Source of the DNA: an uncultured Acidobacteriota bacterium
GTDB taxonomy: Bacteria > Acidobacteriota > UBA6911
Assembly: GCA_963827655.1 (NCBI GenBank)
Contig: CAWHCF010000008.1
Coordinates: forward strand, 128,001-192,000
Direction of reading: 5' to 3'
DNA length: 64,000 nucleotides
Part shown: positions 1-64,000 of the stretch, one piece after another
Numbering within the stretch: the stretch's first letter is position 1
Layout of the letters: each line of letters opens with the position of its first letter
Notes under the pieces: model-generated
Told to the model about the DNA's origin: nothing
Seen by the model: the letters and a program-made list of their open reading frames with translations, nothing else
The model's database searches: none
Program-made: the position numbers and the translations under genes

Positions 1-89
1 ATGGAAAGATCAAGGTGGCCAGCACGCCGATGAAGGGGAGCGTGTTTACGGTTCGGTTGCCGGTATATCAGGAAAGAGCAGGAGAATGA
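1..89 (+). CDS. Sensor histidine kinase, C-terminal end (partial)
   Basis: Frame 3 reads GKIKVASTPMKGSVFTVRLPVYQERAGE*, a typical HATPase G2-box tail; its stop overlaps the next ATG (ATGA). Confidence 0.8.
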   Translation, partial: GKIKVASTPMKGSVFTVRLPVYQERAGE

Positions 90-1504
90 AGAAGAAATAT
101 GAACTGTTGCTGGTCGATGATGAAACAGCCAACCTGCAAAAGCTTCAACGGACTTTCGTGGACCAGTACGTGGTCCACCTCGCCCAGTCGGGCGAAGAGG
201 CGCTGAAGCTGCTACATAGAGCTTCCATTGACGCCATCATCACCGATCAGAAAATGCCCAACATGACGGGCATTGAGTTCCTGGAAGCTTCGCAGAAGGA
301 CTTCCCCAACCTGGTGCGAATCGTGCTCACCGGCTTCACTGAAGTCGAAGACCTCATTGCCGCCATCAACACCGGGAAAGTGCACAAGTACATAACGAAG
401 CCGTGGGAGCCTGAAGACCTGCGGCTCGCCGTGCGCGAAACCCTGGAACGGATGGAACTACAGCGTGAGAATGAGCGGCTGGCGGCCGAATTGAAGCTGG
501 CCAACGAGAGACTCCGGACGGAGAACATCATTCTTCGTCAGGAAGTCGAGAAGGAGGTTCACCCGAATAACATCATCTATGGCAGTTCCGAGATGGAGAA
601 CATTCTCCGCCTGTTGAAAAGAGTCACCGGAACGGAAACCACCGTCCTGATTCAGGGTGAGACCGGAACGGGAAAGGAGCTTATCGCCCGCTACATCCAC
701 ATAGAAAGTAACCGGAGCGATCAGATCTTTATACCGGTGAATTGCGGGGCGATCCCCAGGGAACTGGTAGAAAGCGAGTTTTTCGGTCACGCGCGCGGCG
801 CCTTTACCGGAGCCAGCCAGGAGAAGAAGGGATTCTTTGAAATGGCGCACGGCGGAACCATATTTCTCGATGAGATTGGCGAGGCGCCGCCCGAGCTTCA
901 GGTCAAACTCCTTCGAGTGATTCAAGAGGGCGAGATCATGCCGCTCGGGCTCCATCAGCCCCGGAGCGTTGACGTCCGAATCATCGCGTCGACCAACCGC
1001 GATCTCAAGGCTGAGGTTGAGGCCGGGCGCTTCAGGCAGGACCTGTATTTCCGGATCAACGTGTTTTCCGTCACTATCCCCCCCTTGCGCGAACGCACGA
1101 GGGATGTTCTGCCTCTGGCGGAGTTCTTCCTGAAACAGTTTTCAACCAAGTTGAACCGCCGGGTAGCGGGCTTTCGGGAAGAGACCTGCCGGCTTCTCGA
1201 AGGTTACAGCTGGCCTGGCAATGTCCGCGAGCTGCAAAACGAAGTCGAGCGGCTGGTCTTGCTGGCCGAACCCGATAAAGCCATCGGTCCCGAATACCTT
1301 TCGGATTACGTCCGCCAACGCACCCGTGCCGTTCCCGGGCCCGACGGCAACCTGAAACGAGCAGTTCAGCACCTCGAAGAGGAAATGATCCGTGCAACCC
1401 TTCAGCGCTTCAAAAACAACAAATCCCAGACGGCTCGCGCCCTCGGAATAAGCCGCCAGGCGTTGATCGACAAGCTCAAGCGCACAAAACTGTATTCAAA
1501 CTAG
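86..1504 (+). CDS. Sigma54-dependent response regulator (NtrC/AtoC family)
   Basis: Receiver domain (LLVDD, DQKMP), AAA+ domain with GETGTGKE and GAFTGA, C-terminal Fis-type HTH. Confidence 0.95.
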   Translation: MKKKYELLLVDDETANLQKLQRTFVDQYVVHLAQSGEEALKLLHRASIDAIITDQKMPNMTGIEFLEASQKDFPNLVRIVLTGFTEVEDLIAAINTGKVHKYITKPWEPEDLRLAVRETLERMELQRENERLAAELKLANERLRTENIILRQEVEKEVHPNNIIYGSSEMENILRLLKRVTGTETTVLIQGETGTGKELIARYIHIESNRSDQIFIPVNCGAIPRELVESEFFGHARGAFTGASQEKKGFFEMAHGGTIFLDEIGEAPPELQVKLLRVIQEGEIMPLGLHQPRSVDVRIIASTNRDLKAEVEAGRFRQDLYFRINVFSVTIPPLRERTRDVLPLAEFFLKQFSTKLNRRVAGFREETCRLLEGYSWPGNVRELQNEVERLVLLAEPDKAIGPEYLSDYVRQRTRAVPGPDGNLKRAVQHLEEEMIRATLQRFKNNKSQTARALGISRQALIDKLKRTKLYSN

Positions 1505-1512
1505 TTACGCTA

Positions 1513-1594
1513 TGTCTAGTTAGTTTACAGCGTTAAGTTATTCCTGTTTAATGGTTTATGTATATTTAACCAGCAGATGCCAAATTACTCGACA
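1513..1594 (+). promoter_or_regulatory. Putative enhancer (UAS) sites for a sigma54 activator
   Basis: Two 17-bp TG-N12-ACA boxes (1513-1529 TGTCTAGTTAGTTTACA; 1578-1594 TGCCAAATTACTCGACA; 11/17 identical) in an AT-rich intergenic region upstream of a -24/-12 promoter. Confidence 0.5.
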
Positions 1595-1695
1595 ACTTCA
1601 GGACTCCCTGCTTCAGACTCTCGCTATTCCTCATCGATCCGCTAACTTATAATAACAGCTAAAGTTACATTGATTTTAAAGACCTGCCCGCGCTT

Positions 1696-1712
1696 TGGGC
1701 ACTGGTTTTGCA
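1696..1712 (+). promoter_or_regulatory. Sigma54 (-24/-12) promoter
   Basis: TGGGCACTGGTTTTGCA gives GG-N10-GC with GGCAC and TTGCA consensus, about 50 bp upstream of the ECF start. Confidence 0.85.
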
Positions 1713-1761
1713 ATAGATTTCCCGTCTAAGGTTGGAATTTGAGATTCGATCGAGGAGAACC

Positions 1762-2370
1762 ATGAATTTCACGGCTGAGATGAAGGATGAGATGAACACG
1801 CGACTGCTACAGCGCTGCAAGAGGAACGACCCGGATGCGTGCAACGCCCTGTTCAGCATGTACAATCGAAGGATTTTCAACACGGCGTATCGGATCCTTG
1901 GAGAAGAGGCGTCAGCAGAAGACGCGTTGCAGGAGACTTTGCTGAATGTCTATCGCGGGCTGGGCAGCTTCCGAGGAGATTCCAAATTCTCTACCTGGAT
2001 TAGCAGAATAACCGTGAATGTCTGCCTCGGGATGTTGCGTCGAGGAAAGAGCAAGCCCGTGATGGATCTCGAAGAGGATTTGGCGAGTGAAATCCCGGCC
2101 GCAATCACCCCCAGCATCGATCCCCTGGAGCATGCGTCATTAGAGGAACTCCGGGATCTGATCGAACTGACGTTTCAAAGAATGTCGAACAAGCAGGGAA
2201 TCGTAGTCCGGCTTCATGATCTGGAAGGAAATACGATTCAAGAGATCTCACGCATTATCGGTTGTCCCCTTGGAACCGTAAAATCAAGACTGTTCTATGG
2301 CCGGCAGGAGTTCAAAGAGATCTTCAATTCCATGACACGCAATGCTTACTGTACCGCCACGGTACAGTAA
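1762..2370 (+). CDS. ECF sigma-70 factor (RpoE/SigW-like)
   Basis: Region 2 (AEDALQE, FRGDSKFSTWISRI) and region 4 (EISRIIGCPLGTVKSRL); RBS GAGGAG before ATG 1762. Confidence 0.93.
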   Translation: MNFTAEMKDEMNTRLLQRCKRNDPDACNALFSMYNRRIFNTAYRILGEEASAEDALQETLLNVYRGLGSFRGDSKFSTWISRITVNVCLGMLRRGKSKPVMDLEEDLASEIPAAITPSIDPLEHASLEELRDLIELTFQRMSNKQGIVVRLHDLEGNTIQEISRIIGCPLGTVKSRLFYGRQEFKEIFNSMTRNAYCTATVQ

Positions 2371-2384
2371 CGCCTCGCTCGTAT

Positions 2385-2445
2385 TTCTTAGCGTCTTCGT
2401 GCCTTCGTGGTTAGCGCACTGTAAGACACGAAGAAACACCAAGAA
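2385..2445. repeat. 9-bp-periodic repeat, inverted pair
   Basis: TTCTTAGCGTCTTCGTGCCTTCGTGGTTA ... AAGACACGAAGAAACACCAAGAA; can fold as an imperfect hairpin. Confidence 0.7.
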
Positions 2446-2530
2446 TCTATATCCCGAATAGATTGGGTCCCGCCCTCATGCGGGGCCATGGTAGAATCTG
2501 AAGCTTGCTCTGGGTACAGCCGTCCCATCT

Positions 2531-3428
2531 ATGTTTCGGAACTTGAAGGCACGTCATCGCTCGACTCGCCCGCCGGACAAGATCAAGCACCTCACTTTGA
2601 AGGTGCCGCGGTCCGCCGAGGTGGAGGAGTATGTTCCGCGGCTCTATTTCGAGGCTCGGATCGATTTAGGCGACGTTCGCTCGGGTTTTCGTGATACGTA
2701 CAGCTTGAACAAGGCCCTGGAGATCCATCCCATGGAAGGCGATGTGATGTGGACTCCGGACATGGCGGTGGCCGTCGATACCTCCCTGATTGAGCTGGGC
2801 TTGCCGCCAAGGGAAAAGTCACGGGAACTCCCCGACTACCTGGACGCAGCCCAGATATCGCGGCTTGAGACGCTCTTCCTGGCTTTCCTGATGCGCTATT
2901 TTGAAGTGCGCGTGTTCAGGAACTTCGCGCTCAATGTGTATTCGGGGCCCGGCGAGAGTTTGGAGGATTTCAAGCTGCGCTGCCTGGATATCCTCGGCGA
3001 GACCTTTCGCAGGGATCTGGATGCCTTGCATGAGGTGCTGGTCCGAAAACTGGAGCAGCTCCGCGAAAAGGACTTGCGAGAGAGCGCCGGCCTTACTTCA
3101 ACCCTTGATTTCGATATCGCGAAGATTGATTCCCAGGTGAAGAGCAGAATACATGACGTTTCGGAATCGATCACAAGCCTCTTCCTGAACACCGAATTGA
3201 GTCTCAATTCAAACCAGGACGCGCCTTCCTATCCCTCTCCGACGACGGAATTCGATCAGCGGCTGTCGCTCCTGGAAACCGAGACGCGGCATGCAAATCC
3301 AGCGTCTGACGGGTCTGTATCAGGACAGACTCCGGAACATCGACGAATACGTGGTGCATCCGAATCTGAAAGACATTCATCTGGTTCGAACTTGCATCTT
3401 GTGGATGCCGGCCGAGGCGATGTCATGA
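2531..3428 (+). CDS. Hypothetical protein (frameshift near 3290 makes it appear fused to mnmA)
   Basis: The +1 frame after ~3290 reads [44 protein letters not shown] and ends in an ATGA overlap with the mnmA start. Confidence 0.7.
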
Positions 3429-4552
3429 GCAGATTTCGAGTGGCCGTCGCGATGAGCGGAGGAGTCGATAGCTCGACGGCGGCTGCTATTCTCAAAGAGC
3501 AGGGATACGATCTGGTGGGATTCTCCATGCAGCTTTGGGATCAAAGAAGGAACGGCTCGGCGGGGGACGAGCACCGAGCGGGCCGTTGCTGTTCCCTCGA
3601 TGATCTCTATGACGCCCGCAGTGTCGCCGCCCGGCTCAAGTTTCCGTATTATGTGCTCAACTTTCAGGCAGAATTCGAGCAGGCAGTAGTGAGAAACTTC
3701 ATCGAGAGTTATCGAAGCGGCTACACGCCTTCTCCGTGTGTCCTATGCAACTCGCATCTGAAGTTTGATCACCTGGTGCAGATGGCCGACGAAGTCGAAG
3801 CCACCCACGTGGCAACCGGGCACTACGCGCGAGTGAAGCATGACCCCGAAACCGGCCGCTACTTGCTCTACAAGGGACGCGATCGTGATAAGGATCAATC
3901 CTATTTCTTGTTTGGACTGACGCAGAATCAACTGGGCCGGGCCATGTTCCCCCTGGGTGAGATGGAGAAGTGTCAGGTGCGACGAATCGCCCGAGAGCAC
4001 GGCCTGGAGGTAGCCGACAAGGCTGAGAGCCAGGAGATTTGTTTCATACCGGATGGAGACTATGCAGGCTTTATCGAGCGCCAATTCAGTGAGGTTTGCG
4101 GCGACGCTCAGGATTCCCATCCATTCAGGGAGGGGGAGATTGTCGACGAATCCGGGCAGATCATAGGAAAGCATCCGGGCATTCATCGCTTTACGATCGG
4201 CCAGCGGCGCGGATTGGGCGTTGCAAGTGGAAAACCGCTTTACGTCATAGATGTGATCCCTGCGGAAAACCGGATTGTTGCCGGCGAGCGCCGGCAACTG
4301 GCGAGAGCAAACTGCCGTGTCGAGCGCCCGAACTGGATATCGATTCCGTCCTTGGAAGCGCCGCTTCGAGCGGCGGCAAAAATTCGATCGCGTCATCCGG
4401 AAGCCCCTGCCACGATCAGGCCTTTAGGGAATGGAGATCTGGAAGTTGAGTTTGACTCCCCGCAGTTTGGTGTTTCGCCGGGTCAAGCCATCGTATTTTA
4501 TCAAGATGAGCAGGTCGTGGGCGGAGGCTGGATAGCTCGTCACCCCTCATGA
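3425..4552 (+). CDS. mnmA: tRNA 2-thiouridylase
   Basis: [11 protein letters not shown]-loop, [31 protein letters not shown] motifs. Confidence 0.96.
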
Positions 4553-5697
4553 GACGAATCCTCATTGTAGCTGGCGAGGCTTCCGCCGACAGATATGGTG
4601 CCCGTCTGGTTCGCAGGCTGCAGGCGAGACGCGGGGAAGAAGAGCTTCGTTTCTATGGCACGGGGGGTGATGAGATGCAGCGCGAAGGCGTGGAACTCCT
4701 CTGCCACATACGTGAACTTGCAAGCATCGGCCCCCGGGAAGCGCTGGCGAACTTAACGAAATACTTCGAAACTTTCCAGAATCTAGTCCGGGTCTCTCAA
4801 AAGGATCCGCCGGCGCTCGCCATACTACTCGACTTTCCCGAATTCAATCTGCGGCTGGCCAAGAAGTTGAAACGGGCAGGAATAAAGGTGGTCTACTACA
4901 TCAGCCCCCAGCTTTGGGCCTGGCGGAGCGGGCGAGTTCGCATCGTTCGCCGGTATGTTGACAAGATGCTGGTTATCCTTCCTTTCGAGGAGGAGTTCTA
5001 CCGGTTACGTGGAGTCGACGTCGAATTCGTAGGGCATCCATTGCTGGAGGATTTTAGTCCAAACCTCAATCGCGTGGCGTTTCTGCGCCGGCTCGGTTTC
5101 GATCCCGAGCGCACGACCGTTGCTCTGCTCCCGGGTAGCCGGCGCAAGGAAGTGGAGTATATGCTTCCTACGCTGCTGAAGACTGCGCAGCGTATCCTCC
5201 GACGAATACCTGCCCAGTTTCTAATCTCGGCGGCTCCCGCGCTGGAAAAACAACATCTGCTCCGGATTGTCCGGGAAGGGCTGCGCGATGATCTCGAGGC
5301 TCCCTTCTTCAAAATCGTGACCGTCGATGCTCGCGACATTCTCGCCAATTCGGATTTCGCCTTCGTCAAGAGCGGCACCTCCACGCTGGAGGCTGCGCTG
5401 GTGGGGACGCCATTCTTGATCATCTACAAAATCTCGCCCGCGAGCTGGTATTTGGGCAATATTCTCATTCGTACTCCCTTTAAGGGGCTGGTAAACTTGA
5501 TTGCGCGAGAAGAGATCGTACCGGAGTATTTGCAGCGCGATGCCACCCCGGAGTCCCTTTCCCATGCGGCGCTCGAGTATCTCCAGAATTCAGAGAAGGC
5601 TTCCAGGATGAAATCCCGCCTGTCGGGAATTCGTGAGAAGCTGGGAAAGTATTGCGCCTCGGAGAGAGCAGCCACGACGATTGAGGGTTACCTCTAG
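4549..5697 (+). CDS. lpxB: Lipid-A-disaccharide synthase
   Basis: AGEASAD, DFPEFN, PQLWAWR, VGHPL, LLPGSR, SGTSTLE motifs. Confidence 0.96.
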
Positions 5698-5739
5698 TTC
5701 TCCAGGTTTTCCTGGGAAGGGTTGGGTAGGAGAAAAACA

Positions 5740-7752
5740 ATGAGTCACAAGCGGTTTCCTCTGGTTGTGCTCGCCGTCGTTCTGGCCGGCCTTGCGCCGG
5801 GTCTCTATCCGCAGGCAAAGCGGGCCGCCGGGAAAATGCCCCAGATCGATGTCGAACACTATGCCATCCAGGCTTCGCTGAATCCTGATGCTCACGAGAT
5901 CAAGGCAACCGCCTCCATAATCTTCAAGCCGTTGGAAAACACCGATATTGTTGTGTTCGAGCTAAGCGAGAATCTGTCGATTCAGAAGATCACGACTGAA
6001 CAGGGGGTCGAACTTGAATTCGGCCAGGATGAAAGCGGTCCGGGGATTGTTTCGGTTCGATTCCCTCAGCCACTCTCCTCCGGGAAGGCGATGACCATTA
6101 AGGTGGAGTATTCGGGAGGATTCGACCAGGACCGGTACAGCCGCTTTTACGCCCGAGACCAGAGCAGTGCCTATATCGGCCAGGAGGGGACCTACCTGCT
6201 GTACTCGGCAAAGTGGTTTCCGGTTAGCAAATTTCTCGTGGACCGGGCTACGGCTTTCTTGGAGGTCACCGTGCCACTCGGAATCACCGTGGTCGGTCCT
6301 GGAACCCAGCAACCCGTGGTCACGAAAGGGATCACCGAAACCTTCGGCTGGCTGAGCAAGCAGCCCATTCTGCCCAACACGATCGTTGCCGGACGATACT
6401 TCGAAAAGAAAGTGCGATCCGGCAACATCTCGATAGACTGTTTCGCGCGAGAGGATCACCTGGCAGCCATTGAAAAACAAGCTGAACTGGTGGGAAAGAT
6501 TCTTGAATACTACAACCAGACCTTTGGGCCTGCTTTATCGGGAGACAAATTCAGGCTGGTTGAAGTAGATGATAAGCTCTCGATGCAGCATGGAACCATG
6601 GGCTCCATCTTCATTACGCGCCGGGAGCTGACCTCCCCTTCGGTGCGTCAGCTGGCGCGCAGGGTTGCCTATCAGTGGTGGTTGGAATCGGTGGGAGTGC
6701 AGAGCACGGAGGACCTCTGGTTGGTGGATGGCATGTCGTACCTTTCGGCGGCGCTTTACCTGGGACACAGCGGCGGGCCGGATGTCATGCGAGAGGAGCT
6801 CAATAGCCTGGCAGTCCTCGGGTTGAAGTTCGAAAGCAAGAGCGCGATTCGAGTGGGACTGGGTCTGGGTTACCGGACCGAGCCTTATGAGTCCGTGGTC
6901 GCGGGCAAGGGAGCATGGGTTGTCAACATGCTTCGCCATGTGCTCGGTGAACCAAAATTCAATGAGCTGCTCCGGCAGTACGTAAAGGAATACGCCGGAC
7001 GCGGAGGTTCGACGGCAGGTTTTCAGAAGCTGGCCGAGCGAATCTATGGAAAGGAACTGGGCTGGTTTTTTTCGGAATGGATCGACACGATTGGAGTGCC
7101 CGAGCTCCAGACCAGCTATGTCGTATTCAAAACCCCCGACGGCTTTCGTGTATCAGGAAGCGTGACGCAAGACCGCGACCTCTTTCGAATGCCTCTGGAA
7201 ATCGAGGTGCAGACGAAAGGGAAGACCGAGAGGGGATCGATCGAGGTTACCGGCAAATCGAGTACGTTTGATATCAATGCCTTTACCTTGCCGACCAGGG
7301 TAGTCCTGGACCCGGAAAACAAGATTCTTCGAGACTCCAAGGAACTGCAGATCTCCGTTCAGCTGTCCTTGGGCAACGACCTCAAGGAAAAAGGTGATTT
7401 CGTAGAGTCCATTCGGGCCTTTGAGAACGCAATCAAGTTGAACCCCCGCAGCTCTCTGGCCCACTTCCGGATGGCGGAGGTTTTTTACGAACAGTTTAAC
7501 CTGCAGGCGGCGGCAAACTCATTTCGCGACGCTCTCAACGGAGACAAGAATCCGAGCTGGATCGAGGTTTGGTGCTATATCTATCTGGGAAAAATCTACG
7601 ACATCCTCGGCCAGCGACAGCGAGCCCTGGCCGAGTACAATAAAGCCATCAACACAAAAGATGACACGAACGAAGCTCAGGCCGAGGCTCAGAAGTGGCT
7701 GGCGACTCCGTTTACCAGAGAGCGCACCACAATGGACAAAGAATCAAAGTGA
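5740..7752 (+). CDS. Exported M1 aminopeptidase-like protein with C-terminal TPRs (zinc motif degenerate)
   Basis: Signal peptide; M1-like segments (AYQWW, WLVDG, KGAWVVNMLR); TPR repeats at the C-terminus. Confidence 0.75.
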   Translation: MSHKRFPLVVLAVVLAGLAPGLYPQAKRAAGKMPQIDVEHYAIQASLNPDAHEIKATASIIFKPLENTDIVVFELSENLSIQKITTEQGVELEFGQDESGPGIVSVRFPQPLSSGKAMTIKVEYSGGFDQDRYSRFYARDQSSAYIGQEGTYLLYSAKWFPVSKFLVDRATAFLEVTVPLGITVVGPGTQQPVVTKGITETFGWLSKQPILPNTIVAGRYFEKKVRSGNISIDCFAREDHLAAIEKQAELVGKILEYYNQTFGPALSGDKFRLVEVDDKLSMQHGTMGSIFITRRELTSPSVRQLARRVAYQWWLESVGVQSTEDLWLVDGMSYLSAALYLGHSGGPDVMREELNSLAVLGLKFESKSAIRVGLGLGYRTEPYESVVAGKGAWVVNMLRHVLGEPKFNELLRQYVKEYAGRGGSTAGFQKLAERIYGKELGWFFSEWIDTIGVPELQTSYVVFKTPDGFRVSGSVTQDRDLFRMPLEIEVQTKGKTERGSIEVTGKSSTFDINAFTLPTRVVLDPENKILRDSKELQISVQLSLGNDLKEKGDFVESIRAFENAIKLNPRSSLAHFRMAEVFYEQFNLQAAANSFRDALNGDKNPSWIEVWCYIYLGKIYDILGQRQRALAEYNKAINTKDDTNEAQAEAQKWLATPFTRERTTMDKESK

Positions 7753-7758
7753 GGGCGC

Positions 7759-7955
7759 CGATTCGGATTGCGGATTTCGGATTGCGGATTGATAATACCT
7801 CGATTTCAGGCAATTCCGGATCGGTTGTTCTAAACGAGAGACAGTTCCGCCGGTTCTGGGGTTCTATCGCGAATCACAGACGAATGTTCGACCCCTCCAA
7901 TCCCTCATCCCCAGTCCGCAATTCACAGTCAGACACAGTCCGTAACCCGCAATCG
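7759..7955. repeat. Heptamer (GGATTGC/AATCCGC) inverted-array element
   Basis: CGATTCGGATTGCGGATTTCGGATTGCGGATTG at 7759-7791; degenerate complementary units at 7898-7955. Confidence 0.7.
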
Positions 7956-8504
7956 TTAGCCTGGGGTAAGGTCGCCCAGAAACTGCGCGTCCCTGCAGGC
8001 ACGCTCCTGGGAGTGGTATTCCTCGTCCTCATGCACCCCTCCCGGCGATCGCTCTGGATCGGAGGAGTCATTGCAGGCGCCGGCGCGGTGCTTCGGATCT
8101 GGGCGGCGGGTCATATTGAGAAGGGAAACGTACTGGCACAGGGCGGCCCTTACGCGCTCACCCGCAATCCTCTTTACCTGGGATCCTTCTTCATGGCTGT
8201 CGGAATCTTGATCGCAGGGCAGGGTTATTGGCTGCTGATACCCTTTGGGCTCTTTTTTGTGTCCTTCTATTACGCGGTCATGCGAGCGGAGGAACAGGAA
8301 CTGGCGCAGCGGTACGGCGACCGTTTTGGAGAATACGCAAGAAGAGTCCCGCTGTTTTTGCCCAGTTTCAGCGGACCGGCAACGAACCCCTCTACTTTTC
8401 TTTGGTCCCGGGTGATCAGGAACCGCGAGCATCGCACCACCCTGGGACTCTTCTTCACGCAGCTGTTTCTGGTTCTCAAGAGCTGGGTCGAAACGTCCCC
8501 CTGA
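7884..8504 (+). CDS. Isoprenylcysteine carboxyl/phospholipid methyltransferase (ICMT/PEMT) family membrane protein
   Basis: GPYALTRNPLYLG and EEQEL..RYGDRFGEYARRVPLFLP motifs; start uncertain. Confidence 0.85.
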   Translation: MFDPSNPSSPVRNSQSDTVRNPQSLAWGKVAQKLRVPAGTLLGVVFLVLMHPSRRSLWIGGVIAGAGAVLRIWAAGHIEKGNVLAQGGPYALTRNPLYLGSFFMAVGILIAGQGYWLLIPFGLFFVSFYYAVMRAEEQELAQRYGDRFGEYARRVPLFLPSFSGPATNPSTFLWSRVIRNREHRTTLGLFFTQLFLVLKSWVETSP

Positions 8505-8741
8505 TTTCCGCTTATCCGGTTGATCGCCAAGAAGGTCAGAGAAACTATAAGACTAGGGGGTTCACTCTATATAGAATTCAATGGACGCGGCAGCAAAAAG
8601 TTGGTAGCTTTGGGCCCGTGCATTTGTTTCTTTAATCGTGGGTTAGGCCCGCCTGTTTCGACGCGGGTCGACTCAGCGGAAGGAAAGATCATTTCGGACG
8701 ACTGAACCAAGCACCGGCACAACGACGAACGGGGTGGATTG

Positions 8742-10709
8742 ATGTATACGGATCATATGTTCCGGGATGAGGAAGGGCGTACCTTCTTAAAACGCTGGAC
8801 AGGCTCGTCTTTTGTGTCTGGAATTTCAGATTTGACGTGGAAGGTTTTGCAGGCCGTGAACCGGCGGCTTCCGGAGGGGGAACTTCCCACCCCCCAATGG
8901 GCGCCGGGTAGAATGCTGAAAAGCTACGAACGGTCGGCGCCACCGTTAGGCTTTCCCAGATCCACAGACTCCCTGTGCCCTCGCTGTGTTCCTGAGGTGC
9001 GCAGCGCCATCATCAGGGGCGAAGCGGATCTCAGTATCCTTGCCGCTAACCATCCTGGAGAAATCAAGGCTGAGATCGTCGAGGAAGCCGGCCGCGTCCT
9101 CATGCGCAAGACTTGCCTGAAACATGGGGTATTTGAAGACGTCCTGTCGTCAAACGCCGACTTTAGCCGGCGCATCGAGGGCCTCTTCTTCGGCCGGGAC
9201 TTCAAGTGCGCCGAGGACGAGAAGATTCATCGCCACGGCAGTTCCACCATCAAATTTGGCCGCGGGGCGGTTCTCACTGTCGACCTCACGAATCGCTGTA
9301 ACATGATGTGCAATCCGTGTTTCATGGACGCCAATCAGGTAGGTTATGTCCACCAGCCTGAGTTTGAAGATATCAAGGCGATCCTCGACCGAGCCGTTTC
9401 CTTCAAGCCCCGCCGCCAGGTAATCGTCTTGTTTTCGGGGGGTGAGCCGACCCTCTCTCCGTTCTTCATCGATGCCGTAGCCTACGCCAAGAAGATCGGC
9501 TTCTACCGCATTATGGCCGCGACCAACGGGATCCGCTTTGCCCAGAGTGAAGAGTTCACGCGCGAAGCGCACGAGGCAGGACTCCACGGGGCATACCTCC
9601 AGTTCGACGGAGTCACCAACGAAAAGAATCAGCATCGGGGAGTGGGGAACCTTTTTGACGTGAAACTGCAGGCGGTCGAGAACATGGCCAAAGTGGGGAT
9701 GAAGACCACTCTGGTAACGACCATCGTGAATGGCGTCAATAATGATGGAATCGGCCCGATTGTCGATTTTGCCATTCGCAACATCGACAAGATTCAGACC
9801 ATTGCCTTTCAGCCCGTTTCTTTCACCGGTCGGGATGAGGAGATAGAGGACGAGCTAAGACAGGCGCAACGATACACCCTGGCTCAAATGGTTGAGGATC
9901 TGAAGGTTCAACTCAAGGCCGATTGGGAGCCGATGCGGGACTGGTTTCCGCTCTCGTCGTACAGTGCTTTCACGAGCGTGATGGATCTGCTCCAGGGAGC
10001 GGATGCACCGTGGGGCTGGAGCGCCTGTAACTGCCACCCGAACTGCGGCATATTTACGCTTCTGGTAGTCAATCGGCGAACGCGCGAGTGGATGCCTCTG
10101 TTCAAGTTTTTTGACTACGAGCAGTTTATTCGCGACGTGGCGGTGATTACGGACACGGCGCGAGGAAAGACGATGACCGCCGCTCAGCTGGCGCTTTCAA
10201 TCATGCGCAACTTCAAGGCCGACCGCGCGCCCAGAGGGTTTCCAATTTCGCAGATCGTGAACCTCTTCAGGCCCAGCTCCGAAAGATCGGATAGCGACCG
10301 GAACGACCGTATGAAGACCCGTTCGAAAGAGGACGACTGGCGCGTCCTTTGCGTGGAAGGCATGTGGTTTCAGGACCTCTGGACCTACGATTTCCGCCGC
10401 ACAGAAATGTGCGTCATTCCCTACGGAACGCAGGAAGGAGAAATCTCATTTTGCGCGTACAACACCGGCGTGGGCTGGCGCCAGATCATAGAGAATATGC
10501 ATCAGACCGCAACCCTGGCTGAGTGGCACAAGACCCAGGGACGACACGAAATCTTTGCCAAGGGAAAGTCTGTCCAATTGCCGACGACGGAGCATAGTCT
10601 GGTTCTTCCCGTATTGAACCAAAGCGAAAGCGGGTCAGGGTGCTGCGACAATCCAGGCCTACTGGAAAAGGACCGGGAACTTCTGGCAACTATCAGGACC
10701 AGCCGGTAG
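8742..10709 (+). CDS. Radical SAM protein, tetraether synthase (Tes/GDGT-MAS)-like
   Basis: SLCPRC..TCLKHG, CNMMCNPC, SGGEPT, ATNG, YLQFDG, FQPVSFTGR, HPNCG, MWFQD..C.IPY..FCAYN. Confidence 0.85.
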   Translation: MYTDHMFRDEEGRTFLKRWTGSSFVSGISDLTWKVLQAVNRRLPEGELPTPQWAPGRMLKSYERSAPPLGFPRSTDSLCPRCVPEVRSAIIRGEADLSILAANHPGEIKAEIVEEAGRVLMRKTCLKHGVFEDVLSSNADFSRRIEGLFFGRDFKCAEDEKIHRHGSSTIKFGRGAVLTVDLTNRCNMMCNPCFMDANQVGYVHQPEFEDIKAILDRAVSFKPRRQVIVLFSGGEPTLSPFFIDAVAYAKKIGFYRIMAATNGIRFAQSEEFTREAHEAGLHGAYLQFDGVTNEKNQHRGVGNLFDVKLQAVENMAKVGMKTTLVTTIVNGVNNDGIGPIVDFAIRNIDKIQTIAFQPVSFTGRDEEIEDELRQAQRYTLAQMVEDLKVQLKADWEPMRDWFPLSSYSAFTSVMDLLQGADAPWGWSACNCHPNCGIFTLLVVNRRTREWMPLFKFFDYEQFIRDVAVITDTARGKTMTAAQLALSIMRNFKADRAPRGFPISQIVNLFRPSSERSDSDRNDRMKTRSKEDDWRVLCVEGMWFQDLWTYDFRRTEMCVIPYGTQEGEISFCAYNTGVGWRQIIENMHQTATLAEWHKTQGRHEIFAKGKSVQLPTTEHSLVLPVLNQSESGSGCCDNPGLLEKDRELLATIRTSR

Positions 10710-10752
10710 CGATAGTGGGAACTGCCCGGAGGGGACACGATGGACTGTCCCC

Positions 10753-10794
10753 AAAAACAGACGCAGGTTTTCGTGACCTGCGTCTTTTTGTTTT
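10753..10794 (+). terminator. Rho-independent terminator
   Basis: AGACGCAGGT-loop-ACCTGCGTCT followed by TTTTGTTTT. Confidence 0.85.
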
Positions 10795-10813
10795 ACCGAG
10801 AGAGTGAACAATA

Positions 10814-11869
10814 ATGGGCCATCGCGTTTCCGAGCTTGCGAGCTTGCTGGGGCTTCCTTTTCGTGGTGATGGAAATCAGCAGGTCGCAAGGGTGTCCAGC
10901 TGGGAGGAAGCCGATCGGTTCTCGTTAGTCTTCAGAGAGAGGGATGCGAGGCGTGGAGTTTTAATGGAACGCCAACCGGCGGCTTGCGTGATCGCCCCGC
11001 CGGACCTGGTTCCACCCGATTGGAACGCCATCCTTTCGGACCAGCCGAAACTGGACTTTGCCAGAGCCGCACAGCTGCTGTCCCCGCGCGTGACTGGTCA
11101 AGGTCTGCGGCATCCCACGGCCGTCATATCGCCCCATGCCACGCTGGCCCAGAATGTCGACATCGGTCCCTACGTCTCAGTAGGGGCCGGAACCAGCATA
11201 GGAAAAGGGGTCATCCTGAGCGCCGGAGTGATAGTGGGCGACGGGTGTATCCTGGGCGAGGAGTGCATACTCTATCCGCGCGTCGTCCTGTACGATGGCG
11301 TGCAGCTTGGTGATCGGGTGATCGTGCACTCCGGGGCGGTGCTCGGAAGCGACGGTTTCGGTTATGTTTTCGACGGAGGCGCGCAGGTCAAGTTTCCGCA
11401 GGTGGGAAAGCTCGTGATCGAGGATGATGTAGAGGTGGGGGCGAATACCACCATCGATAGAGGATCTCTCGGCACCACATGGATTGGAGCGGGAGCAAAG
11501 ATCGACAACCTGGTTCAGGTCGCCCACAACGTTCAGATCGGGCGGGCGGTCGTTATTGCCGCTCAGACAGGAATCTCGGGAAGCACCGTCATTGAAGACC
11601 TCGCCATTATCGGCGGACAGGTTGGTTTTGGGGATCACGCTCGCGTGCAGAAGGGGGCCGTGATCGGTTCCAAGGCAGGCGTTCTGCCGGGAAAAATTGT
11701 TCGCGGAGGGGAAGTGTACTGGGGTGTTCCGGTGCGCCCGCTGCGGGAATTCAAGCGACTGAACGCGCTTTTCGGCCGGCTGCCACAAATGAAAGCCGAA
11801 ATCGACTCGCTCAAACAAGCTCTGGATCAATTGAACCGGGCGTTCCAGAGGATTCAGGACGCGAGATAG
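10814..11869 (+). CDS. lpxD: UDP-3-O-acylglucosamine N-acyltransferase
   Basis: Hexapeptide repeats, GSDGFGY, GANTTIDRG, KIDNLVQVAHN. Confidence 0.95.
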   Translation: MGHRVSELASLLGLPFRGDGNQQVARVSSWEEADRFSLVFRERDARRGVLMERQPAACVIAPPDLVPPDWNAILSDQPKLDFARAAQLLSPRVTGQGLRHPTAVISPHATLAQNVDIGPYVSVGAGTSIGKGVILSAGVIVGDGCILGEECILYPRVVLYDGVQLGDRVIVHSGAVLGSDGFGYVFDGGAQVKFPQVGKLVIEDDVEVGANTTIDRGSLGTTWIGAGAKIDNLVQVAHNVQIGRAVVIAAQTGISGSTVIEDLAIIGGQVGFGDHARVQKGAVIGSKAGVLPGKIVRGGEVYWGVPVRPLREFKRLNALFGRLPQMKAEIDSLKQALDQLNRAFQRIQDAR

Positions 11870-11903
11870 AATTTCCGGCGCCAGGACGCGAAGACGAGGT
11901 CGG

Positions 11904-12908
11904 ATGGCCATCATCGAGGCTCGACAGCTATGCAAAGAGTTCCGAGTCTTTAAGCGGCGTGAAGGCGTTTGGGGGGCGGTAAAGGATCTCTTCCGGCGCG
12001 ACTACGAAACCCTCGCCGCCGTCAATGGGATTGATCTTTCCATCGAGGAAGGCGAATTCGTCGGATACATTGGACCTAACGGAGCCGGAAAATCTACCAC
12101 GATCAAGATGATGACCGGCATTCTCGTCCCCACCTCGGGAGAGATCATCGCCAATGGCTTTAACCCGTACCAGGACCGGACACGATATACCAAGACCATT
12201 GGAGTGGTCTTTGGCCAACGCACCCAGTTGTGGTGGGACATCGCAGTCATCGAAAGTTTCAAGCTCTTGCGCAGAATCTATGATGTCTCACAGGAAGATT
12301 TTCGCCATCGCCTTGGATTCTTCGGCGAACTTCTGGGTCTAGACGAATTCCTGCACACTCCGGTCCGCAAGCTGAGCCTCGGGCAGCGGATGCGCTGCGA
12401 TATCGCGGCGGCTCTGATGCACCACCCGCGAATCCTCTTCCTCGACGAACCGACTATCGGTCTCGACGTCGTGGCCAAGGCTCGGATTCGGGAGTTTCTA
12501 AAAGAGATCAATCGTACCCTGCGCTCGACAATCCTGCTTACTACTCATGACCTCTCCGACATAGAGGAGCTCTGCCGGCGGATCGTAATCATCGATCAAG
12601 GCAAGCTTCTTTACGACGGGTCGCTGGACGGACTGCGGCAGCGACTGGGACGTTTCAATCAGATCAGCATCCATTTGCAGGACCGCCATCACAGGCAGCA
12701 ACTCGATCGGGAACTGGCCAGCGGCAATGGTATTCAATGGGAGCGTGTGGACGATTTGACTTATCGCATTCGCTACAACCGCGAACAGGTTTCATCAGCC
12801 GAGATTATTCGCAAGATCGTCAATACGGTCCCGGTCCGCGATATTTATATCGAGGCCCAGCCGATCGAGGATATCGTCAAGACTATCTACAGTCGCGGGC
12901 TGGACTGA
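11904..12908 (+). CDS. ABC transporter ATP-binding protein
   Basis: GPNGAGKST, LSLGQRMR, LDEPTIGLD; FGQRTQLWWD subfamily motif. Confidence 0.93.
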   Translation: MAIIEARQLCKEFRVFKRREGVWGAVKDLFRRDYETLAAVNGIDLSIEEGEFVGYIGPNGAGKSTTIKMMTGILVPTSGEIIANGFNPYQDRTRYTKTIGVVFGQRTQLWWDIAVIESFKLLRRIYDVSQEDFRHRLGFFGELLGLDEFLHTPVRKLSLGQRMRCDIAAALMHHPRILFLDEPTIGLDVVAKARIREFLKEINRTLRSTILLTTHDLSDIEELCRRIVIIDQGKLLYDGSLDGLRQRLGRFNQISIHLQDRHHRQQLDRELASGNGIQWERVDDLTYRIRYNREQVSSAEIIRKIVNTVPVRDIYIEAQPIEDIVKTIYSRGLD

Positions 12909-12915
12909 GCCTGGG

Positions 12916-13719
12916 ATGAAACGAAAGTTCGAGCTGTATTTTGAATTCGCCAGGGTAGCTTTCCTCAAGATTCTGGCTTATCGCCTTCGGTACTTCACCG
13001 GCATCGTGTCTTATCTGGTCAATGTCTCCGTCTACTACTTCATCTGGCAGGCTATTTATGCCCAGAGCGCTCAGATTGCCGGGTTCAACCTGTCGCAGAT
13101 CGTCACTTACGTGGCGGTGGGCTGGATTATCCGCTCGTTTTATTTCAACAACATCGACCGCGAAATCGCGGCGGAGGTAATCGAGGGAAAGATTGCCGTC
13201 AACCTGATCAAGCCCGTGGATCAGCAACTGATGTACCTCTCTCAAACCGTCGGCGAATGTTGTTTCCGCGCCGTACTTTTTACTCTGCCGGTCGGCCTGG
13301 TCGTGTTTCTGATCTATCCCGTAGGATTGCCTTCCTCGGCCTCGTCTGCCGGTTTGTTTGTCCTGAGCACCGTTTTGGCTCTTCTTATCTTTGCCTGTAT
13401 CAATTTCATCGTGGGTACGTTCGCGCTGCAGCTTCAATCGATCGTGGGAGTGATCCGGGCGAAGTATTTCGTGGTCGAGTTCCTGTCGGGACTCCTGCTT
13501 CCGATTACCTTTTTCCCGGCCAGCTTCCAGCGTATCCTTTCCTACCTTCCGTTCCCCCATATAAGCTATACGCCGCTTCAGATCTACCTGGGCAGGTTGG
13601 AAGGAAAGGCCGCGTGGCAGGCGCTGGCAGTCCAATGCCTCTGGGTCGCCGTGCTGTTTCTTACCGGCAAATCATGCTGGAAATTCTTCACCAAGCGGTT
13701 ATCGATCCAGGGAGGATAG
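12916..13719 (+). CDS. ABC-2 family permease
   Basis: About six hydrophobic segments, SGLLLPITFFP, C-terminal QGG. Confidence 0.9.
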   Translation: MKRKFELYFEFARVAFLKILAYRLRYFTGIVSYLVNVSVYYFIWQAIYAQSAQIAGFNLSQIVTYVAVGWIIRSFYFNNIDREIAAEVIEGKIAVNLIKPVDQQLMYLSQTVGECCFRAVLFTLPVGLVVFLIYPVGLPSSASSAGLFVLSTVLALLIFACINFIVGTFALQLQSIVGVIRAKYFVVEFLSGLLLPITFFPASFQRILSYLPFPHISYTPLQIYLGRLEGKAAWQALAVQCLWVAVLFLTGKSCWKFFTKRLSIQGG

Positions 13720-13723
13720 AGAT

Positions 13724-13922
13724 GACGATTGACGATTGACGATTGACGATTGAAGTGTGGCGGCGGCCGGACGATAGCGTTTCATTCGTCAGTCGTCCAT
13801 CGTCGGTTCTAGATTACCAGAAAGGTTGGAATTGATAGAGAGTGGCAGGAGATTGACCGATTGAAGCGGCTAACGGGGGCATTGGGTTTCAATCGTCAAT
13901 CGTCAATCGTAAATCGTCAATT
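13724..13922. repeat. Heptamer (GACGATT/AATCGTC) inverted-array element
   Basis: (GACGATT)4 at 13724-13751 and (AATCGTC)~4 at 13891-13920, with degenerate internal units. Confidence 0.85.
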
Positions 13923-13925
13923 GGA

Positions 13926-14717
13926 ATGAAGAACCTGATTGTTTTGCTCTGGCAGTACTTCGGACAATACGCGAAGACTCGACTTGCCTACAAGACCGAT
14001 TTCTTTGTGGCCTGTTTTAGCAGCATTCTCGCGACAGTGGCGGGTTACGGGTTTGTTTTGGTGCTCTTCACCCGGATTCCGCATCTGAAGGGTTGGAGCT
14101 TCGAAGAGGTGCTCTTTGTCTACGGCTTCTCCCTGATTCCGATGGGACTCTTCAACATCGTCAGCCTGAACTTATACGAGTTCGGTGATGCCTACATCAT
14201 CGATGGTAAGTTCGATCGAGTTCTTCTCCGCCCGGTTCCCTCCCTGTTTCAGATCCTGTTCGAAACCTTCCGCCTGGAGTCGCTGCAGGAGGTTGTCACC
14301 GGATTGCTGGCCGTCGGCTACTGCTCGATGAAGCTGGATATCCCTTGGAACGTTGCGAACATGCTACTCTTTCCGGTTCTGATTCTTTGCGGGGCGGTAA
14401 TTTATGTGTTTGTATTTGTGATCATCGCCAGTGTGAACTTCTGGGTCGAAGACCGGATCGGGATTGCGCCTCCCGTCTACAACATGATTGCTTTCGGGCG
14501 CTACCCGGTTACCATCTATAATGTTTTTATACAGTTCATTTTGAATTGGATCATTCCATTCGCATTCGCCTCTTTCTACCCGACGGTCCGTTTTCTGGGG
14601 AGAAAGGAGTTCATGAATCACTTTTATCTGATCCCGGTCGTGACCGGCACCGTGGTGGTTCTCGGCATGCTGGTCTGGCAACGAGGGGTTCGTGAGTACA
14701 AGAGTACAGGGAGCTAA
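13926..14717 (+). CDS. ABC-2 family permease
   Basis: GWSFEEV, GKFDRVLLRP, RYPVTIY, C-terminal YKSTGS. Confidence 0.9.
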   Translation: MKNLIVLLWQYFGQYAKTRLAYKTDFFVACFSSILATVAGYGFVLVLFTRIPHLKGWSFEEVLFVYGFSLIPMGLFNIVSLNLYEFGDAYIIDGKFDRVLLRPVPSLFQILFETFRLESLQEVVTGLLAVGYCSMKLDIPWNVANMLLFPVLILCGAVIYVFVFVIIASVNFWVEDRIGIAPPVYNMIAFGRYPVTIYNVFIQFILNWIIPFAFASFYPTVRFLGRKEFMNHFYLIPVVTGTVVVLGMLVWQRGVREYKSTGS

Positions 14718-15465
14718 AATCCAGAAGGAGGGACGCCCAGTCGCGGGGGACGATTCCATTGAGCTGGAGTGGATTTGCCGTTCGGTCCTGCCGGCGATGT
14801 CCCCTTCGTTTCGGGATGGCGGGATCGTTGCTTCTTTTTATCCTTATATCGGTCTGACCCACACGATCCGGCGCCGGAAGGGCGAGTGGGTCATTCGCGT
14901 AAGCGACCACTGCCGGCTCGCTCCCGGGTTGGTTCTTGAGGCTATCGCAATCATCCTTGGTTGCAAGATCCTGCGCCGCCGTCCTCCCATCCGAATGCTG
15001 GACGTGTATGACCAATTCTGCCGGGATCCTGCAGTGCAGGCGCGAGTGCAAGGCCGGCGGAGGCTGCGCGGGCAGAAACGGTTACACACCGTCGAAGGGC
15101 GGCATCACGATCTGGCGGCGATCTATCACAGCCTGAATGAGCAGTACTTCGGTAGACAGGTCGAAATCGACAAAGTCGGATGGGGATTGCGCGCGAGCTG
15201 GCGCCGACTGGGGCACTACGATCCCCTGCACCAGACCATCACGGTAAGCCCCGTGCTTGATTCTCCCAGGGTTCCGCAATCGGTCCTTGCGTACCTGGTC
15301 TATCACGAAATGCTGCATGCTGTGTTTGAAGATACCGCGGGTCCCGGGAGGAAGCGTCATCACCCGCCCGAGTTCAGGCGGGCCGAGCGCGCGTATCCGA
15401 CATATGATTCGGCCAGGAAATTCCTGGATAGATTCTGCCAGAACAGAGCCCAGGAACCCGACTGA
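14692..15465 (+). CDS. SprT/M48-like zinc metalloprotease family protein
   Basis: YLVYHEMLH (HEXXH) and downstream HPPEFR; start uncertain. Confidence 0.75.
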   Translation: MSTRVQGAKIQKEGRPVAGDDSIELEWICRSVLPAMSPSFRDGGIVASFYPYIGLTHTIRRRKGEWVIRVSDHCRLAPGLVLEAIAIILGCKILRRRPPIRMLDVYDQFCRDPAVQARVQGRRRLRGQKRLHTVEGRHHDLAAIYHSLNEQYFGRQVEIDKVGWGLRASWRRLGHYDPLHQTITVSPVLDSPRVPQSVLAYLVYHEMLHAVFEDTAGPGRKRHHPPEFRRAERAYPTYDSARKFLDRFCQNRAQEPD

Positions 15466-15512
15466 CCCTGGGTCTTTTCGCCTTGTTCGCAGAAAGAAGA
15501 TGAGGCTGAGAA

Positions 15513-16154
15513 ATGAGATGTTCACTGTGTAATCAGCGGAAAGGGAAGAGGCATTGCCCGGCCAAGAACGCAATGATCTGCGCCCAGTGTTGCGGCGAGA
15601 AGCGCATCCTGGAAATTGACTGCCCCGAGACCTGTCAATACCTTCAGATTGGACGTAGCCACGAAGCCAGTCAGGAGGGTGCGCGCCACTTATGGCGCGC
15701 GGATCCGATGAAACAGGGAAAGTATGATCGCGTCCTTTCGGAGTTTCCGGAGGTTGTTTCCCGGCTTCAGTTTCGTCTGGCCGAAGAGCGATGGGGATCG
15801 CGCGACTTGACCGACAGGGATGTCGCCGAAGCCTTGGGCCTGCTGCTTGAAACCTATCGGACAGAGGATCGAGGCGTCCTCTACGATCACGTTTCCAATG
15901 ATCTCAGGGTGGACTCGCTGCGGAGGCAACTCCGAGATTTGATGGAGGCACTCCGGAACCCTGAAGAATCCGGTGAAAAACGGCTTCTCTTGCGGGACGC
16001 TATCGACTGCCTGGAGTTCATGCACGACTGGGTGACGAGTCACATGAAGGATCGGCTGGCGTCGATGAGCTTTATTGATTTTCTAGCTCGACATGTTCCT
16101 CGTCCAAACCAGGTGAAGGATTCCGGATCTTCCATCATCATTCCGGGCCGTTGA
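15513..16154 (+). CDS. Hypothetical protein with Cys-rich N-terminal (zinc-binding) domain
   Basis: CxxC..C..CxxCC..CxxxC in the first ~45 aa. Confidence 0.75.
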   Translation: MRCSLCNQRKGKRHCPAKNAMICAQCCGEKRILEIDCPETCQYLQIGRSHEASQEGARHLWRADPMKQGKYDRVLSEFPEVVSRLQFRLAEERWGSRDLTDRDVAEALGLLLETYRTEDRGVLYDHVSNDLRVDSLRRQLRDLMEALRNPEESGEKRLLLRDAIDCLEFMHDWVTSHMKDRLASMSFIDFLARHVPRPNQVKDSGSSIIIPGR

Positions 16155-16295
16155 TTTCTTGGCGTCCTTAGGCGCTTAGTGAAACGTTCAAACCGACATG
16201 TTCTCGTTCGCGAGGGCCTTTCGTTCGGGGCGAAGTCCCCGAACGAACCTTAGCATCTTCCAGTGGTTTTCATTGCGGTATTGTTGCCACACACT

Positions 16296-17297
16296 ATGGT
16301 ACTGGCCAGGTATAACTGCGACAGGAACCGACTGATCGAAGCGGTAGGCCGATTTAGCCGAAAGCGAATTCTGGTTATCGGCGACGTGATGCTGGACCGT
16401 TTCATCTGGGGTGCTGTCTCCAGAATCAGTCCGGAAGCGCCGGTTCCGGTCGTCGAAATTCGGAGTGAAAGCACCTGCCTGGGCGGCGCCGCCAACGTTT
16501 CTGCCAACGTGAGCAGTCTTGGCGCTGTTCCGATTCCCATCGGGGTGGTTGGGAGCGATTTCGAAGGGAAGCGGCTTCAGGAGGAGTTTCGCGCGCTGGG
16601 AGCTCCTGTGACCGGGCTGGTCGCTGACCGCGAGCGCGCAACCAGCGTCAAGACACGCATAATCGCGCATAACCAGCAGGTCTGCCGCACCGACCGCGAG
16701 GACCGGATGCCGCTTTCGGCCGCCATTCAGGAAAGAATATTCCGCCAATTCAAAGCCGCGCTAGAAAGGGCCGACGCGATCATTATTTCAGATTACGCCA
16801 AGGGACTTCTCTCCAGGCCTCTGCTCCGGAAGATCCTGCCCGCGGCGCGAGCTGCGGGGAAGATCGTGTGCATCGATCCCAAACTTCGGAACCTTGCCGC
16901 CTACCAGCCGGCCACGGTCATCACGCCCAATACACAGGAAGCAGAGCGGGCCTCCGGAATTGCGATTTCCAATACGCGAGAACTGGTGCTCGCAGGCAAA
17001 AAGATCATCAGACTAACCCGAGTGCGGTACTTGCTTGTGACGCGCGGAGAAAAAGGAATGGCTCTTTTTGAAGGGGACTCCCGTGTGACGCACATTCCAA
17101 CGGTAGCCCGGGAAGTATTCGATGTTACCGGCGCCGGCGACACGGTGATTTCCACGCTTGCTTTAGGGCTAGTGTCGCGTCTGTCGATCCTGGAAGCAGC
17201 CGTGCTGTCGAATATTGCGGCCGGTATCGTGGTAGGGAAGCTTGGCACAGCCTCGGTGACACCAGAGGAGCTAGTCTCGCGGGTTCGAGATTCCTGA
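16296..17297 (+). CDS. rfaE1: D-glycero-D-manno-heptose-7-phosphate kinase (HldE domain I)
   Basis: GDVMLD, RISPEAPVPV, SDYAKG, DVTGAGDTV. Confidence 0.93.
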   Translation: MVLARYNCDRNRLIEAVGRFSRKRILVIGDVMLDRFIWGAVSRISPEAPVPVVEIRSESTCLGGAANVSANVSSLGAVPIPIGVVGSDFEGKRLQEEFRALGAPVTGLVADRERATSVKTRIIAHNQQVCRTDREDRMPLSAAIQERIFRQFKAALERADAIIISDYAKGLLSRPLLRKILPAARAAGKIVCIDPKLRNLAAYQPATVITPNTQEAERASGIAISNTRELVLAGKKIIRLTRVRYLLVTRGEKGMALFEGDSRVTHIPTVAREVFDVTGAGDTVISTLALGLVSRLSILEAAVLSNIAAGIVVGKLGTASVTPEELVSRVRDS

Positions 17298-17334
17298 CGA
17301 CCTTAAGGCCTGGTTTCTCTTGGCTGCGTAGTCC

Positions 17335-17494
17335 GGCACCCTCAGGATCGCGCCCCTTCGGGCTGCGGCCCGCAGGCCTGCTGGCTTTGTTGCTCGCTCC
17401 TCACGTACCGACCCGCGTACGCATCGTCGCTCGCGCCTCGCCAGCGTGCCTGGGGCCTGCCGCAGAACGTGAGCTTATTTCTGCGCGAACCCTA
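17335..17494 (-). mobile_element. Putative MITE-like structured remnant
   Basis: The minus strand begins TAGGGTTCGCGCAGAAATAA at the GT9 stop codon and contains several internal stems; no second terminal repeat was found. Confidence 0.4.
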
Positions 17495-18652
17495 AGAAGG
17501 GCTCTTGGCGTCTGCGCGTCGTTGGGATAAGCCTGCGGTCCGGGCCAGGATTCGCTCGCACGCTTCAAAAACTCTTTCGACCGAGATCTCCAGGATGCAC
17601 TTCGGCTCTCCAAAGGCCTCGCAGGTATATCCCGGGCAGGGCATGCATGGCAGATCGGACCGAACCAGTTCATAGTCCGTGCCCCACGGATGCCAGGCGA
17701 CAAAGTTCGAAGATCCCCACACCACGACGACCGGTTTCATGAGCGCCGCGGCTGCATGAGTCGCACCGCCGTCGTTTCCTACAAAAAGCCGGCAATCCTG
17801 AATGAGAGCGAAGAGCCCGGCGGCATCAAGATCCGACCAGTAGAAATGGCTCCTGGACGCGCTGTGCGCTATCTTGTGCAAGGTACGGGATTCGTGAGGG
17901 GCTCCTGTGAACACTACCGGCAGCCCGTACCGCTGCTCAAGCCGATCTCCCAGCTGGGCGAACTTTCCTTCTTCCCACTGCTTGGTAAAAAGGGTTGCGG
18001 TGGGCGCTATCAAGAAATAGTGGTCGAGCCTGATGCCGCTGCGCCGAAGCCGGTCTCGCACTCGATCGGTGGCGAGCGGATCGATCTGCAGAGTGCTGCG
18101 CGGTTTGTCCGAAACGGGAAGCCCGAGCCAGCGAAGAAGCGTCAGCTGGTGTTCAACTGTGTGAAGACGGCTTCGCTGCCAGACTTCCGAAGCCGGGGGG
18201 ATGCGGACGTTGTACGCCCATGCGGCACGATAGCTTGCGTGGCCGATCCGGAGCTTTGCTCCGCTTGCGAGCGTGAACAGCAGCGAGGTTGTGCCGCCAT
18301 GGAGGTTCAGGACCGCCCCGTACTGCCGCCGGCGAATCTCGAGGAGCGCTCGAATTCGATTCCAGCCGCCGGAAGAGTGGTTTCGCGGTCTGACGATCAG
18401 TGTTTCGTGAACAGCGGGATGGCGCGAGAAAACCGAAGCGTAAGGGGTCTCGCTGAGTACGTCCAGAGCTAAATCCGGGCGCCACCCGTGAAGCGACTCG
18501 ATCAGTGGAAGAGTGAGGATCGAATCTCCGAGTGAACGCAGGCGGATGAGGAGAATCCGAGGAATTTGCTGCAGTACTCCAGCTAAGTCAGCCGGATTGC
18601 GGATTGCGGATTGCGGATTGCGGATTAAACCATCGTGGCGAGCAAATTTCAT
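17492..18652 (-). CDS. Glycosyltransferase family 9 (LPS heptosyltransferase-like)
   Basis: ILLIRLRSLGD, KQW, VGNDGGATHAAAAL, PCMPC..C..C. Confidence 0.9.
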   Translation of the reverse strand: MKFARHDGLIRNPQSAIRNPADLAGVLQQIPRILLIRLRSLGDSILTLPLIESLHGWRPDLALDVLSETPYASVFSRHPAVHETLIVRPRNHSSGGWNRIRALLEIRRRQYGAVLNLHGGTTSLLFTLASGAKLRIGHASYRAAWAYNVRIPPASEVWQRSRLHTVEHQLTLLRWLGLPVSDKPRSTLQIDPLATDRVRDRLRRSGIRLDHYFLIAPTATLFTKQWEEGKFAQLGDRLEQRYGLPVVFTGAPHESRTLHKIAHSASRSHFYWSDLDAAGLFALIQDCRLFVGNDGGATHAAAALMKPVVVVWGSSNFVAWHPWGTDYELVRSDLPCMPCPGYTCEAFGEPKCILEISVERVFEACERILARTAGLSQRRADAKSPS

Positions 18653-18740
18653 CCAACCAAAACCAGTTTCTTCCTCACGCTGAAATCCGCGCAAACCGGT
18701 TTTTTCAATCCGCAATCCGCAATCCGCAATCTGCCAATCG
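18594..18740. repeat. Heptamer (GGATTGC/AATCCGC) inverted-array element
   Basis: (GGATTGC)4 at 18594-18621 and (AATCCGC)3+ at 18707-18734, about 80 bp apart. Confidence 0.88.
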
Positions 18741-18741
18741 A

Positions 18742-18919
18742 TTAAGCTGTCCTCCTCAATGGTAGCTTCGTCGACGAGCATGACGGGAATGTCATCGCGA
18801 ATGGGATATACGCGATGGCACTTTACGCACTTGAGCCCGGTTTCATTCGAAGTCAGACGCACCTCTTCTTTGCACACAGGGCACGCCAGAATCTCCAAGA
18901 GGTCTTTACTTATAGTCAT
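18742..18919 (-). CDS. Trm112/YcaR family protein (stop apparently lost by a 1-nt insertion)
   Basis: LLEILACPVCK..C..C.RVYPIRDDIPVML; removing one base at 18744-18745 restores TAA. Confidence 0.88.
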
Positions 18920-18943
18920 TCAGCCTCCGCAACCAAACTGATG

Positions 18944-19542
18944 TCATGAGCGGCTCCCCAGCGCGAACTTGTTTTCGGTGCCGGTTAGAAGCCGGTGGAT
19001 GTTTTGGTGGTGTTTGGCCACAATCAGGGCCGCTCCGATGATGGCTGCCGCCAGAACCTCATTCGGCTCGCCACGCAAGTAAACGGCCAATGGGAATGAC
19101 GCCGCGGACGCAATCGACGCCAGTGAGACGTATCGAGTGAGCGCGGCGACCGCGATGAAAACCACGACAGTCAGCGCCTACCGCCTGAGGAGAGAGGGCC
19201 AGATAGGCCCCGCAGGCGGTGGCCACGCCCTTTCCCCCTTTGAATGAGAGGAAAACCGTAAACATGTGGCCCAGAATGGCGGCCACCGCCGCCATCGCTT
19301 GCCAGCCGGTATCACGCGTCAGCCAGGCTGCGGCGAGGACCGCGACATAACCCTTGGCCGCGTCCAATATGAGGGTCGCGATTCCGGCCCGCTCGGCTCT
19401 TGCGATAGACATTGGTTGCGCCGATATTACCGCTTCCGACCGAGCGGATATCGGTGCCGTGCGCGTGTTTCACCATGATATATCCGAACGGAATTGAGCC
19501 GAGGAGATACGCGATGATTAAGGCGCCAGAGCCAATGATCAT
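18944..19542 (-). CDS. plsY: Glycerol-3-phosphate acyltransferase (two apparent 1-nt insertions)
   Basis: [30 protein letters not shown] and KHHQNIHRL lie in three frames; shifts near 19389 and 19177. Confidence 0.92.
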
Positions 19543-20111
19543 AAGGAGGGTCTTGGTGATGCAAGATCCAGCCCGGCCAGCATCTTATAAATGGATCCGT
19601 GCGGAGTCAGGGTGCTCTGATACACACATACTTCGCGGGCTTCGAAGCTGCTCTCGTGATCGGCGCCGATCTTAATACAATCCAAGAGACGGTGTAAATT
19701 CCTTTTCCCCCGCACTCGTCCCAGAGTGAGGTGGGGTTGAAAGGGGCGCTGTTCGGCAGAGAACCCGGCTTGCGCACATGCCTGGTCGACTTCTTTATGC
19801 ACCAGCTTCAATCTTTCGACATCCCCTTCGATCCCGCACCAGATCACACGAGGGTTGCGCAGATCGGGAAATCCGCCGACTCCGTGCAACCGTAGAGAGA
19901 AGCACGATTGTGTCCCGAGGGCGCCGCGGAGCCGCTCGACGAGAAGCGGAATGGTACCCGGGTCTACTTCTCCCAGGAACTTCAGAGTCAGGTGGATATT
20001 CTGAATCAATGTCCAGCGCACATCGGCGCCCGAAGCCCGAAGAGGTTGCTGTAGCTGGTCGAGCAGTTTCTTGCAATGGTCCGGGATAGGTATGGCGATG
20101 AACGTCCTCAT
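19539..20111 (-). CDS. thpR: RNA 2',3'-cyclic phosphodiesterase
   Basis: MRTFIAI and two HxT motifs ([15 protein letters not shown]). Confidence 0.93.
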
Positions 20112-21362
20112 GGCTTCTGGCTTGCGGCGGGCGGAAGCAAGAACCCGCGCAGGCAGGTGAGAGAAAAGAAAGCAGCGCGTTCGCGGATTGCGTCGCGATC
20201 TCCCGGTATGATCCGTCGAAAGTGGACGGTACGTTCACTTCCCGAGAGCCCGACATAGACCAGCCCGACCGGTTTCTCGGCCGAGCCGCCGTCAGGTCCG
20301 GCAATGCCCGTCACGGAGAGGCCGACTCCTGCCTTGAACTTCTGCCGCACACCTCTGGCCAAAGCCTCCGCCACGGGCGCGCTTACTGCCCCGTGCGTAC
20401 GGATGAGGTCTTCCGGAACATCGCATAGACTGACTTTCGCGGCATTGCTGTAGCAGGTCAGGCCGCCCAGGAAGTATTCCGAACTTCCGGGTATCCGGGT
20501 GATCGAGCGTGCCAATCATCCCGCCGGTACACGATTCGGCGATTGCCAGGGACGTCGATGAGTCCCGGAGGAGCCGGCCGACGACCAGCTCGAGAGGTTC
20601 GTCGTGGGCGGTGAATACTGCGTCCCCCAGAGCCTCGGCGATTTTTCGGCTGAGTTCCTCCAAATCGCCGGCTTCCTCGCCCGGATTCAGCCATCGATAG
20701 AAACGCAATGCGATGTGCCCGGGAGCGGTCAGAATGGTAGTCTGAACTCTGGAATAAGTTGAATAAATCGGGGCAGCCAGCGAGTCGACCTCAGATTCAG
20801 TAAATCCGGAAACATTGAATGCCCTGTGAACCAGCCGCCGCCCCCCGCCGAGCTGCTGCGCCCTGGGCATGACGAGTTTCTCAAACATCGGTTTGATCTC
20901 GCGCGGAGGTCCTGGAAGGAGCACGAGGTGGACACCTCGCTCCTCAATCCACATTCCCGGCGCGGTTCCCCAGCGATTGGGCAAGACCTCGGCTCCTTCG
21001 ATTACTTCCGCCTGCCTCTCGTTGATCTTGGCCATGCGATAACCGCGACTGGCGAACCTCTGTCGCAGCTCTTCCAGAATCCCGTGGTCGAGGGCCAGCG
21101 TTCGGCCAAGGACCTTTGCCACGGCTGTTCGCGTGAGGTCGTCTTCCGTGGGACCCAGGCCACCGCTCAGAACGATCAGATCGGATCGCTTCAATGCCGA
21201 GTGGAGCACCGCGACGATGTCTCCCTCGTTGTCTCCCACGATGGTCTTGAGGTGGACGTCGAAGCCGGCCTCGTTGAGTCCCTGGGTGAGGAACAGGGAA
21301 TTAGTGTCGAGATGGTGAGGAGTCAACAGTTCGGAGCCAAGCGCAATGATCTCGGCCTTCAT
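20108..21362 (-). CDS. cinA: Competence/damage-inducible protein CinA (frameshift near 20512)
   Basis: GSELL..DTN, GGLGPTEDD, AESCTGG, then GAVS and TGIAGPDGG in the next frame. Confidence 0.93.
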
Positions 21363-21427
21363 TGGATGTGCCAATCCTGTGCGATGGAAGCTCAGGTTCG
21401 GGTTTCTTTGCGGCAGGTTCTAACAAA

Positions 21428-21467
21428 TACCACGAAGACTCAAAGACACGAAGAAACGCCAAGAAAC
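21428..21467 (+). repeat. 9-bp-periodic repeat
   Basis: TACCACGAAGACTCAAAGACACGAAGAAACGCCAAGAAAC. Confidence 0.75.
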
Positions 21468-21480
21468 TTCCCGAGGCAGG

Positions 21481-21949
21481 TTACCCGTGGAGCAGCCAAT
21501 TTACAAGGTGGACGACGGCGCCTGCGTACACTCCCGCCAGCAGATCGTCAGCCATAACGCCCACGCCATTGGGGAGCCGTTCGAGCCTCCGGATGGGATA
21601 GGGTTTCCAGATATCAAAAGCGCGAAACAGTGCCGTCGCGAGCACGAGATTGGTCATACTGACCGGCACCAGGAACAAGGCGACCAGTTGGCCCGCAATT
21701 TCGTCAATGACCACGAACTGCGGGATCCTCGATTTTCTGCTTGCGCGCAACCTCGGCGGAAGCAAGAGTGCCGGCGGTCGCTATGAGGCCGATCGCGCTC
21801 AGGTGCAACTCCGGGACGATTCGGTTTGAAACTTGATGAACCAGGAAGAAGGCGAGCGTAGTCGCCAGCGAAGCATAAGTGCCTGGGGCGCCCGGGATGA
21901 GGCCCAGGTAGCATCCACTGGCAAGGAACAGCGAGAGCCGTTCCTTCAC
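21481..21949 (-). CDS. pgpA: Phosphatidylglycerophosphatase A (frameshift near 21722)
   Basis: APGTYAS, DP/VVIDEIAG, FRAFDIWKP, GVMADDLLAG. Confidence 0.92.
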
Positions 21950-22052
21950 GTTATTATTCGAGGTCTTCCGTGGTCGTACGTTGCGGCACGTGGCTTTCTC
22001 GCCGCAACGATCCGACGGCGTCAGGAGTCGTCGGTTCTGGCTAGGCGCGGCA

Positions 22053-22247
22053 CTAAGAACCCGTGGCGTCTTTAGAGGTGTCCGGCAGACCGTCTTCCTC
22101 TTCCTCCTGCGTTCGGGTGGGAACGCGATAGGCTTCGGAAGCCCACTTTCCCAGGTCAATCAGCTTGCAGCGCTCGCTGCAAAAGGGGCGAAAGGGATTG
22201 TCTTCGAACGACGTCTCTCTGTGACATTGGGGACATTGGACAATCAT
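22053..22247 (-). CDS. yacG: DNA gyrase inhibitor
   Basis: CPQC..RPFCSERCKLIDLGKWA. Confidence 0.95.
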   Translation of the reverse strand: MIVQCPQCHRETSFEDNPFRPFCSERCKLIDLGKWASEAYRVPTRTQEEEEDGLPDTSKDATGS

Positions 22248-22255
22248 GGGTCGAT

Positions 22256-22330
22256 CCCAGCGTCTTCGCGTTCTCTTTGTGGTTCGCCGGTGACGGCCGA
22301 TCCGCCACGAAGTCACGAAGAAGCGAAAGC
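22256..22330. repeat. 9-bp-periodic repeat, inverted pair
   Basis: CGTCTTCGCGTTCTCTTTGTGGTT ... CCGCCACGAAGTCACGAAGAAGCGAAAG; overlaps the rimO stop. Confidence 0.65.
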
Positions 22331-23674
22331 TCTTGAGATGATGGTGGCGAGCAGGTCGTGCCCCAGGGCTCGATTAATTCGAACCGTGTAGAACTCGCCC
22401 GCCTGCACCTGAGCGATCTCGGAATCGTTGACCAGGCACAGGCCATCGATTTCCGGAGCCTGGGACTCCAATCTCCCTTCCAGCAGCAATTCGCTCTCGC
22501 GTGATGGGCCTTCAACGAGAAGAGGGTATTCCTGGCCGACCAGACTGCGGTTTTTCCTGGCCGCGATTTCCGACTGCAGCTCCATTAGTTCGCGTCGTCG
22601 CCCCTCGGCCGTTCGAGCCGGAACCTTGCCGGTCAGATCGTATGCGGTTGTGTTTTCCTCATGCGAGTAGGTAAACACCCCCAGGCGGTCGAATTCCATT
22701 TCACGACAGAAGTCATGGAGTTCCTGAAAATCCGCTTCGGTTTCTCCCGGGAAGCCCACGATCATCGTGGTGCGAAAGGTCACGCCCGGTATGCGCTTTC
22801 GGATTCTGCCGACCAGTTTCGCAAGCGTCCGCCGATCGCCGCCGCGCCGCATTGCTTTCAGGATAGGCGCGCTCGCATGCTGCAGGGGCATGTCGATGTA
22901 GTTACATATACTGGGGGACGAGTGAATCACATCCAGAAGACTTTCGCTGATCAGGTTCGGGTACAGATACAGGAAACGAATCCAACGAATGCCCTCTACT
23001 TCGGTCAGGGCTTCCAACAGCCGGGCGAGACCATCGCGCAGTCCCAGATCCAGCCCGTAGCTCGTGGTGTCCTGTGAGACGAGGGTTATTTCCTTGACGC
23101 CTTGCGCGGCCAGGTCTCGCGTCTCCTGAACCACGGACTGAATCGTCCGACTTCGGAACGCGCCCCGGATTTTCGGAATGATGCAGAAGGCGCAGGTGTG
23201 GTCGCAACCTTCGGCGATCTTGATATAGGCTGAATACCGGGGGGTGGTCAATGCGCGCGGGGTTGCGTGATCGTAGAGGTAAAGATCGGCATCGCTGCGG
23301 GCGAAGGACGTGGGCGGCAGGACAGGCTGTCCCTCTACGGCGCTGCAGATCTGGTTGAGCTGGTTTGTCCCGATAAGGGCATCCACCTCGACCAGGTCAC
23401 TCGCTATCTCGCGCGGATATCGCTCCGCCAGACATCCCGCCACGACCAGGCGCTTGCACTGGCCCGTCTCCTTGAGTTCGGCCATCTCCAGGATGGTCTC
23501 AATCGACTCCTTTTTCGAAGCTTCGATGAAACTGCAGGTGTTGACGACGATAACGTCCGCTTCGGATTTATCCGGCGTCAGGGTGTGCCCCGCTTTCTGG
23601 AGCAGTCCGAGCATTACTTCGCTGTCCACCAGGTTCTTCGGGCATCCCAGGCTGACAAACCCAATCTTGGCCAC
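22313..23674 (-). CDS. rimO: Ribosomal protein S12 methylthiotransferase
   Basis: SLGCPKNLVDSE, NTCSFI, EGCDHTCAFC, TRAM domain APEIDG. Confidence 0.96.
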   Translation of the reverse strand: MAKIGFVSLGCPKNLVDSEVMLGLLQKAGHTLTPDKSEADVIVVNTCSFIEASKKESIETILEMAELKETGQCKRLVVAGCLAERYPREIASDLVEVDALIGTNQLNQICSAVEGQPVLPPTSFARSDADLYLYDHATPRALTTPRYSAYIKIAEGCDHTCAFCIIPKIRGAFRSRTIQSVVQETRDLAAQGVKEITLVSQDTTSYGLDLGLRDGLARLLEALTEVEGIRWIRFLYLYPNLISESLLDVIHSSPSICNYIDMPLQHASAPILKAMRRGGDRRTLAKLVGRIRKRIPGVTFRTTMIVGFPGETEADFQELHDFCREMEFDRLGVFTYSHEENTTAYDLTGKVPARTAEGRRRELMELQSEIAARKNRSLVGQEYPLLVEGPSRESELLLEGRLESQAPEIDGLCLVNDSEIAQVQAGEFYTVRINRALGHDLLATIISRAFASS

Positions 23675-23805
23675 TGCCGGCTCCTGAAAACCATCAATAG
23701 TAGTGGTTCAGTCGCTACTAATCAAGATCGCACTAACCGCGAAGCACCAGGAAACCGAGCAAAGCGGCATTCAACGCTGGACTGTGGCTGCTGCGGCAGG
23801 TGTGC

Positions 23806-25980
23806 TTAGCGGTTGGTTTTCTGTCGGTAAAGGCGCCGCTGATCCCTCAATTTCTGGAGGAGATCCTCGGCATAAGACAGATCCTTGGTCTTTTCCGGCG
23901 CGCCAAACCGGATCTGATTATAAACCTCGGTCAGAGCAGTGAACGGAGCGGATGCGGGATGTGACCGGAGCCCCTGCGCCAGCTCCAGCGGCGTCTGGCT
24001 GGGACTGCGAGTTATCCCCTCCGAACGAAGCAGATCCAACGCCTCGACATATAGGCTCGTGATCGCAGAGGCTGCGTGCGCGCGTAAGACCGTCTTGCGG
24101 AGCCATCGGCGGATGCAATTCCGGCACTGAGCGCCATAGCGAATCGACAGTAACAGGAGAATTGCTCCCAGCAACACGAGCGCAGCCAGGCCGGTTCCGT
24201 TGGAAGAAAGCCACATCCGAATGTGCCATGGGCTGATCCGGGAGCGCCCGAGGTTACGAAGAGCATGCGCGTACTCCCAGACGGTCTGGCGAGCGTCCCG
24301 CAGCATCTGACCCTGGCTCCTGGAGGTGTAGTTGACGATCTCTTCCATCCACCAGAGATCCGCCGCATCGAGGAGATTGGAAACAACTCTCAGGAAAGGC
24401 TTCTGGCGGCGTTCTGGGTCCGGGGGTGTCGGATCGAACTCGATCCAGCCGTAAGGAGGGAAGTAGGCTTCGACCCAACTGTGCGCATCATATTGCCGCA
24501 CGATCCATGCGTCTCCGAACCTGTTGTACTCTCCGGTCCGAAAACCGTTGACCAATCGGGCCGGAACATCCAGCTGACGGAGCATAATGGTCATGGCAGA
24601 CGCAAAATACTCGCAGTGCCCCTTCCGGACATCAAAGAGGAACATCGCAAGCGGGTCCGCGCTGTGCGGGGTTCCCTTCAGTTCAAGACTGTACCCGTAG
24701 TTAGTCTTCAGAAAGCGCTCGAGTGCTCGGGCCTTGCCGAACGAAGAAGGGATCGACTTTGTTGTGTTGTGCGCCAGCTCGGCGATTCGTGGATCGAGAG
24801 CGGGAAGCTGAAGAAAGGTCTCTCGCATCGCGTCGGAGATTGGCGGCAGCGCTGCTGGAATCAGAGATGGATCCGGAAGAGTAATATCCGAGAAGGCGGT
24901 ATAGCGGATTTTGTGGGATCGATGGGGAGCGGTAAAAAAATTGTCGAAGAGATCCCGTCGCAGCGAAACGAGTTCGTTCGAAAATGCCAGAACCCTGCGG
25001 CAAGCGAAGACGACATCGGTTGAGAGAGCCTCCAGAAAATAAGTCTGCGTGAGAAGCTGCGTGCTCTGAGCGGATTGTTCAAGCTTGAAGAACTCTCCTT
25101 GGGGCGTCAGCGTTCTGCGGGCCGAAGCGCTCCGTCTCCAGGATTGGCCACTATAGTAGTCCAGCGCGATGCCGCGCCACTTGAGGTCGGAGGGCAAATT
25201 TGACCGGGATTCGTGGAGCCTGACACGCATGACAACCGAATCGGATTCTTTGATCGTGCCAATCTCGCCCAGAGTCACTTCTTCCGTGAAGCCGCTTACC
25301 ATCTGGGTGTTTCGGGCAGGCCTGGCGTAGAGTCCTATCGCCATCCTCGGCATCAAGAAGAAAATAGGAACTGCCAGCAGGAGGATCGTTGCGGTCATTG
25401 CCAGACCAATGAGGGACACGGAAGCAGCCGGAAAGGGGGAAAAGAGCTCCAGACCGGTTCCCCGCGCCTCTCTACGAACAACCAGCGGAAACACTCCGCC
25501 TTGACTCTGGGCTCGAGCGTTGCTGCGTCTCATCTCGAACAGCACCAGTGTGGTAGTACCCGCCAGGAAGAACATCAGCAGCGACAACGCGAACGTGAGG
25601 TCGATCGTCAGAGTGGACGCCGCCAACAGCTGGGCGAAACTGACCAGATAAAGATAAACGTAATCACGGTCAGTGGACCGCGTCATGAGTTTCAGCGCGG
25701 CAGCATAAAAAATCAGCCGTATCGTGCTCACGGCGAAGGATTCCGAAAGAGCCAGGTAGTCGATCAGGTAAATCGGCAAGTAGGCCAGAGCCAGGGAATT
25801 CATTAAGCTCGAGGACATACGATGGCGCAGTTTTCCGGTATCGATCAACCAGCTCACCGGGAGCGCGATGCTGAAGATGACGAGCGAGAAAGCATCGACC
25901 GCGCCGGTTGCCGCGATTGCAATGAATCCCGAGGTAATCAGGCAATACGACGACAGTTTGAAATAGCGGTCGAAGCTCAT
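23806..25980 (-). CDS. Transglutaminase TgpA-like membrane protein (DUF3488 + DUF4129)
   Basis: N-terminal TM helices; GHCEYFASA, AHSWVE, FDPTP catalytic triad. Confidence 0.92.
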   Translation of the reverse strand: MSFDRYFKLSSYCLITSGFIAIAATGAVDAFSLVIFSIALPVSWLIDTGKLRHRMSSSLMNSLALAYLPIYLIDYLALSESFAVSTIRLIFYAAALKLMTRSTDRDYVYLYLVSFAQLLAASTLTIDLTFALSLLMFFLAGTTTLVLFEMRRSNARAQSQGGVFPLVVRREARGTGLELFSPFPAASVSLIGLAMTATILLLAVPIFFLMPRMAIGLYARPARNTQMVSGFTEEVTLGEIGTIKESDSVVMRVRLHESRSNLPSDLKWRGIALDYYSGQSWRRSASARRTLTPQGEFFKLEQSAQSTQLLTQTYFLEALSTDVVFACRRVLAFSNELVSLRRDLFDNFFTAPHRSHKIRYTAFSDITLPDPSLIPAALPPISDAMRETFLQLPALDPRIAELAHNTTKSIPSSFGKARALERFLKTNYGYSLELKGTPHSADPLAMFLFDVRKGHCEYFASAMTIMLRQLDVPARLVNGFRTGEYNRFGDAWIVRQYDAHSWVEAYFPPYGWIEFDPTPPDPERRQKPFLRVVSNLLDAADLWWMEEIVNYTSRSQGQMLRDARQTVWEYAHALRNLGRSRISPWHIRMWLSSNGTGLAALVLLGAILLLLSIRYGAQCRNCIRRWLRKTVLRAHAASAITSLYVEALDLLRSEGITRSPSQTPLELAQGLRSHPASAPFTALTEVYNQIRFGAPEKTKDLSYAEDLLQKLRDQRRLYRQKTNR

Positions 25981-27401
25981 AGTTCGTCGAAATAGACCAC
26001 GTGAGACGAGCGCCAGATTTCCGAAGAAAAGCTGCCGCGGGGCCGGGAGGTAATGATTATTTTGAAAATTTTCTCCGATAGAATCTGCTGAAGCGGCTGC
26101 GCCTCGACGACTCCTGAAAACTGAGCCTGCAGGTCGAGTGGCATTTTGCCATCCGACAGCCGGCAACTGACCACGGCAAGTGAACGGAGAATCCGGTAGA
26201 GGTGCGCTGTGCCCAGGTCGCGCGGGACGTATTCGTTGGGTGTCAGGAACTCCAGCTCGGCCCCTTCCTCGACAAAATGGGCCGCCAGACTGGCTGCCAG
26301 TGAAACCGCTTTTTCAAATTGGTCGAGGTAATTCGGTCCGGCCGGCGGAGCGATGAAGGTATCGAGGATCAGGCAAAACCTGGTCTCGTCTTCCCGGGCA
26401 TACTGGCGTGCCATTAGGTCGCCGGTTTTTGCGGTTGCCTTCCAGTCGACCAGTCGCACGCTTTCGCCCGGCTGGTATTTGCGAATGGCGTACAGGCTTT
26501 CACCCTGGCCGACATGCAGGCCCTCTAACTGGCCCGGTAAGAAGGGGAGAAGATGGAAATAGGAGGGAATTTCGCGAATCGAGGGATAAACCAGGAGCTC
26601 GCCCTGCGCTCTCACCCGTTCCCCGCGGCGAAAGAATCCGAAGGGAAAGCGCGTGGAAATTTGAAATCCTTCAAGCCGGTAGAGCCCTCGTTTCGGAAAG
26701 GTCTGGGCAACCAGCTCAGAACGAGCCTCACGGGCGGGAACCAGCGGGAAGTAGGCCGGCTGTCTCAGGACCGAGCGGTCCGGCACGGAGCGGTCGGCGC
26801 GGTTATGGTTCTTCCTGAACGACAGCCTCTTGATACCATCGAAGAGGGAAGGGAATCTCTCGTGGTTGCTATCCTGGACGGCGATCGAAAAAGCGGGAAA
26901 GAACCTCTTTGGATTTCGTAAAGAGACTTTCACGCAAACGCGCTCCCCCTCGAAAACGTTCTCTGGAATCTGCATCGAGACCGAGACGGAGCGAAGGGAG
27001 AGACGAGCCACGAGTCCGGATGTGATGATCGCCCCCAAGAGGGCCGACACGATCAAGAACAGCAGGTTATTTCCCGTGTTAATCGCGACCACGGACAGGA
27101 GAAAAATTCCGAGGATATACACGCCGCCCTCGCGAGTGATGCTGAAAGAGAGCGGCATCAACCGCCGGCTGACATGGAGCCTGCGAGCGAGCCGTGGGAC
27201 CAGGGTTAGTGCGATGATGACCGAAATACAGACGGCCGAGATGGTAAAGAAAACCGCCAGCGTGGCTTCGCCTTTGCGTGACGCGCTCTTGGACAGCAGG
27301 ACGAGCAACGACGCCAGGCTGAACAGAGCCAGCGCGGCGAGAAATTCCCGGGCGGCCTCTCTTTTCCAGAGTGAAAACAGGAAGTCAGAGTGGTACTTCA
27401 A
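25977..27401 (-). CDS. DUF58 family protein
   Basis: AINTGNNLL, RFPFGFF, IRKYQPGE..VDWKATA; start uncertain. Confidence 0.88.
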   Translation of the reverse strand: MKYHSDFLFSLWKREAAREFLAALALFSLASLLVLLSKSASRKGEATLAVFFTISAVCISVIIALTLVPRLARRLHVSRRLMPLSFSITREGGVYILGIFLLSVVAINTGNNLLFLIVSALLGAIITSGLVARLSLRSVSVSMQIPENVFEGERVCVKVSLRNPKRFFPAFSIAVQDSNHERFPSLFDGIKRLSFRKNHNRADRSVPDRSVLRQPAYFPLVPAREARSELVAQTFPKRGLYRLEGFQISTRFPFGFFRRGERVRAQGELLVYPSIREIPSYFHLLPFLPGQLEGLHVGQGESLYAIRKYQPGESVRLVDWKATAKTGDLMARQYAREDETRFCLILDTFIAPPAGPNYLDQFEKAVSLAASLAAHFVEEGAELEFLTPNEYVPRDLGTAHLYRILRSLAVVSCRLSDGKMPLDLQAQFSGVVEAQPLQQILSEKIFKIIITSRPRGSFSSEIWRSSHVVYFDEL

Positions 27402-28338
27402 CGCCGCGGAGGATTTCTGAAAGGATGGTTTCGGCCTCTTCACTTCGATGGTGCGGAGACGAGTATTTCGAGCTGACAACCACCCGGTGAGCCAGTACCG
27501 GCAGCACCAGGCGCTTGATGTCATCAGGAATACAGTAACTTCGCCCCTCGTAATAGGCCAACGCCTGGGCGGCGCGATGCAACGCCAGCGACCCCCGCGG
27601 ACTTACGCCAATCACGAGAAATTCCGTTTTTCGCGTGGCCTCAACGATGGCCATGATGTAATCGAGTAGTGACTCGTCAACTCGTATCCCGCTCACCGCG
27701 CCCTGGGCTTCCAGGATGTCCTGCGACCCGAGCACCGGTTCCATATGGTCGATGCTCGGCCGATCCGTCCGGCGGCGCAAGATCTCTTTTTCTGCCTCGG
27801 CCTCAGGGTACCCCATTCGGATGCGCAACAAGAAACGGTCGAGCTGTGATTCCGGAAGCGGATAGGTTCCATGGTGCTCAATAGGATTCTGCGTCGCTAC
27901 TACCATAAATGGACGTGGCAGCAGGTAGGTCTGATTATCAACACTCACCTTGCCTTCGTTCATCGCTTCGAGCAGTGCGCTCTGGGTCTTGGGCGTGGTG
28001 CGGTTGATTTCATCTGCCAGCACCAGATTGGCAAAAATGGGACCGCGGCGGAATTCAAAGGCCTGCTCCGTCTGATTGAATATCGAAACGCCGAGTATGT
28101 CGGAAGGAAGAAGATCGCTCGTGAACTGAATTCTTCGGAACGAGCAGTCGAACGTGCGTGCCAGCGCATGCGCCAGAGTCGTCTTGCCCACTCCGGGAAC
28201 GTCTTGAATCAGGAGATGGCCCTCGGCCAGGAGGGAAATGATGGCGAGCTTTATGGCGTCGGGTTTTCCCCGAACCACAGTTTCGATAGCCTGCTCAAGT
28301 CTCTTTATCTTAAGTTCGAGCTCAACGGCTCTCGGCAT
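27385..28338 (-). CDS. MoxR family AAA+ ATPase
   Basis: DVPGVGKT, RIQFTSDLLPSD, DEINR, ATQNP, LPESQLDRF. Confidence 0.95.
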   Translation of the reverse strand: MPRAVELELKIKRLEQAIETVVRGKPDAIKLAIISLLAEGHLLIQDVPGVGKTTLAHALARTFDCSFRRIQFTSDLLPSDILGVSIFNQTEQAFEFRRGPIFANLVLADEINRTTPKTQSALLEAMNEGKVSVDNQTYLLPRPFMVVATQNPIEHHGTYPLPESQLDRFLLRIRMGYPEAEAEKEILRRRTDRPSIDHMEPVLGSQDILEAQGAVSGIRVDESLLDYIMAIVEATRKTEFLVIGVSPRGSLALHRAAQALAYYEGRSYCIPDDIKRLVLPVLAHRVVVSSKYSSPHHRSEEAETILSEILRGVEVPL

Positions 28339-28374
28339 CAACGTTGGTGACTCTCCCGCAAGGCGCAAAAATTC

Positions 28375-28434
28375 TACCACCCCCAAGACGCTAAGACACG
28401 AAGAAACGCGGAGGTGTTCGTGACTTTGTGGTTC
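28375..28434. repeat. 9-bp-periodic repeat, inverted pair
   Basis: TACCACCCCCAAGACGCTAAGACACGAAGAAACGCGGAG .. TTCGTGACTTTGTGGTT, directly after the ruvB stop. Confidence 0.75.
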
Positions 28435-29471
28435 TAGAACAGATGCCGCTGATTTCCCTGGCGCGTAACCTTGAAGTGATCGAAGGCGAGGCTCGTGGCC
28501 ACTCTCCCCCTTGGGGTTCGGTCGAGAAATCCGATCTGTATGAGGTAGGGCTCGTAAATATCCTCGATGGCGTCGACATCTTCATTAATGGCGGCCGAAA
28601 GAACTCCGATCCCGACCGGGCCCCCGTTGTACTTCTCCAGGATGGTCAGCATCAACTTTCGATCCATCTCATCAAAACCGTAGATGTCCACATCCATGAC
28701 CGACAGGGCATCGACGGCGACGGCTCGGGTGATGCGGCCGTCGGCCTTCACTTCGGCGTAGTCGCGAACGCGGCGCAGGAGGCGGTTTGCAATTCTGGGC
28801 GTTCCTCGGCTGCGCGACGCGATCTCGAAGGCGCCCTCGTCGTCTATCGCGACATCCAGAATAGCAGCGGATTGTTTTACGATCACGGTCAGCTCTTCAT
28901 GGCTGTAGAAATTCAAGCGGTGTATGATTCCGAAGCGGCCCCGCAACGGGGCCGTAAGCAGCCCTGCCCGGGTAGTAGCTCCGACCAGCGTGAAGCGCGG
29001 CAGGGGCATCTTGATGCTGCGCGCGCCCGGGCCTTCTCCAATAATAATATCGATGTAAAAGTCCTCCATGGCGGGATAGAGGATCTCCTCGATCGCCGGG
29101 TGGAGGCGATGAATCTCGTCAATGAACAAAACGTCGTTCGCCTTGAGATTGGTGAGAATGGCTGCGAGGTCGCCTCGCTTCTCTATGATGGGCCCGCTCG
29201 TCGCCCGTATATGAACTTTGAGCTCGTTTGCGATGATGGTAGCCAGCGTGGTTTTCCCCAGGCCGGGCGGACCGTACAACAGCACGTGATCGAGAGCTTC
29301 TCCCCGTTTCAGCGCGGCCTGGATACTGATCCAGATGTTTTCCTTGACCTTGGGCTGGCCAATATACTGGTGCAGCGTCTGAGGTCTTAGAGTCAGCTCG
29401 AACGACTGCTCTTCGGTGCGAGAGACCGGACTCAGTAGCGTGTTACGGTCGGCTTCGATGTGGTCCGGCAT
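28434..29471 (-). CDS. ruvB: Holliday junction helicase RuvB
   Basis: [38 protein letters not shown]. Confidence 0.97.
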
Positions 29472-29490
29472 ACTTGATTGGTTGAAAACT

Positions 29491-30096
29491 TCAGCCGGCG
29501 AGCCGGCGTAGCGTGTGCTTCAAAAGGTTTTCGAAGGTGCGGTCGCATTCACCCGCGGAGATTACGTTTAAAAGCGCGCGTTCGGCTCCGACTTTCGGGT
29601 AGCCGAGGTTCACCAGCGCGGAGACGATGTCGTCCTGAAGCCCATCGGTCTTATTCGCTTGAGCGGACTTCGCTGCGTGCTCGGGCAGCAGGAAGGGCGT
29701 GATGTGACCCTTCAGTTCGAGCACGACCCGTTCGGCGGTCTTGCGGCCGACTCCTGGAATCAGAGTAAGCCTCGGAACATTTTCGTCCGCAACCGCCTGC
29801 GCCAGCTCCTCCACCTTTCCTCCGGAAAGGATCGTAATAGCCAGCTTGGGACCGATTCCGCTGATTGATATGAGCCGAAGGAAGAGATCTTTTTCGCGTT
29901 GGGTGGTAAAACCGTACAGAATCAATGCATCTTCGCGAACGTGGGTGTGAATTTTCAAAACGACCTCGCTCCCCTCGCTCGGGAGCTCATAGAAACTTGT
30001 CAGCGGGATGTGAACTTCGTAACCCACACCGCGAACGTCGACTACAATCAGGTTGGGTTTCTTGGAAAGAAGCAGGCCTCGCAGATACCCGATCAT
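29491..30096 (-). CDS. ruvA: Holliday junction helicase RuvA
   Basis: [40 protein letters not shown]. Confidence 0.97.
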
Positions 30097-30176
30097 TCAG
30101 AGGAGTCTAACCGAAAAACGAAACTTAAGCTAATATAGTCCGCTTTCATTGGCAAGCTAAATACCCGCGTGTCCTG

Positions 30177-30206
30177 ACCGCCACCAGGACGCGAAGACAC
30201 GAAGAA
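30177..30206 (+). repeat. 9-bp-periodic repeat
   Basis: ACCGCCACCAGGACGCGAAGACACGAAGAA. Confidence 0.72.
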
Positions 30207-30231
30207 TCATGAAGCACCCTTCCGGTCATTA

Positions 30232-32743
30232 ATGTCTCGGAGTCGATATCTCGCTCTGATCATTGCCCTCGCTTTCGCGTATTTCTTTCCCAACATTCGG
30301 GCCGGAGGGGTCCTGCTGCCGCTCGATGTTCTCCACCACCTGGGACCCTTCTCTGACTCGGTTCCGAAGGAGCTGGAAACGGTTCGGAACTTCCATCTAA
30401 CCGATCTGGTGACCATGATCTACCCTTGGACCGAACTTTTCCGCTCGGGAGGAGAGATCCTGCCGCTGTGGAATCCATATTCCTTTTGCGGATCCCCGCT
30501 GCTGGCCAGCGCCCAGACCGGGATGCTCTTTCCTGTCAGCTGGGCCTACAAGCTGTTCTCCTTCGGATTGGCCTCGCTTGTGGTGGGCATATCGAAACTG
30601 GCTTTTTGCGCCATCTTTGCTTTTCTGTACTACAGGAAATGCGGTTTCAACGAAATCGCCTGCCTGCTGGGAGCCCTGGCCTACATGTTGAGCGGGCAGA
30701 CCATTACCTGGTTGGGGTATCCCGGTGTGTTTCCCCTGGTTACTCTCCCCTTTGTTTTTTGGGCACTCGAGAATTACCTGGCCGACGTTTCCCGGAAGTT
30801 TTCCACCGCACCGGTCGTCAATCGTCAATCGTTCAATCGTCAATCGTCAATCGTCAATCGTCAATCGTGCCACCCCGTCCCTTGTCTGGGTTTCTGCGGG
30901 CTACGGGCTTCTCTTCCTGGGAAGCCAGCCGCAGTTCGGCTTTGTGATTGCGCTTGCGAGCGGGCTTTATTTTGCGGTGCGGGCGCGATGCCTGGGAGCT
31001 TGCGGTATCAGGCTCTGCCTGAACGTAGCGCTCTTTGCTCTCATCGGGCTATGTCTGGCCGCTCCGCAGATTCTCCCATTTGTCGAGTATCTCCGCGAAA
31101 GCGCTGCGTTCCGCTTGCGCGGGAGCTTTGGCTGGAAGCTTTATCCCTGGTATACCTTTGTTTCCTGGCCGTTGCCCCGTTTTTTCGGCGATGTGAACAA
31201 TTTCTGGGGGTTTTCCAGTGTTCTGGGCGAGGCGGTTTATGTAGGCACAATTCCCCTGGTTTTTGCCGGCCTCGGGTTGATTCTGGGGAAAAAAGACAGC
31301 TTTATCTGGGGTGTAGGTTCAGTCTTTGCCTTCGGTTTTCTGGGGTTGTATGTTCCGGTCACTCAGCAGCTTTACCAGTATCTTCCGGTGTTGTCGAACA
31401 TCGATAACAACAAGCTCGTGGTCTTGATTTGCTTTGGGCTGGCCTCCTTTTCTGTCGCGGGTATGCACAGCTTCCTGGAAGGACGCGCCCGTCCCAGCGG
31501 GATCCCTGTCCTTTGGCTCGGGATTGCGGCCCTTTGGAGCGGGCTGATTGCAATCGGGCTGGTCCATTTCCGCGCGGCCATAAACGAGATGGGACTGTGG
31601 AGGTTTGAGGCTTGGGAAGTAATGGCGTGGATAGTGGTCGTGGCAGGCGCCTTTGGAATCTTGTGGCTGTGGCGTAACCGGAAGCTCTCGACCAGGAATG
31701 CCGGCATTGCGCTAGTGGCGCTTACGGTGGGCGATTTGTTCCGCGTCTGGCTCAATTATTATCCTTCATACTCAACCGATTATCTGCGGCCGCGCTCCAG
31801 GTCGGTGGAATTCCTCGAGCAGAATCTTGGCGAAAGTCGATTCTTCGGCCTGGACGGGTTCCTCCCCCCTGAGACTTCGGTCATCTACCGGCTGCAAGAT
31901 GTCCGCGGAATCGAAGGACTGACACCTTACCGCTATTATCAGGTACTCGGTAAGATCGATCCTGGAGTGCATGATCTTCTTGCCCGGCTGCAGGCCGGGG
32001 CGCCCAAGCATGGCAAGTGGACGCAGGAAACTCTCTACTACCGTTCGCTAGAGCGATATCTCAGGAGCGACAATCCTGAGATTCAATCTGCCCTCCGCCG
32101 TCTGGATTACTGGAGCAACGATGTTTCGCGGCTCGAGCGTCCGGGCTTGCTCTCGCTGCTGGGTGTCCGATTCATTCTCTGTCCCAAGGGAAACATGCTG
32201 GCAGCGTCGGCCGGGTTTCGGCTGGTGCACACTTCTGATGCGGAGGTGTGGGAAAACCCTGGCTATTGGCCAAGAGCCTTCGTCAGCACGCAGCCGGTTT
32301 TCGTGGACGAGGAGGAGAAAGCGCTGCAGGTGATTTCAGATCCGGCTTTCCTCTCTTTCAAGTCGGCGGTGATTTGTCTGAGAGAAGGAGAACTGTCCAA
32401 ACATCCGGCGATCAGTTCCGGGAAACCGGAGCTTATTCCGGCTCGCGTCGACCGTTATACTCTCCACTCGGTGGATATAACTGCGGAATCTCCCGAACCG
32501 GGATGGCTGGTTTTGTCTGATCTGTTTTATCCTGGTTGGCAGGCCGCGATAGACGGCAAGCCCGTTCCGATCTTCTCAGGAAACTACTTATTTCGAGCGG
32601 TCGAACTGCCTCCCGGGAAGCATCATGTCCGGTTCGTGTATCGTCCGCTCGCTTTTCATGTGGGTGTCGGGCTGTTTTGTCTCGCGCTTGTTGCTCTGGT
32701 GGCGACAGGACTCAGCACCAGGATGCGAAGAGTCCAAGCTTGA
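30232..32743 (+). CDS. YfhO-like (GT-C) membrane protein, frameshifted inside a heptamer array
   Basis: PLWNPYSFCGSPLL near the N-terminus; WLVLSDLFYPGWQAAIDG..LFRAV.LPPGKH at the C-terminus; frame changes at 30815-30868. Confidence 0.85.
30815..30868 (+). repeat. Intragenic (TCGTCAA)7 tandem array
   Basis: Seven units; the third is 8 nt (TCGTTCAA). Confidence 0.92.
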
Positions 32744-32764
32744 TTTCAAGGATTTTGGCTTCGT

Positions 32765-35074
32765 ATGCGCCGATCTGTAAAACACGCGCTCTGGTTGTTG
32801 GCTATCCTCTGCCTTGAGGTTGCGATTTACGCTCCGAACTTCAAGAAATTCTTCTGTGGCGACAGCCTCTTTTATCTCAGTCGAGTTCTCGAAGATTGGG
32901 TAGATGTGGTGGCTAAATTCCGCTCCCCGGATGGGCTAGGCCAGTACCGTCCCCTTGCTTACGTGTTGTTTAGCTATGTGATATATCCGGTCGCAGGACT
33001 CGACCTGTTTCGCAACCATATTTTCCCGCTGCTCTTCCACGGGGCGAATACCGTACTCGCCTATTTCGTCGCGCGCCACATCTTTGCCGACGGCTGGCGC
33101 CCCCTGATGGCAGCCTTTTTCTTCGGCGTCAGCTCGATCGGAGCCTATGTAACCTACGACAACACCTTTGTTCCCGACTACCTTTACGTGTTCTTCTTCC
33201 TTGGAGCCAGTCTGAGCCTTTGCCGCTCTCTCGAGAAGAATTTTCCGTGGAATTACACGCTTGCCCTGGTTTTGTTCCTCCTGGCGCTGCTGAGCAAAGA
33301 GGCGGCCGTGAGCTTTGCGGCTGGCGCGCTTATCCTCCTGCTGCTCGCAATTAGTGTCCGACAGCCAACCGAAGGGATCAGTTCTGGCGGTTCCGTTGCG
33401 CCTGAAGGGAATCTCCACGCCGGCTGGAAGCGTAAGTCGAGAGTCGTGCTGATGTGCGTTCCCTTTGCGCTGGTGACGGTAGCCTACATCGGCTGGCACC
33501 TGGCTGTGAAAGGCGGGAATCTCTATCCGTCCGATCCCAGCCAGCCTCACCGGCTGGAGATAAGCTGGAGAAACGCGCAATCCAAGTTTCCAGCATTTGT
33601 CCAGGCAACAGGGCTGTCGAGTTCCATGGGCGCGGAATGGTACGACCTGGTTGTACAGATCCCTCTTATGATCTGGTTAACCTGGGTTGTAATCTGCACC
33701 CTGCGGGGAGCGTTACGCGGAAAGCATATTTTCATGGCGGGAGCGCTCTGGAGCATGGCAACCATCGCCCCAGCGCTCTTTGTCACAGCCCAAACCTGGG
33801 AACACAATCTTTATTTGCCTACGCTCGGCCTCGCCTGGATCTTTGCCCAGAGCGCGGGGGAAGTGCGTTGGGCGAACCGGTTCGGGGGGGTGCTGGCCGG
33901 CGCGATAGTTGTGGTGGTGACGGTAGCGACGGCAGGAAATGCCATGGCTGTTCGCCAATCGAGCTGGATGGCCGTCGGCTCAAAGATTACAGAGAATTGT
34001 CTGGCCGATATCAGGCGAATTCAGCCTCCTGTTACATCGAACACGCTGCTTTACGTCGAAGAGTCCAGAGGGGAGAAGATCGCTTGGCACTTTGACAGTG
34101 GTCAGTTTCCGGGGACGCTCCTGTCCGATCGAAGCATCCGAATGAGATTCTGGGACGATGGCCGTCCCGCTCCGACCGAAAGGATGCTGGAGACAGGACG
34201 TGTGGTTCTGCTGAAATACATCGATGGACGCCTCTACGATGTGACCCGGAGGCGCCGCCTGGAGAAGCTTGACACCTGGAGCTATCGGATTAGGGATCAT
34301 TGGAAACGCGGGGCTACCGCCTCGGTGACGGCTGATTCGGAACTCGCCGGCCCCGTTTGGAACAGGGTCGACGAGACCTCGTTCTTCCCATTTTCTTTCG
34401 GCCTCAACGGGGATGGCCGCGATACCCTGGTGCAGGTTCCCGGGATTGTCTACTCGCACCTCTTGCCTGAAATCGTTCCGGGGAGCAAGCTCAGGATCGG
34501 CCTCGTGCTGGCCTCGGCCGGAGGCGGCGGCGTGTTTGCTGAAGTGAGTCTTGAAGGGGCGGGCAGCCGCAAGACCCTGTATTCCCGCCGGCTAACGGCC
34601 GAGAATTCTCCGGGCGAACACGGTTGGGATGATCAAGTCATCGATTTGGGAGGTCTCCAGGGGACGGGATACCGACTGAAACTTCTCGCCGAAGCCCTGC
34701 CTGCTGAAGCGGCAAGACCGAATTGGGTGGAATGGGGGCCGTTGGATCTCGTTCCCCCGATGGCTCAGAATCTCGAGCTTCCTCCTCCGATTCAGCCGGT
34801 TCAGCCGTCAGGGATCCGCATTCATCCGCCACGGATCAGAAAGGGAGAGGTTGCAACCATTGAAGTAATCGGCGGGGCAGAGATGGAGGTCGACTGTCGG
34901 TACACGCTCGATTCTTCTCCCGTCCGGAGCCTTATGAGCTGGCTTACCACCGACGCAAGCGGAAGGCAGCACGTTTCGGTGAATACTCCGGGTCACTATG
35001 TCATCACGGCGATACGAAACGCGCTGCGGCCAGACTGGGTTCCAATCCACTACGAATGGGATTGTCTGCCTTGA
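32765..35074 (+). CDS. Polytopic membrane protein (GT-C/TMTC-like N-terminus) with extracytoplasmic beta-rich domains
   Basis: YRPL, H..N, LALLSKE.A and LYLP motifs; more than ten hydrophobic segments. Confidence 0.7.
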   Translation: MRRSVKHALWLLAILCLEVAIYAPNFKKFFCGDSLFYLSRVLEDWVDVVAKFRSPDGLGQYRPLAYVLFSYVIYPVAGLDLFRNHIFPLLFHGANTVLAYFVARHIFADGWRPLMAAFFFGVSSIGAYVTYDNTFVPDYLYVFFFLGASLSLCRSLEKNFPWNYTLALVLFLLALLSKEAAVSFAAGALILLLLAISVRQPTEGISSGGSVAPEGNLHAGWKRKSRVVLMCVPFALVTVAYIGWHLAVKGGNLYPSDPSQPHRLEISWRNAQSKFPAFVQATGLSSSMGAEWYDLVVQIPLMIWLTWVVICTLRGALRGKHIFMAGALWSMATIAPALFVTAQTWEHNLYLPTLGLAWIFAQSAGEVRWANRFGGVLAGAIVVVVTVATAGNAMAVRQSSWMAVGSKITENCLADIRRIQPPVTSNTLLYVEESRGEKIAWHFDSGQFPGTLLSDRSIRMRFWDDGRPAPTERMLETGRVVLLKYIDGRLYDVTRRRRLEKLDTWSYRIRDHWKRGATASVTADSELAGPVWNRVDETSFFPFSFGLNGDGRDTLVQVPGIVYSHLLPEIVPGSKLRIGLVLASAGGGGVFAEVSLEGAGSRKTLYSRRLTAENSPGEHGWDDQVIDLGGLQGTGYRLKLLAEALPAEAARPNWVEWGPLDLVPPMAQNLELPPPIQPVQPSGIRIHPPRIRKGEVATIEVIGGAEMEVDCRYTLDSSPVRSLMSWLTTDASGRQHVSVNTPGHYVITAIRNALRPDWVPIHYEWDCLP

Positions 35075-35194
35075 CCGCCTTTTCTCCTCTCGGTTGTGGC
35101 GGGTTATCTTGACTCCTGGGAATCCACTCGACCGCGAGAGCCGGCAGCGAGTTCTTCCGTTGAATAGGCTTCATGATGATTCTGTTAAGCGGCA

Positions 35195-35224
35195 TTCACC
35201 GCGAGGACGCCAAGAAACGCGAAA
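35195..35224 (+). repeat. 9-bp-periodic repeat
   Basis: TTCACCGCGAGGACGCCAAGAAACGCGAAA. Confidence 0.65.
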
Positions 35225-35284
35225 CATCTTGCCGCGGAAGTATGCTATAAAACGATCGCTCCTGAATCATACGGTGGGCAAGTC

Positions 35285-36079
35285 ATGATGGATTCCGAGA
35301 CTGCTATCAAAGACCAGATCGTCGAGCTCGGACGACGTCTGTACGGGAACAAGTTCATCGCGGCGGCTGATGGAAATATCAGCGCCCGGTTGGGGGACGT
35401 TCTTTTTTTCACACCCACCGGCATGTGTAAGGGCTACTTGAAACCCGACGACATCGTCAAGACGGATCTGAATGGGAAAAAACTTGAAGGGAGTCGAAAC
35501 CCTTCCTCTGAAGCGCTCATGCATCTCGAGGTCTATCGTCTTCGTCCTGATGTGCACGCGGTAGTTCATGCACACCCTCCCTATGCGACCGGCTACGCGG
35601 TTGCGGGTCTTGCGCTGGACAAGGCGCTCCTGCCCGAAGTCATTCTCGCGATGGGGTGCATTCCGTTGGCCGAATACAGCACGCCCACGACTGAGGAAGT
35701 CGCCCGCGCTATTCGCGATCTGGTCCCGCGTCACGATGCTCTGCTGCTCAGTAATCATGGCGCGGTAACTTATGGTAAAGACTTGGAAACGGCCTATTAC
35801 AGGATGGAAACCCTCGAACACTTCGCTCGCATCAGTATCGTCGCCAAGATTCTGGGACGCGAACGCGTGCTTTCGGAAGACGATCTTCGTCGTCTCTACG
35901 CCTCCCAATATAAGGGCGAGCAACAGGCGGGGGGCATGGTACTGAAGCCATCGCCGACTCCAGGTTGCCCCCTGCCGGCCGAGAGCTTCGCGGCTTCAGG
36001 CGAAGAGACGGTGACTTTAACTCGAAGCCAGTTGTTTGAAATCATAGACGAGATCGTCAACAGAGTTCAGCGGCAATAA
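35285..36079 (+). CDS. Class II aldolase (FucA/AraD family) with C-terminal encapsulation peptide
   Basis: DGNISAR, PSSE..MH, VVHAHP, NHGA; linker followed by amphipathic [15 protein letters not shown]. Confidence 0.92.
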
Positions 36080-36090
36080 GAGGAGGACAA

Positions 36091-36390
36091 ATGGCCGAAC
36101 AGATGGAAGCATTAGGCATGATCGAGACCAAGGGCTTGGTCGCGATGATCGAGGCTGCGGACGCGATGGTGAAGGCGGCCAAAGTGACTCTCGTGGGCTG
36201 GGAGAAAATCGGATCAGGACTTGTGACCGCGATCGTCCGGGGAGACGTAGCCGCGGTGAAGGCTGCCACCGATGCAGGGGCAGCGGCCGCTCGTCGTGTG
36301 GGCGAGCTGGTCTCGGTACATGTCATACCCAGGCCGCATCAGAACCTGGACGAGCGGTTGCCTATTGTTCCAAAGTCCAGGAACGGCTAA
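36091..36390 (+). CDS. Microcompartment shell hexamer (BMC-H)
   Basis: [34 protein letters not shown]. Confidence 0.97.
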
Positions 36391-36395
36391 GCCGA

Positions 36396-36674
36396 ATGAT
36401 ACTCGGACGTATTGCGGGAACGGTCGTCGCCACCCGCAAAGATGAAAAGCTGGAAGGGAAGAAGCTCCTTCTGGTCCAGACCATCGATCCCGAAAGCGGC
36501 GCGGAGACAGGGTACGTAATTGCTGTCGACACGGTTGGAGCTGGTGCCGGCGAAACCGTGATATGCGTGTCCGGAAGCTCGGCGCGGATGGCTACGGGCC
36601 TCAAGGATCATCCGGTAGACACGGCGATTGTCGGTATCGTAGACGCGCTTCAGCTGAATCATCCTGGATCTTGA
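36396..36674 (+). CDS. Microcompartment pentamer (BMC-P, EutN/CcmL)
   Basis: GTVVATRK, AVDTVGAGAGE, GSSAR, IVGIVD. Confidence 0.96.
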   Translation: MILGRIAGTVVATRKDEKLEGKKLLLVQTIDPESGAETGYVIAVDTVGAGAGETVICVSGSSARMATGLKDHPVDTAIVGIVDALQLNHPGS

Positions 36675-36681
36675 GATCTGT

Positions 36682-36960
36682 ATGCGGCTTGCCCGTGTGG
36701 TTGGAAATCTGGTTGCTACGGTAAAAGACTCCGCACTCGTCGGGAAGAAGATCTTGATTCTGAAACATGTTAACGAGCAGGGCGGGGCCAGCGGACGAGC
36801 GTTCATCGCGCTTGACTCCATAGGCGCGGGCGCCGGTGAAATGGTTTACTACGTGAAAGGGAAGGAAGCTTCTTTCCCGTTTCTTCCGGATGAAGTTCCA
36901 TCGGATGCCACGATCGTGGGGATCGTCGATTCCTGGGATGGAATGAAGGTCCAGCTGTGA
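36682..36960 (+). CDS. Microcompartment pentamer (BMC-P)
   Basis: VVGNLVATVK, ALDSIGAGAGE, GKEAS, IVGIVD. Confidence 0.95.
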   Translation: MRLARVVGNLVATVKDSALVGKKILILKHVNEQGGASGRAFIALDSIGAGAGEMVYYVKGKEASFPFLPDEVPSDATIVGIVDSWDGMKVQL

Positions 36961-37235
36961 TCCTGGCGCGCGTGATTGGACATGTGGTTGCCACTCAAAA
37001 GGATCCCAGTCATCTCGGAAGCAAGATCCTTCGAGTGCAGCCTCTGGACTTGCTTGGCCGCGAGAAGGGCGAAAGCTTGCTGGCCCTCGACACGCTTGAC
37101 TCCGGACCTGGAGACCAGGTCGTGGTGACCCAGGATGGTTGGAGTGCGGGGTGGGTGATCCGGCGACCCGGAGCTGCGGTTGATGCCGCCATTATCGGCA
37201 TCGTGGATTACGTGGATCTTGCCAAGCAGCCATAG
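36957..37235 (+). CDS. Microcompartment pentamer (BMC-P)
   Basis: VIGHVVATQK, ALDTLDSGPGD, GWSAG, IIGIVD. Confidence 0.95.
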   Translation: MILARVIGHVVATQKDPSHLGSKILRVQPLDLLGREKGESLLALDTLDSGPGDQVVVTQDGWSAGWVIRRPGAAVDAAIIGIVDYVDLAKQP

Positions 37236-37468
37236 GGTTGATGAAGTACGCCGCTTTTGGGGTGTGCCAACCGTGCTCGCACAAGACGAAGCAAGATTCG
37301 CCCAACGAAGGCGGTAGCAAGCCAAATTGAGTGCGTAAGCTTGCGGCCGCGCCCGCGAAATGGCCAGACTCCAGTCCCTGCTTCACGGCCGGGCCTCTCT
37401 GTCGGCCTTCAGCTCCTCAACTACTCCAAAATACGTTGCCACATCGTGCGGGATCTTCATTGCGGAGG

Positions 37469-38377
37469 CTAGGGAGACGAGCCGGTTGACGCCTGTTTCG
37501 TATAAGCCACGAGATCTTCCACGAAGGCCGTCAGGGCCAAGGAAAAATACTTGTCGCGCCGGTGCACCAATCCCATCGGGCGGGTGAGATCGGTTCCTCG
37601 TATTCTTGCTGTGCGCAGCCGTCCTGTGCGCGCTTCATCGGCGACCGACATTTCCGGAAGCAGCGAAACGCCGAGTCCCACTTCCACCAGCCGCTTGATC
37701 ACCTCGATCGTACTCACCTCCATGCGTACCTGTCCCTTGAGTCCTGGAGGCTCCAGCAGGCTGTCGATCCACTCCCGGGTCACGGTATCAGGTTTCAGGT
37801 GAATGATCGGCTGATCGTGTAGATCGGCAAGCCGGAGGTGGCGCCGCCGCTCGAACGGGTGGCCAGGGGGAAAAACCAGAACAAACCGATCCTGGTAGAT
37901 TTTTCGCGCTTCGATCCCTTCGGCCGCCACCGGGAGCGTCACGATTCCCACGTCGATTTCGTCCGAGCTTATCAGATCAAGGACCCGCCGCGAGATCTGC
38001 GTAAAGAGCCTCAGCTCGATGCCCGGATACTTCTGGATGAACTGGCGAAGAACTCGCGGCAGCAGGTAGAGGCAGACTGTGTCGCTGGCGCCCAGTGAGA
38101 CCCGCCCGACCCGCCGAGCCGACAAGTCAGCCAATTCCGTGCGCAGAGTCTCCAATTCGCCCAGAATCGATTCGGCTCTTCGGCGCAAGATTTCCCCGGC
38201 CGGAGTCAGGGTGACCCCGCGTCGCCGCCGTTCCAGCAATCGATGGCCCAGTTCAGCCTCGAGGCTCTGAATTTTCAGGCTGATGGCCGGTTGAGTGCGA
38301 TAAAGCTCCAGCGAAGCCCGCGAGATGCTGCCCAGCCGCACCACGGCGAGGAAAGCGCGAATCTGATCGAGATCCAT
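37469..38377 (-). CDS. LysR family transcriptional regulator
   Basis: N-terminal HTH (TQPAISLKIQSLEAELG..L..R); LysR substrate-binding domain. Confidence 0.95.
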   Translation of the reverse strand: MDLDQIRAFLAVVRLGSISRASLELYRTQPAISLKIQSLEAELGHRLLERRRRGVTLTPAGEILRRRAESILGELETLRTELADLSARRVGRVSLGASDTVCLYLLPRVLRQFIQKYPGIELRLFTQISRRVLDLISSDEIDVGIVTLPVAAEGIEARKIYQDRFVLVFPPGHPFERRRHLRLADLHDQPIIHLKPDTVTREWIDSLLEPPGLKGQVRMEVSTIEVIKRLVEVGLGVSLLPEMSVADEARTGRLRTARIRGTDLTRPMGLVHRRDKYFSLALTAFVEDLVAYTKQASTGSSP

Positions 38378-38431
38378 GATCGAGTGGCTTTATTCGGCCC
38401 CTTTATCACCGCGATCCGGGCCGTTTAACCA

Positions 38432-38510
38432 TGGGTAGTATAATATAAACTTATGGAAACCATAATCAATATAAATTGGACAAATTCGGGGACGCGAGTC
38501 AGGATATCAC
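38432..38510. promoter_or_regulatory. Divergent LysR/pur promoter region with LysR-type box
   Basis: AT-rich TAATATAAACTTATGGAAACCATAATCAATATAAATTGGACA, containing the dyad TTATGG-AAA-CCATAA. Confidence 0.55.
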
Positions 38511-38549
38511 GCGTATGGGTCGCGGCCGACCCGGGCCGAGGAGAAAACG

Positions 38550-38807
38550 ATGATCGTTCGAGTGTTCGTTGCGTTGAAGCCAAGCGTCCTGGATCCGCAG
38601 GGGATAGCTGTTCAAAAGGCTCTTAATACCTTGGGTTATGCGCAGGCTGCGGAGGTGCGGCAGGGAAAATACTTCGAGATTTGCTGGCGCGGAAGTCTGA
38701 GCGACCAGGCGGAGCGAGAGAAGGTGGAAGCCATCGCCTCTCGAGTGCTGTCAAATCCGGTGATCGAAAGCTACCGCATCGAGTGGCCCGACGGAGGTCA
38801 GGCATGA
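38550..38807 (+). CDS. purS: FGAM synthase subunit PurS
   Basis: [22 protein letters not shown]. Confidence 0.95.
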
Positions 38808-39496
38808 AGGCGGGCGTGGTCGTCTTTCCGGGTTCGAACTGCGATCACGACACGTATCATGCGCTCCGGTACTGTGTGGGAGCGGACACGGAGTTCCTGT
38901 GGCACGGAGACCGGGATCTCCCGGCTTGTGATCTGGTCGTACTGCCCGGCGGATTCTCTTACGGCGACTATCTCAGAACGGGCGCCATCGCCCGTTTCTC
39001 GCCGGTAATGGAGGGAGTCCGCCGACATGCCGAACGGGGCGGGCTGGTGCTTGGAATCTGCAACGGCTTTCAGATTCTGCAGGAAGCGGGACTGCTTCCG
39101 GGTGCGATGCTCAGGAACCGGGGGCTCAAGTTTATCTGCCGTTATGTGGATCTCAGGGTTGAACGAGGCGACACTGCTTTCAGTCGAACCTACGAACGGG
39201 GCCAGGTGGTGCGCATGCCCATCGCTCACAACGAGGGTAATTTCTATGCGTCTCCGGAAGAGCTGGAGCGGCTGGAAGGGAAGGGTCAGGTTCTCTTCCG
39301 CTATTGTTCTCCCTCGGGCGTGGTCGACGACGAAGGCAATCCCAACGGCTCCCTGAATAACATTGCAGGAATCACCAACGAAGCGGGGAACGTAATGGGC
39401 TTGATGCCTCATCCGGAGCGGGCCTCCGAACCCTGTCTGGGATCCGACGATGGCAGAAAGGTCTTCACGTCGTTGCTGGAAGCAGTAGGCAGTTAG
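38804..39496 (+). CDS. purQ: FGAM synthase subunit PurQ
   Basis: [31 protein letters not shown]. Confidence 0.97.
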
Positions 39497-39525
39497 CAGT
39501 AGTGGTGCCGACTGGTTGGGAGGCA

Positions 39526-41757
39526 ATGGTGATAGCGTTTGCGCAGGAGACGATTGCGAGCCTCGGTTTAACGGCCGAAGAATACCAGCGCGTCCGTGAA
39601 ATCCTCGGACGCGATCCGAACCTGACCGAGCTGGGTATTTTTTCCGTCATGTGGTCAGAGCACTGCAGCTACAAGAGCTCGAAGGTTCATTTGCAGCGGC
39701 TCCCGACTGAAGGATCCTGTGTCGTGCAAGGTCCCGGAGAGAACGCAGGGGTAGTTGATATCGGCGACGGCCTGGTGGCGATCTTCAAGATCGAATCGCA
39801 CAACCATCCCTCCTATATTGAACCGTACCAGGGCGCAGCTACCGGTGTGGGGGGCATAATTCGCGACATCTTCACTATGGGCGCCCGTCCCATTGCTCTG
39901 ATGAACGCGTTGCACTTCGGATCTCCGGACGATTCCGGAACTCGCCTGATCGTCGAAGGGGTGGTCTCGGGAATAGGCGGTTATGGCAACTGTATCGGCA
40001 TTCCAACCATCGGCGGCCAGACGGTCTTTTCACCGCGCTACGGCAAAAACCCGATCGTCAACGTCATGTGCCTGGGAATTGCGGCGCGAGATCAGGTGTT
40101 CTACGGACGCGCCACAGGGATCGGTAATCCGGTTTTCTACGTCGGAGCTAAGACCGGTCGGGATGGGATTCACGGCGCCACGATGGCCAGCGAGGAGTTT
40201 GACGACCGGTCCCAGGAGAAAAGGCCCACCGTGCAGGTGGGCGATCCCTTCATGGAAAAACTGCTCCTGGAAGCATGTCTCGAGGCGATGGAGAGTGGTT
40301 ATGTGGTGGGAATTCAGGACATGGGCGCGGCGGGTCTGACCTGCTCCACGAGCGAAATGGGGAGCCGTGGCGGAACCGGTATGGAGATCGAGCTGGATCT
40401 CGTCCCCCAGCGTGAAGCCGGCATGTCGGCGTACGAGATCATGCTTTCAGAATCGCAGGAGCGCATGCTGCTGGTCGCAAGTCCCGAACACGAGGACCGA
40501 GTCCGGCAAGTCTTCACGCGCTGGGGACTTGATGCGGTCGCGATCGGGCGTGTGACCAGGGATGGGAGGCTTCGCGTATTCCACGGCGGCAAGACCGTAG
40601 CCGAGATTCCGAATCGCGCGCTATCGGAAGAAGCCCCGGTGTATCAACGGCCCATGCGCAAGCCCGAGTATCTGGATCGGGTCCGGAGACTCGAGGAACA
40701 CGCGTTGCCGGCGCCTGATGATTGGAGCCAGGCTGTCCTTCGAATGATGTCGTCTCCCAACCTTTGCCGCAAGCGCTGGATCTGGGAACAGTACGATTAT
40801 ATGGTGCGCACCAACACGGTCGCCGGTCCCGGGTTCGATGCGGCCGTACTGCGGCTCAAGGGGAGCCGGCAACTGCTGGCGATGTCGACTGACTGCAATC
40901 CGAAATATTGCTATCTGGATCCGATCAATGGGGCGCGGTCGGCGGTGGCGGAGGCTTGCAGGAATATCGTGTGCTCCGGCGGTCTTCCGCTGGCAGCGAC
41001 CAACTGTCTCAACTTCGCCAGTCCGGAAAACCCCGAGACCATGTGGCAGTTTTCCCAAACCATCGATGGACTGAGAGACGCGTGTCTTGCTTTTAATACT
41101 CCGATTACGGGAGGGAACGTCAGCTTCTACAACGAGACCAGCGGTGTCGGAATCTATCCTACGCCCGTAGTTGGAATGGTGGGGATAATCGAGAGTGAAT
41201 CCCGGCTTACGCCGAGCTGTTTCCGACGCCCCGGCGATCTTCTGATTCTCCTGGGTGGTGAAGCGGTGGGGCTGGGAGGTTCTGAATTCCTCGAGGTATT
41301 TCATGAGCGCGTGGAGGGAATTCCAGTTCCAGTGGACCTCGCGCTCGAGGTCCGGGTTCAGAGATTTCTCGCAGAAATTATCGGCCGCGGTTGGGTTCAG
41401 TCGGCGCACGACTGCTCGGAGGGAGGACTTCTGGTAACCGCTCTGGAAAGCGCGCTTGCGGCGCGGCCCTCGCTGGGGTTCGAGCTGAGCGCAGGGGGAG
41501 ATTCTTACCCGCATCGAGCCCTTTTCGGCGAAGGACCGTCACGCGTGTTGTTGAGTGTGGCGCAAGATGCCCTGGATCCACTCGTCAGCCTGGCGAAGGA
41601 ACAGGGAATTCTTATCAAGACGTGCGGAAGAGTCACGTCCGGCTCCATACGCGTTGTGTATAATGGTGTCGAGCTTCTTTCGGCGAAAAGTGATGAAGTT
41701 TCTTGCGCATGGGATCGGGCTCTGGAAAGATGGAAATTCGGTGGCGAAATTCAGTGA
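39526..41757 (+). CDS. purL: FGAM synthase subunit PurL
   Basis: [38 protein letters not shown]. Confidence 0.97.
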
Positions 41758-41852
41758 CAGGCGCTTCTAATCCATGCGGTAGAGCTTCCGTTCGCCGTCT
41801 TTACGCAGGTCTCTGGTACGGAGTCTTTGTCCCTGAATCTTTAGAGGTTGAG

Positions 41853-43280
41853 ATGATTCCCTGGGATAAGCTGAACGAAGAGTGCGGTGTCTTCGCTATT
41901 GTTTCTCATCCGGAGGCCGCCCGGCTCGCATATCTTGGAATCTATGCCCTCCAGCACAGGGGGCAGGAATCCGCCGGAATCGTGAGCTCGGACGGCAAGA
42001 AACTCCACCTCCAGCGCGGCATGGGCCATGTCGCCGATGTCTTCAACGAGAGCAGACTGGAACAGTTGCCGGGGGACTCCGCCATCGGACATGTGCGTTA
42101 TTCAACGGCGGGTGAAAGCGCCGCGATGAACGCTCAACCGATTCTTATCGACTGCTGGCGTGGCCCCATCGCGCTGGCGCACAATGGAAACCTGACCAAC
42201 GCGGCGCAACTCCGCCGTGAACTTGAGCGCGATGGAGCCATTTTTCATTCGACGAGCGACAGCGAGGTCATCCTCCACCTTCTCTCCCGTTCGAGACGGC
42301 GCACGCTGCTGGACGCGTTCATCGAAACGCTGCGCATCATCCAGGGAGCTTACTCGCTGGTAGTCTTGACTTCCGAGTATCTCCTGGTAGCCCGCGATCC
42401 CCACGGTTTCCGGCCTTTGTGCCTGGGGCGCGTGGATGGCCGTCAGGCGTTTGCATCGGAAACCTGTGCCTTTGATCTGATTGATGCCGAGTATATTCGA
42501 GACGTCCAGCCGGGAGAGGTACTGATGGTCGAGGACGATGCGCTTGAATCCAGTTTTCCCCTTCCCAGGGAAAACCCCGCTCACTGTGTCTTTGAGCATA
42601 TCTATTTCAGCCGGCCCGACAGTCTGGTGTTTGGACGGAGCGTGAACACCAGCAGGCACCGTCTGGGAAGATACCTGGCCCGAGAACATCCCGCGGATGC
42701 TGACGTCGTGGTTCCGGTCCCGGATTCGGGTGTATCCGCGGCGCTCGGCTACGCGCAGGAAAGCGGAATACCGCTCGAATTTGGTCTGATCCGGAACCAT
42801 TACGTGGGCCGAACTTTCATCGAGCCCAAACAATCGATCCGGAACTTCGGAGTCAAGGTCAAACTGAACCCGGTTCGGGAAATCCTGCGCGACAAGCGGG
42901 TCATCCTGGTCGATGATTCGATCGTGCGCGGCACCACGAGCAAGAAGATTGTCCACATTATTCGCGCCGTGGGGGCCAAGGAGATTCACGTGCGGATTAC
43001 GTCTCCTCCGATCATTGGTCCCTGCTACTACGGTATTGACACGCCGACAAAACGGGAGCTCATCGGTTCGACCAAATCGGTGAATGATATTCGGGAATTC
43101 ATCGGCGCCGACTCGCTCGGATACCTCAGCCTCGAGTCATTGCTCGAGGCGGTTGAAGATAAGAAGCAATTCTGTTCGGCCTGTTTTACCGATCGGTATC
43201 CGACCGATGTGGTCCATCAGGAGAGGCAGAAAGAGCTCTTCGGAAAGAACCTGGTAGAGTTGTCCACGTCGCTTTCTTGA
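41853..43280 (+). CDS. purF: Amidophosphoribosyltransferase
   Basis: Propeptide EECGVF, LQHRGQE, VDDSIVRGTT, CSAC. Confidence 0.97.
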   Translation: MIPWDKLNEECGVFAIVSHPEAARLAYLGIYALQHRGQESAGIVSSDGKKLHLQRGMGHVADVFNESRLEQLPGDSAIGHVRYSTAGESAAMNAQPILIDCWRGPIALAHNGNLTNAAQLRRELERDGAIFHSTSDSEVILHLLSRSRRRTLLDAFIETLRIIQGAYSLVVLTSEYLLVARDPHGFRPLCLGRVDGRQAFASETCAFDLIDAEYIRDVQPGEVLMVEDDALESSFPLPRENPAHCVFEHIYFSRPDSLVFGRSVNTSRHRLGRYLAREHPADADVVVPVPDSGVSAALGYAQESGIPLEFGLIRNHYVGRTFIEPKQSIRNFGVKVKLNPVREILRDKRVILVDDSIVRGTTSKKIVHIIRAVGAKEIHVRITSPPIIGPCYYGIDTPTKRELIGSTKSVNDIREFIGADSLGYLSLESLLEAVEDKKQFCSACFTDRYPTDVVHQERQKELFGKNLVELSTSLS

Positions 43281-43292
43281 AGTGACTCCATC

Positions 43293-43319
43293 TACCACAA
43301 GACGCGAAGACCCCAGGGA
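43293..43319 (+). repeat. 9-bp-periodic repeat
   Basis: TACCACAAGACGCGAAGACCCCAGGGA fills the purF-purM gap. Confidence 0.6.
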
Positions 43320-43324
43320 ATCCT

Positions 43325-44371
43325 ATGAGCAAGTCTTATTCTCGAGGCCTGACCTACGCCGATGCCGGAGTCAACATTGATGCGGCGGTCGAAGCGAAGA
43401 AGCGAATCAAGCGACTCGCGCGCGACACCTTCAGCCCAGGAGTCCTGACTGATATCGGGAGCTTCGGCGCCCTCTTCAAATTCGACAAGGAGGCATATGA
43501 AGAGCCGCTCCTGGTTTCGAGCTGTGACGGAGTAGGGACCAAGTTGAAGGTAGCGGCAATGACCGGCCGCCACAACACTGTCGGCTACGATCTCGTCTCC
43601 CATTGCGTCAGCGACATAATGGTTCAAGGCGCAAAACCTCTTTTTTTCCTGGACTATATTGCCTGCGGCAAGCTGGAACCCGATATCGTCGAACACATTA
43701 TTTCGGGGCTGGTTCGAGGATGCAAGGAGACCGGCTGCGCCCTGATCGGAGGTGAGACGGCTGAAATGCCCGATTTCTACGTCCCGGGCGAATACGATCT
43801 GGCAGGATTCATCGTGGGTGTGGTAGACCGAAAGAAAGTTGTAGACGGAACGAAGATCACACCAGGAGACCGCGTCCTTGGTCTGGCTTCGTTGGGACTC
43901 CACACCAACGGTTACTCGCTGGCACGAAGAATCTTCTTTGATCTTCTGGGGCACAAACCTGGCGATCTCGTTTCAAGCCTGCAGACTACCGTGGCAGAAA
44001 TCCTGCTGACGCCCCACCGGAATTATTTTCCACTCCTCGAGCCTCTTCTGAACACGTCGTGGCTCAAGGGGATGGCACACATCACCGGTGGGGGCATAAC
44101 CGAAAATCTTCCCCGGATCCTTCCGCCAGGGACTGCTGCGGCGATTCACAGAGGTGCCTGGCCCGTTCTTCCTGTGTTTGACTACCTCCGCAGCCTCGGA
44201 AACATCGACGAAGTCGAGATGTTTCGCACCTTCAATATGGGAATCGGCATGATCCTTGTAGTCTCCGCTGAGGACAGCAGGGTCGTCAGGGAAAATTTTG
44301 CCTTGCGTAACGAGCCTTGCTACGAGATTGGATCCATTGTAGCCGGGGACGGCAAGGTTCACTACGCTTAG
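43325..44371 (+). CDS. purM: AIR synthase
   Basis: YADAGV, DGVGTK, GGETAEMP, GLHTNGYSL, AHITGGG. Confidence 0.97.
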   Translation: MSKSYSRGLTYADAGVNIDAAVEAKKRIKRLARDTFSPGVLTDIGSFGALFKFDKEAYEEPLLVSSCDGVGTKLKVAAMTGRHNTVGYDLVSHCVSDIMVQGAKPLFFLDYIACGKLEPDIVEHIISGLVRGCKETGCALIGGETAEMPDFYVPGEYDLAGFIVGVVDRKKVVDGTKITPGDRVLGLASLGLHTNGYSLARRIFFDLLGHKPGDLVSSLQTTVAEILLTPHRNYFPLLEPLLNTSWLKGMAHITGGGITENLPRILPPGTAAAIHRGAWPVLPVFDYLRSLGNIDEVEMFRTFNMGIGMILVVSAEDSRVVRENFALRNEPCYEIGSIVAGDGKVHYA

Positions 44372-44431
44372 CGCGCGGTATTCGTACCCACCGCGTCGGA
44401 GACCCCCGGGGATTCGCAAAGATTCCAGGTA

Positions 44432-45025
44432 ATGAACGACAATCGCAGAATTGCAATCCTTCTTTCCGGACGGGGATCTAACTTCCTGGCCATCCATGAT
44501 GCCATAAAGCGCCGCGATCTCGACGCTGAGATATGCTGCGTCATAAGCAATGTCGAGACTGCTCCGGGGCTGGTGCGCGCCCGCGAACTGGGCCTGGTTT
44601 CGCTGTGGTTGTCTTCCCGGGGTATGGCCCGCCCTGAATACGATCGGCTTCTGCTTGCAAACCTGAGGCCCTATCAACCGGCGCTCGTTTGCTTGGCTGG
44701 ATTCATGCGTATCCTCGGGGCCGAGTTCTTGAAGGAGTATCAGGGTAGAGTCTTGAACATCCATCCGTCCCTGCTACCATCATTCCCAGGGCTTCATGCG
44801 CAGCGGCAGGCCCTCCAACACGGAGTCGGTATTACGGGGTGCACCGTCCACGTCGTGGATGAAGGAGTCGATACTGGGCCCATCCTCATCCAGCGGGCCG
44901 TCCAGGTCCGGGAGGGTGACACGGAGGATTCCCTTTCGTCCAGGATTCTGGAGCAGGAACACTCCATCTATTGGCGTGCCATCGCCCTCGTCCTGGATCG
45001 GAATTCGGTGAACGGAATTCGGTGA
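44432..45025 (+). CDS. purN: GAR transformylase
   Basis: SGRGSN, LAGFMRIL, NIHPSLLP, DTGPI. Confidence 0.97.
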   Translation: MNDNRRIAILLSGRGSNFLAIHDAIKRRDLDAEICCVISNVETAPGLVRARELGLVSLWLSSRGMARPEYDRLLLANLRPYQPALVCLAGFMRILGAEFLKEYQGRVLNIHPSLLPSFPGLHAQRQALQHGVGITGCTVHVVDEGVDTGPILIQRAVQVREGDTEDSLSSRILEQEHSIYWRAIALVLDRNSVNGIR

Positions 45026-45107
45026 CAGGCACCGCTTTTCACATAAGCCTTTCACGATTATATTCCGGCATATGGCTGGCTAAATAGCAAAGGGGTGCCT
45101 GTCACCG
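45000..45107. repeat. REP-like inverted repeat element
   Basis: Perfect 14-bp IR: CGGTGACAGGCACC (45020-45033) and GGTGCCTGTCACCG (45094-45107); related copy at 41733-41763. Confidence 0.8.
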
Positions 45108-45119
45108 GAGTTTTCAGAG

Positions 45120-46343
45120 GTGGAGATGAAAAGCGCTGTGGAGCAGCTTGAGTGCCTGCAGAGGGGAGCTGTAGAAATAATCAGCCCGGAAGAGGCGCTG
45201 AAGAAACTGGAGGGTTCGATCCGGGCAAGCAAGCCCCTGACGGTAAAGGTCGGTTTCGATCCTACCGCTCCCGATCTGCACCTGGGCCACGCCGTTCTGC
45301 TGCGCAAGATGAAACACTTCCAGGACCTGGGCCACCGGGTCATTTTTCTGGTCGGGAGTTTCACGGCCCTCATCGGCGATCCCTCCGGGCGCTCCAAGAC
45401 CCGGCCCGCCCTGACCCAGGAGCAGATCGATGCGAATGCAGAGACGTTCAAGAACCAGGTATTCAAGATCCTGGACCCCGACAAGACGGTCATAGATTTC
45501 AACAGCCGGTGGTTCGGGGCGCTCACTTCCACGGACTGGGTCCGGCTTTGCTCCCGCTATACCGTGGCGCGGATGCTCGAGCGCGACGATTTCACAAACC
45601 GAATGCAGTCCAATCAGCCGATCTCGATCCACGAGCTCTTGTACCCGCTGGTTCAGGCATTTGATTCCGTGGCTCTCAAGGCCGACTTCGAGCTGGGCGG
45701 CACTGATCAGAAGTTCAATCTTCTGGTAGGGCGCGATATCATGCGAGAGTACGGTCTTGAGCCTCAGGTGATCCTCACCACACCGCTGCTCGAGGGCCTC
45801 GATGGCGTCGAGAAAATGAGCAAGTCGCTCGGAAACTACATCGGTTTCAACGACGCTCCGGAAGAAATCTATGGGAAAGTAATGTCGATTTCTGATTCTC
45901 TGATGTTCCGTTACTGGGAACTGCTTACGGAAATTCCGCTGGCTGACCTTCAACGAATGAAAAAGGAGGTGGAGTCGGGAGAACTCCACCCCATGACTGC
46001 CAAAGGCAATCTGGCGAAACGGCTGGTAGAGGAATTCCACGGAACAACGGCGTCTGTTCAGGCTGCGGAACACTTCGCGCGCGTCCACCAGCGCGGCGAA
46101 CTCCCGGAAGCGATGCCCGAGTTCACACTTCCACGCGGCCAGGATTCGATGGGCCTGGTTGACGTGCTTGTGCGCTGCGGTTTGGCGCCGTCCAAGACTG
46201 AAGCGCGGCGACTGGTCAAGGCAGGAGCGGTTTCGATCAACGGCGAAAAGATCACCGAAGTAACCGCGTCAATCCCCGAACACCTCTCGGAATTCGTACT
46301 GCGCTGCGGCAAACTGCGCTTCTGCCATGTGAGGTTCGTATGA
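45120..46343 (+). CDS. tyrS: Tyrosine--tRNA ligase
   Basis: [27 protein letters not shown]-terminal S4 domain. Confidence 0.97.
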
Positions 46344-47428
46344 GACCGCAAAAGGTACGGTCTCGCTCGAGAACTTCGCGGCGAGAGATTCTGCGCGCCC
46401 CCAGCCTGCGGCGGCCGTTGCAGAACACGGGGCCGGTGTTTGATATGGCCGGTTCCGGCGGGTACTACCTGCGGATAAGCCGTCGAGCCATGGCGTGCCA
46501 ATTCGAAGTCTTCCTCCGCCCACAAGATCGTTCGTTTGTGGCGGCGGTACACGAGGCTCTGGATGAAGTGGATCGACTTGAGGCCCAGATGACGGTCTAT
46601 CGGGAGGACAGCGAGTTGAGTCGTCTCAACCGCACGGCGTTCCTGTCCCCGGTTGCCGTGGAGGAGCGATTGTACCTCTTGCTGCGTTTTGCCTCGGGCC
46701 TAGGTAAAGAAACCGGCGGAGCCTTTGACATTACGGCGGGGCCTTTGATTCGCTGTTGGGGTTTTTTTGAGCGGAAGGGAAGACTCCCCAACGACGAGGA
46801 ATTACGCGCGGCCCGAGAGGTCACCGGTTGGGACAAAGTCACTTTCGACGATGCCGCCCGCTCCGTTTCGTTTTGCCGCCAGGGAGTGGAGCTGAACCTC
46901 GGCTCGATCGGCAAAGGATATGCGTTGGATCGGGCGGCAGAACGACTCCGAAAGGCGGGGCTTCGGGATTTTCTGATTCACGCCGGGCATAGCAGCGTTC
47001 TCGCATTCGGAGACTCCAACAGGGGACCGGGGTGGGAAATCAGTATTCGCGATCCTCAGGTTCTGCAGGGTGACCTGGGCTCGTTCTCTCTACTGGATCA
47101 GGGAATGTCAACCTCGGGTGTGGGAGAACAATTCTTTACCGCGAACGGACAGCGCTTCGGACATATCCTTGATCCTCGTTCGGGGCGGCCCGGTATGGGA
47201 AATCTCCTCTGCTCGGTCGTGGCGGCGACGGCCGCCCGTGCCGAGGCTCTCTCGACGGCCTTTTTCGTTATGGACCCCGGGGAGGTTCAGAGTTATTGTG
47301 AGGCACATCCTCAAGTTGGTACTATAGTGCTTCCAGCTTCCTCGACGGAGGAAGGCGAAGCGAGTAATTCCCGTCCGGCTCCCCTCTGCTGGGGAGTGAC
47401 ATTGCGGCAAACAGGGGTGTGGAGTTGA
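46340..47428 (+). CDS. apbE: FAD:protein FMN transferase
   Basis: [40 protein letters not shown]. Confidence 0.93.
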
Positions 47429-47994
47429 TTCGAAGTGACTTTTTGACCGGCTGGCAACAGTTCCTGCTGGTTCTCTTTCGTTTCAGTGTCGGCTGGCATC
47501 TCTTTTACCAGGGAATGGGAAAAATGCGGGTTGCGCACTGGTCCTCAGGGGACTATCTGCGAACGGCGACGGGTCCCCTGGGACCGTGGTTTCAGAAACT
47601 GTCTCAGGAATCCTGGTGGCTGGGCATGGCGGATCAGGCCACGGTTTGGGGTCTGGTGATCCTTGGATTGCTTTTGATGGTTGGGCTGTTCACACGCACC
47701 GCCTCGTTAGCAGCCATCTTGCTCCTGCTGCTTTTTTATCTGGCTCATCCCCCTTTTCCCATACATGGGTTTGCCCCTATCACGCCGCAAGGGTTTGAGC
47801 TTTATGTGAACCAGGTGTTGATCGAGATCCTTGCGCTGAGCGTCGGGTTGGCCTTCAATACAGGAAAAATATCCGGACTGGACCTGCTGATTCACAATTG
47901 GATCCGCGGGAGAAGGTCGGAGCGCCACACCAGAGCCCAGGTCGCAGCAGCGCTTCGAAAACCTCACGACGAAATAGTGGAGAGATGGCAATGA
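47419..47994 (+). CDS. DoxX/DoxD family membrane protein
   Basis: R...GWHLFYQG..K, GLLLMVGLFTR, GLD; about four TM segments. Confidence 0.88.
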   Translation: MELIRSDFLTGWQQFLLVLFRFSVGWHLFYQGMGKMRVAHWSSGDYLRTATGPLGPWFQKLSQESWWLGMADQATVWGLVILGLLLMVGLFTRTASLAAILLLLLFYLAHPPFPIHGFAPITPQGFELYVNQVLIEILALSVGLAFNTGKISGLDLLIHNWIRGRRSERHTRAQVAAALRKPHDEIVERWQ

Positions 47995-49265
47995 CCGAAC
48001 AGGAGAAACAACTCGGCCGCCGCAACTTTATGAAGGCCGTAGCAACTCTTCCGGCCGCGGGAGCACTGCTTTGGAAGTCGAGTTCGATCCAGCCGGTGCG
48101 AGCTGGAATCATCGGCCCGGGAGGGCAGGGCCGGGTTTTGATGGAGAACAGCAACCCCAATTTTCTAAAGCTGGTGGCCGTGTGCGATATCTATCCGCCT
48201 AATCTGGAGAAAGGATTGGAAATCGCTCGCAAGAACCACGATGCCAATGCGCAAGGGTATTCCGACTATCGCCAGCTCCTGGAGCGCAAGGATATCGAGG
48301 CAGTTCTGATTGCGGTTCCGCTGTGGGCCCACGGGCCCATTGCGGTCGAGGCGCTTCAGGCCGGGAAGCACGTCCTCTGCGAAAAGACGATGGCCTACAC
48401 CGTCGAAGACTGCAAGAAGATGATCCAGGCGGCGCGTACGGCCCGGCGCAATCTACAGATCGGTCATCAGCGTGCCTACAGCCCGCTTTACCACGAGGCG
48501 TACCAGCTCATCAATGAAGGAACCATCGGGGAGATCTACCATGTTCGAGCCCTGTGGCACCGCAACGGAGATTGGCGTCGCAAACCTGCGGACCCCAAAT
48601 TCGACCCGTCGCCGTGGGGTTACCCGAGCATCGAGCATCTGACCAACTGGAGACTTTACTCGAAGTATTCTCACGGCATGATGGCCGAGCTCTGCAGCCA
48701 TCAGGTTCATGTCGTCAACTGGTTCACGGGTGCTGCGCCGCAAGCCGTGGTGGGAAGCGGAGGGATACACCGATACAAGGACGGACGCGAGGTCAACGAC
48801 CATATCTATACCATCTTCGAGTATCCCAAGAACCTCACCCTCACCTATTCCGCGATTCAATCCAACGCGTTCGATCACTATTACGAAGAGTTCATGGGAA
48901 CAAAGGGGACCATTATTCTGGGCGGCGAGACCGAGGCGTTGCTGTTCATGGAGGGACAGCGCGGCAAGCCCTCGGAGCTGACCGTAACTGCGGAGACCGG
49001 AGGTCCCGTGATGCAGGCCTCCGAGAGCCGGAGCAGAGATGCAGCCGGCAGTTCCGTCGCGGGCGCGGGCTCGAGTGGTTTTAGCGCCGTGAGCGCTTAC
49101 AAGCTCGAGATCGAAGGGTTTGCCCGGACGATACGCAACGGGGAGCCAAACCTCTGCGACGGCGAAACAGGTCTTAAGGCGGCCACAGCGATTCTTAAAG
49201 CGGATGAGGCGATCGCTCAAAATCGCAAGCTCGAAATAGGACGCGACCTGTACACGCAAGCCTAG
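47991..49265 (+). CDS. Tat-exported Gfo/Idh/MocA oxidoreductase
   Basis: GRRNFMK Tat motif, GIIGPGGQG Rossmann motif, GKHVLCEK, NWR. Confidence 0.92.
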   Translation: MTEQEKQLGRRNFMKAVATLPAAGALLWKSSSIQPVRAGIIGPGGQGRVLMENSNPNFLKLVAVCDIYPPNLEKGLEIARKNHDANAQGYSDYRQLLERKDIEAVLIAVPLWAHGPIAVEALQAGKHVLCEKTMAYTVEDCKKMIQAARTARRNLQIGHQRAYSPLYHEAYQLINEGTIGEIYHVRALWHRNGDWRRKPADPKFDPSPWGYPSIEHLTNWRLYSKYSHGMMAELCSHQVHVVNWFTGAAPQAVVGSGGIHRYKDGREVNDHIYTIFEYPKNLTLTYSAIQSNAFDHYYEEFMGTKGTIILGGETEALLFMEGQRGKPSELTVTAETGGPVMQASESRSRDAAGSSVAGAGSSGFSAVSAYKLEIEGFARTIRNGEPNLCDGETGLKAATAILKADEAIAQNRKLEIGRDLYTQA

Positions 49266-49319
49266 TTTGCATTCCCGAATCGTAGCGGTTTAAGGCAAGT
49301 GCGTGTCAATCCCTATGAG

Positions 49320-50656
49320 TCAGCGTGAAGTCGAGCCAACCGCTATCAGCTGCCGGTCACCGCGGATAAAGATTCTCCCGTTGGAAAACGCGGGCGATCC
49401 AAGCACTCGCACCCCGAGCTTGTTCCGGGCCAGAACCTCAGGTGTCCGGCCTCCGCGCAGAACCAGAGTTTCGCCGTTCTCGCCAAACAGGTAGATCTTC
49501 CCGTCGGCGACCACCGGCGACGCGCTGTATATGCCACCCAGCCGCTCGCGCCACACCCGCTCGCCGGTCCTGGCGTCGGTGCAGGTGACGATACCCATCT
49601 CCGACGCCATATACAGCAGTCCGTTGTCGTAGACCAGCGAGGATGTGTAGGGCGCGCCGGTTTCGACGTGCCAGAGGAGTTTGCTCTTAGGGATATCGCC
49701 CCTCTGACCGGCGCGCAGCGCCATATAGGGGCCGCTGCGATAACCCCTGCTTATGTACAGCACGCCTTCGTGATAAACCGGCATGGGGACGGCGAAGCGT
49801 GTAGGCTCCACGTATTTCCAGAGCGACTTGCCGGTGGCCGGATCGAACGCCTCGACGTTCTCGCTCGAGTTCACTATCAACTCGGGACCTTGCGGGGTCT
49901 CGATCACCAGCGGCGTGCTGTACGACTTCAGGTTCTGTCCCTGATCGACCTTCCACAGCTCTTTGCCTGTTCTTTTGTCGAGCGCCAGAAGATAGGACGA
50001 AGTCCGCTGATAGCACACCAGGATCAAGCGGTCGCGGTACAGCACAGGCGAGCTGGAGTGACCCCAATCGAGATCGAATACTGAGTACTCCTTCCCGAGA
50101 TGCCGTACCCACACCGCTTTTCCGTTCATATCGAGGGCGGCTATCTGGCCGTTGCTGAACCACGCGTACCAAAGCTCGCCGTCGGTCACAGGACTGGAAG
50201 TTGCCAGGTTGCGTTTCTCGTGCACCTCGGGTGGTTCGCCTTCTACGTCCAGCTTGTATTCCCAGAGCTTGTGTCCGTCGGCAGCGCGGTAAGCCGCCAC
50301 GACGAAGACAATCTTATCGTCCCGACTCTGGGCCCGGGCTCCTCCCAGCGGTGTTTCGCCCAGCTCGGCGGGGTTTCCTTCCTGGACGAAGGTCGGATGT
50401 CGTCCTTGCCGCAGCGCACTCGCGCCGGTCTGATAGGTCACGATCAGGCGGTCGCCCCACACCACCGGCGACGAGACCCCGAGGCCGCCCAGTTCCGCTC
50501 GCCAGGCGATGTTCTTTTCGCTGCTCCATTCCGTAAGAAGGCCCTTCTCCGGCGACACGCCGGTTCCCGACGGTCCTCGCCACTGCGGCCAGTTCTCGGC
50601 CCGAAGGAGCGGAATGAACAGGCAAGAAAAACCAGTACGGTACGGATGATCCTCAC
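49320..50656 (-). CDS. PQQ-like/BamB-type beta-propeller protein (frameshift in signal peptide near 50620)
   Basis: NWPQWRGP, repeated SSPV and TGKELW motifs; signal peptide lies in the adjacent frame. Confidence 0.88.
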
Positions 50657-50734
50657 TGGCTATCCCCCTTACTATGTGATCGAGTTCCGTCATCTGCCGA
50701 GCCACCTCGGGCTCCGGCGGTACCCAAATTGAAA

Positions 50735-51028
50735 TCAGGGTTCGTAATCGACCACTATCACGCTTTCAAGAATGGGACGGACGTGCTGCGCCACTACACG
50801 CTGATGTTCAGGGTGGGCAATATAGGTCTCCAAGTCCTTTGGTGATCGGACTCTTACCAGAAGACCGTGCGTGAATCCCTGGTTCCGGACGCTCGTATTC
50901 GCCCCGCAGGTGAGTTCCTGTATTTCAGGTATGAGCCCCTTCAGTTTTTTTAGCTCCTGAATCATGGTAGCCGCATCCGCGGGCGTTGCTTCAGCTTTGA
51001 CCTTGAATAAAACCATGTGCTCGATCAC
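50735..51028 (-). CDS. Dabb family (stress-responsive A/B barrel) protein
   Basis: HMVLFK, GFTHG, Y..HPEH, VVDY. Confidence 0.88.
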   Translation of the reverse strand: MIEHMVLFKVKAEATPADAATMIQELKKLKGLIPEIQELTCGANTSVRNQGFTHGLLVRVRSPKDLETYIAHPEHQRVVAQHVRPILESVIVVDYEP

Positions 51029-51206
51029 AAATCACGCTCCATTTTGGAGCGAACATGATAGCGCTGTTATGTGTGTGAAAGCATCTGTTTTTGCCTGCAT
51101 GGGGTTTCTTTGCTGCAAACCGGTGACCGATTTGCTAACCTCCGCTCATTCTGCATCGAAGGACGTTAGCATGAGCGGAGTTCTGCGCTCATCGGAGAGG
51201 AAGGTT

Positions 51207-54200
51207 ATGAAGAATGGGTTGAAGTGCGCAAGTCTGTCTTGTCTGCTTTCGGCATTTTTGTCGCTGGCCGGACCCCCGCCCGGTTGGGCGCAGTCCACTT
51301 ATGGTGAAATCCGTGGGACTGTACAGGACGCGAGTGGTGGCATCCTGATCGGGGCCACGGTCACGGCGACGAACAAGGGGACCGGCGAGGTGCGTACGGC
51401 CCTTACCGACGAGGCAGGCAACTACTCGCTGGTCAATCTGCCAGCCGGAACGTACGAGGTCGCCATCGAGAACGGTGGATTTCGAAAGTTCGTAACTCAA
51501 AACGTGGTGGTGCGCGCGCGAGAAGTGATTCGGGTAGACGCGCGGCTTGAGGTCGGCGGGGCAGCGACCGAGGTCCTGGTGACGGAAGCGCGTCAGGTTA
51601 TCACGACCGACGCGCCGACGCTCGTTGATAGCAAGTCGGCGGAACAGCTCCTGGCTCTGCCGGTAAACTTCAGGGCCGGCACAACCAACACGGTCTTCGC
51701 GACGATCGCGCTCGCGCCGGGAGTGCAGCCAAGCCCGGGGGGATCGGAGATGTCGCTGGGCGGCAGCCTGCCATTCATGGCCACTTCCTCGATCGACGGC
51801 ATCTCGAGCAACAACATGCGAAGCAACGGGATCATCACGGAGATGTTCCCGTCAGCCGACGCGATTGATGAGATCAAGGTTTCGACGACCAGCAACAATG
51901 CCGAGTTCGCGCAGGCGGGCGACGTCACCACGACCTCCAAGAGCGGGACCAACAACCTGCACGGTGCGGTCTACTGGTACCACCAGAACGGCGCCCTGGA
52001 CGCCAAGGACTACTTCTCGACGCGCACCTCGGCGCCGTTCAAGATCTCAAACGACTTCGGCTTTGCCGTCGGCGGCCCGATCATCAGGAACAAAACCTTC
52101 TTCTTCGGCGATTTCGAAGGGCTGCGCTACCGTGCCCAGAGCCAGCTCGATATCACCGTGCCGCCCGACTCCTGGCGCACCGGCGACCTTTCGAGCCTGG
52201 GCGGCACGATCCGTGACCCGCTCACCGGCCAGCCCTTCGCCGGCAACATCATTCCGTCGAACCGGATCAGCTCGGTGTCGACCAACATTCTCGAGCAGCT
52301 TTACCCACGCCAGAACGTGCCCGGGAACTCGATCGCCTCCCCGAACCACCGGCTTCAGAAGCCAGGAGGGAATGAGAACAACGGCTTCGACATCCGGGGA
52401 GACCACGTCTTCAACACCAAGCAGACCATCTTCGCGCGCTATACCTTCAAAAACGTCACCACCACGAGCCCGATCGGACTCGTGACCCTCGGAGACGCGC
52501 GCGAGGCAACGAAGATCCGGGCGCTGACGGTCGCATACAACTACATCCTGCGCCAGAACCTGATCAACGAGTTCCGTTCCGGGTTCTCGAGCCGCCCGCG
52601 CCTGGTCGACTTCGGCCCGGACGGGCAGCCGTTCGACGGCCCCGCGCTTGTCAAGGAGCTCGGCATTCAGGGGTTACGCCCCGACCTGCCGCAAGTCGCG
52701 AGCGTCCCGGATTTCGGCATCACGGGCATCTCAGGCACCGGACGCAGCCGGGGCTTCGGCCAGCTCAGCCGGAATATCCAGTTCGCCGACAACCTGACCT
52801 GGATCAAGGGGCGCCACACCTTCAAGTTCGGTGCCGATATCCGGCGCGTCCGGTATACGGATAATGTCTCGTTCTTCTCGGGGGACGACTTGGGGGAGTA
52901 TAGATTCGACGGCCGCTTCTCGGGCCAGCCCTTCGCTGACTTCCTGCTCGGCTACCCGAACCGGACGCGGCTGGCCAACACCGGGCCGGACGTCAATCCC
53001 TCTACCTACCATCATGGATACTTCGTGCAGGACGACTGGAAGCTCGGCTCAAGCTTTACGCTGAGCTACGGCGTGCGCTACGAGTACCATCCAGCCTTCT
53101 GGGACGAGAGTCTTCAGATTGCCAACTTCGATCGCGACTTTCCGGGCGGGCGCGTCATCGTTCCCAACCAGGAATCCCTGGCCCTGACCGCCCCGGGCTT
53201 CCTCGCTTCGATCGGTAGTAGCCCGATCGTTACCGCCGAAGAGGCGGGTTGGCCCAAGACGCTGCGCTGGTCAGACAAAAACAACTTCTCTCCCAGGTTC
53301 GGCTTCGCCTGGCGCCCCTTTGCCGATAACAGAACCGTGGTGAGGGGCGGTTATGGCACCTACACGGTGACGATTGTTGGAGCCGTTTCTTACTCGCTGG
53401 TCGGGATCCACACCTCCGACACGCGCACGTTTGACAACACCCTCGTCGATGGCCGGCCCCAACTGGCCTTCCCGAATCCGTTCCTGTCGGGGCTGGGAAC
53501 GATCGGATCGATCGGGACTCAGGATTTCCGCCGCGGCAACGACCCGCGCGGCCCCGACCCGTACGCGCAACAGTGGAATCTGACCGTGGAACGCGACCTG
53601 GGCTGGAACACCGGGCTGCGTGTCACCTACACCGGGTCGCACACGATCCGGCTGTTCTCGAGCCCCGACCTGAACCAGATCGGGCCGAACACTGTGGGCT
53701 ACGCGACGGCGCGGGCGCTGAAGCCCTTTCCGAACTGGAACATCGTCTACAGCCGCGACCCGATCGGCTCGGCCAAGTATCACTCGCTGCAGATCGAGGG
53801 GCAGAAGCGTTTCTCGCAGGGTCTCTACTTTCAGTCCTCGTGGGTTTGGTCCAAGAACCTGACCGACACGGGCGGCTCGTCTAGCAGCGCATTTGCTGGA
53901 GAGGCCGGAAACGTTCCCACGAACAGGTTCGATCTTGCCATGGACTACGCGGAGGTGTCACCCGCCCGGCGTCATCGATGGCTCACGACTTTTGTTTACG
54001 AGCTGCCGTTCGGATTCGCGAGCGCCGACACGACAGCCCGGCGCGTCGCGAACGGGGTCGTGAAGGGTTGGCAGTTCTCGGGAATCCTGCTGCTGCAGAC
54101 CGGTCAGTTCCTGAGCCCCGTCACTTCCGGCGCGACTGATCCGAGCGGGACGAACGTCAGCTCTCGCGCGAGCGACCGGCCCGACTGGGCCCCCGGATAC

Positions 54201-54549
54201 ACGGGCGACGGCAACCTGTCGAGCGGCCGGAGCATTGCTGCCTGGTTCGACCGCGCATGCATTCGTGGTCCCTCCTGCGCTCGCGGGCCGCTTCGGCTAC
54301 GTCGGGCCGGGCCTTCTCGTGGGCCCGGGAACACAGGTTTTCTCGGCCAAGCTGCAGAAGAGGTTTCAGCTATACGAGCAGACGTATTTCCAGATCGAGG
54401 GCTCGGCGGCGAACCTCTTCAATCACCCAAACTTCGGCAATCCGGCGACCAACATCTCGGCGACGAATTTCGGACGCATCACCTCGACCCAGACGGTCGA
54501 AGGGGCCGGAGCGCGTCAGCTCCAGGTCGGCTTGAGGATTGTCTTCTAG
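51207..54549 (+). CDS. TonB-dependent receptor, acidobacterial carboxypeptidase-regulatory/Oar type (frameshift near 54258)
   Basis: GTVQDASG N-terminal domain, KSGTN.LHG, NNFSPRFGFAWRP; the C-terminus NLFNHPNF..RQLQVGLRIVF is in the next frame. Confidence 0.92.
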
Positions 54550-54622
54550 CGGCTTGTTGGCAGGAATCGGCCACCAGTAACCGGCTCACGTGACTGTCAC
54601 CGATCTTTGCCGCTCGTCCTTT

Positions 54623-56101
54623 TCAGGCGAGGTCCCGCTTGGCTTCGGCGGCCTGGATCAGAGTCTCGCTGGCCAGTTTGGGGCCACGGTATCGATGGCG
54701 TTCCGAGGCCCAGAACCATAGGCCGAGGCCCGCGGTCATGCCGGCGATAGTTTTTCCCGATAACTCATTGGGCGGCATCACGAGAATGGCGCAAATGAAG
54801 ATGGTCCACGCGATCGCGACCGCGTTGATCCAGTGAGAGTGCACTCCCAGATGCCAACCCGAAAAGGCCTGCCAGAGTGCGCTCCCGCGCTTCAGGAACT
54901 TCAGCATCACCGGAATTCCGTAAGAGAAGTAGAGCGCAATCGTGCTGATCGACGTGACGACCGAGTAGGCGCCGCTCCAGACCAGGGCCAGGAATGCGGT
55001 AGCAATCGAAAGCCAGATCGCTGGCGCCGGTGTGAGGTGTTTGGGACTGACGCGCTGCCAGAGCGCCGAAATGGGCAATCCCGCGTCGCGCGCGAACGCG
55101 TAGATCATCCGTGAGTTCGACGTTACAGCCGAGAGGCCGCAGAACCACATTGCCGCCGCGGTTAGCGCTGACATCAAGCTTCCCGCCAGGTTTCCCAGGC
55201 TCTGCTGCAGGATTGCGACCACGGCCGGAATGTGATTTCCCTGCGCATCGGTGGAATTCAGAACCGCTGGAACACTGGGAATTGAGAGCGTGAGCGCGAA
55301 TAGCAGGAAGTAGCCTGCGACTGCGGAGACGACCACGGACATCACCATCCCCCATGGCACACTGCGTCGCGGGTCTACGGTTTCTTCCGAGACGTGCGCT
55401 GAAGCCTCGTATCCGGTGAAGGTCCATTGCGCCTGAAGCAGTCCAAGGATGAATGCCCACCAGTATGGCTTACCGCTTTCGGTAGAGGTCTGGACGAAAA
55501 ACGACAGGGGCTGCTTGGGCGCGAACAGCAGGAGCGCGGCAACGATAGCCAGTACTCCTGCAATGTGAACTCCAACGCTGAGATCGTTAAGCCAGGCCAC
55601 AAGTCGAATGCCGAAGTGATTGATCAGCCCGTGCGAGATCAGGATAACCGCATAGACCGCAAGGATGCTTCGCGTACTGGACGGGAGACCTAACAGTGGA
55701 GTCAGGAATTGAGCACATCCGTAATCAATTCCTGCAATGGCCGAGGTGAGACCGATAATGTTGAACCAGGCGGTAAACCAACCCCATGAGCGCCCTCCAA
55801 GAATGGCAGCCCAATGATAATTCCCGCCCGAGGTCGGATATGCAGCGGCCAGTTCACCCATGCTGAGCGCCACCATCAGAGTGAACATGAAAACGAGAGG
55901 CCACCCGAATGCCATTTCCGCCGGTCCGCCCATCGCCAAACCGTAGTCAAAGAGCGTGACCGCGCCGGTCAGGATCGAAATGATAGAAAAGGAAATGGCG
56001 AAGTTCGAGAAGCCGCCCATCGTGCGGAAAAGCTCTTGAGCGTATCCGAGACTCCTGAGATCAGCGACGTCTTGCTCCGATTGTGAGGGTCGATCTATCA
56101 T
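54623..56101 (-). CDS. APC family amino acid/amine permease
   Basis: LGYAQELFR, SNFAISFSIIS, PTSGG.YHW, TGYEASAHVSEET, SRMIYAFARD. Confidence 0.92.
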   Translation of the reverse strand: MIDRPSQSEQDVADLRSLGYAQELFRTMGGFSNFAISFSIISILTGAVTLFDYGLAMGGPAEMAFGWPLVFMFTLMVALSMGELAAAYPTSGGNYHWAAILGGRSWGWFTAWFNIIGLTSAIAGIDYGCAQFLTPLLGLPSSTRSILAVYAVILISHGLINHFGIRLVAWLNDLSVGVHIAGVLAIVAALLLFAPKQPLSFFVQTSTESGKPYWWAFILGLLQAQWTFTGYEASAHVSEETVDPRRSVPWGMVMSVVVSAVAGYFLLFALTLSIPSVPAVLNSTDAQGNHIPAVVAILQQSLGNLAGSLMSALTAAAMWFCGLSAVTSNSRMIYAFARDAGLPISALWQRVSPKHLTPAPAIWLSIATAFLALVWSGAYSVVTSISTIALYFSYGIPVMLKFLKRGSALWQAFSGWHLGVHSHWINAVAIAWTIFICAILVMPPNELSGKTIAGMTAGLGLWFWASERHRYRGPKLASETLIQAAEAKRDLA

Positions 56102-56181
56102 GCGCCTGATTATCTGATTCTCGTGGGTTGATCCTGCTGTGCAGCTATTCATCACAAAGGACGAGCGAGAGGGACTGCGCG

Positions 56182-57546
56182 TTAGATGATCTCGAAGTAT
56201 CGTTCGAGCTCCCAGTCGGTAACTGCGGCCAGAGATTGTCTTGCCTCCCACTCGCGGGTGGCTACATAATGGGCGACAAATTCCTCGCCCAGGATTTCCC
56301 GCAAACGCACACTGTCTTTTAACTTCGTTGTTGCCTCGATCAGGGAGCGAGGGAGTGGGCGGGCCACAGCATCGGGCTCTGTGTAAGCATTCTGTTTGCA
56401 GGGTCCTGAAGGGACGAGTTTCTTTTGGATGCCGTAAAGGCCGGATGCCAGACTGGCGGCCATCGCGATGTAGGGGTTAAGGTCGGCGCCGGCCAACCGA
56501 TATTCGACCCGGGTTGATTTTGGTGATGGGCCTGCGATGGCGCGCAAGGCAGTGGTCCGGTTCTCTAATCCCCAGCTCACATTTGTGGGCGCCCAGGTAT
56601 TAGGGACAAGTCGCTTGTAAGAATTCACGGTAGGACAAATCAACGCCGTGATTTCTGGCATCAGCTCGAGCTGGCCGGCCATATAGTTCTTCATCAAGGA
56701 AGACATCCCGTCAGGGTTTCGGGCATCGGAAAAGAGATTCTTTCTCAACTTCGGATCCCAGAGGCTCTGGTGAAGGTGTCCACCGCAGCCCGGAAGATGC
56801 TGGTTCCACTTAGCCATGAACGTGGCAATCAGTCCCTGCCGGGAAACGAACTGCTTCACGGCATTCTTGAAAAGCGCGGATTTATCGGCCGCCGCGAGCG
56901 CGGTGTCGTAGCGAATCGCGGCCTCGTATACGCCCGGCCCTGTTTCAGTGTGAAATCCTTCGAGCGGGATTCCAAAGTCACGAAGGCTGTCCATGAGTGA
57001 ATTGGCGAGTTCGGCGTGAGTACCGGTGCGGCTGACACTGTAGCCGAACATGCCGGGAGAGAGAGGAATCATGTTCTTGTATTCCTTAGCCCTCACCGAG
57101 TGAGAGTCTTCCTTGAAGATAAAGAACTCGTATTCGGTAGACATCATCGGTTCGAACCCCATCGCTCGCGCCCGGCCGACGATCTTCTTCAGGAGTTGGC
57201 GGGGTGATACTTCGAGAGGCTGGTTTTGGATTGAGGCGAAGTCGAGGAGGAAAAAAGCGACCCCGGGTTCCCAGGGAATTAGTCGGAAAGTATCGAGATC
57301 GATGCGAGCGAGGGCGTCCGGGTAACCGGTGTGCCAGCCGGTGAGCTGGACGTTGTCGTAAAGTACATCATTCGAATCCCATCCGAAAACAACGTCACAA
57401 AACCCCAGGCCTGATTCCACAGCCGGCCAGAATTTTTCCAGAGCAATGTACTTTCCGCGCAGTACGCCGTCGACGTCGAACCCTCCGATCTTGACCTTGT
57501 TGATTCGGTGTTTCGCAAAAGCCTTGCGAAGGTCCCCTTGATTCAT
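56182..57546 (-). CDS. Glutamine synthetase family protein (gamma-glutamylamide/polyamine ligase-like)
   Basis: GVLRGK, EYEFF, ETGPGVYE, HLHQSLW, NRT.ALR, EYR; resembles PuuA/GlnA4-like rather than GSI. Confidence 0.9.
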   Translation of the reverse strand: MNQGDLRKAFAKHRINKVKIGGFDVDGVLRGKYIALEKFWPAVESGLGFCDVVFGWDSNDVLYDNVQLTGWHTGYPDALARIDLDTFRLIPWEPGVAFFLLDFASIQNQPLEVSPRQLLKKIVGRARAMGFEPMMSTEYEFFIFKEDSHSVRAKEYKNMIPLSPGMFGYSVSRTGTHAELANSLMDSLRDFGIPLEGFHTETGPGVYEAAIRYDTALAAADKSALFKNAVKQFVSRQGLIATFMAKWNQHLPGCGGHLHQSLWDPKLRKNLFSDARNPDGMSSLMKNYMAGQLELMPEITALICPTVNSYKRLVPNTWAPTNVSWGLENRTTALRAIAGPSPKSTRVEYRLAGADLNPYIAMAASLASGLYGIQKKLVPSGPCKQNAYTEPDAVARPLPRSLIEATTKLKDSVRLREILGEEFVAHYVATREWEARQSLAAVTDWELERYFEII

Positions 57547-57753
57547 TGTTTTCCCTCGTAGCTCTACTTATTGACGCTAAAGTTTTGACTTGCCAATTGC
57601 TCGCTTGGGGCAGCGCAGTCTGGCTTGGAAAACCGTTGTGAAAGGGCAGCTTACAGTGGACTTGTGGCGACGGTCAAGAGGCCTGGAGCGAAGGTTTCCA
57701 TGCATGTTTCTTGACGTTTTCGCGTCTCGGTGGTTAATTTTTTGCGAAAAGAC

Positions 57754-57855
57754 TTGCCAAGAGACCTACCGAGAGCTATTATTCGCTCCCTTGTCGGCGT
57801 ACCGATAAAAGCCTGATTCGGTGTATTGACAAAGCAGTCACCGAGTACTTAGGAT
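57754..57855 (+). promoter_or_regulatory. Tandem sigma70 rrn promoters
   Basis: TTGCCA-17-TATTAT (57754) and TTGACA-18-TAGGAT (57826), followed by boxA-like GATCTTTGAAAA. Confidence 0.7.
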
Positions 57856-57969
57856 TATCGGTTGCCTGATCTTTGAAAACTAGATAGAGCGTGCCAAGAA
57901 TCATTCCTTAAGAAAATCCGAAAACCAGTGAAAAAACCCTAAATCTAAGGATTTAGGGCCTCTTCGATC

Positions 57970-59517
<1,548 letters not shown>

Positions 59518-59728
59518 TTGGGTTCCGCGGTACCCGAAAGGGGAAAGTGGAATCCGAGGTGATTCTGGCGCGCCTATCTAGTTTCCAGGGATTCAGGCAT
59601 CCGCAGCCCAATCACTGCGGTTTGTTCCTGGTTGAGGGAAACCCACCAGGATAGATCTGGGGAGCTTGGGCCCCGCGAAGGATGAGAAGCGGTGAAGGCC
59701 GAGGAGGCGCGGAAAGGCGACTTCGGAT

Positions 59729-59805
59729 GGGCCTATAGCTCAGTTGGCTAGAGCGCACCCCTGATAAGGGTGAGGTCGGTAGTTCAACTCTACCTAGGCC
59801 CACCA
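59729..59805 (+). tRNA. tRNA-Ile(GAT)
   Basis: Cloverleaf with anticodon loop CTGATAA and encoded CCA. Confidence 0.98.
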
Positions 59806-59850
59806 TAAACCCAAGCTGGAAGAGCCGGGCGGGAAGGCAGAATCAGCGAC

Positions 59851-59926
59851 GGGGGTATAGCTCAGCTGGAAGAGCACCTGCTTTGCAAGCAGGGGGTCAG
59901 CGGTTCGAATCCGCTTACCTCCACCA
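59851..59926 (+). tRNA. tRNA-Ala(TGC)
   Basis: Cloverleaf with anticodon loop TTTGCAA and encoded CCA. Confidence 0.98.
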
Positions 59927-60092
59927 TTGTTGGATGTACTCGAAATCAAGGGCTCACGACGCTGAGTTCTTGATTTCCGGTATGATCCGGAAACGATCTT
60001 TGACAATCAGGCAAAAGAGACGGGTAAAAAGAGGCCGTAAGATTGAATTTTCCGGTAATCCCTACAGGGATTGCAGGTAGAGTAAATTTTAT

Positions 60093-63122
<3,030 letters not shown>

Positions 63123-63231
63123 AAAATTTACCCTGCTTGGAATCCCGAGCGAGATCAGAGCCTCTGGGCAACCTGCTCTCTTGCCTGATTCGTAAGGCTG
63201 CTGGTTCTCAACCGGATTCTTAGAACGACTT

Positions 63232-63348
<117 letters not shown>

Positions 63349-63358
63349 TTGCTTCAAC

Positions 63359-63394
63359 AAAAAGCCTCAGGGGCAACGCCCCTGAGGCTTTTTA
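63359..63394 (+). terminator. Bidirectional Rho-independent terminator
   Basis: AAAAAGCCTCAGGGGC-AAC-GCCCCTGAGGCTTTTT. Confidence 0.92.
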
Positions 63395-63570
63395 GTTTCT
63401 ACGCGATTCTTTTATCCCCCTCGCCGGTCGCGACCTATCGGAATACGGCTTTCAAACGCATGTCTTCTCAGACCATCGCGTAACTCGGCAATCCGCCTCA
63501 AGTTCGAGTATCGAGGGCGAGATTGAACGGTCCCGAATTGCCGGCAGACGGAAGCGAGTTGATGATTCGG

Positions 63571-64000
63571 CTATCCCGTGGGGCTGACTTGTCTCGTGGG
63601 GTCGATAACCAGCCAGAGCATCGCTCCGACTGCATAAATCCCCGCGGAGATATAGAACGGGATTTCCCAGGAGTTTCCGCCCTGCTCTATCACGACGCCC
63701 ACGACCAGAGGACCCAAAACTCCCCCCAGGTTCCCGAAGGTGTTCATTAAACCCGTAATCACGCCGGCGTAGTTCTTACCCACGTCGACGCAGACTGCCC
63801 AACAGGCGCTGAGGGCAAGATCTGCCGAGGCGAGGGCGATGGCAAGCCAGATGGCCTTTGCGAGCCTGTGGTGCGCCTGGGTCGAAGCAACAAGCATTGC
63901 GGCTGAACCCGAGAAAGCCACGCAGCCCAGCCAGCACCGCGCCACCTTTAACCTGTAGGAGCGAGCGAGCCGATCGGTCAGCCACCCACCCGCCATATCT
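63571..64000 (-). CDS. MFS transporter, ACS family (partial, C-terminus)
   Basis: GGWLTDRL, AGVITGLMNTFGNLGG. Confidence 0.9.
   Translation of the reverse strand, partial: DMAGGWLTDRLARSYRLKVARCWLGCVAFSGSAAMLVASTQAHHRLAKAIWLAIALASADLALSACWAVCVDVGKNYAGVITGLMNTFGNLGGVLGPLVVGVVIEQGGNSWEIPFYISAGIYAVGAMLWLVIDPTRQVSPTG

Follow-up and report, generated by a model that had tools for sequence, protein, structure and literature searches.

What does a gene resembling the archaeal tetraether synthase (Tes, or GDGT-MAS) do among the envelope-lipid genes of an uncultured Acidobacteriota bacterium? The question is raised by a window of 64,000 nucleotides, the whole stretch of DNA analysed here, and bears on a wider one: branched GDGTs (brGDGTs) and iso-diabolic acid are the basis of widely used soil temperature and pH proxies, and the acidobacterial enzyme that couples their chains is still unproven. 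Acidobacterial Tes homologs have been proposed since 2022 as brGDGT or iso-diabolic acid synthases and, in the accessible parts of these reports, remain unproven in that role (PMC8941075; PMC10087280; 10.1101/2022.04.07.487437). Those homologs share superfamily, phylum and proposed role (condensation of iso-C15 chains into brGDGT or iso-diabolic acid) with our gene; as far as the available text goes, they are treated as one class, with no mention of a missing N-terminal cluster, of a division into type A, type B and intermediate groups or of a link to lpxD (Zeng 2022, Halamka 2022, Chen 2022). What is new here, judged from sequence comparison, is that Acidobacteriota have several Tes-like paralog groups, of which only type A, the group of our gene, lies at a lipid A locus. 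The features of this locus are as follows (coordinates are those of the window).

4549..5697, + strand: lpxB, the genome's only copy (TIGR00215, 291 bits, above the NCBIfam cut-off)
7695..8504, + strand: membrane methyltransferase of the PEMT/ICMT type, immediately upstream of the Tes-like gene (PF04191, 34.5 bits)
8742..10709, + strand: Tes-like radical SAM gene of the type A acidobacterial clade, 655 amino acids (ORF, PF23545 and PF04055, NF045702, 7tol_A)
10759..10795, + strand: terminator-like hairpin and T run, between the Tes-like gene and lpxD
10814..11869, + strand: lpxD paralog, here called LpxD-T (TIGR01853, 316.8 bits, above the NCBIfam cut-off)
about 18944-19542, − strand: plsY, split over two to three reading frames
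about 21481-22159, − strand: pgpA, split over two to three reading frames

The Tes-like open reading frame (8739..10709, + strand) could start at a TTG (8739) or an ATG (8742). The ATG version is intact and begins with the MYTDH N-terminus common to its orthologs, and GGTGGA lies just 5' of the start codon. The gene is real: databases contain over 8000 relatives, and the 120 best of these are 76–99% identical to it. Orthologs across two acidobacterial classes are 69–87% identical, which points to strong purifying selection. Four soil RNA libraries, from three studies, yielded contigs that span the gene with 92–99% likeness; as DNA carry-over is possible, they hint only weakly at expression, and they show no transcript ends and nothing on co-transcription with lpxD.

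Family searches and structural comparison both place the product with Tes, as the original prediction had claimed. The best family is NF045702 (Tes), at 301.6 bits under a cut-off of 450, compared with 323.4 bits for the paralog in the same genome and 462–645 bits for 17 representatives of canonical Tes. A phmmer comparison with MJ0619 of Methanocaldococcus jannaschii (7tol_A), the archaeal enzyme that joins two lipid tails into a single membrane-spanning chain, gives an E value of 7.4e-63 over residues 108–597, which is near full-length. The AF2 model of the type A protein (pLDDT 83.4) superimposes on 7TOL and 7TOM with a TM score of 0.87–0.88 (target-normalised) over ∼550 columns (Foldseek E 1e-37), whereas the next fold, MoaA, reaches 0.54 over ∼250 columns that comprise the radical SAM core alone. 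Homology and fold are established by these comparisons. In the structural alignment the two proteins are 27% identical, and their homology runs from the rubredoxin domain to the C-terminus.

The grouping with MoaA- or NirJ-type radical SAM proteins that had been named as a refuting outcome did not occur: NirJ1 (78.4 bits against a cut-off of 650), NirJ2 (78.1 against 500) and MoaA (55.7 against 231) match within residues 149–389, confined to the core. The second-best family is TrsS (NF045646, 199.3 bits against 490, residues 107–392), a radical SAM (seleno)protein of unstated function; its match takes in the radical SAM core and the region preceding it and excludes the C-terminal cluster domain. 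Quick IQ-TREE searches without bootstrap (7 versus 19 rows and 43 versus 9 rows) put the type A protein in a clade sister to canonical Tes in both trees (SH-aLRT 100). It thus resembles MJ0619 in fold but falls in a separate clade and below the Tes cut-off.

We then compared the metal sites of the type A protein with those of MJ0619. Every motif listed in the original prediction is present in the 655-residue translation, which confirms its observations on the sequence:

8976..9125, + strand: rubredoxin-like or zinc-ribbon site C79-x2-C82 ... C125-x2-H128 (PF23545 Zn_ribbon_HMPTM, residues 72–136), with CPRC at residues 79–82 and CLKH at 125–128
9183..9266, + strand: stretch aligned to the N-terminal auxiliary-cluster motif of MJ0619 (7tol_A pairwise alignment, motif columns in 26 representatives)
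9297..9320, + strand: radical SAM motif C186-x3-C190-x2-C193, CNMMCNPC at residues 186–193, invariant in 42 sequences
Residues 285–290: YLQFDG
Residues 356–364: FQPVSFTGR
10026..10463, + strand: C-terminal auxiliary-cluster region with C435, M541, C557 and C571, plus the non-conserved C429 and C431; CNCHPNCG at residues 429–436, GMWFQD at 540–545, CVIPY at 557–561 and FCAYN at 570–574
10638..10646, + strand: G-C634-C635 of the type A-specific C-terminal tail, GCC at residues 633–635

The ligand pattern established in this way retains most of the archaeal enzyme: the CX2C...CX2H site, the CX3CX2C motif, the C-terminal Cys triad and an equivalent of Met439 are all kept. The N-terminal site (PF23545, 46.1 bits) matches the C9X2C12X20C33X2H36 rubredoxin site of MJ0619; among 42 Tes and Tes-like sequences C82, C125 and H128 are invariant and C79 is at least 90% conserved. 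PF04055 covers residues 182–343 (73.9 bits). C435, M541, C557 and C571 are at least 90% conserved in the same sequences, and this conservation suggests that C435, C557 and C571 are cluster ligands. M541 aligns to chain residue 459 of 7tol_A, which is Met439, the labile ligand of the catalytic cluster in MJ0619 (Lloyd et al.).

The type A protein differs from MJ0619 in three respects: (i) it has ∼70 additional N-terminal residues with a confidently modelled helix (23–42); (ii) it has ∼60 additional C-terminal residues with a Cys-Cys pair; and (iii) it lacks the Cys3-His ligands of the N-terminal [4Fe-4S] cluster, which in MJ0619 are C73, C77, C80 and a His (Lloyd et al.). The archaeal motif CPYDCGLCPNH aligns with FKCAEDEKIHRHGSS, in a region of low model confidence (pLDDT 51–66). 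We conclude that the motif is absent because this stretch holds a single Cys, C156, which is not conserved. The original prediction was right about this absence, but the altered Fe–S architecture that it describes is not peculiar to this gene: among 26 aligned representatives the motif is absent from all seven bacterial Tes-like ones, and 16 of the 19 canonical or near-canonical Tes have it, the other three lacking it wholly or partly. The motif columns indicate that loss of the auxiliary cluster marks the whole bacterial sister clade of canonical Tes, not one gene. Nor did the extra Cys of CNCHPNC prove to be a new ligand set, as C429 and C431 are not conserved and CxCHPxCG also occurs in two canonical representatives (P0162 and P0173). 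The GCC tail is indeed present. Its CC is found in 13 of 17 type A rows, all 17 have at least one Cys there, and it is absent from both type B rows; the tail is modelled at low confidence.

These findings suggest a function by analogy, chemistry and substrate being deduced from the likeness to MJ0619. The most likely function would be tail-to-tail C–C coupling of iso-branched lipid chains. In this scheme, the [4Fe-4S] cluster of the CX3CX2C motif would cleave SAM to a 5'-deoxyadenosyl radical, which would pull a hydrogen off the end carbon of an iso-branched lipid chain lying in a hydrophobic pocket. The C-terminal [4Fe-4S] cluster, held by C435, C557 and C571 with M541 as a labile fourth ligand, would then keep the substrate radical bound to one of its sulfides until another chain, itself turned into a radical with the help of a second SAM, attacks the bound carbon to form the tail-to-tail bond. 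Substrates with iso-C15 chains would give a C30 membrane-spanning chain of the iso-diabolic type. The host's substrates would presumably be ester- or ether-bound iso-branched fatty lipids, compared with the isoprenoid diethers of MJ0619. Because the N-terminal surface [4Fe-4S] cluster is missing, electrons would have to reach the catalytic clusters by another route, and the predicted cofactors are two clusters and one iron, against three clusters and one iron in the archaeal enzyme.

Several points weigh against the coupling proposal. Radical SAM paralogs often change their chemistry. The score lies under the Tes cut-off (301.6 against 450), the protein falls outside the canonical Tes clade and the N-terminal auxiliary cluster is missing; a passage of a 2025 paper states that none of the bacterial Tes homologs has been shown to be active. 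In its favour, besides homology, fold, conserved ligands and strong purifying selection, stand the setting of the gene among envelope-lipid genes, its ortholog in the aerobe Pyrinomonas methylaliphatogenes K22, which is rich in iso-diabolic acid and ether lipids, and the reported absence from Acidobacteria of Mss, the other coupling enzyme known from bacteria. Taking both sides together, we favour with moderate confidence an enzyme that is cytoplasmic or peripheral, belongs to a bacterial radical SAM clade sister to archaeal Tes/GDGT-MAS and acts by the coupling mechanism outlined above. The interpretation given in the original prediction is thus partly supported.

Its substrate may be more special than that of a general synthase. 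Of the 301 Acidobacteriota genomes sampled, 177 have Tes-like genes, and two to four paralog groups of these (A, B and intermediate types) coexist in the phylum. Type A (clade SH-aLRT 99) is the rarer group, found in 23 of the 301 genomes, and all 23, like the host genome, also carry the widespread type B; most sampled genomes of the host's class have type B alone. Iso-diabolic acid has been reported in nearly all strains of subdivisions SD1, 3, 4 and 6 (Sahonero-Canavesi 2022, PMC13159169). With 23/301 genomes set against a product that is near-general in these groups, type A cannot be the enzyme that makes iso-diabolic acid throughout the phylum.

The neighbourhood of type A points to a more definite substrate. 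LpxD-T is the second, lower-scoring lpxD of the genome (the other copy, on contig C29, scores 348 bits); it aligns full-length to LpxD 2iu8 and keeps the VAHNV His motif. Of 80 type A loci, 45 have an lpxD (minimum 40% identity and 50% coverage) no more than 2.5 kb away: in 15 it follows on the same strand, and in the other 30 it lies upstream and is divergent. Another nine have one within 6 kb, and 26 have none within that distance. An evenly drawn sample of the phylum gives a similar picture, with 14 of 23 type A genes within 2.5 kb of an lpxD, whereas the 19 loci of type B or intermediate genes are all free of lpxA, lpxB, lpxD and lptD over 6 kb. The lpxD copies adjacent to type A in both classes form one clade (SH-aLRT 100), distinct both from the housekeeping copies and from the additional lpxD that type-B-only genomes carry. 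The paralog of this clade is present in every one of the 23 type A genomes and in 22 of the other 278. A second lpxD as such is not specific to type A genomes: all 23 have two copies, but so do roughly 76 of the 278 others (hand count), including every one of the 22 genomes of the same class outside family f1, all without type A. The genome's single lpxB also lies inside the type A locus in all four genomes checked, and in Pyrinomonas methylaliphatogenes K22 the locus reads lptD, lpxB, lpxD, lpxA and the Tes-like gene, with a second lpxA.

The neighbours named in the original prediction therefore fared unevenly. The link that counts is that to lpxD and lpxB; plsY and pgpA exist, but lie 8–11 kb away, frame-split and on the opposite strand, and are probably irrelevant. 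The methyltransferase immediately upstream probably starts later than 7695; it has a weak LmtA-like match (TIGR04571, 61.3 bits, far under the cut-off of 325), and a PEMT/ICMT-type gene is upstream of type A in four of 80 loci. For the terminator ascribed to the Tes-like gene there is a candidate: a hairpin (10759-10785) with an 11-bp stem and six G–C pairs, followed by TTTTGTTTT, lies 50 nt past the stop codon. The scan gave three terminator-like sites against a mean of 2.9 in shuffles, which is no excess, so that the argument for this hairpin is its position.

One reading of this neighbourhood, a sub-case of the coupling chemistry, is that type A acts on acyl chains installed by LpxD-T (on UDP-acyl-GlcN, lipid X or lipid IVA), linking two chains within lipid A or joining lipid A to another lipid, and so yields a macrocyclic or outer-membrane-spanning lipid A with an iso-diabolic-type chain. 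Beside the lpxD and lpxB associations, this reading draws on the behaviour of the product. LPS-bound acyl chains are released by hydrolysis and not by Bligh–Dyer extraction. The same is described for acidobacterial iso-diabolic acid, in the part of the report available, as freed by cell hydrolysis only (PMC5462960). However, the genomic evidence consists of neighbourhood and co-occurrence in essentially two related lineages (families f1 and f37), that is, of few independent events; a third of the loci (26/80) have no lpxD within 6 kb, and in this genome the terminator-like hairpin separates the two genes. Furthermore, SD1 and SD3 strains also hold non-extractable iso-diabolic acid, according to the accessible source text, the host's class has mostly type B only and literature searches found no acidobacterial lipid A structure. 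We consider this reading possible but rather unlikely. A bolder form, which we hold to be doubtful, is that type A and its co-inherited LpxD paralog are a two-gene module for cross-linked lipid A with tail-to-tail iso-branched chains (a macrocycle or an outer-membrane-spanning form), in which the Cys-Cys tail or the rubredoxin-like site would replace the lost cluster in electron delivery. If true, it would be the first case of lipid A being remodelled by a radical SAM enzyme, and would account for part of the 'non-extractable' pool of acidobacterial iso-diabolic acid.

Alternatively, type A could apply the same fold to other radical chemistry on a lipid, such as intramolecular macrocyclisation, a Gms-like mid-chain cross-link, ring formation or methylation of brGDGT-type chains, type B then being the true tail-to-tail synthase. 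Coexistence of two to four paralog groups, with type A always accompanied by type B, suggests such a division of labour; two features restricted to type A, its extended N-terminus and the Cys-Cys tail, hint at altered handling of partner or substrate, and MJ0619 itself yields both macrocyclic archaeol and GDGT (Lloyd et al.). The residues of the Tes mechanism are nevertheless all kept, including the Met and the three C-terminal Cys, and Pfam finds no cobalamin-binding or methyltransferase domain in the type A protein. The accessible literature also names Grs and Gms as separate radical SAM proteins. We therefore judge other chemistry unlikely. A non-lipid substrate (a pterin for C-methylation, the role that MJ0619 was formerly given, or a peptide or cofactor to be modified) is highly improbable: some database copies are still named '7,8-dihydro-6-hydroxymethylpterin dimethyltransferase' after that old assignment, the second-best family is of unstated function and a pterin-4a-carbinolamine dehydratase gene adjoins type B in 2/12 loci, but both of these loci come from related genomes of one class, the context of type A is lipid A genes and no pterin genes, and Lloyd et al. 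failed to corroborate pterin activity and demonstrated lipid binding and lipid coupling by MJ0619.

Tail-to-tail coupling by type A also has to be set beside Mss, a functional analogue in Thermotoga maritima and Thermoanaerobacter ethanolicus that couples two acyl tails into diabolic or iso-diabolic acid. Mss is a radical SAM protein of a different family and works only under anaerobic conditions; type A, in contrast, is found in K22, an obligate aerobe in which iso-diabolic acid and ether lipids make up >40% of the membrane lipids. Organisms with Mss are reported to have no Tes homolog and Acidobacteria no Mss, and Tes homologs, found in 3 of 14 producers, have been argued to be too rare for acidobacterial coupling (Sahonero-Canavesi 2022, PMC13159169). 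Our results differ on the last point: Tes-like genes are common in the phylum, in distinct clades that all lack one archaeal cluster and of which one is tied to a dedicated lipid A acyltransferase. P. methylaliphatogenes, for which the table of that study gives none, has Tes-like genes, namely a type A ortholog (75% identity) and a type B gene. Type A and type B are thus defined candidates present together in one cultured organism, and offer a starting point, open to test, for explaining how the unusual membrane lipids of soil Acidobacteria are made.

Two smaller observations complete the picture. A search for ger (modified PlsA, ether-bond formation), which had been suggested along with the original prediction, gave no match to its reduction domain DUF2229 (PF09989) in the 8.18-Mb genome (90% complete), and the T. 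maritima control matches. Around type B, 12 loci showed no conserved lipid-gene neighbour; the recurring neighbours there are the dehydratase gene mentioned above and an NfuA-like gene, which is found at two loci.

The Tes-like radical SAM gene in the window is a single intact ORF, and its translation contains the complete motif series named in the original prediction.

Features of the Tes-like gene, its product and its surroundings
4549–5697, + strand: lpxB, first in the gene order around the Tes-like gene
Between lpxB and the methyltransferase gene, + strand: gene for an M1-peptidase/TPR protein
Directly before the Tes-like gene, + strand: gene for a PEMT/ICMT-type membrane methyltransferase
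8742–10709, + strand: Tes-like radical SAM gene of type A, 655 amino acids
Residues 72–136 of its product: HMPTM N-terminal zinc ribbon (Pfam match, PF23545)
Residues 182–343 of its product: radical SAM domain (Pfam match, PF04055)
Between the Tes-like gene and lpxD, + strand: hairpin and T run
10814–11869, + strand: lpxD, after the hairpin
After lpxD, + strand: ABC-2 transporter gene
Further downstream, + strand: hldE kinase gene
Beyond hldE, − strand: heptosyltransferase gene

The top NCBIfam family for the window protein (P0001) is NF045702 (tetraether lipid synthase Tes), with 301.6 bits, below the curated cut-off of 450 bits; TrsS is second (199.3 bits versus a cut-off of 490), and the NirJ and MoaA models reach 50–78 bits, restricted to the core. 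Its sole strong solved relative is GDGT-MAS MJ0619 of Methanocaldococcus jannaschii (7tol_A; E = 7.4e-63, query residues 108–597), followed by SkfB (E = 1.3e-5). The AlphaFold2 model, computed from an alignment of 42 sequences (mean pLDDT 83.4, pTM 0.86), matches 7TOM/7TOL over ∼550 columns (Foldseek E = 1e-37, target-normalised TM 0.87–0.88), compared with ∼250 columns of the radical SAM core (TM 0.46–0.66) for MoaA, viperin, HydE and SkfB. The low, core-only NirJ/MoaA scores and the near-full-length match to MJ0619 exclude a MoaA/NirJ grouping. The original finding holds: the gene is a Tes homolog, as stated there, and its product lacks one cluster. Contigs from four soil RNA libraries (three studies) cover the type A gene at 92–99% likeness, which is a weak hint that the window gene is expressed.

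Lloyd et al. (2022, PMC9433317) describe four cofactors in MJ0619. An iron sits in a rubredoxin-like site (C9X2C12X20C33X2H36); at the surface of the N-terminal part, C73, C77, C80 and a conserved His ligate a [4Fe-4S] cluster; the third is the radical SAM cluster; and the fourth, a [4Fe-4S] cluster in the C-terminal part, has a labile Met439 and carries the substrate carbon on a sulfide in catalysis. Numbering of the deposited chain is the published numbering plus 20 (i.e. chain C53 and H56 are C33 and H36). The window protein contains 15 Cys residues (79, 82, 125, 156, 186, 190, 193, 429, 431, 435, 537, 557, 571, 634 and 635) and, like MJ0619, has the rubredoxin site (C79/C82/C125/H128) and the radical SAM motif (C186/C190/C193); M541 aligns with chain M459, the equivalent of Met439. 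C435, C557 and C571 are conserved at 90% or more among 42 Tes and Tes-like sequences and, judging from this conservation, are putative ligands of the C-terminal cluster. By contrast, the stretch opposite CPYDCGLCPNH of MJ0619 is FKCAEDEKIHRHGSS, so the N-terminal cluster ligands are absent. This alignment to 7tol_A confirms the predicted loss of the CPxDCGLCxxH auxiliary-cluster motif.

A homolog search against 1.84 billion cluster representatives gave 6808 matches at E ≤ 1e-3 and 467 at E ≤ 1e-30; among the representatives listed, 32 near-full-length ones were scanned against NCBIfam and 26, including the query, were aligned. The N-terminal cluster motif is absent from all seven rows that cluster with the query at scores under the Tes cut-off (i.e. 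P0001, P0122, P0125, P0126, P0127, P0130 and P0141), whereas Cys3-His is kept in 16 of the 19 canonical or near-canonical Tes rows, the exceptions being P0207 (none of the ligands) and P0261 and P0269 (two Cys each). The altered Fe–S architecture proposed earlier therefore stands as regards the absent N-terminal cluster, but it is clade-wide and not specific to this gene. Likewise, the 'extra Cys' (CxCHPxCG) is no peculiarity, since canonical P0162 and P0173 carry the same motif. P0207 lacks every N-terminal cluster Cys, yet scores 584 bits, well over the Tes cut-off; the divergent P0126, P0130 and P0141 have also lost Cys residues of the C-terminal catalytic cluster. Together, these cases indicate that cluster loss recurs in the superfamily. 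In the 26-row IQ-TREE, a branch with SH-aLRT 100 separates the seven Tes-like rows from the rest, and a 52-row tree rooted on nine canonical Tes sets the bacterial Tes-like clade (43 rows) apart (SH-aLRT 100), both trees being quick searches without bootstraps and with long branches flagged among the canonical rows. The window gene thus lies in a separate bacterial clade, outside canonical Tes.

The window genome (8.18 Mb, 53 contigs, 90% complete) contains two Tes-like genes, P0001 and P0122. The latter, on contig 43, encodes 651 amino acids, is 51% identical to P0001 and is also without the N-terminal cluster motif. Among 301 evenly drawn Acidobacteriota genomes searched with P0001 (E ≤ 1e-40), 177 contain a match (174 of 298 without the three unpublished-flagged genomes G023, G048 and G146). 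Type A, defined as a match with at least 69% identity to P0001, is present in 23 genomes only: all seven of family f1, including the window genome, and 16 of family f37. A second match accompanies it in all 23 and, where tabulated, is 51–55% identical (type B). The remaining positive genomes mostly have a single gene (50–59% identity), and some have distant matches only (E = 1e-80 to 1e-100). An in-frame stop interrupts two of the type A matches (TAG in G209, TGA in G281). In the 52-row tree, type A (19 rows, SH-aLRT 99) and type B (14 rows, SH-aLRT 100) form distinct groups, besides an intermediate group (six rows) and the basal P0127. Features specific to type A are a conserved N-terminal extension (MYTDH...) and Cys residues in the tail (CC in 13 and at least one Cys in all of 17 type A rows; neither of two type B rows). 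This tail (CC, 1–4 residues, NP; window 10638–10646) resembles in form the 'CUAEP/CCAEP-tail radical SAM (seleno)protein' family (NF040546).

The best 80 genome loci among named records (68–85% identity) are acidobacterial by title in 76 cases, including Terriglobia, Ca. Versatilivorator, Acidiferrales, Blastocatellia and Pyrinomonadaceae; the others are titled Acidimicrobiia (two) and 'uncultured bacterium' (two). Both Acidimicrobiia loci (L015 and L021, Actinomycetota) have a type A gene of 81% identity with the acidobacterial lpxD paralog directly downstream, a sign that these MAG contigs may be mis-binned or mislabelled. A type A gene of 75% identity is present in the cultured Pyrinomonas methylaliphatogenes K22 (L025), whose genome paper describes an obligate aerobe with iso-diabolic acid and glycerol ethers as >40% of its membrane lipids.

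We then compared the neighbourhoods of the paralogs. Counting lpxD at ≥40% identity and ≥50% coverage, it lies within 2.5 kb of type A in 45 of the 80 loci (15 downstream co-directional, 30 upstream divergent) and within 6 kb in nine more; the search missed it in the other 26, several of them with short flanks. The flanks of 29 of the 80 contain lpxB, which in all four genomes checked occurs once and lies in the type A locus. The order in K22 is lptD(−), lpxB(+), lpxD(−), lpxA(−), Tes-like(+): a second lpxA–lpxD pair (L025 1–7992) diverges from the Tes-like gene and adjoins lptD and the only lpxB, and the other lpxA and lpxD copies lie elsewhere in the genome. By comparison, none of lpxA, lpxB, lpxD and lptD occurs within 6 kb of the Tes-like gene in 19 comparison loci (12 type B from different families, six intermediate and the window genome's own type B), where the neighbours are heterogeneous. 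An NfuA-like Fe–S carrier with Fe-S_biosyn and NifU domains (L089 8120–8716, L090 8096–8689) and a pterin-4a-carbinolamine dehydratase gene (L090 5364–5747, L092 7944–8309) adjoin type B, all in related genomes of one class.

The lpxD beside type A is a second copy in the window genome (316.7 bits versus 348 for the contig 29 copy, which is flanked by murJ and a PEP-utilising enzyme gene). K22 and three of four other type A genomes checked show the same pattern; in G305, the fifth type A genome checked, the second copy is partial and under the family cut-off. A second lpxD as such is not a type A-specific trait, as all 23 type A genomes but also ∼76 of 278 others (a hand count) have one. In a 28-row lpxD tree, the ten type A-adjacent copies, which come from both classes, group together (SH-aLRT 100). 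Their clade is distinct from the housekeeping clade (12 rows, SH-aLRT 99), where the other copies of these type A genomes fall, and from the second copies in four genomes with type B only (SH-aLRT 100). With the window lpxD as query (E ≤ 1e-75), 45 of 301 genomes match, namely all 23 with type A and 22 of the 278 others. Among the 23 evenly sampled type A genes, 14 lie within 2.5 kb of this LpxD paralog (f1 7/7, f37 7/16). Since type A genomes represent essentially two lineages, these co-occurrence counts come from few independent events and should not be read as a statistical test. The paralog matches C. trachomatis LpxD (2iu8) over its full length (E = 1e-58), with the VAHNV His motif retained.

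Given the conserved fold and ligands, Tes-type chemistry is, with moderate confidence, the most likely function of the window enzyme. A SAM-derived radical would take hydrogen from a chain terminus, the C-terminal cluster would trap the resulting carbon, and a second radical would then create a tail-to-tail C–C bond. The restricted distribution of type A, always alongside type B, speaks for a general role of type B and a specialist role of type A. Both the co-inherited LpxD paralog and the location in a lipid A locus suggest chains bound to lipid A as the type A substrate, a reading that we nevertheless consider unlikely. LPS-bound acyl chains are released by hydrolysis and not by Bligh–Dyer extraction. 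Acidobacterial iso-diabolic acid is likewise reported to be freed by cell hydrolysis only and not by Bligh–Dyer extraction (PMC5462960), as a lipid A substrate would lead one to expect; however, the fit is imperfect because such release is reported for SD1/SD3 strains too and type B alone is present in the majority of genomes sampled from the window's class. The proposed search for ger gave no Ger-type DUF2229 domain in the window genome (8.18 Mb, 90% complete).

Acidobacterial Tes homologs are already in the literature. Zeng et al. (2022) included them among 456 bacterial homologs, for which they suggested a part in brGDGT synthesis. brGDGTs were detected in S. usitatus by Chen et al. (2022) and Halamka et al. 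(2022), in whose proposal iso-C15 diethers are condensed by one or both Tes homologs of this species. Sahonero-Canavesi et al. (2022) found no Mss in Acidobacteria; with stringent criteria, only 3 of 14 iso-diabolic acid producers had Tes homologs, and the authors suggested another pathway. Their Table S21 lists no Tes homolog for P. methylaliphatogenes, despite the type A gene in its genome; G143, whose lpxD coordinates coincide with those of K22, contains a type B gene. The '3 of 14' is therefore probably a threshold effect. A 2025 paper states that experimental confirmation is absent for every bacterial Tes homolog, and a 2026 review adds nothing further on them. Searches with most subscription journals outside their coverage gave no paper joining lpxD and tetraethers (full text), nothing relevant on iso-diabolic acid with lipid A, LPS or outer membrane, and no acidobacterial lipid A structure, the papers listed making no mention of Acidobacteria. 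Acidobacterial Tes homologs are thus a published, still uncharacterised group of which the missing cluster is a feature; the type A versus type B paralog structure and the module of type A with the LpxD paralog are new and worth following.

Several other genes in the window deserve mention. An apparent frameshift cluster, due to assembly indels or real decay, affects plsY (18944–19542, −; three overlapping ORFs), pgpA (21481–22159, −; two ORFs) and a cinA-like gene (19795–21374, −; 360 amino acids covering ∼290 of 414 profile positions), which may also be split, as a 169-aa ORF follows downstream on the same strand; the Tes-like gene is intact. MnmA (tRNA 2-thiouridine synthase) matches residues 303–668 of a 673-aa ORF (2531–4552, +), whose ∼300 N-terminal residues have no assigned family. 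A heptosyltransferase III-like protein (17492–18919, −; match over residues 121–430) has an N-terminal Trm112/YcaR-like zinc-ribbon match (residues 5–53). A 213-aa protein (15513–16154, +) with a Cys-rich N-terminus (C3, C6, C15, C23, C26, C27, C37 and C41) matches no Pfam or NCBIfam family. In 5 of the 80 type A loci a homolog follows lpxD at a distance of a few genes, and in 3 of 12 type B loci (L089, L090 and L092) homologs of 32–37% identity adjoin the Tes-like gene; the 213-aa product could be a partner protein.
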